A DNA stretch of 63,220 nucleotides, the filler included, from Octopus bimaculoides (taxonomy: Eukaryota): assembly GCF_001194135.2 (NCBI RefSeq). It is 6 parts of 5 records of this genome, joined end to end, with 100 filler letters (N's around TTAATTAATTAA, not from the genome) between each part and the next. Parts side by side here need not be neighbours in the genome. Positions count along the whole stretch, not along the records: positions 21,785 to 52,061 come from NC_068983.1; 5 more parts are not named here. One strand, 5' to 3'. This document shows positions 1 to 63,220 of this stretch, in pieces. The notes beneath the pieces were generated by a model, which saw only the letters and a list, made by a program, of their open reading frames with translations, did no database searches and was not told the origin of the DNA. The first letter of the stretch is position 1. Every line of letters starts with the position of its first letter. Made by a program: the position numbers and the translations under genes.

Positions 1-1479
1 ATGTATGTATGTATGTATGTATGTATGTATGTATGTACGTATAGGCAAATTAAAATCATAAATAAATAAAAGTAAAGCAAAAGTGAAAAGGACGTACGCA
101 GTGAATGGGTCCGATCGATGATCGGTTTATGATGGAGAAAAATGTGAAATGTGACGTTTCGAGCAATGCTTTTCATCACTAAGAGGAAAGAATATAGTTC
201 CAGACAGAATTGAAAATAATAGACCGAAGGAAGCAGGTGATGCACATACATTAGTATCTAGCCATCTACCTATCCATTCAGCAAGCTAGCTAAATAGATA
301 GTACATTTATCTGTGTTTGTGATTGTGTACCTTGTGTGTGCATGTGTGAGTATGGGTTTCTAGATTTAAAAGAAAGCTATTTAGGAAATATCGATGTTGA
401 AACTTCTGATATTTCTTTTAGCGAATGTCATGAATGGGAAACACATTTTGAAAAATGTTGAAAACTCAAAAATGATATTTCATATTTTACCATTCAGCGT
501 TAATGTTTCATTTTTATCTAAAATAGTTTACGTCTTTTTATTTAATTTCTTTCTCTGTATATATTTTCACATTCAGATTTTCTTATATATCTTATTTCAT
601 TATATATTTTATAAGTTTTTATCACAAGTTTGCTAAGTTATCCATTTTCACATTAAGTTTATATATGACATTATATTAAGTCGGGATAATTCTGAAATTT
701 CAAACTATCTTGTATAAAAGAAATTAGATGTCATTTTAATGGTATGATTCTATACATTGTAGTGTTTTTATTATTGGAGAGTCATGAGTTGTCTTTAAAA
801 AATACTCTACTTACTGTGTATCCCTTTCCTTTGTCAAATTAACTACTTATAATTATGTCGTTTTTATTTTTGTTCCTACTCCGAATGTGAATCTTATTCT
901 TATAAACCGATGATCAACGCCTCATGGTATGTTTGCGCCGTCATCACGATACCTTCCTGATATTTTAGACACGGATCTCGTCGACAAAGAAACACCTTCA
1001 TGGCTCCATTGTCATCATGTTGTTGTTAAAGAAGTATTAATTACAATTGACAACGAACGACAATCAATGATAATGTTAGTATTCTGATAATTGGCCATAT
1101 CAGTTTTCTATCCTAGTAGAAATAAGAATCTGATACAGTAACAGATATGACCAAACAAATATGCAATTGCTTTTGAAGGTGACGAAATAATTAACCTAAT
1201 CGAAATTTCTGAAACTCCGGAATCTGTATCAATACTGTGCCACTATAATCGTAACTTATATGTATACGTGTTGTCTCAGAGAATACTAAGGTTGTTGGTC
1301 GTAGAAAATTTACATCATCAATGCTTTGTTACGATCTACTGGACATTTGGACTTGTAGTGCAATACAATTTTGACTTAGTGGTATGTGCTTCACATAGAT
1401 ATTACTAAGAATGCGTATTAAAATTATGATCCAATGAGTATATAGTTTAATTGCATGTCATGTGATAACGTGACCGACC

Positions 1480-1700
1480 AGTTTTTCAGACGTTGTTACA
1501 CATCGCTGGTCACAATGCGCTTTGCATCGTTTTAGGCTTCGAATGACGCCACAGAGCTAGCTCGGCGAGCAGGCCAACATTTTATTTCCTACCCGATCAT
1601 AAAGAGGACTGCAACAATTTTCTGAAGAAAACAAAGTGCCACCCCGTCTGGGAATCGATTGTGAGTGCAACAGACTAACTACTAGGACACTAACGTTCGA
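1480..1700 (-). mobile_element. Degenerate tRNA-headed SINE fragment
   Basis: Minus strand TAGTAGTTAG..CGATTCCC resembles A/B boxes. Confidence 0.4.
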
Positions 1701-3487
1701 GTTATTATATTGTTTCAAAGTAACACGTAAATATCCTTAATGAATAAACCATATTTTGTGATACTTCTTTCCTGGTGTTATAATGACATTTTGATAAATA
1801 TAAGAAATCATAAAGTTGACACTGATTGAATTATATGACAAGGCTCTGCAATTTTATGTTCACTGAGAAAACAAGAAGCTGCTAATTACGTTGAAGAAGC
1901 AATGTACGTTTACAGCAAGCGCGGAACTGGAAAAAATTAATTCAGTGGAGTATGTTATCCTCTGTTACCTAGGATTACAGCCTCACTTATTTCTATGGCT
2001 TTTCATTATAACCCTTGAGGTTAAAATATCAACGTTTAAGTGTAGATATTTTTAGAAACACTTATAACCAGACAGCTTGCAGAAAATAACGAATAATTGA
2101 GAATGTCTAAAGCTGGAGGGATCAAAATAACAGTTAGGAGAAATAATAGAGGAAATACGCTTTACCGATGTATAGGAAGAGAGTGGTTCATGACATGTTT
2201 TATTCAGAGTGCAAGTGAAAGATAAAAATGCCTTCAGACATGTAACAGAATGACCGGAAACTAGGAAGTTCGACGCGACAGATATATAATTTATGAGGTG
2301 CAAAGAAGACTCACTAAGAATGAGAACAATTAGTATAAGTGGCCTACATCAATTAGTTTTGAAGATATTTGTAATTGTAATATATAAGTTAAAATTTTAA
2401 CCGGCAGACCAATTTATTGACCATCTTGCAATGTTAGGCTTCTTTTTTATGTATAAGTCAAACCAAGTATTATTTGGAAACAATTTGTAGATACTAGCAG
2501 GTTTATGGAATCATCAGGAGAGATCGCAAGCCATTTTGAGGTCTTCCTCTCGATAACCTTATTGCGCACCTGCTCAATTCCCTGAGATGAGGCCTCACTT
2601 GCTTGATCAGCAGGTTTCCAGGCTTCAGTCAATATTCACCCAGCCATTGTTCATCGTATCTTTTAAATCAAAGCCAGTAGTTTGTTTTTCTTCTCCACTG
2701 TAGCCTGAATGTTGTTTATTTAGATTTATGCTGAAGTGTCAGATACACTGAGGAGATACAGAAACAAGCCTACAAAAAACATGTCACGATATGTACGCCA
2801 TTGTCTTGCGACAAATGAAGATTGCTATTACTAAAACTGAAAACTAGGGAACAAAGAGAAGACCTACAACCAAGAAGCATCCGTTGACATAGGCACAGAG
2901 ACAAAGCTGTACTTGTATCGAGAGATGATACAACTTGGAAATGTGTGCCAAATGGAAAAATACTCGTGGGATAACATTGGGTTTATGAATGCTAGTCATG
3001 ATCTTATGTTCAAAACGACAACCTTCAGAACAAATGGTATGCTTTGTAACAGATCTATTCACTGCATTTAAGCAAAGATTGACAAATTTAAAACCATTAA
3101 CGACGACGACGAGAATGACTATTAATACTACCACGGTTATAATGATTCCGTTTTAAGGTACAAGTGCATGGAAGTTGCTGACTTTGTTTAATATATATAA
3201 CGGTATTATCTAAAACTAGTATATCTTTCAGAATTATTTTATAGTAAACATCAAACATACTACATGTATTTTAGATCATGTTAGACTTCGGATTAAAACG
3301 AAGATAAGTTGTTATATATAAACTTAAAGTTTCTGCCAATAATGCACACACTAACACACACACACACACACACGCATACACACACGCATACACACATTCA
3401 TACACATAAATACACATATATAACATCATCATCATCATGTTCATCATTATCACTACTACTACCACCACAACCAACACCGCCACCACC

Positions 3488-3524
<37 letters not shown>

Positions 3525-3775
3525 GACCTTATATATATATATGTATAAGCAAAAATGTTAGTTCTAAAATCTGTCAAAGAGATCAACGCAGTAATTGTAC
3601 TAACAAGTAATGTTCGTTGCCCCTTCAGCATGGCTGTCAATTCGAACGGACTTTACTGCGATTTTTAATCCCATGAAGACATCTCCTCTAGATGATTAAT
3701 GATGCACAGCTGCATCTGAGATACTGCGAGCAAGGGAGCGAACCCCTCCCACATTCTAACGACGAAACCAGCAGA

Positions 3776-3820
3776 CCAGCAGACTGATTTCGGACTATTT
3801 CTGCCTCTCTTCAGTACTGG
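3776..3820 (-). ncRNA. Minimal type I hammerhead ribozyme candidate
   Basis: CCAGUA CUGAAGA GAGGC-AGAAAUA-GUCC GAAA UCAG UC UGCUGG. Intact core, 6-bp stem I, short stem II, GUC triplet. Confidence 0.6.
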
Positions 3821-3862
3821 GTACCTCGTCTGCTAGAGATGGCAGTAGCTCGCATAGATATA

Positions 3863-4675
3863 TAAAAGAGGGTACCCAAAACAAACCGGAATTTTGCAAT
3901 ATTATTTTATTCAATTAGTTTTACGTGTTTACAATTTTATCGTCTTTAAAGTATTCTCTATTTGAAGTAATGCATTATCCACCATTCGAAGCAGTGATGG
4001 CACTCTTGCAAAGTAATCCCTTTTAACGCCTTCGTCGTTTTTGTTTTTTCACCTCTTCCACATTGTGAATTTCCTAGCACCAGTGTTTTTCACCAGTGAT
4101 GACCTTCGAAAGAAGGTCCGGATCAACATCCATCCTGTTTTTTCTGTTCACGACAAGCATTCAGTCGTAACTGCTTTTCTTCCTCCGTGAGCAAGCGAGG
4201 CTCAAATTTTACTGCAACTCTCTTCATTTGCAATTCCTCCCGCAAAATTCGTTGGCCGGAGCTCTAGGCCACACAAGTCGTATCAACAAGTTTGTCAATA
4301 ATTTGGTGACAGTCCTCCAAGATCAGTTCATGAATTTTCATGATGTTTCATTCGGTCGAGAGGTCGACGGTCACCCTGAAGGAGGTTGGTCTTCAAGCGG
4401 AAAATAGCCATTTCTAAAGCGTGGAAACCACTCCGAAACTTGTGTTTCGCTCATGGCAGCATCCTTGTAAGCTGTTTTAAGCGTCACTACTGTCTCGGCA
4501 GCTGTTGTCCCCAGCAGAAAGCAAACTTTCATGGAAGCACGGTGTTCCTCCGTTTCATCCATCGCAAGAATCAACGAACTGGGGAGATCTATGAAAACAA
4601 AGTGGCACCACCTGGAAGTACGCTTCAGCCGAGGCCACTGGTCGGCGGATTGCTGCTTGAGGGTCACACCAAGTC
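3863..4675 (-). mobile_element. Internally deleted mariner (Tc1/mariner) element
   Basis: Terminal GAGGGTACCCAAAACAAACCGGAATTTTGCA after TA. Transposase from ATG 4562: EHRASMKVCFLLGTTAAETVVTLKTAYKD..EWFPRFRNG..RPS, then KFEPRLLT and KVITGE. It then jumps to the C-terminus (ALKGITLQEC); the catalytic core is missing. Confidence 0.9.
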
Positions 4676-4732
4676 AAAAACATTCGCTCAACTGTTCAAA
4701 TTGCAGTATGATACATATGAATATATATGTGT

Positions 4733-4768
<36 letters not shown>

Positions 4769-4940
4769 NNNNNNNNNNNNNNNNNNNNNNNNNNNNNNNN
4801 NNNNNNNNNNNNNNNNNNNNNNNNNNNNNNNNNNNNNNNNNNNNNNNNNNNNNNNNNNNNNNNNNTATATATAGACATAAACATACATATTCATATCTGT
4901 CATATTTACTGCAAATTGAACAGTTGAGCGAATGTTTTTT
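4676..4940. repeat. Fold-back/MITE-like inverted repeat around a (CT)n tract and a gap
   Basis: AAAAACATTCGCTCAACTGTTCAAATTGCAGTA.. versus ..TACTGCAAATTGAACAGTTGAGCGAATGTTTTT; arms about 55 bp, imperfect. Confidence 0.6.
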
Positions 4941-5878
4941 ATCTAGGAATATACATTTCGACATATCGAAAGTTATCGATGTCAGAATATTATTTGCTGC
5001 TATTATGTAATACAACAGCAAATTCTCTATAATATCGCAACATGTCGGGACTCGATGAAATTTCTATGCAATCTGTTCATTATTACTATTCATCCAACTA
5101 CATAATACGGTTTATCATAAGTGTATATGAGTAAATCATTTTGCCTGATTGGGATTGATCAGGGAAGGAATGAAATGAAATGTTTATGTGCTTAGCAAGA
5201 TTCAGAGTGAATCGGAGCATCGATTACTTCGTGATATGTGTGGCATTGTTAAGTTAGGCATGCTCATTGAATGTCATTTTGTAGGAAACTAAAATATATT
5301 CATTGCACCATGAGCACAGGAAATTGCGTGCATGATTACTGTCACATTATTAAGAAACTGTACCGAAATCAGTTGACGGGTTATTGAAAAGCAAAGGTTA
5401 AATTATGAAAGCGAAATGTGTTCCTTTTACTGGTGCCTATTAGATATATCGTGATATAAACTGAGTCAAGAATCATTTAATAATTTACGACATACGAATT
5501 CACATAAGAAATATGAATAAGCCGATGTTTGTACAACATACGCAATTTTAAAAGATTATTTATAGTCTTTTGAAGTTAATTAAAATGTGTACGTACACAC
5601 GCTGATACATATACAAATATACATATATACATACTAGCAGAAAGACCGCCCTCGAGGCGGTTTTCTGCTAGTCACTCGATAATATTTCCATATTTGATTC
5701 CCAATTCTAATAATTTTTATGTCTAATTATTTCTTTATATAATAGTGTTCACTCCCTTAGTAAATATCGCTTTCATCTCAGTTATAATCTCTCTTGTTTA
5801 AAGAGTCAATTTGTTATATATATATTTATCATTAATAATTTGTAGAACTTACATAGGTGTGATTAGATAGATAGACAA

Positions 5879-5940
<62 letters not shown>

Positions 5941-6191
5941 GGATGGATGGGGGGAGAGATACACCCATACGCGCGCACAAAATTCTGGTGCTGTGAGAAC
6001 ACATGAGAATGGCGTTTCTTTACTTTTTCAAATATACTCAAATTTAAAATGATCTAACATAACGATATCATTCATTCGGCATGTGTTGAAACATGCCAAA
6101 ACAATTTAATTCCACACAAATATATGCTACTTTACATGTAATTTATATGCTAATTCTATTTACTGAAACTTGCTAAAATGCATATTTTACA

Positions 6192-7095
6192 TTAAAGTAT
6201 TATCTCCTTGTAGACACAATTGTCAGTAATCATACTGTTTCCATTAATACCAGCCAATATTTTTACATTAGCCTTCTTTCTAACTCTAGGTAATGCAACA
6301 TACAGCTGACCATGTGAGAAAAATTGTGTTGGAAGATATATTTCAATTTGTTCAAAAGTTTGTCCCAGTGCCTTGTTGCACGTCAAGGCAAAACATGGCT
6401 TGGCAGGAAATTGTTTGCATGTAAATGTGAATGGAAATTCCATTTATTGAGATATATCAGGTATTCTTGGAATAAGCAGAGTTGATCCTGCATAATGACC
6501 AGACGCAACCTACGCCTCAATAACATGGTCATGTAAACTGACAATGATGTAGCGTGTGCTATTGCAATGTTTATTAGTACCATTTAAATTTATCAGAAGA
6601 ATTATGCATCATTTTTGTTCAGTTTGAGAAAGTGTAGTGGAAACCCTGATGGTGTTGATGAACTCGATTGGGTACGAGGTTCATTCTCAAATGTATCTGA
6701 GTTTCTGTATACTTTTAGCTCACCAGTGATCCTGGTCAACAGAAAATCATTCACAGATTGCGCTGCTTCATTTGTTGGAGCAACAATGGTATTATTTGCA
6801 AGCCACACAGGGATTATAAAGTTACTTTTGAGGTAGCATATACAAAATCAAATAGATCTGAAATTGTACCACTTTCAAGGCAAAGGTCATTGGGTAGTTT
6901 GATTTTGAATTCGCCTAGGCTTTGTTTAACAGGAATGTTACCATTTCCTACATCAAGAAGGTAAGTAGCAAACTCTCTTTCAGCATAATGACTTTCTGTA
7001 AGAGGTCTTAGAATGGTCGTCAACTCCACTACTTCCACATCATCGCAAAGAAAAGATCTCTTTAGCGTTGTATCAACAATTTTGTGAGCTGACAC
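6192..7095 (-). pseudogene. Helitron RepHel PIF1-family helicase C-terminal fragment (frameshifted)
   Basis: FATYLLDVGNG; WLANNTIVAPTNE; TPSGFPLHFLKL; KQFPAKPCFALTCNKALGQT; FSHGQLYVALPRV (helicase motifs IV-VI) across several frames. Confidence 0.92.
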
Positions 7096-7485
7096 AATTA
7101 TTTTGAAGTAGAATATTCTCTTATATTATATACCAGTATATTAAAGAATTTTCATTTTATCAAAAAATTCATATAACAAACTCAGGTAACTGATAAGATT
7201 CTTGAAATTGTACCTCGTATCAAAGATATACAGCTATTTTGTGTAAACATGAAATGAAAAGCTCGTATAACTGAAAGCTCGTTAAAAACTATCTCGTTTA
7301 GCGTGCTAGAAATAGCAGTGATCACAAAGATATTATTGTAAGGCTTATAGCGTTCCAAGTAGCCATATCAACAAAGTCACTTTTCCATTAAAAAAAATTA
7401 TATAGCTATATTAAAGAATTTTCATTTAATGAAAGATATACATTTAACAAACTCCGGTAACTGATAATATACTTGATATTGTAAC

Positions 7486-7698
7486 GCGGTGAGCTTGCAG
7501 CAACGATAGCACACCGGGCGAAATGCTTAGCGGTATATCGTCTGTTTACCTTCTGAGTTCAAATTCCGCCGAGGTCGACTTTGCCTTTCATCATTTCGGT
7601 GTCGATAAATTAAGTACCAGTTGCGTACTGGGGTAAATCTAATTGACTGTCCCCCCTCCCTCCTAATTTCGGGCCTTGTGCTTGATTAGAAAAGAATA
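7486..7698 (+). mobile_element. tRNA-derived SINE (family A) inserted in the Helitron subterminal repeat
   Basis: GGTGAGC..GTTCAAATTCCGCCGAGGTCGACTTTGCCTTTCATC..GATAAATTAAGTACCAG. Flanked by an imperfect duplication (CTTGATATTGT / CTTGAAATTGT). Confidence 0.85.
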
Positions 7699-8303
7699 TT
7701 CTTGAAATTGTGCCACGTATCAAAGTTATACAGCTCTTTTGTGTAATAGCATGCATTCGTTCAGCATAAAATCACTTAAAAATTATACGGTATATTAAAA
7801 AATATTAATTATATCAAAAATATTCATTTAACAAACTCCGGAAACTGATAACATTCTTGAAATTGTGCCTCGTATCAAAGCTATGTAGCTATTATTAAAT
7901 TATCATTAATGAAAATAGACGCGAGCGAGAATGAGAGACTGTTGCAAATAAAAACCTAAAATGTTGCCTGCAATGAATTAACAGTGTTTATTATTAAACA
8001 TTAAAATCTACTCCGCAGTGAATGCAAAGCATATTCAAATTTAATAAAGAATTGGACGCAGTGAATGCAATGAATATTTAAATTTGCGAGAAATTGGAAT
8101 TTAAAAAAATCGAAAATATAGGAAATTTCTTAGAACATGAATTTATAGAAATATTTCCACACTGTCAAGCTTTTAATATTGCTTTTATTTAGTACTTTTA
8201 GTAATTGTTACATACCTAATTAATAAGCAGCTTTCTCCATTATAATATAGATATGCTCACACGTCTAGCTAGCTAGAGGGATGGATGTATGTATGGATGG
8301 ATG

Positions 8304-8366
<63 letters not shown>

Positions 8367-8983
8367 GACAGATGTACAAACTGAAGCAAAATTATAAGAG
8401 AGAGACGGATACTTCCCTAACAAAGAAGGTAAGTAGATGCCGAAAACCAAATTTCCGTCAATGAAATACTTGTCTTATTGTAAGGTAACAAGTCAACATT
8501 TTGCTTAAATTCTGTATTGTTTTGTGGTAATTTAGCTAAAGGATAGCTTATGTCTGACATCTTCGGCCTACATCTCTATCGGTTTGCAAACCTATTCATA
8601 TTCAACAATCTAATTCATATCATTCGTATGTATACCCAACAATGATGAATCGATACCACTTTCATTCAACCACAAAAGCGACGGTGTATTACATAAATTA
8701 GACATCATGTGTCGGCAACCTTTTTTAAAGTTCTAGCTCTATACTAATTTGTAGTGAAAATGACATCAATATCTTTTGTAGTCAGTCGTTGATAGTATCT
8801 CATGATGATCAATGGAGTGATTGCGCGTTTAATATATTCGAAATTCACTTTAGTGATGTACAATCTAAGTAAGTGTATATAAATGGGAACATGAATATGT
8901 ATTCGTGGAAAAGACTATAGGTAGCGATATCAATACGTGTTAATAGCTGAAACTCAGTGCTTTTAGATATTATAGACGATCTA

Positions 8984-9021
<38 letters not shown>

Positions 9022-9686
9022 GAGTATGCGAGCACATAACTTCAATATTTTCATGTGTCCTGAGTCATATGTGTGTGTCTATATCTAATTGTATGATTGG
9101 GTATACTTGGTGTGACTAACACTATGATACAGAATATTACATAGACACGTATAACTAGAATTGTGCGCAAGCGCACTCACATGCACACGCACACATAAAC
9201 ACAACATGAAAATGCGGGAACATAACCAAAAACAAAGAACAACGTAACACCATTCCAACGTGACAGAAACATGGAAAACAATACACGGGCATATACGTGC
9301 ACCCATAATTTCATACGCACATATGCACATGCGTACTCGTACACGCATAAAAAACTTCAAACGAATAAAGACATACCATCTTGATCCTGCACAATAACAC
9401 CGATATTCACGGAAATAGGAAGACACCTACTAAAACGACAGTTCCCAATACTTCCCGTCGTCGATTGAGACTTTCTTACACACATACATGCATACATACA
9501 TACATACATGCATGCATACATACATACATAAAGACATGCATACATACATACATACATACATACATACATACATACATACTTAAGTACATATGTATATACA
9601 TATCAATCTACATCTATATCTATACATATATGTATACACATATATGTGTAGGTATGTGTGTGAGAGGAAGAGGGATAGAGAGAGAG

Positions 9687-9733
<47 letters not shown>

Positions 9734-9919
9734 ATGTAGATGTATGTATTGAAAGGTAGGCGTATTAGAACTTGTTTCAAGTCACTAGATGTAATGTCAT
9801 CAATCAATGTCTAGAACTGTTCACAGACCTCCAACACTTTACGCTGCACATTTCTTCCCATACGCCTTTTAGACGACGGTTGCCTGCAGTTGCTGCTGCT
9901 GCTACTACTACTACTACTG

Positions 9920-9962
<43 letters not shown>

Positions 9963-10215
9963 CACTACTACTAGCGTTATATTATATATCAACAACCTTA
10001 GAAACTAATAAATGGATTACAGTGTCATAGAGAATCACTAGCTTCTTGAGCTTTAAGGGTTTATTAATGTTCTTATATGATTTCCCTTGTTTTGTAAATA
10101 TTGTCCATTATCTTCACAAATGCATTCTGTCTCGAGGCAACATAATACAGCGGCATCAGTGGATGTGCGATTAGGACGTCATACAATGTGTTGACAGAAA
10201 TATTGATCTCTCTGT

Positions 10216-10255
<40 letters not shown>

Positions 10256-10516
10256 NNNNNNNNNNNNNNNNNNNNNNNNNNNNNNNNNNNNNNNNNNNNN
10301 NNNNNNNNNNNNNNNNNNNNNNNNNNNNNNNNNNNNNNNNNNNNNNNNNNNNNNNNNNNNNNNNNNNNNNNNNNNNNNNNNNNNNNNNNNNNNNNNNNNN
10401 NNNNNNNNNNNNNNNNNNNNNNNNNNNNNNNNNNNNNNNNNNNNNNNNNNNNNNNNNNNNNNNNNNNNNNNNNNNNNNNNNNNNNNNNNNNNNNNNNNNN
10501 NNNNNNNNNNNNNNNN

Positions 10517-10577
<61 letters not shown>

Positions 10578-10787
10578 TAGTAAAATGTAAGGGATTACCC
10601 CAATACGATTCTCAGTCTGTTCTCAGTTACATATTCAAAGTATGTTATTCAACGGTTAACATATACATCTGATAAAGTTCTCATAAGTTAAGAAATTAGA
10701 GGAATATTCTGTTGGCTAATTCTGAATATATTTCCTTAAACATATAAGATTCCTGCAGTATAAATATTGACAATATTATAAAAAAGA

Positions 10788-11552
10788 ATTACTCTGAAGG
10801 AGCATTAGCAATTACCTTTAGTTCTATAATTATATACCGCCTTTTATGACCAATACATGCTTCAATTGCACCGATTAGAAATCGTTGCAATTGCAACCAT
10901 ACTATAAAACGGCGCAGTCTCTTCGGTTATATCTTAGAGTACTTAAGTCTTTTACATTGGTGGGACATCATTATTTTCATGAGGAGACTGGCAAATCAAT
11001 TGAGTTCCTTTAAAGATAAAAAAAATAAAAGGTCCCAAACGAGTCTTAGCAAATTTGTCTGGTCTTTTAAGGACATTAAAAAGGACTATACGATTAAATT
11101 TGTACTGCAAAACCATACAGATCTGGAACAAATTGAGAGGACCTATGTTAAGAAGAATTTTACAGGATTTTCACACCCAAGGGTTATGTAATATAATCTA
11201 GACAGGAGCAAACATTGAAATGTTTGCACGTCCGTAAATTCACATTTGCGAAGTATAAATGAATAATTATCATTTAGAATATACAACGTTTTGAAATGAT
11301 GGGTTGAAAATGATTATCCGATAAGAACTTTAAAATGAGATTGTCTGCATCTGACTTAACGGACAGCTCTCAACGCAGGGTTTATAAAACAAAATCATTA
11401 AACAGCCATACTGGGGGATATCAATTTAAGACCCTGAAGTGACTGCACCGATTTATAGTTGGATTGCAATTGCAACGATTGTTAATCGGTGCAATTGAAA
11501 CGTGTTGGTCCTAAAAGAATGAAAGGTAATGCTATTCCTTCTTCGGAGTAAT
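10788..11552 (+). mobile_element. 5'-truncated Penelope-like element: inverted pLTR + GIY-YIG remnant + pLTR
   Basis: Arms 10788-10926 and about 11434-11552 are inverted copies. Between them: FYIGGT..RRLANQLSSFKDKK..TSLSKFVWSFKD..KPY, resembling the PLE GIY-YIG C-terminus. Confidence 0.75.
11430..11510 (+). ncRNA. Hammerhead in pLTR (A9U variant), long stem II
   Basis: GACC CUGAAGU ..UGCACCGAUU..AAUCGGUGCA.. GAAAC GU GUU GGUC. The inverted arm has CCGAAGA and ACAUGUA. Confidence 0.6.
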
Positions 11553-11622
11553 CCTAATTTTTAATATATATATATATANNNNNNNNNNNNNNNNNNNNNN
11601 NNNNNNNNNNNNNNNNNNNNNN

Positions 11623-11634
11623 TTAATTAATTAA
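11623..11634. other. Assembly linker TTAATTAATTAA inside N gaps (also 21729-21740, 52106-52117, 57201-57212, 61418-61429)
   Basis: Identical 12-mer with stops in all six frames, centred in N runs five times. Confidence 0.92.
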
Positions 11635-11910
11635 NNNNNNNNNNNNNNNNNNNNNNNNNNNNNNNNNNNNNNNNNNNNATATATATATATATATATATAC
11701 ATATATATGTATGTGTGCGTGTGTGTGTGTTTGTCCTCCTACTAGCGCTTGACAACCGATGTTGGTGTATTTACATCCCCGTAACTTAGAGGTTCGCCAA
11801 AAGGAACAGATAGAATAAGTACTAGGCTTACAAGGAATAAGTCCTGGGGTCGATTTGCATGGCCGCAGTCAAATGACTGAAACAAATAAAATAATAAAAT
11901 AAAGGAATAA

Positions 11911-11946
11911 TTGCAAAATTCCGGTTTCTTTTGGATACCCCTCGTA
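11911..11946. mobile_element. Solo mariner-type terminal inverted repeat
   Basis: TTGCAAAATTCCGGTTTCTTTTGGATACCCCTCGTA is the reverse complement, with a few mismatches, of 3863-3899. Confidence 0.7.
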
Positions 11947-12372
11947 TATATACACATACGAAGAAGAGTACTGATATCTGTTCAAATTTTTGACAAACAA
12001 AGTTTATTCTTTCCGTAATCAAAAAGCAAAGGTTGTTACTACAGACGACTAAAAATTGAGACAGTTTTGAATGTTATTGTTCTTGGTGTAATTGTAGTGT
12101 GCTACTGATGCCTATCGTTCATTGTGCTTGTCAGTTCGGGTCAGTTGCTACCTACCATTTCGGCTATCCTATGGTGTCAGTTAATGCTCTCTCTCTAAGC
12201 TTTCTGGTTAAGTAGCTAAGGTGTGTTGAATTTATACTGATATTTAGGCGTGAAAAACTGGAATTTTTGCTGGAGTCAGTTCTAGGCGAAGTCGTGATTG
12301 GTTAGATTTATTTTTGTTACATAGATAGTATTCTTACGAATCGCGTCATCGAATAATTGCTGAATATTCCCG

Positions 12373-12486
<114 letters not shown>

Positions 12487-12554
12487 CACACAAACGCACA
12501 CATACACACAAACACACATTATACTTCTCAATCTCTATCTTTACCACCACTTCT

Positions 12555-12830
12555 TAATGTTCGGTTCACCATGTTTGCATGAGCAGTCGTGTCTTCTTCA
12601 ACACTACATATTACCCATTGATATAGGCCTTTGTCATCTCATTCCTGAGATGCAATATTTTGAGCATCAGTTTTCACGATTTTATTCTAAGTCATTCTCA
12701 ATTTCTCTCTTTCACAGATTCAAATCATTTTCAGCTGGTGACATTTCCCTAGACAGGTGTTATCCTCCATGCTCATCACATGTCCATGCCAGAAGAGTCT
12801 TCTCTCTTGAAAACTACAGCTGATTCCTCT
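12555..12830 (-). mobile_element. RTE-type LINE 3' end remnant
   Basis: WHGHVMSMEDNTCLGKCHQL resembles the RTE C-terminal RLRWYGHVMRM region. Confidence 0.55.
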
Positions 12831-13039
12831 ACTGTCCAGCTTTCTTCTCAACTTACGTATATGTTAACTTGTGTACATGTTTCAATCTTGAAAGAATCAC
12901 TAAATAAACGGAGAAGACCAAATATTGGTGAAGGAAGGTAGAATTGTTTAGAGATGAAGTAATTCAAAGATACTTATCTAGGTGATAAACATTAAGTTAG
13001 TGTTAATATATTTAATGTATGGAAAAGGTAGCATTTAAG

Positions 13040-13245
13040 TATAATCACCGGTTGAGATTTTAAAAAAATGCAATATCAGTACATAACAATGGAATTCGAA
13101 CTAAAGAATTGTGGTATAATGTACCCGAAAAAAGACAAGTTACAGTCCCCAGCAGGGATATAATTACCTTATAGAGAATTAATTAAACAGATTGAAAAGG
13201 AAGTCTACAAATACCTTGGCGTACTAGAGTTCAACGCAATCATGG
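13040..13245 (+). mobile_element. Dong/R4-like reverse transcriptase fragment (late RT motifs)
   Basis: TMEFELKNCGI..GI*LPYRELIKQIEKEVYKYLGVLE matches the MEFGLDKCA..YKYLGILE pattern. Confidence 0.65.
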
Positions 13246-13805
13246 GGCTTTCTCTTAATTCCCTCCTTCCTTTCTCTCTACCTCTCCCTCTGTCTTTCTC
13301 TGGTGCTCTCCTCCCACTATCACGTAACCCATGACGACTTAAGGCGGTGTCATTCTATTTTGCGTTGCCTTCGACCGCACTGGACACGATTTTCTGAGCT
13401 CCACGCTCTACCCCTCCTGTATCTATAGTTCTTTCGGACAGTTCTCATTTCTCTTTCGCGTTACCCACTTTTGTCTTGTCTTGTAGCCCCAAAGCTTTTT
13501 CTTGTATATGTATTATCATTATCAATTGCTGTCTTCGTGTGGCCCTAAGCCTTTATTCTGTTTATTGTTTTGTCTCCCATCTGTCCACTAACGGTCTCGT
13601 CTCGAGCCCGTCTTGTTTGGTTATGGTTTGATACCATTCCAGGTAAGTTTCTTGTCGGTATCTCCAGAGTGGAAGCAATTTTATCGATAATAGGTGAAAT
13701 AGTGTTTGGCCCTCTGGCCAATAACTGATAAAATATTGGTGACCTTCAGTATTTTCTGTTCGCCCATGTATTTAATATATGTTCGTTTGTTTATTTACTC
13801 CCCGG

Positions 13806-13905
<100 letters not shown>

Positions 13906-14174
13906 GACTGACCATTAGGATGATCGCATGTAAAATTAATATTTTTCATTCGATTTCGTTCACTCTTGGCAAATACATCATTTACGTTCCACAGATGGTT
14001 CTACACTCTTTAGACCTTTCTCTTATGGAGTAATATGGAGTAATGGAGCTTTTAGAGAAAGGGTAAAAAAGTTCTGATGCATTGTGGTAAAGGGAGGTAA
14101 CTCTTTGCGAAGTAACATTCAAAAATTCATTGTTTCCCTTACATTTGTATCGCCTGCACTACATCCTTTTGGCT

Positions 14175-14620
14175 GACAATCGGTGGGTCGTACCCCACAA
14201 CAATATGCTCTGCAAAACATTTCATGCACACATCAACGTAAAATTCTGTAAATCTGTCAAATCCATATGTTATGTATGCAAGTACATTACCACCGGATCG
14301 GACAGAGCCATTTTTCAAATAAAATCTATACAATTAACAGATTTTACAAATGATGAAGCGACTCTTTTCGAAACTGGACGCTACATATCCACCAATGAAG
14401 CCATATGGAAAACCTTAGGATTCCCAATTCACGAAGGATACCCTCCTATGATTCATCTCAGCGTTCATTTGGAAAATAGGTAGCGAATTTACTGCACAGA
14501 AGACAACCTCATTCAAGAAGTAGCTGTCCCGCCAAAGACCACTCTCACGGCCTTCTTTCACCTATACAAAGTCGACCCCTTCGCAAAGTCTATTTTGTGC
14601 GTTGAAGTGCCACATTATTA
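14175..14620 (+). pseudogene. Helitron Rep-domain fragment
   Basis: DNRWVVPHN..FHAHINVKFCKSVKSICYVCKYITTGSDRA..GRYISTNEAIWKTLGFPIHE..VHLEN*RIYCTEDN..PPKTTLTAFF. Confidence 0.92.
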
Positions 14621-14900
14621 TCTCCGCCTTAGCGAAGGCGGAGGTATTATTTTCAGTCGTGTTTGTTTGTTTGTTTGTGTTTGGACAAGATATCTCAAGA
14701 ACTACTAAATGGATTCGAATGAAACTTTCAGGGATGTTTGGCCTCGTGACTGGCACGAACTGATCAAATTTTGGAATCGATCCGGTACCGTACAGGAATT
14801 CTGGATTATTTTTCCTGTTTTATCCTACTTAATTTTTGAGAGCGGTCGGGTTCATTTTTAGTATTCTCGTTTGTGAGAGCAGTCGAATTTATTTCAGATA
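14615..14900 (+). mobile_element. HINE/DINE-1-like (Helentron-associated) element
   Basis: CTCCGCC-TTAGCGAA-GGCGGAG hairpin, (GTTT)n, then a GGATTCGAATGAAACTTTCAGGG core. Confidence 0.55.
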
Positions 14901-16120
14901 TTCGCAGAGCAGGAGCTATTTTATACATTTTCAGACATTTCCTAATCCAGCTATGTGGTAGGCTATCAAAGGCCTTTTTATAGTCTATCCAGGCTATTGA
15001 CAAGTTTTTTTGTCGCTTGTGACAATCTTCTAACATCATCTTATTGATGAGTAGTTGATCTTTACAACCATAAGATCCACGTTTACATCCCTTTTGTTCA
15101 TTAGGGAATATGCTACTTTCTATTAAAAAACTATAGGTATATTCAGTTAGGACTGTTGTTAAGCAGGTTTTGAGTCGATAATTTTTTGGTTCGTTTGTTT
15201 CCTCATTTTTTGGAAGCAGGAATGTTAAACCATTAACTAGCCAAGAGGGCATCAATCTAGGATTTTGCAAAACATCGTTGTAAAGTTTTGTTAGCAGTTC
15301 ATGGCTCTCTGGGAAGGCATTCAACCAGATGTTAGGAATTTTATCCTTTCCTGGAGCCTTCCATTTGCTTGACCTCCTGAGAGCAGATCTTATATCTTCT
15401 ACCTTGACCCCCTCCCACTTTTGCTCCTCTAAGGAGTCTAAGTCTGTAGATATTCTATCAATCCAAGGGGCCTTTTCATTGTGTGTTTTATCTTCTGCCC
15501 AGATTTTATTCCAAAATTCCTGCNNNNNNNNNNNNNNNNNNNNNNNNNNNNNNNNNNNNNNNNNNNNNNNNNNNNNNNNNNNNNNNNNNNNNNNNNNNNN
15601 NNNNNNNNNNNNNNNNNNNNNNNNNNNNNNNNNNNNNNNNNNNNNNNNNNNNNNNNNNNNNNNNNNNNNNNNNNNNNNNNNNNNNNNNNNNNNNNNNNNN
15701 NNNNNNNNNNNNNNNNNNNNNNNNNNNNNNNNNNNNNNNNNNNNNNTGTAGGTTTGATACTCTTGTCAAATTTAAGGTTTTTCAAACATTCTATGTCAGA
15801 TCTAAGTAGCTTAATTTGGTGTTGAATGCGCTCTTGCCAAGAAGGCTTTTTGTGGGAGTGTTGTCGTTTTCTAATCTTTTCACCACATAGAATCGTTGAG
15901 ATTTTTGCGGATGCATAGTACAGGTGGTTGATATCTGTAATATCAACATCATTAGCTGAAATTATATCCTTAAGTGCAAGGCGGATTTTACCAATTATTT
16001 TCAGGTTTTGGTTAGAATTGCGAATTTTGGGGAGAGTGTCGCGTTCATTCATACTGGTTTCTTTAATTTTCAGCTATTCAATCATGATTTGACTTTTTAG
16101 ATCATGTAGGTCATTAGAGT
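14900..16120 (-). mobile_element. Dong/R4-clade non-LTR retrotransposon fragment (N-terminal region and RT motifs 0-3)
   Basis: KPSWQERIQHQIKLLRSDI; KAPGKDKIPNIWL; PKNYR; EQKGCKRGSYGCKDQLLINK; AWIDYKKAFDSLPHSWI. Contains frameshifts and an assembly gap. Confidence 0.88.
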
Positions 16121-16242
16121 GTCTCTAATTTTTATTATTAGATTTGCAACACAACAATAGAACTGTTTCACTAATTGGAAAAATAACCTCCATTAATTAG
16201 TTTTGAAACTTACTGTATCATATATGTGGGACAAGAATAAGC

Positions 16243-16273
<31 letters not shown>

Positions 16274-16743
16274 CATGCATGCATATATGTNNNNNNNNNN
16301 ATATACATAAAGGTATGTATGTATACATATATGTATACATCTATATGCATTCATTCATACACACATGTATACATGCATAGATACATAAATACGCCAGATT
16401 AAAGTGCAGGCACAAATTACCGGTAGTTATTACATAATTAGATATTGCACGCTATAGTAATTACCATCAGCGTCACTGACATCGCCATGATCAACAGAAA
16501 CATTACAACTCTCTCTCTTCACCATCGCCGCAACAACATCATCCCCACTCACTCCATTAACACCACAACCAGCGTCATCCAGACTACTTTCATCCTCGAC
16601 ACCCACTACCTCTACCATCAGTACGCACACACCTCCATCACCACTACCACTAACACTGACATCACCAGTACCAGCAGCAGCGGTACCACCATCACCACCA
16701 CCACCAGCTCTACCTTAACCACCACCATCACCAGCACCAGCAC

Positions 16744-16796
<53 letters not shown>

Positions 16797-17358
16797 CTAA
16801 CAGATGTATTNNNNNNNNNNNNNNNNNNNNNNNNNNNNNNNNNNNNNNNNNNNNNNNNNNNNNNNNNNNNNNNNNNNNNNNNNNNNNNNNNNNNNNNNNN
16901 NNNNNNNNNNNNNNNNNNNNNNNNNNNNNNNNNNNNNNNNNNNNNNNNNNNNNNNNNNNNNNNNNNNNNNNNNNNNNNNNNNNNNNNNNNNNNNNNNNNN
17001 NNNNNNNNNNNNNNNNNNNNNNNNNNNNNNNNNNNNNNNNNNNNNNNNNNNNNNNNNNNNNNNNNNNNNNNNNNNNNNNNNNNNNNNNNNNNNNNNNNNN
17101 NNNNNNNNNNNNNNNNNNNNNNNNNNNNNNNNNNNNNNNNNNNNNNNNNNNNNNNNNNNNNNNNNNNNNNNNNNNNNNNNNNNNNNNNNNNNNNNNNNNN
17201 NNNNNNNNNNNNNNNNNNNNNNNNNNNNNNNNNNNNNNNNNNNNNNNNNNNNNNNNNNNNNNNNNNNNNNNNNNNNNNNNNNNNNNNNNNNNNNNNNNNN
17301 NNNNNNNNNNNNNNNNNNNNNNNNNNNNNNNNNNNNNNNNNNNNNNNNNNNNNNNNNN

Positions 17359-17422
<64 letters not shown>

Positions 17423-18132
17423 TAAAAGAAAAATGGGCGAAGAGAAATGGCTCAGTGGTCAGTGGCGTATGTATATCCTATATCATATATCACTTTTGAT
17501 TTATTGAAATTATCTTCGCCTCTAGAAGATGTGCCAGAATTACCAAATGGAAATAAAGATCAGCACCGTTTGAGAAGGAGAGATAATCACAAGAATGAAG
17601 ATTTCTCTAAAGACATGTCATTAAAGAAAAGGACACGTTTTGGAGAGAAGAAATAATTTACGATAAGTGTTTCTGCCTCAGTAAGTGCCATCAACACTAT
17701 AATTGTTCTAACCTATTTCCAGCAGCCAATGGACATACACAAAAAGAGTAGTAAAACATGTATGGCGTGAGTAATTTCCATAAATTAAGCAAAAATGAGC
17801 TCAGAAGACAAATAGAGTTATATCAAGTACCATACAACATAAATTCGTGATTTATACAAATTGTCTCCGCCTCTATACGTGTGTGAATGTATATATATTT
17901 ATATATTCTTTTATTTTTTAAATTGTTGCAGTTATCTGGCTGCGGCCATGCTGGAGCACCGACTTAAGGGGTGTTAGCCAAAGAAATCGAGCCCAGGACT
18001 TATTCTTTTTAAGCCTAGTACTTATTCTATCGGTCTCTTAGGCCGAACAACTACGTTACAGGGATATAAACACACCAACATTGGTTGTCAAGCAGACACA
18101 CACATACGCACGCGCACACAAATATATGCAGT

Positions 18133-18165
<33 letters not shown>

Positions 18166-18167
<2 letters not shown>

Positions 18168-18471
18168 GTCAGTGCTAGTACATAGACTACGCGCGTTTCA
18201 TGGCTGAAATAGGACTATATAAAATCATAAGCAAAGTCTATCCAAGTTCATTAGAACGGGGAAATGATTTTACTCCCCAAATCAGTCACTCTTCAGGTTC
18301 ATTCCTTGAATGATTTTAGGTATTTTCTTAGGGATTTGACCTGAAGAGTGACTGATTTTGGGTGTAAAATCATTTCCCCGTTCTAATGAACTTGGATAGA
18401 ATTTGCTTATGATTTTATACAGTCCTATTTCAGCCATGAAATGCGCGTAGTCTATGTACTAGCACTGACTT
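18166..18471. repeat. 132-bp inverted repeat (about 5 mismatches, 42-nt spacer) made of two hammerhead-bearing pLTR copies
   Basis: 18166-18297 versus 18340-18471, compared by eye. Confidence 0.92.
18338..18452 (+). ncRNA. Type I hammerhead with extended stem II
   Basis: GAC CUGAAGA GUGACUGA..UCAGCCAU GAAA UGCGCG UA GUC. The mirror copy on the minus strand (18185-18299) has a perfect ACGCGCGU stem III. Confidence 0.7.
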
Positions 18472-19084
18472 TTATACNNNNNNNNNNNNNNNNNNNNNNN
18501 NNNNNNNNNNNNNNNNNNNNNNNNNNNNNNNNNNNNNNNNNNNNNNNNNNNNNNNNNNNNNNNNNNNNNNNNNNNNNNNNNNNNNNNNNNNNNNNNNNNN
18601 NNNNNNNNNNNNNNNNNNNNNNNNNNNNNNNNNNNNNNNNNNNNNNNNNNNNNNNNNNNNNNNNNNNNNNNNNNNNNNNNNNNNNNNNNNNNNNNNNNNN
18701 NNNNNNNNNNNNNNNNNNNNNNNNNNNNNNNNNNNNNNNNNNNNNNNNNNNNNNNNNNNNNNNNNNNNNNNNNNNNNNNNNNNNNNNNNNNNNNNNNNNN
18801 NNNNNNNNNNNNNNNNNNNNNNNNNNNNNNNNNNNNNNNNNNNNNNNNNNNNNNNNNNNNNNNNNNNNNNNNNNNNNNNNNNNNNNNNNNNNNNNNNNNN
18901 NNNNNNNNNNNNNNNNNNNNNNNNNNNNNNNNNNNNNNNNNNNNNNNNNNNNNNNNNNNNNNNNNNNNNNNNNNNNNNNNNNNNNNNNNNNNNNNNNNNN
19001 NNNNNNNNNNNNNNNNNNNNNNNNNNNNNNTATGTATATATACACATACATATATTTCCATTTTACCAAATAATAGCACCAGAC

Positions 19085-19137
<53 letters not shown>

Positions 19138-19494
19138 AATGACTTGTGGATGAAAAATTTTATATTTTGTTAATGTATTGCGACATACGGTTCTGCATCC
19201 CATATGTTCATTTGTGAGGACACTTACACATCCATCGGATATTATATAATATTATTTATATCTTTGAATCTTGAGTATTCTTCCGTTCCATATATATGCT
19301 TCTTAAGGTATTGTACTGTAATGTTTTTTTTTTGCTAGTTCGATGTTTACATTTTATCAGGAAGTTCCGTTAAAATTTTGGGTGTTACTCGTGAATAGCC
19401 ACAGCTTACGAAAGAGAGAGACAAAGAAAAGGGAGAAAAAGAAAGAAAAATATGTGTGTATGTATGTGTGTGTGCGCACGTATGTGAATCGTAT

Positions 19495-19984
<490 letters not shown>

Positions 19985-20434
19985 TGCGTCTATATGTATA
20001 TTATTTGGAAGTGCTAGAAGACATGGCAGGTTATTAAAGCGCAGGTTATTAAAGGCAAGTTATTAAAGGCAGGTTAACAGTCTGCACATCACTCCTATAT
20101 TCCATGCTAAAGGAAAACAATCGCCAGGTTGTTGAATAGGTGAGAGTGCAGAGTTCGAGCTACGTTAAATGGTAATAGTATCTTGAGTTGGTGCTATAGA
20201 AAATGAGTGCCCCAATACACAGGATGTGACGGTGGCCATTCCACACCGACACAAAGAGGACAAGTCAGCTCAGCGACTAGAGGAGTACGAATTTGTATGA
20301 CTTGTACACCTACAAAAACAACCTGTAATCCACTCCTCATTGCAGCATATTATTCAGAAAATTTCACACCCAATTTCCGTAGGACACCAGGAGTTACATA
20401 CACACATACATACATACATACATGCATACATACA

Positions 20435-20491
<57 letters not shown>

Positions 20492-20560
20492 GTCTGTCTG
20501 TCTGTCTGTCTGTGTATATATCATTGTGTCTGGGGAGAGTCATTCTCTTTTAGTGTCTTA

Positions 20561-21453
20561 CTAGCAGTATAACCCGACCTTGTTCGGGTGTGACTTATTA
20601 TGCCATCTACGATAAGTCTTGCTAGCTGAAAATCAACTAAAAAAGAAAGCCTTACAACGAAAAAACCCTTATGATGTAAATATGTTCATAATTCAAAAGA
20701 CGATGAAATTAATAGGGAAAGTCTGAAGGCTGTTTTGCGTAAAATTATTAAGCATACGTAAATTTCATCCGTGTAATTGGCTATAGAAATGCTTGTGCAA
20801 AACAACTTTTTGCCCTGCCCTGATTATACATAGTAGGGTAATCCCTTTTCACAGGAGCTAGGATGGCAATTTGTGATGAAGCAATTGCTGGCGATCTGTT
20901 GCTAAATAGTTTTGCCAGAATTCTATTAGATTGGGCAGAAGGTGTTGATGCACCATTTTGCATTATGTTCAAAGTAGCTACTGGAATGTGGTGAATTGCT
21001 GCAGTCTGTGNNNNNNNNNNNNNNNNNNNNNNNNNNNNNNNNNNNNNNNNNNNNNNNNNNNNNNNNNNNNNNNNNNNNNNNNNNNNNNNNNNNNNNNNNN
21101 NNNNNNNNNNNNNNNNNNNNNNNNNNNNNNNNNNNNNNNNNNNNNNNNNNNNNNNNTAAACAGAACAACAAAAGTTATAATAGATGGCAGGGTCGGTACT
21201 TTTCACATATCTGTAATTTTTCAGATTAACACCCGCACGATTACCCAACCCTAATCCTAAACCTAATCCTAACACTAACCCTAACACTAACCCTAAACCT
21301 AACCCTAACCCTAACCCTGACCCTAAAAATCGTAACCGTAACATTAATCCTAAACCCTAACCCTGACCCTAAAACCCTAACCCTAACACCCTAGTGAAAA
21401 TCGTGGTAAATTTACAAAACATTGACGAACATGAGTTATATTTTACTGAATGA
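20561..21453 (-). mobile_element. Non-autonomous Helitron-like element containing a TTAGGG-like array
   Basis: 3' hairpin ACCCGA..TCGGGT plus CTAG|T at 20561. The 5' end is uncertain (TC candidates at 21425 and 21453). Confidence 0.55.
21247..21392 (-). repeat. Degenerate (TTAGGG)n interstitial telomere-like array
   Basis: Plus strand is CCCTAA with CCTAAA, CACTAA and CCCTGA variants, about 24 units. Confidence 0.9.
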
Positions 21454-21835
21454 TTGTGTACTTGCACGTGTATGCTTTTGAGAGAGCGAGAGACGAAGAG
21501 GTAGAGAGGGGGAGAGAAAGGAATAGGGGTAGTTAAAAGTTTTCTTATGACTGCTTCTCTTCACTGCCTATTACTTCATTAGAAATCTAAGGATGCACAT
21601 AAGCACATAATAGAGAAAAATGAAACAAATATGGACGACTTGCTCCGAAACACCACCGAGTGGGGAACACTTCTCAAAAATAACNNNNNNNNNNNNNNNN
21701 NNNNNNNNNNNNNNNNNNNNNNNNNNNNTTAATTAATTAANNNNNNNNNNNNNNNNNNNNNNNNNNNNNNNNNNNNNNNNNNNNATATATATATATATAT
21801 ATATATATAAATTCATAAGAATGGTACAACAAGGT

Positions 21836-21878
<43 letters not shown>

Positions 21879-22765
21879 CACATAACCAAAAGATTATCTA
21901 AAAAGCAAAGTAAAGTAAGAATAAAAATTTTTTCCCCCCAAAATCATTTTCGTGGGAATAAACGTTATTTTTACATAAGAGTGGTTGTGGTGGTGCAAAG
22001 GTTGCAGCCCACCCTGATAAGAAGAAGAGATCCATATTCAGGTGTGAGAAGTGTTTTCAATTTGTGGTAACCACACCCAAGTTAAGGTTTCATAAGTGCA
22101 TACATTTATGGCAATTATGTGCTCACACCCACGTGTGAGAATATTTATGTGCACATATATGTATGTATTTATGTATGCATATACATATAATGCATATAAA
22201 TGACATACATACATATATATGTGTGTGTGTGTAAGTTTAGATGAGTATATTGTCCAGGTGGATACTGTAGTAGCTCTCAGTTATGTTCCAGGTTATGGCT
22301 AACTACATTGATTAATTGACTAGTAAAATAAAAGGAAACACATTCTGAGGATGTACCAGTCTCCATATTCACTATCATAATAATTATTGCATACATATAT
22401 ACATATATCATCATTGTCGTTTAACGTCTGCTTTCCGTGGGTCTTTTACTTGCTCCAGTCATTGGATTGCAGCCATGTTGGAGTACCACACCAAAGGGTT
22501 TGGTAAAAAAAATTCACCCAAGACCTTATTTTTTAAAAGACATAATTATTCTATTGGTCACTTTTGCCAAACCACCAAGTTTATATATATATGATTTTAT
22601 ATAAGGCAAACAAGTGTAAAGGAAATTTTGCTACACAAATTGAAAGTTTGCCAAAAGCCATATCATTCAACAGAATATTTGTTTGTCGGTTTGAATTATC
22701 AAGTATTCGGACACAAGCACAATACCTAATACACACATTTTATAAATATATGAGTTTATGTTTTG

Positions 22766-22810
<45 letters not shown>

Positions 22811-23214
22811 GCATACACACATTCTAATATGTTAATATTTATTACATAAAAACAAAATAAATTTCAATTCCTCATCTAGATATGCTGTATATATGTGTAT
22901 GCATGGGCAACACACATAACATAAATATGTTCGCATAACTACATGGATGTATTTATCTGTGCATGTGTATTGTACATTCATACACACACATACACACACA
23001 CACATACACACATATATACATATACACATGCATCATATTTAAGTTGTACTATCATAAACTTGATTGTAAGTGAAAAACACTGGGGTGTGACATAGATAAA
23101 GTTGAAATTATTACGGGAAAAATTTTGTACCGAGATTTAACACTAAATTAGGTGTGCAAGTATGTGTGTGTGTGTGCATGCATATACATAAATATATATA
23201 TATANNNNNNNNNN

Positions 23215-23253
<39 letters not shown>

Positions 23254-23923
23254 GGTAGGGGTGATTCAAAAACAGTGTGGAATATTTAGTATCACAACTA
23301 TATTAGTAACAAACTCTAAAAAGAATTTAGAATTAAACCTACTTAATTTTTAAATGAAATTATGTAAAATATTCTTCCTATTAAATATACACACATTTTT
23401 TTTTTCTACTACTGGCTCTCAACATTTTTACCTGAAGGTGGAGCCGGCCCCACCAGCAATCAAATAAATACTTTGGAAAATAACATACACCTTAACAACA
23501 TGCAAAGAAATCTTAACCCACAGAAAGATTGTGAATTTGAAGGTCATATTTGGCCCGGTACATCCCTGGTGACCCAGTTAATTTAAATAGGATTCAGTTA
23601 GTTATTTATCTTTTTTTTTTACCTGGAATACCTATAAAATGTGTCACAAAGACAAACGACATTGCTGGTCATTTAATAGGTAGACCTGCAGGTAGTTAAG
23701 TAGGTGCAGTAAATAAATTACATGACAAGTTATATATATATATGTGCATGTATATACAAGTATGCACATGCATGTACATAAGTATATATACAAATATGCG
23801 TAATACATACAAGTATACAAATATGTAATATATATTACATATGTATTTATGCATATATACATGTATATACACACACATTATATATATATATATATGTGTG
23901 TATCTGATGATGACGATATATGC

Positions 23924-23958
<35 letters not shown>

Positions 23959-24360
23959 TATATACACATATATATATGTGTGTGTGTGTCTGTTTCTTTT
24001 TATTTTCAGTTATAATAAAAACAATATGACATTAATCTGATGGGTTACTCTATACTTTTGTAGAGAACAAATTCATTATTCCTTAACAAGAATAGTTAAG
24101 GAATTGAGAGTGATTTTGAAGTTTTGGCCAGCTAAGCCACAATCAGAGTGTGTATGCCAGAATGCCTATTCACTCACACACAAATATTTACACTAATGAA
24201 CCATTTTCTCCTGACTGTATATTACACAAGATTGTTTAAATACCGCCAGCTGCTCATCAACCTTAGAAGTGAACTGCTCTCAGCTATTGGTATAGCATTG
24301 TATTTTTGTCTTTCACTGTATTACACACCAACAATGAATTATAGGAATAGCAACACTTGT

Positions 24361-24965
24361 TAGTTAGCTAGATAGACACACAGATAGATGGCTAAATAGA
24401 TAGACAGATAGATGGCTAAATAGATAGATATACACAAATAGGTAGCTAAATAGATAGACACACATAGGTGGCTAAATAGATAGACACAGATGGGCAGCTA
24501 AATAGATAGATAGACACAAATAGGTAGCTAAATAGATAGATACAAATATGTGGCTAAATAGATAGACACAGATAGGTGGCTAAGTAGATAGACACAGATA
24601 GGTGGCTAAGTAGATAGATAGCTAAGTAGACACAGATATTTGGTTAAGTAGACACACAGATAAATGGCTAAGTAAACACATAGATAGATGGCTAAGTAGA
24701 TAGACAGATAGATGGCTAAGTAGATAGATAGACAAATACATTGCTTTTATTAGCCACACAGGGCTCAACAAAGATGGGACGAATACAATGTAGAAATAAA
24801 TAGATGGCTAAGTAGATAGATAGACACACAGATAGATGGGTAAGTAGATAGATACAAACACTGATATGTAGCTAAGTAAATAGATACTGAGAGAAATGGC
24901 TAAATAGATAGATAGATGAATAAAGCTAGCTAGCGAGCTAGACAGATAGATAGACAAACAGATAT
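24361..24965. repeat. AGAT-derived minisatellite (about 20-26 bp units, GATAGATGGCTAA(G/A)TAGATAGACACA-like)
   Basis: GGCTAA(A/G)TAGAT recurs roughly 20 times. Confidence 0.85.
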
Positions 24966-25250
24966 ACTACTAAAGCAACTAAACGTGGTTTAACTTCTTG
25001 AAACGTTTTTTTTAATAGTTCCACATCGTAAACTGATAATAACAACATAGATAACAATAAGCCTACCTGGCTTTTCTAAATACAAAAGGTACATGCAGCT
25101 ATCACAGATACAACTACAGCTACCGTTATTCCTACTATGTAGCAACGATATATATGTTTGTGTCAGCCGATATATTGACACAGTTCCTGTAGTTCATTTA
25201 AGTTAACTATTATAGTAACCACTGTTAGAAGTCTATCAACAAGCATTACG

Positions 25251-25256
25251 TTTATT
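25251..25256 (-). terminator. Candidate polyadenylation signal (AATAAA) for ARL4
   Basis: Plus-strand TTTATT about 520 nt past the stop codon. Hexamer only, in AT-rich DNA. Confidence 0.2.
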
Positions 25257-25778
25257 TACTTGTTAATATTATTAATAACCTGTGGATTTTTTTTTTAATC
25301 GCAAGCAAACAAAAATAAAAAAAAACAGCCATTACCCAAGACAATCAGAAGTAGGAGGGAAATACAATTTCTTGTGACTAGGCAAGTATAAGGTCAGGTT
25401 TATGTGCGTGTGTGTGTGAATGGGGCAATAACGGTAAGTGTAAGGGGTCTTTTAATAAACAAAATGAATGGAACGGAAAGAATTTGAAGCGAAAGTAAAC
25501 CAGACCGTGTTTTTAAAGGAAAAAAAAAAAAAAAAAAAAAAACGGTCAAATACCGAATAACCTCGAGTTATAGAATATCATTTCGGCCAGATGTACAATT
25601 AAGCGCCGGCTTAGGACCGCATCCCCGCTTCTTATTCCAATACATTCACCAAAAAAGATGAGTAGGATTCCAGAGAATGGATCTTGTGAGGGTTTTCGCA
25701 AGCGTATAAGATGGATTCAACCACTGTTTAAAAAAATAGGTTGGTGATTGGGAAGTGAAATATTAATTATTTCACTGG

Positions 25779-26357
25779 TCACCTCTTCTTTTTAATTTGT
25801 TTGTTCATTTTTTTCTTTTTTTCTATCATTTCAAACATAACATCCATCGCTTCGATAAGTCCCTCGCCGGTCACAGCACACGCTGGCTGAACGTGCCATA
25901 GTAAACCCGGGGAAGCTTCGTTTAATGTTAAAAATTTCTCTATCTCTTCCGGACTCATCGACGCCGGCAAGTCCTGTTTGTTAGCTATAATCAACACGGG
26001 TAGACTGTTGCCTTCCAGGCTACGTAGTAACCGTAGTAACTCTACCCGGGCCTCTTCTAGTTTTTCTCGGTTTACGCTGTCCACTACGAACACAATACCG
26101 TCAGCAGAACGGGTGTAAGATTTCCATAAGGGTCGGGTTTTGTCCCGACCTCCCACATCCCAGATGCAGAAAGTAGCACCTTTTGCTTTACCAGTTTTAA
26201 CACGAATCTTTTCGTAATTAAACCCTATTGTTGGTACTGGGTTCGTGTACTGGTCGAACTTAAGCCGATACAAGACAGTAGTCTTGCCTGCAGAGTCTAA
26301 TCCCAACATAGCAAGTTGAACAGAGGGACCATCAAGAAGCGATATATGTCCTCCCAT
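25779..26357 (-). CDS. ARL4: ADP-ribosylation factor-like protein 4 (ARL4A/C/D-like small GTPase), 192 aa, single coding exon
   Basis: ATG at 26357 gives MGGHIS (MGxxxS myristoylation context). Motifs: G1 GLDSAGKT, switch I PTIGFN, RPLWKSY, G4 ANKQDL, HVQPACA..GEGL and a basic C-terminal tail KKKKMNKQIKKKR, as in ARL4C. The ORF-track GTG start at 26441 is probably UTR. G3 reads DVGGR rather than DVGGQ. Confidence 0.95.
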   Translation of the reverse strand: MGGHISLLDGPSVQLAMLGLDSAGKTTVLYRLKFDQYTNPVPTIGFNYEKIRVKTGKAKGATFCIWDVGGRDKTRPLWKSYTRSADGIVFVVDSVNREKLEEARVELLRLLRSLEGNSLPVLIIANKQDLPASMSPEEIEKFLTLNEASPGLLWHVQPACAVTGEGLIEAMDVMFEMIEKKKKMNKQIKKKR

Positions 26358-39778: not shown

Positions 39779-40274
39779 NNNNNNNNNNNNNNNNNNNNNN
39801 NNNNNNNNNNNNNNNNNNNNNNNNNNNNNNNNNNNNNNNNNNNNNNNNNNNNNNNNNNNNNNNNNNNNNNNNNATATATATATATATATATATATAGGTT
39901 ATGAGAGGTATTGCTGTCAAGAAGACCCAAAGGTGTCAGGTAATGCTGAGTAAGTGCTATGGACAGACTATAGTTAAGCTCCAGGTTCGGTGACTATGCA
40001 AATGAGGAGCCCAACGTCGGTCATTAATATACGCATGCTGTTAATTTTATATAAATACAATGGGGTGTGATTTTCAGCAAGTAATGTAGCAATAGATCAG
40101 TTAAAATACAAGTATTCTGCGCCACGATGAATCTTTTTCGTATGGATTACACTGCCAACAACATTCCTACTGCCAACATTTCTGCTGCCAACAACATCCC
40201 TACATCACTCTTAACGATGTTTACATGAGGATGCTCACAGAGAAACCAAAGGATTTTGGTAAACCCTTACGCTG

Positions 40275-40460
40275 AAGGATCTACCAGCCACTGAAGACTT
40301 CGATATTAAATCACGGAAATTTCCCCCACGTGTCAAAGACCTTGTCCCTTTCCAGACTGATTTATTCCACCTTATTTCCAAAATCAAATTTAGCAAGTAC
40401 CCATGGCTATTTAAGAACTCAAATTGTAAGTTATATTTTCGGATAAAAGTGATATGCCAT
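40275..40460 (+). mobile_element. Penelope-like element RT N-terminal remnant
   Basis: FDIKSRKFPPRVKDLVPFQTDLFHLISKIKFSK..FSDKS resembles the FGFKSRKCPP..FENDL..IKF..ADKT pattern of PLE ORFs. Confidence 0.65.
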
Positions 40461-40719
40461 AAAAGGTAGATAGGGATATGCATAAATTATAGACAAACAT
40501 AAAATGACATGCAACAACACAAAATACAACACAAGACGATACAAAAGGTTTTACAGCATAATACACTTTTAATAAAGTATAAACACTTTCAATACAGTAA
40601 AAATAAGAGCATCACAACAAATCACAGCACATACACAAGGCACACAGAGCTGCGCTCGGCAGTGGAGAGAAAGCACGCGATAAAAATAAGACTACTGATT
40701 AATAATAATAATAATAATA

Positions 40720-41100
40720 ATTATAATAATAATAATAATAATAATAAGAAGAAGAAGAAGAAGAAGACGAAGAAGTAGAAGAAGAAAAGTAGAAAAAGAA
40801 GTAGAAGAAAAAGAAGTAGAACAAGAAGTAGTAGAAAAAAGTAGTAGTAGTAGTAGTAGTAGTAGTAGGAGGAGGAGGAGGAGGAGAAGAAGAAGAAGAA
40901 GAAGGAGAAGAAGAAAAAAAAAGAAAAAGAAGAAGAAAAAGAAGAAGAATAGAAAAAGAAATAGAACAAGAAATAGTAGAAGAAGAAGAAGTAGTAGTAG
41001 TAGAAGAAGAAGAAGAAGAAGAAGAAGAAGAAGAAGAAGAAGAAGAAGAAGAAGAAGAAGAACAACAACAACAACAACAACAACAACTACTACAGTAATA
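40720..41100. repeat. Compound trinucleotide microsatellite (AAT/AAG/AGT/AGG/AAC)
   Basis: Directly visible. The window also has dozens of (CA)n, (TA)n, (TACA)n, (GATA)n, (CTA)n, (CAT)n and (TTC)n tracts, most gaps being flanked by them. Confidence 0.95.
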
Positions 41101-41537
41101 TGTATGTAAATATACACAGGCATAGCTACAAAACACATATCTTGAAATAGTTAAACGGCTGATAACTTCTCTGAGTGTCCTTGTCTTTCTGAAAGGAAGT
41201 AATTACTTATAATCAAAGCTTCTGATAACATTCAACGAAAATAAGCATCTCTCCCTCCAATCTGATGGTCATCGTCGTCCTTGTCGTCGTCACCGTCGTC
41301 GATCTTGTTGTTGTTGTTGTTGCTATTGTTGTTGTTCTTGTTAAAGACGAACAGGAACGACAACCCAACCAGTTATGACATTTGGAGAAGGAACACAAAC
41401 TTCCTTTTGTCCATTAACTCAATGAAAGTGATATTGTCAGTCTATTGTGTTGTTTCGTGCCTTAAACTTCATATATGTATACACACATACACACACACAT
41501 ACACTCACGCGCGCGCACAGACGCGTGCGCGAGTGTA

Positions 41538-41580
<43 letters not shown>

Positions 41581-41829
41581 NNNNNNNNNNNNNNNNNNNN
41601 NNNNNNNNNNNNNNNNNNNNNNNNNNNNNNNNNNNNNNNNNNNNNNNNNNNNNNNNNNNNNNNNNNNNNNNNNNNNNNNNNNNNNNNNNNNNNNNNNNNN
41701 NNNNNNNNNNNNNNNNNNNNNNNNNNNNNNNNNNNNNNNNNNNNNNNNNNNNNNNNNNNNNNNNNNNNNNNNNNNNNNNNNNNNNNNNNNNNNNNNNNNN
41801 NNNNNNNNNNNNNNNCACACATACATATT

Positions 41830-42456
41830 TACACACACATGCATCTCATTTTGTCTGTTTTGTTTGCAACGTCCTGTACCCAGATATGCATCTATATATA
41901 CAGGTAGATGTAGGTATGTACATACATGTACGTAAATATGCATATACTCATTTATTATTTGTATTACATGGTCGAACGCACGCGTCATCCCTGCAAGTAA
42001 GTTTTGAACTTTATATTTTCTGACGAGACTCTATCTATCTTTCTATCTTTGTATCTTTCCCCCTCTCGTTCTTCCTTCTGTTACTACTATATCTCTCTCT
42101 TCCTCCCTGTCTCTCGTTGCTCACCTATTTTCTACTTCCTCCCCTTTTTTTCTCCCTCTAGCAATCTTTCTCCTTACCCCTCGCTGGTCACATGTGTCCA
42201 GCCCTACTTCCTTTCTTCCTTGGCTATCGCCAAGCATGCACACGAACAGCCTCCCTTCCAGTTCGTTGCTTCACAGCGTTCAATATACACAATTTCTCAC
42301 GTCTGGCCGTATAGCCTTTTCTGTTTATTTTACTGTTTTGTTTTCCTGTCTTGTTTTCTGTTCGCCACTACATTCCTCCATGGTACAAATTTAAGTTGTG
42401 GTCTGTGGGAAGAGCCATTTTAACGATGCGTCCTGCTCTAACTCTTCGAAACGCCA
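41830..42456 (+). repeat. Dispersed about 0.7-kb repeat unit bounded by the permuted hammerhead motif (other copies about 30670-30910 and 51770-52061)
   Basis: Shared GTCCTGTACCC(A/T)GATATGCAT and GAACGCAC blocks; shared TAAC.ATGCGTCCTGC.CTAAC.CTTC.AAACGC end. Confidence 0.8.
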
Positions 42457-43129
42457 NNNNNNNNNNNNNNNNNNNNNNNNNNNNNNNNNNNNNNNNNNNN
42501 NNNNNNNNNNNNNNNNNNNNNNNNNNNNNNNNNNNNNNNNNNNNNNNNNNNNNNNNNNNNNNNNNNNNNNNNNNNNNNNNNNNNNNNNNNNNNNNNNNNN
42601 NNNNNNNNNNNNNNNNNNNNNNNNNNNNNNNNNNNNNNNNNNNNNNNNNNNNNNNNNNNNNNNNNNNNNNNNNNNNNNNNNNNNNNNNNNNNNNNNNNNN
42701 NNNNNNNNNNNNNNNNNNNNNNNNNNNNNNNNNNNNNNNNNNNNNNNNNNNNNNNNNNNNNNNNNNNNNNNNNNNNNNNNNNNNNNNNNNNNNNNNNNNN
42801 NNNNNNNNNNNNNNNNNNNNNNNNNNNNNNNNNNNNNNNNNNNNNNNNNNNNNNNNNNNNNNNNNNNNNNNNNNNNNNNNNNNNNNNNNNNNNNNNNNNN
42901 NNNNNNNNNNNNNNNNNNNNNNNNNNNNNNNNNNNNNNNNNNNNNNNNNNNNNNNNNNNNNNNNNNNNNNNNNNNNNNNNNNNNNNNNNNNNNNNNNNNN
43001 NNNNNNNNNNNNNNNNNNNNNNNNNNNNNNNNNNNNNNNNNNNNNNNNNNNNNNNNNNNNNNNNNNNNNNNNNNNNNNNNNNNNNNNNNNNNNNNNNNNN
43101 NNNNNNNNNNNNNNNNNNNNNNNNNNNNN

Positions 43130-43161
<32 letters not shown>

Positions 43162-43204
43162 AAACATACTATATATATATATATATACATACATACATAA
43201 AACA

Positions 43205-43239
<35 letters not shown>

Positions 43240-43448
43240 AAACACACAAATCTGCACATACATACATACAGACAGACAGACAGACATACATACATACAAT
43301 CAAAAATATCCTGTTGTTGATATTCAAATTCCAATGAAGGAGCCTTGGATCTTGGTTAGAAACCGGTTGTTTCTCTAATGGCATGAAATCTTGAAATAAA
43401 CTGAATAATGACATACATACATACATACATGCTTACATACCTACATAC

Positions 43449-43490
<42 letters not shown>

Positions 43491-43803
43491 TTTAACCTTG
43501 ACTTAATCGTAAACATCTCTCCCCCAACAGATGTGAAACTGAGATGAAGACCGACAGGTTTAATCAAAGTATCTTATTAGCAGACATGGTGGTTGTCTGG
43601 TTAAATTCCTCGCTTTGAAAGCACGTGGCTTCAGATTTAGTCCTACAGTGCGCTTCCTTGATAAGTATCTTTTACTATAGCTCCCTGTCGACCAAAGCCT
43701 TTTGGTAGGCGGAAACAGCGTGGAAGCCTGCCACACACATACATATTTACAGATATAGACATATATATATCAAACATAAATTAAAAACAAAACACAAAGG
43801 ATA

Positions 43804-43904
43804 TCGCGGTACACGTGTTTCAAGCTTTATAAACAATATGTTATTACATCAGCATAGGTATATTATTGATATAAAATATGGTGTAAAGCTCTCTTCAGCC
43901 GCAA
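43804..43904 (-). ncRNA. Type I hammerhead with intact core and large stem II loop
   Basis: UUGCGG CUGAAGA GAGCUUUA..UAAAGCUU GAAA CACGUG UA CCGCGA. 6-bp stem I, 8-bp stem II, palindromic ACACGUGU stem III. Confidence 0.8.
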
Positions 43905-45428
43905 ATATTATTAGTCCAAGGATTACATCACGAAAGAAAAAGTACATGTAGTATTACCCATTATAATAGGTTTATCACAGCCCTTTGAAAAGGTATATTT
44001 ATATAAAGGTTCATTGGGTTTCAAAAATCTTCCCATACTGTACCACTATTCAGCATAGATTGAACTGAGTTCATATTTAACTAGCGTGTCATAAGATAGA
44101 AAGAAAAGACAAAAGGTAAAAAATAAAATAAAAGTAAAAAATAAAATAAAAGTAATAGAAGTAAAAACAAAAGTAATAAAAGTAAAAGTAAGAATAATGA
44201 AGTTAGACACACACATAAATAAATAAGATTTAGCAAAATTGGAATAAAGTAACAAAAGAAATAAAAACATAAAATAAAATAAGAGATAAAATAATATAGA
44301 GCTGAGAACAGGATGTTGGCTTCGATGAGATGTTAGGGGTCATAAATAATTCCTTAGCTTGACCACTCGTTGAATTAGAGATTAATGGTGATGAACGGTC
44401 AGTTTACCCAAACACACCACTAAAAGTTTCTAGCTTTATAAACTTAACTATTACATGGGTGCATACACATACATAGATGCCATAGTATATGTGTATGTCT
44501 GTATACACACATAGTGAGAGCAAATTATTAATTAACTGATTGAAAGATGCAGAGCTGATTGATTGACTGACTGGCTTACAATACGAAGGGGCCTGAGATC
44601 AAATCGTGTTCCAGAAAAAAAGCCAAAGACATTTGTAAAAAAGTGGATCTTAAGTGGAGAAAATTCTAAGAGAGATATCATTTTAGATGTAAGAAAGATA
44701 TGTGTATGTCTTTGTGTTTGTGTTTTCCCAAATACCATTTGGCAATCAGTGTTGGTTTGTTTACGTTCCTATAACTTAGCAGTTTAGAAAAGGGGGAAGG
44801 ATGAAGTGTATATCAAACTTGAGCAAAAAGTACTGGGATTGTTTCATTTGACTAAACACTTCGGGACAGCGCCCCACTATGGCCACATTCCAGTGACTGA
44901 AACAAGTAAGACAATTAAGATTAAAACCTGCACGATTTGAACTCAAAACATTGAGTTACGCCACGAAACCCCAGGAAGCAGTCCTATAGATTTAGTATTA
45001 TAAGCTTTCAGACTACGAAACGCCCTTTACGTGAAACTGTTATCAATTTAAACAAAATTTCAACTATTACTGTAAAACTTAATTCAAACAAACAGTGTGT
45101 GTGTGTGTTTGTCTGTCTATAAGTGTGTGGATATGTTTGATGTGGTTGTGTCTATGCGCATGAGTGTGTGTGTGCGAGCGCGAGCAAGCACAAGGGTTGG
45201 TGTTCTGTGAGGACATTGAAGACATCGCATCGAGAATGTTACCACGCCCTTTACAAACATGACAAGATAATTTGATAAAAGCGCCTTGTCCAGGATCATG
45301 TTGTTGTATGGGTGGTAACTGTAAATGATAAAACATCGTATCGCGCTCCGTATACACACACACACACACAAACACACACATATATATATGTATATATATA
45401 CATATATGCATACATATATATATATATG

Positions 45429-45486
<58 letters not shown>

Positions 45487-45802
45487 CACACATACATCTA
45501 TCTATCTATATATATATATATCTACACACACACACAAATATATATGCATACGTATATATGTATGTATATATGTATATATGTATATATGTTTCTATGTATA
45601 TGTTTTGTATATGCATAAATACAAATACATATATTCATTTTTATATTCATGTATAAATATTTATACATATGTATATATGTGTGTGTGTGCATGTGTGTGT
45701 GTGCATATATATATATCTATATGTATGTATATTTATACACCTACGTATATTTTATACAGACGCACGCACACATGTATATATACACACACATGTGTGTGTG
45801 TT

Positions 45803-45841
<39 letters not shown>

Positions 45842-45865
45842 TCGAGACCTGAGGCCAAACATCAA

Positions 45866-45907
45866 AATGCATACTCCGAGTTTCACGTCTCCATTCATCA
45901 GTTGATT
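45866..45907 (-). ncRNA. Minimal hammerhead, intact core, weak stem I
   Basis: CUGAUGA AUG-GAGA-CGU GAAA CUCGGAG UA UGCAUU. Confidence 0.55.
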
Positions 45908-46178
45908 CCCAGTTGTCTTTCATCTCGATCTATTATCGGAATTGACTCCCTTAGCCTTCACCATTTCGTAAGCACTGAGGGTCAGTGAAGGTTTATTTTA
46001 GGAGTTGTCATTATCTAAATATGGCTGCTTTGTAAGATTGCCGATTCCAGCAACCCCCGCCTCACCACAATCACCACGACCACACTTAGTTTTTACCATT
46101 GGTGCAACCAAGGACACAATTATACTTTATTTTTTAAGCTAAACTTTAACTTGCTTACCAACCACATGGTAAGGCGAA

Positions 46179-46730
46179 GGAGTGGCTGTGTAGTAAGTAG
46201 CTTGTTTACCAGCCACATGGTTCCNNNNNNNNNNNNNNNNNNNNNNNNNNNNNNNNNNNNNNNNNNNNNNNNNNNNNNNNNNNNNNNNNNNNNNNNNNNN
46301 NNNNNNNNNNNNNNNNNNNNNNNNNNNNNNNNNNNNNNNNNNNNNNNNNNNNNNNNNNNNNNNNNNNNNNNNNNNNNNNNNNNNNNNNNNNNNNNNNNNN
46401 NNNNNNNNNNNNNNNNNNNNNNNNNNNNNNNNNNNNNNNNNNNNNNNNNNNNNNNNNNNNNNNNNNNNNNNNNNNNGCCAAAGCCTTGTGAGTGGATTTG
46501 GTAGACGGAAACTGAAAGAAGCCCGTCGTGTTTGTGTGTCTGTGTTTGTCCCCCCAACATCGCTTGACAACCGATGCTGGTGTGTTTACGTCCCCGTAAC
46601 TTAGCGGTTCGGCAAAAGAGACCGATAGAATAAGTACTAGGCTTACAAAGAATAAGTCCTGGGGTCGATTTGCTCGACTAAAGGTGGTGCTCCAGCTTGG
46701 CCGCAGTCAAATGACTGAAACAAGTAAAAA
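46179..46730 (+). mobile_element. SINE family B copy (gap inside)
   Basis: GGAGTGGCTGTGTAGTAAGTAGCTTG..GCCTTGTGAGTGGATTTGG..CGCTTGACAACCGATG..GACTGAAACAAGTAAAA. Confidence 0.88.
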
Positions 46731-47705
46731 AAAAAAACGGAGAGATGCCTCACTCTCCTTGGTTTCATAGTACGCCGGACATTAACCCGGAATCTCTAAG
46801 CCCCTAATGCTACAGTTAAGACAGTTGTTGATCCGATATTGGGTTCATCAACAGAGTTATTAGTGAGTGTGTGTGTGTGTGTGTGTGAAGGGGAGGGTAA
46901 ACGCACGTAGACTAGTGATTAGGATATTCGTAAGATCGTGAATTCGGTTCCTAGCGGTGTGTCCTTGAGCAAGACACTTTATTCACGTTGCTCCAGTCCA
47001 CTCAGCTGGCAAAAATGAGTTGTACCTGTAATGCAGTGTCTTGCTGAATTTCCCTGAGAACTACATTAAAGGAGTGAATGCCTGTGGAGTGCTCAGCCAC
47101 TTGCACGTTAATTTCATGAGCAGGCTATTCCGTTGATCGGATCAACTGGAACCCTTGTCGTCGCAACCGACGGACTACCAGAAGCTGGCGCGGTGGAGCA
47201 AGAAAGGCGCTCCACCCAAGGCGACGCTTTTATGGTGTGGAGTGCACTTTAGGGTCTACTGTGGGTCCGAGGTTGTGGGAGGGACGGGGGCGAACGGCAG
47301 ACTTAAAGGCTGTCACAAGCGGCACATACTCTAGCTATGCTACTACGGTTCATCCGTCCTTTTTACAGATATTTTTGCTTTTGTCCTGCCTGGAATACTC
47401 CTTTACCAGGCAAGTCTGTTGAGGGAGCTGATTTAATCCCCGACAACCTGACCATGCAACAAATTGTCGTGGGTTATATTTTGCTAGCAACACTTGTGAG
47501 TGATGACACAATCATATCAGGGTGTATGAGGGTAATCTTAAGTACACTTAGGTGAATATTTAATATTTTCCTCATATGGTGTAGCTGAAATCAATGGTTT
47601 CTTCTTGTTCCGTTTATAGAGACAAGAGTCATAGCACCGACTACTTATTCAGTTGTACATTTTCAGTTGATTAATACAGCTGATATATAAGATATTATCT
47701 ATGGT

Positions 47706-47810
47706 CACATGGGATCATGGGCACATGGGATCATGGGCACTTGAGGTCATTGGCACTTGGGATCATGGGCACATGGGATCATGGGCACATGGGATCATGG
47801 GTACATGGGA
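47706..47810. repeat. 16-bp tandem repeat (CATGGGATCATGGGCA) x about 7
   Basis: Directly visible. Confidence 0.9.
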
Positions 47811-47859
47811 GTATATTATGTCACAAGGACGGGGTTTACCTACTTCACACATGTAAAAA

Positions 47860-47964
47860 TCTGTAAAACTTTCCAGAAGTTTATCATTTAAATATATATG
47901 AGCATGTCTAGATATGCAACTATATGCATGAGAATACATACATACAAATTTGCACATACATACA

Positions 47965-47998
<34 letters not shown>

Positions 47999-48112
47999 CA
48001 AGCAAAAATACCCTGTTGTTGATGTTTAAATTCCAATGAAGAAACCTTGGATCTAGGTTAGAAACCGGCTCTTTCTCTATTGGCAAGAAATCTTGAAATA
48101 AACTGAATAATG

Positions 48113-48151
<39 letters not shown>

Positions 48152-48200
48152 CATACATACATACATACAGACATACATACATACATACATACATACATAC
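47860..48200 (+). repeat. Dispersed repeat family with (TACA)n, also at about 38340-38460 and 43200-43420
   Basis: Shared AAATTCCAATGAAG..CCTTGGATCT.GGTTAGAAACCGG and CCAGAAGTTTATCATTTAAATATATATGAGCAT blocks. Confidence 0.8.
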
Positions 48201-48716
48201 ATAGAAATACGCATGAATTTGCATAAACACGCCAACCGATTACACATCAAAGATTTATGCATGCCTTACATTCTTACCTCGTGTCACTATCAATTTATCA
48301 ACGTAGGGCAAACCTTTGTTTTAAATATAAATATTCATATCGAGAACTCGTGGATTTGTTTCGTCTACTTATGTTGTCCCCTCCACCACTACCACCGCCT
48401 CCCCGGGGAAAAGAAACGGAGATTACAGTAAACCAGCAATGACGTCTCTTGGGTAGTTGTCCGACATGTTAGAAATAGCAGCTGAGCTTTCCTCTAACAA
48501 AGTTTGCCATGTCTTTCTAGTTATTTCATGTCTACAGCAAAACGGGCAGCGTGTTGGCAGAATCGATAAGACGTGGGAAAAGGGAAATATTTTACATTCT
48601 CATTTCAAATGTAACTAAAGTCGTTTTGCCTTTCGCCTTTGCGGAGTTACCAGTGATGTAGTTGCGTTACTTAGTCCCTAGCAGGACGAGATTCATAGAT
48701 ATGCTAAAAAAAGAGC

Positions 48717-48758
<42 letters not shown>

Positions 48759-49079
48759 AAGAGGTGTGGAATACTTTTTCGTTTCGTTTATGCAAAATAA
48801 AACGGAAATGAGATAAGAAAGATCAGTTAGCGACAGGCATGAATTCGAATAAGAAAAACTAATGAGGGTATATTAATTAGAATATAAGATAAATTTTTGA
48901 GTCCCACAGAAGATAGAACAATCGTATGTTGACAAGTAGGACAATGTGTGTTTATGTATATAAGTATTCTTTTATACTCTTTACTTGTTTCAGTCATTTG
49001 ACTGCAGCCATGCTGGAGCACCGCATTTAGTTGAACAAATCGACCCCAGGACTTATTCTTTGTAAGCCTAGTACTTATA

Positions 49080-51000
49080 CCGGAGTTTTCCAAAAATCCA
49101 CCCAGGGCTGTTAAACGGAAAATTCTATTTTCAAAACTATTTTTTGTCTTAAATAACCGCCCACCTATAATAAGCGCCCATGGGTGGTAATATGGAAGTA
49201 AAATATTTCACCTAGGAAAAACAAAGATATTCTCAAAAACCATATTTATTTTATACAATTCCATTGAACTTCTATCGTTTCAGTTTTCAGATATATAGAC
49301 ATAAAGAAACTGAAACAGCCTTAAAAGAAGTAGCATATTAAAAAATATTCTGAAATTAACAATGGATCTATTAGGAAATATTGAAAATTAAACTGTTGAA
49401 AACATGAATAGAAGCCTCGTATGAACAAATAATGTCCTTGGGCATTTATGGTAGAATAATAACCGAATAGTTTCAAGTTTGATATCACGAATTTCTTCAT
49501 TTGTTGCTTGGCCATAATTCACATCAGCAAATTTCATTTACTTGCATCTCATCTTCAATTTTGTCATTATGTGCATCTGGTGCATTTACCTCAAGGCCAG
49601 GCAAAATATCCTCTAAGCGTGAGTTTAAGAGGCTATGTTCTACAGTCTGTCCACGAGGAGCAATTCCACAACATTCAAAAGCACGCTTTATAGTTTCTTT
49701 ATTTAAAGTGACAACATCTTGGGTCACAAAGTTCACTATAACTTGATAAGAAGGTCTTTTGCGTCATCCTTTATTTGTATACTCCTTTTTGCCATTTGAA
49801 AACCAATTCTCCCATTCAGCACGAAGGGCTTTCTTGAAAGGATCAATAATTGAAACATCTAACGGCTGCAAGCAAGATGTTTTAGGAGGTATAAGTTTGA
49901 GAATTGTATTCCTACGTTTGAACACTTCTAGGAGCTCTGTTTTCTTGTGCACTGAGCAATCATCCATGAATAGCACTGAATTTTGAGCAGGGAATAGTTG
50001 TGCTGTTCTCTGCTCAAGCACTTTGTCAGCCCACAGCCTCACGAGTTCATATGTGATTGATTCCCTGTTGGAGACTGTTCAGTAAATTTGATTTTAGGCA
50101 CGTTCTTCAATCCTTTAAGGACAATTATTGTTTTCAGTACCTTTGCTGCAGCATTAACACACAACACAGCAGTAAAACGAGCTTTGGCAGCACCACAGTG
50201 GCTAGCATCTATATTTTCATTGCCAACAAAGTCTATTGCTGTTGAACTCAGCTTGTCAACGTATACAGGTGTTTCATCCATATTATAGATCTGGTCAGTT
50301 TACTTATCTGCTGTTAATACTGGAATGCAATTTAGATAGTGACTTGCGATTTGTGCCTGTTCTCCAAGTGTTTTATTGTCTGTTTGACCAACATGTGTAA
50401 TCTTTCTCACAGTCAATTTATTCCATTTCATGAAATTGAAAATCCATTTATCAGAACATCTAAAGCTGTTCATTTCAATTCCAAACCTTTTTACCAATTC
50501 AAAAGTACATTCCCGTAAACAGCGATAATTTACAATTATATTGTTTGCACGCTGAACAACAATCTTCTGTAGGAGTTCAATCTCTAGATCCCTATGTGCT
50601 GGTCCTCTACCTCCCCCAACCGATCTGCGCCTCCTCTTGTCTGACATATGGATCAACTCAGTTTCTTTTGTTCATCATTCTCTTAATTGTTTTCTATCAA
50701 ATTCCTGTCTCTTGACGCAGCAGATAAATTGCCAGAATGTTCTTTCACTCGTTTAATAACACTCAATTTTTCACTAATGGTATATGATCGTTGAACACGT
50801 TTCGATATATTTTCTTTCGACTTCATTATTGGGAATAAAAGTCCTTTGAATTTCTCTACAGACGTAGAGCAAATGAAGGTCTAAACAGAATGCAAACAAG
50901 AACACTAACTCTGTTTCAACTTTTAATCTCAAATAACCGGCCATCCAAATCAACGCCCATGGACGATCTAATGGATGGGTAGATTTTTGAAAAACCCCGG
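49080..51000 (-). mobile_element. Full-length (1921 bp) pogo-superfamily DNA transposon, frameshifted, inserted into a SINE B
   Basis: TIRs CCGGAGTTTTCCAAAAATCCACCCA / TGGGTAGATTTTTGAAAAACCCCGG. TA TSD at 49078-49079 and 51001-51002. The SINE resumes across the insertion. Confidence 0.93.
49470..50800 (-). pseudogene. pogo transposase (HTH-psq, CENP-B HTH, DDE_1) broken into about 5 ORFs
   Basis: EKLSVIKRVKE; FRCSDKWIFNFMK; MDETP; LFMDDCSVH..CLQPLDVS (about 34 aa between D2 and D3); IKRAFECCGI. Confidence 0.9.
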
Positions 51001-51140
51001 TACTATCGGTCTCTTTTGCCGAACCGCTTAGCAACGGGGACGTAAACTCACCAACATCGGTTGTCAAGTAATGGTGGGTGGGGGGACAAAGACAGACACA
51101 CAAATACATACATACATACGCACATACATACATACATACA

Positions 51141-51237
<97 letters not shown>

Positions 51238-51784
51238 AATACACATTAAGTACAAGACATCACCAACGAGTGAAAAATACGCAAAACACCAAAAGATAAC
51301 TCGCTCATCAGTTGTCGGATGTTTATTACTCCCTGTTTTGTGCTTTTAGCGACAAGATAGGAAAACTTCATAAGACAGCAGCATCCAGAAATTTTAAACA
51401 TTTAAAATTTGTGGAGAGTTAGGGCTTCGAACGAACAAACAACAACAGAGGGGAGATACATAGTAAACAAGAGACAAAGACAAACATTAAGGGCCGTTAG
51501 GCCAAGATGAATTGTAATGGGTAACACATGGGAGAAAATAAAATTTTGAAGGAAATAGAATAAACAGAAGAGAAGAAAATAGTAGAAGAGTAAAAAAAAA
51601 AAAATGGTTCCGAGTTCAGTCCTACTGCGTCACACCTGGAGCAAAAGTTTTCTACTATAGCTCAGGCTGACTAAAGCTTTATGAGTAGATTTGGTAGATG
51701 GAAACTGAAAGAATCCTGCCACTTAATTCCTCCGCATCACAAATTCTATTTAAATTGCTTTGCAGGAAGAGTTATTCTAACAAT

Positions 51785-51842
51785 GCGTCCTGCCCTAACC
51801 CTTCAAAACGCTTAGTTTAGAATAGGGGTAGCTGATGAAGGA
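51785..51842 (+). ncRNA. Candidate non-circularly permuted hammerhead ribozyme (this copy has G12A)
   Basis: GCGUC CUGCCCU AACCC UUC (A/G)AAAC GC UUAGUUUAGAAU AGGGGUAG CUGAUGA A GGA. The copy at 42428-42456 retains GAAAC. Confidence 0.55.
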
Positions 51843-52273
51843 AATGTTCTCTATGTGGCCCGTCTGTTTTCCTGTGTGTTCCTACCGTTGTCCGAAAAAA
51901 GTTTGTTTTCCGTGCTCTGTTTATGTTTTTGTTTTTCTTTTTGTCCACGCTTCTTTGCGATGTCCTGTACCCAGATATGCATCCATATATACATGTAGAT
52001 GTAGGTATGTACATACATGTACGTATATATGCATATACTCACATATTATTTGTATTATATANNNNNNNNNNNNNNNNNNNNNNNNNNNNNNNNNNNNNNN
52101 NNNNNTTAATTAATTAANNNNNNNNNNNNNNNNNNNNNNNNNNNNNNNNNNNNNNNNNNNNACACACACACAAAGAGGCTTATAAATGCATACTCACAAA
52201 CATATAACTATTATACGGAAAGGCAATCTTTATATCCTACTTAACGTGGATGTATTGTGAGAACGCCATATTA

Positions 52274-63220: not shown

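What the first reader, a model, noticed from the sequence alone, without database searches (positions are those of the whole stretch)
26145..26147. ARL4 encodes Arg at the catalytic switch-II glutamine (DVGGR, R71)
Codon 71 is CGG where Arf/Arl proteins have Gln (Arf1 Q71, ARL4C Q72). Substituting this residue classically blocks GAP-stimulated hydrolysis and gives GTP-locked protein. The rest of the ORF is intact and conserved. CAG to CGG is the change A-to-I recoding makes, which is notable in a lineage known for extensive recoding. It could be a hard-wired edit, a naturally activated paralog, a polymorphism or a base-call error.
Basis: partly seen in the sequence, partly recalled or inferred. 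Interest (0 to 1): 0.75.

Follow-up and report, generated by a model that had tools for sequence, protein, structure and literature searches.

The report
Octopus ARL4 lacks its catalytic glutamine
The octopus ARL4 switch protein really does carry arginine where its relatives carry the glutamine needed to turn the switch off. The change is ancient, is kept by selection in octopuses and cuttlefish, and belongs to a mollusc-wide pattern (snails have lysine, mussels alanine), which suggests ARL4 works as an always-on switch in these animals.

Summary
Observation confirmed. Window 26357..25779 (minus strand) is an intact, single-exon 192-aa ARL4 gene. Codon 71 (26145-26147) is CGG = Arg and aligns with the catalytic Gln of Arf6/Arf1.

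It is not an error or a polymorphism. Six genome assemblies and four read-assembled contigs from octopods and cuttlefish-type decapodiforms all encode Arg. They use three synonymous codons (CGG, CGA, CGC). dN/dS is 0.007 between Octopus and Argonauta, and synonymous sites are saturated between octopods and decapodiforms.

No Gln-type ARL4 copy turned up in cephalopods.

The larger picture is new. In 201 ARL4 sequences, 137 of 137 outside a mollusc-anchored clade have Gln. Inside that clade the counts are Lys 28 (every named gastropod), Gln 19, Arg 8, Ala 4 (mussels), Glu 3, His 1 and Asn 1.

So an origin in RNA editing is not needed, though it is not excluded.

Most likely mechanism (inferred, not tested): Arg71 blocks intrinsic and GAP-stimulated GTP hydrolysis, as Q61R/K does in Ras. 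ARL4 would then be GTP-locked and controlled by its abundance.

ARL4 is not on published lists of Gln-less ARLs. I rate it a new variant of a known kind, of moderate interest.

The parts
25779..26357 (-). Complete single-exon ARL4 coding sequence (192 codons plus stop)
   Evidence: ORF and translation. Pfam Arf E 8e-52. Best named hits are ARL4C/ARL4A. Identical to GCA_001194135.2.
26145..26147 (-). Codon 71, CGG = Arg, at the position of the catalytic switch II Gln (Arf1 Q71, Arf6 Q67)
   Evidence: Sequence. Alignment to Arf6. Arg in all 8 coleoid cluster members. Codons are CGG, CGA and CGC.
26145..26159 (-). G3 motif D67-V-G-G-R71 (start of switch II)
   Evidence: D67, G69 and G70 are invariant across ARL4.
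26136..26138 (-). Thr74 in switch II. This position is Leu/Val/Ile in 136 of 137 non-mollusc ARL4, Thr in coleoids and Gln-type bivalves, and Met in gastropods.
   Evidence: Column comparison.
26280..26303 (-). P-loop (G1) G19-L-D-S-A-G-K-T26, intact
   Evidence: G19, G24 and K25 are invariant.
25971..25982 (-). G4 motif N126-K-Q-D129, intact (guanine specificity)
   Evidence: invariant.
26340..26357 (-). N-terminal M-G-G-H-I-S: Gly2 and Ser6 fit the N-myristoylation consensus
   Evidence: Sequence. Gly2 is nearly invariant. That the motif is a myristoylation signal comes from general knowledge, not from a test here.
26181..26195 (-). Interswitch insertion T55-G-K-A-K59, which Arf1 and Arf6 lack; an ARL4 hallmark
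   Evidence: A 5-residue gap in Arf6 opposite this stretch. Present in all ARL4 relatives.
25782..25820 (-). C-terminal polybasic tail KKKKMNKQIKKKR (the NLS-like extension of ARL4)
   Evidence: ARL4 C-terminal NLS described in PMC3424131 (abstract).

Best explanation
This is the single ARL4 orthologue of Octopus (assembly GCA_001194135.2). In it the catalytic switch II glutamine was replaced by arginine before octopods and decapodiforms split, and the arginine has been held by purifying selection ever since. It is one case of a mollusc-wide pattern: ARL4 has lost this glutamine at least seven times (Arg in coleoids, Lys in all gastropods, Ala/Glu/His/Asn in bivalve lineages), while every non-mollusc ARL4 sampled keeps it. 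All nucleotide-binding motifs, the myristoylation signal, the interswitch insert and the polybasic tail are intact. So the protein should still bind GTP and membranes. Without the glutamine that positions the attacking water, and with a long basic side chain in its place, it should hydrolyse GTP very poorly and resist arginine-finger GAPs. That is the behaviour of Ras Q61R and Q61K. ARL4 would then act as a constitutively GTP-bound recruiter (of cytohesin-type effectors, for example) whose activity is set by how much of it is made and degraded, not by a GTPase cycle. Shown here: the residue, its fixation, its selection and its distribution across taxa. Inferred: the loss of hydrolysis and the mode of regulation.
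For: R71 aligns with Arf6 Q67. All 8 coleoid cluster members have DVGGR. Codons are CGG (4 Octopus-type sequences), CGA (Argonauta) and CGC (5 decapodiform sequences). dN/dS is 0.007-0.07 within octopods; between octopods and decapodiforms pS is about 0.88 and pN 0.068. The G1, G3, G4 and G5 motifs, Gly2 and the basic tail are conserved. The AF2 model is confident (pLDDT 86, pTM 0.85) and has a normal Arf fold closest to GTP-state Arf6/Arf1. Among 201 ARL4 sequences, non-Gln residues occur only in the mollusc-anchored clade (45 of 64 against 0 of 137; Fisher p 5e-30). Gastropods have Lys in 28 of 28 representatives, including 14 named species from Patella to Aplysia, with codon AAA. Mytilids have Ala, codon GCA. 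NJ bootstrap gives separate clades: coleoids 100%, gastropods 100%, bivalve-type 71% with Gln-bearing sisters next to the Glu and His forms. From the literature: the switch II Gln is required for arginine-finger Arf GAP catalysis (PMC6724607). K-Ras Q61K/L/R are 'completely inactive' and NF1 has no effect on Q61R (bioRxiv 10.1101/2025.11.04.686643). No ARL4 GEF or GAP was known until TBC1D15 was reported for Arl4D in 2026 (PMC13035273). The ARL4-derived ARL11 is thought to be constitutively GTP-bound (PMC12722892; PMC8358228).
Against: No biochemistry exists for any molluscan ARL4. The Ras and Arf mutant data are an analogy. Some GTPases work with a non-Gln residue here, and the only reported ARL4 GAP is a TBC-domain protein; that class can supply a glutamine in trans (my knowledge of Rab GAPs, not tested). 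So hydrolysis might persist. Arg is invariant in coleoids and Lys in gastropods, which shows the basic residue matters but not what it does. Taxon labels are missing for many sequences, so the number of independent losses is a minimum estimate from a 181-column NJ tree with weak deep nodes. Squids and Nautilus could not be identified among the hits.
Confidence: 0.62

Rival explanations
1. Hard-wired RNA edit. The coleoid ancestor had CAG (Gln) that ADAR edited to CIG (read as Arg), and a genomic A-to-G substitution later fixed the edited form. This concerns the origin of the residue, not its function, so it is compatible with the main explanation.
For: Gln-to-Arg through CAG to CGG is the single A-to-G change that editing mimics. 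The closest Gln-type relative recovered (P0002/L003) uses CAG. Arg occurs only in coleoids, the lineage with massive recoding (review PMC5705066).
Against: Lineages without extensive recoding replaced the same residue by changes editing cannot make: Lys AAA in gastropods, Ala GCA in mussels, plus Glu, His and Asn. Ordinary mutation with altered constraint therefore suffices. Only Octopus has CGG; Argonauta has CGA and decapodiforms CGC. No edited orthologous A has been observed anywhere. The taxon of P0002 is unknown.
Confidence: 0.1
2. The basic residue does not kill the switch but rewires it. Either Arg/Lys71 acts as a built-in finger that contacts the gamma-phosphate, or hydrolysis is driven by a GAP that supplies the catalytic residues in trans (TBC-type). 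ARL4 would then still cycle.
For: 36 of 45 non-Gln mollusc sequences carry a long basic side chain. That residue is invariant within coleoids and within gastropods over very long times, which suggests a positive role rather than mere loss. The only ARL4 GAP reported is the TBC-domain protein TBC1D15 (PMC13035273).
Against: Arg or Lys at this position abolishes intrinsic and GAP-stimulated hydrolysis in Ras. Arl4D Q80L behaves as locked-on even with TBC1D15 present in cells. Bivalve lineages tolerate Ala, Glu, His and Asn at the same position, so no single chemistry is required.
Confidence: 0.18
3. Neutral drift under relaxed constraint. Molluscan ARL4 no longer depends on hydrolysis at all, so the identity of residue 71 has no consequence.
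For: At least seven independent replacements, with six different residues, within one phylum. A mollusc-wide change at switch II position 74 precedes them.
Against: Once replaced, the residue is frozen: Arg in 8 of 8 coleoids through three synonymous codons, and Lys in 28 of 28 gastropod representatives. 19 mollusc-clade sequences still keep Gln. Drift would give variation within clades.
Confidence: 0.08
4. Artefact: a base-call error, a strain polymorphism or a decaying pseudogene or retrocopy.
For: A single-exon gene could in principle be a retrocopy. The surrounding assembly is gap-rich.
Against: Six assemblies and four read-assembled contigs agree on Arg. The ORF is intact in all of them. 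dN/dS is 0.007-0.07. Arl4 genes are normally intronless (PMC8358228). No other ARL4 copy was found.
Confidence: 0.01

Closest known systems
Vertebrate ARL4A/ARL4C/ARL4D (and arthropod, annelid and brachiopod ARL4)
   Same: Same family and architecture: a myristoylatable Gly2, an Arf G domain with the interswitch insertion, a C-terminal polybasic NLS-like tail and an intronless CDS. Identity is 58-66% (PMC8358228).
   Different: They all keep the switch II Gln (137 of 137 outside the mollusc clade). Q79L, Q72L and Q80L are the artificial 'active' mutants. The octopus protein carries Arg naturally, plus Thr74 instead of Leu/Val/Ile.
Gastropod and bivalve ARL4 (annotated 'ARL4C' in Patella, Lottia, Aplysia, Lymnaea, Biomphalaria, Pomacea, Mytilus and others)
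   Same: Same orthologue group. The catalytic Gln is likewise replaced, and the other G motifs are intact.
   Different: Different residue and a separate clade: Lys (AAA) in gastropods, Ala (GCA) in mussels, and Glu/His/Asn in other bivalve lineages. Arg is confined to coleoids.
Atypical ARLs that lack the switch II Gln (ARL10, ARL13A/B, ARL15, ARL16), and ARL11
   Same: Arf-family members that naturally lack the catalytic Gln or are thought to be permanently GTP-bound and regulated outside a GTPase cycle (PMC12722892).
   Different: Those are distinct, old paralogue families in which the deviation defines the whole family. Here a canonical family (ARL4) deviates in one phylum only. ARL4 is not on that published list.
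Oncogenic Ras Q61R/Q61K (and the equivalent G-alpha Gln mutants)
   Same: Same position and the same substitutions. These mutants lose intrinsic and GAP-stimulated hydrolysis and stay GTP-bound (bioRxiv 10.1101/2025.11.04.686643).
   Different: Those are somatic, pathogenic mutations in a different GTPase family. Here the change is germline, ancient and under purifying selection. The biochemical equivalence is inferred.
Hard-wired A-to-I recoding sites (for example Q/R-type sites replaced by genomic G)
   Same: A Gln-to-Arg change through a single A-to-G at the second codon position, in a heavily editing lineage (PMC5705066).
   Different: There is no evidence that the ancestral A was ever edited. 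Non-editing molluscs changed the same residue by other mutations.

Membership tests
ARL4 subfamily of Arf-like GTPases | Arf-family G domain | tested here: met
   Pfam PF00025, E 8.4e-52, covering residues 12-177. AF2 model TM 0.92 and rmsd 1.6-1.8 A to Arf6/Arf1.
ARL4 subfamily of Arf-like GTPases | Closest relatives are ARL4 proteins, and it falls inside the ARL4 clade | tested here: met
   Nearly all named hits among the top 120 are ARL4A or ARL4C, with a few auto-named 'ARL11' or 'hypothetical'. It groups with molluscan ARL4 in NJ trees.
ARL4 subfamily of Arf-like GTPases | C-terminal polybasic (NLS-like) extension | tested here: met
   KKKKMNKQIKKKR, residues 180-192, aligned with the tails of other ARL4s. 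Nuclear import itself was not tested.
ARL4 subfamily of Arf-like GTPases | Interswitch insertion relative to Arf1 and Arf6 | tested here: met
   A 5-residue insertion (T55-K59) opposite a gap in Arf6.
ARL4 subfamily of Arf-like GTPases | N-terminal Gly2 for myristoylation | tested here: met
   MGGHIS, with Gly2 nearly invariant. The modification itself cannot be tested here.
ARL4 subfamily of Arf-like GTPases | Intronless coding sequence, typical of Arl4 genes | tested here: met
   One uninterrupted ORF in the window and in 5 other genomes. Typical for Arl4 (PMC8358228).
ARL4 subfamily of Arf-like GTPases | Canonical switch II motif WDVGGQ with the catalytic Gln | tested here: not met
   WDVGGR. 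This motif is common to nearly all Arf-family members and is not what sets ARL4 apart. Orthology is unaffected, but the protein is an atypical ARL4.
ARL4 subfamily of Arf-like GTPases | GTP-dependent recruitment of cytohesins or other effectors to the plasma membrane | not testable with these tools
   Needs cell biology or pull-downs.
Naturally Gln-less / constitutively GTP-bound small GTPases ('atypical' ARLs) | Catalytic switch II Gln absent from the genome-encoded protein and fixed in the lineage | tested here: met
   Arg in 10 coleoid sequences with 3 synonymous codons.
Naturally Gln-less / constitutively GTP-bound small GTPases ('atypical' ARLs) | Nucleotide-binding motifs retained, so it is not a nucleotide-free pseudoGTPase | tested here: met
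   GLDSAGKT, T43, DVGG, NKQD and CAV are all present and conserved.
Naturally Gln-less / constitutively GTP-bound small GTPases ('atypical' ARLs) | Negligible intrinsic and GAP-stimulated GTP hydrolysis; predominantly GTP-bound in cells | not testable with these tools
   Inferred from Ras Q61R/K data and the Arf GAP mechanism.
Hard-wired A-to-I recoding site | Genomic G where the ancestor had A | tested here: inconclusive
   The closest Gln-type relative has CAG, but its taxon is unknown and it does not group specifically with coleoids.
Hard-wired A-to-I recoding site | The orthologous A is edited in a related species | not testable with these tools
   No cephalopod carrying A at this site was recovered. 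No paired DNA/RNA read data were available.

The most novel reading that the evidence does not exclude
In the mollusc stem lineage ARL4 escaped GAP control; the switch II remodelling at position 74 may be connected to this, which is my conjecture. A basic residue at the catalytic position was then positively selected in the two most species-rich or most complex classes. Either it is a built-in phosphate clamp that makes ARL4 a permanently GTP-loaded, abundance-controlled scaffold, or it is a cis-acting finger that gives a slow, GAP-independent timer. In coleoids specifically, the Arg could have arisen first as an A-to-I edited isoform that was later written into the genome.
Probability: 0.12. 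Interest if true: 0.8.

Novelty: new variant of a known kind. Interest (0 to 1): 0.55.

Why it matters
ARL4 proteins control cytohesin/Arf6 activation, actin remodelling and cell migration. How they are switched off has been an open question for 30 years. The first GAP for any ARL4 was reported only in 2026 (PMC13035273). A whole phylum in which evolution has repeatedly deleted the residue needed for switching off, and then conserved the replacement for hundreds of millions of years, is a natural experiment. It argues that ARL4 can work without a GTPase cycle. It also supplies ready-made natural variants (Arg, Lys, Ala, Glu, His, Asn) to test in vertebrate ARL4. It adds ARL4 to the list of ARLs with lineage-specific 'pseudo-switch' behaviour. 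And it is a caution for work on cephalopod editing: a Gln-to-Arg difference in a coleoid gene is not by itself evidence of a hard-wired edit.

Tried and rejected
- **Error or polymorphism:** rejected by ten concordant coleoid sequences.
- **Pseudogene or retrocopy decay:** rejected by dN/dS of 0.007-0.07 and intact ORFs.
- **Second, Gln-type cephalopod paralogue:** none among the named hits in searches seeded with the window protein or with a Gln-type relative. Only the top 120 of about 4000 hits are visible, so absence is not proven.
- **Dating the change with Nautilus or squids:** no sequence could be assigned to them. P0002 (Logan SRR29346471) has Gln and the same length and N-terminal spacing as the coleoid protein, and is its best non-coleoid hit. 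It does not group with coleoids in the tree, and its taxon cannot be determined here.
- **RNA evidence from Logan contigs:** the contigs are colinear with genomic DNA over 3-4 kb. They cannot be told apart from genomic reads, and the gene has no intron to help.
- **Library-wide representatives search:** it returned mostly non-ARL4 and multi-domain Arf proteins. It showed only that Arg occurs sporadically at this position in divergent Arf-like domains.
- **Technical failures:** a Biopython bootstrap run timed out and was replaced by a numpy NJ. One literature search was badly framed and uninformative.
- **Rfam and tRNA scans of the piece:** nothing found.
- **AF2 and Foldseek:** they confirm an intact Arf fold but cannot say what Arg71 does.

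Full report
**1.

The only convincing gene in the piece (21785-52061) is a minus-strand ORF. It runs from ATG at 26357 to a stop at 25779-25781 and encodes 192 residues. Codon 71 is the reverse complement of 26145-26147. That is CGG, Arg, inside W-D-V-G-G-R-D-K-T-R-P-L-W.

The protein matches Pfam Arf over its whole G domain (E 8e-52). In alignments to solved Arf6 structures, Arg71 lies exactly opposite the Gln of WDVGGQDKIRPLW.

It has the features of ARL4:
- Gly2 and Ser6 at the N terminus.
- A five-residue interswitch insertion that Arf6 lacks.
- A C-terminal polybasic tail.
- An intronless coding sequence.
- Best named relatives annotated ARL4C or ARL4A (PMC8358228).

An AlphaFold2 model is confident (pLDDT 86, pTM 0.85). 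It superposes on GTP-state Arf6/Arf1 at 1.6-1.8 A.

The window is identical to NCBI assembly GCA_001194135.2, chromosome CM046603.1. From memory that assembly is Octopus bimaculoides.

**2. Not an error, a polymorphism or a dying copy.**

The 90%-identity cluster that holds the window protein has eight members:
- Argonauta hians.
- Octopus vulgaris/sinensis.
- Sepia (Acanthosepion) pharaonis.
- Three Logan read-assembly proteins.
- One ENA assembly protein.

All eight read DVGGR. I fetched the DNA for each. The codon is:
- CGG in the window, O. vulgaris, O. sinensis and a further octopod contig.
- CGA in Argonauta.
- CGC in S. pharaonis and four other decapodiform contigs.

So the amino acid is held while the third base has turned over. 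Nei-Gojobori estimates give dN/dS = 0.007 for Octopus against Argonauta and 0.04-0.07 among Octopus-type sequences. Between octopods and decapodiforms, synonymous sites are saturated (pS about 0.88) and pN is only 0.068.

The substitution therefore predates the octopod-decapodiform split, and the gene is under strong purifying selection.

**3. Not a side copy.**

A search with the window protein shows no other cephalopod ARL4 among the named top hits. Neither does a search with the closest Gln-bearing relative, P0002. Identity drops straight from 99% (the coleoid cluster) to 66%. Only the best 120 hits of each search are listed, so this is good evidence but not proof.

**4. The wider pattern, which changes the interpretation.**

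The hit lists also contained sequences with Glu or Lys at this position. I spent the last homology search on the Lys group.

Its named members are gastropods: Patella, Lottia, Candidula, Physella, Aplysia, Lymnaea, Babylonia, Biomphalaria, Batillaria, Bulinus, three Elysia species and Pomacea. Every one reads D-x-G-G-K-D-N/K-M-R-P-L-W. The codon is AAA in two Patella-type assemblies (one is P. vulgata) and in Aplysia.

Other molluscan variants:
- Mytilus-type sequences have Ala, codon GCA.
- Other bivalve-like sequences have Glu, His, D-x-C-G-E or D-x-C-G-N.
- A second gastropod paralogue has D-x-E-G-K.

A neighbour-joining tree with 500 bootstraps, built with the site itself excluded, gave:
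- Coleoids as one clade (100%).
- Gastropods as another (100%).
- Bivalve-type sequences as a third (71%). In it, Gln-bearing sequences sit next to the Glu form (Pinctada sister, 100%) and the His form (100%).

Counted that way there are at least seven independent replacements: Arg, Lys, Ala, His, Asn and at least two Glu.

In a 201-sequence ARL4 set, the smallest clade holding Octopus, Patella, Mercenaria and Mytilus has 64 representatives:

| Residue at the catalytic position | Inside the mollusc-anchored clade (64) | Outside it (137) |
|---|---|---|
| Lys | 28 | 0 |
| Gln | 19 | 137 |
| Arg | 8 | 0 |
| Ala | 4 | 0 |
| Glu | 3 | 0 |
| His | 1 | 0 |
| Asn | 1 | 0 |

The 137 outside include 45 named arthropods, annelids, nemerteans, a brachiopod, a priapulid, hemichordates and a lamprey. 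Fisher's exact test gives p = 5e-30.

The deep nodes of the tree are weak: 26-84% bootstrap, depending on the sequence set. The exact clade boundary is therefore soft. The contrast between inside and outside is not.

A second switch II position changes across the whole mollusc clade. Residue 74 is Leu/Val/Ile in 136 of 137 outsiders. It is Thr in coleoids and in most Gln-type bivalves, and Met in gastropods. Switch II thus carries a clade-wide change in addition to the Gln replacements.

**5. What it most likely does.**

Established points:
- The switch II Gln is needed for GAP-stimulated hydrolysis in Arf-family proteins and for the arginine-finger mechanism of Arf GAPs (PMC6724607).
- In K-Ras, Q61K/L/R are 'completely inactive', Q61H is weakly active, and NF1 has no measurable effect on Q61R (bioRxiv 10.1101/2025.11.04.686643).
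- ARL4 regulation is unusual anyway. No GEF or GAP was known until TBC1D15 was reported as an Arl4D GAP in 2026, and Q80L behaves as locked-on (PMC13035273).
- ARL11, a vertebrate offshoot of ARL4, is thought to be constitutively GTP-bound (PMC12722892; PMC8358228).

All nucleotide-binding motifs of the octopus protein are intact. My best inference is that it binds GTP, cannot hydrolyse it at a useful rate, and acts as an 'on while present' membrane recruiter controlled by synthesis and turnover.

The frozen state of Arg in coleoids and of Lys in gastropods suggests that the basic side chain is itself useful, for example by clamping the gamma-phosphate or ordering switch II. It does not look like a tolerated loss. 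None of this was measured. I put it at about 0.6.

**6. Rivals.**

- **Hard-wired A-to-I edit.** It remains possible as the origin of the coleoid Arg. It takes a single A-to-G change, and the nearest Gln relative uses CAG. No evidence supports it, and it is unnecessary given the Lys, Ala, Glu, His and Asn replacements in other molluscs.
- **A still-cycling protein.** Hydrolysis could persist through a cis basic finger, or through a TBC-type GAP that donates the catalytic residues. This cannot be excluded without enzymology.
- **Pure neutral drift.** The invariance within clades argues against it.
- **Artefact.** Excluded.

**7. Novelty.**

Full-text searches found one paper that mentions both ARL4 and octopus, and it is unrelated. 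The eukaryote-wide ARF family survey discusses Arl4 origin and introns but does not mention catalytic residues or molluscs. A 2025 review lists ARL10, ARL13A/B, ARL15 and ARL16 as the ARLs lacking the switch II Gln, and ARL4 is not among them.

Within what I could search, a phylum-specific loss of the catalytic Gln in an otherwise canonical ARL family is undescribed. Gln-less small GTPases as such are well known. I therefore class it as a new variant of a known kind, of moderate interest to specialists in small GTPases and molluscan cell biology. It is also a useful corrective to the editing-centred reading.

**8. Limits.**

- Many sequences come from unlabelled read assemblies.
- Squids and Nautilus were not identified.
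- Only the top-ranked hits are visible.
- The trees are distance-based, on about 180 columns.
- All functional statements are by analogy.

Noticed in passing
L007:2989-3567 (Sepia pharaonis, GCA_903632075.3): The deposited S. pharaonis 'ARL4' protein (P0123, CAE1331201.1, 297 aa) is mis-modelled. It starts four residues late and runs into a low-complexity, spliced-on tail. The genome holds an intact 192-aa single-exon ORF identical in layout to the other decapodiform sequences.
   Followed up: yes
window 26136-26138 (Thr74) and alignment of 201 ARL4 sequences: Switch II position 74 is Leu/Val/Ile in 136 of 137 non-mollusc ARL4. It is Thr in coleoids and Gln-type bivalves and Met in gastropods. 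Other mollusc-wide changes occur at positions 14, 85, 110-111, 119 and 174. This may mark the step that made the catalytic Gln dispensable.
   Followed up: partly
proteins P0328, P0338 (Babylonia areolata isoform X2), P0345, P0356: Extra molluscan ARL4 paralogues have even more degenerate G3 motifs (D-x-E-G-K, D-x-C-G-E, D-x-C-G-N) and, in the gastropod pair, a P-loop reading GLENxGKT. This suggests expansion of ARL4 in molluscs and drift towards pseudoGTPases.
   Followed up: no
window 26547-26663, 27098-27218, 27390-27515: Three short non-coding blocks upstream of the ARL4 start are 75-78% conserved between Octopus and Argonauta, although synonymous divergence in the CDS is dS about 0.6. They are candidate promoter or 5'UTR elements.
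   Followed up: no
window 50300-50656 (minus strand): A 118-aa ORF has a weak match to the Tc5/pogo transposase HTH domain (PF03221, E 0.0017, 18.7 bits, below the 22.2-bit cutoff). It is probably a decayed pogo/Tigger-type transposon fragment.
   Followed up: partly
window approximately 29.2-29.9 kb, 30.9-31.9 kb, 32.6-32.9 kb, 35.9-36.7 kb, 38.1-38.3 kb, 41.6-41.8 kb, 42.4-43.1 kb, 46.2-46.5 kb: There are many runs of N (assembly gaps) flanked by TG/CA-type and TATG-type microsatellites and homopolymer-like low-complexity DNA. No other credible protein-coding ORF, tRNA or Rfam match was found in the 30-kb piece.
   Followed up: partly
proteins P0199, P0202, P0206, P0230 (representatives search): A few divergent, mostly multi-domain or tandem Arf-like proteins of unknown origin also have Arg at the catalytic position (D-L-G-G-R, D-M-G-G-R, D-F-G-G-R). 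Arg here is therefore not unique in the wider Arf superfamily.
   Followed up: no
L003 (Logan SRR29346471), protein P0002: An unlabelled 192-aa ARL4 has Gln (CAG) and the same length and N-terminal spacing as the coleoid protein, and is its best non-coleoid hit (66% identity). It could be from Nautilus or another under-sampled mollusc class, but its origin could not be established.
   Followed up: partly
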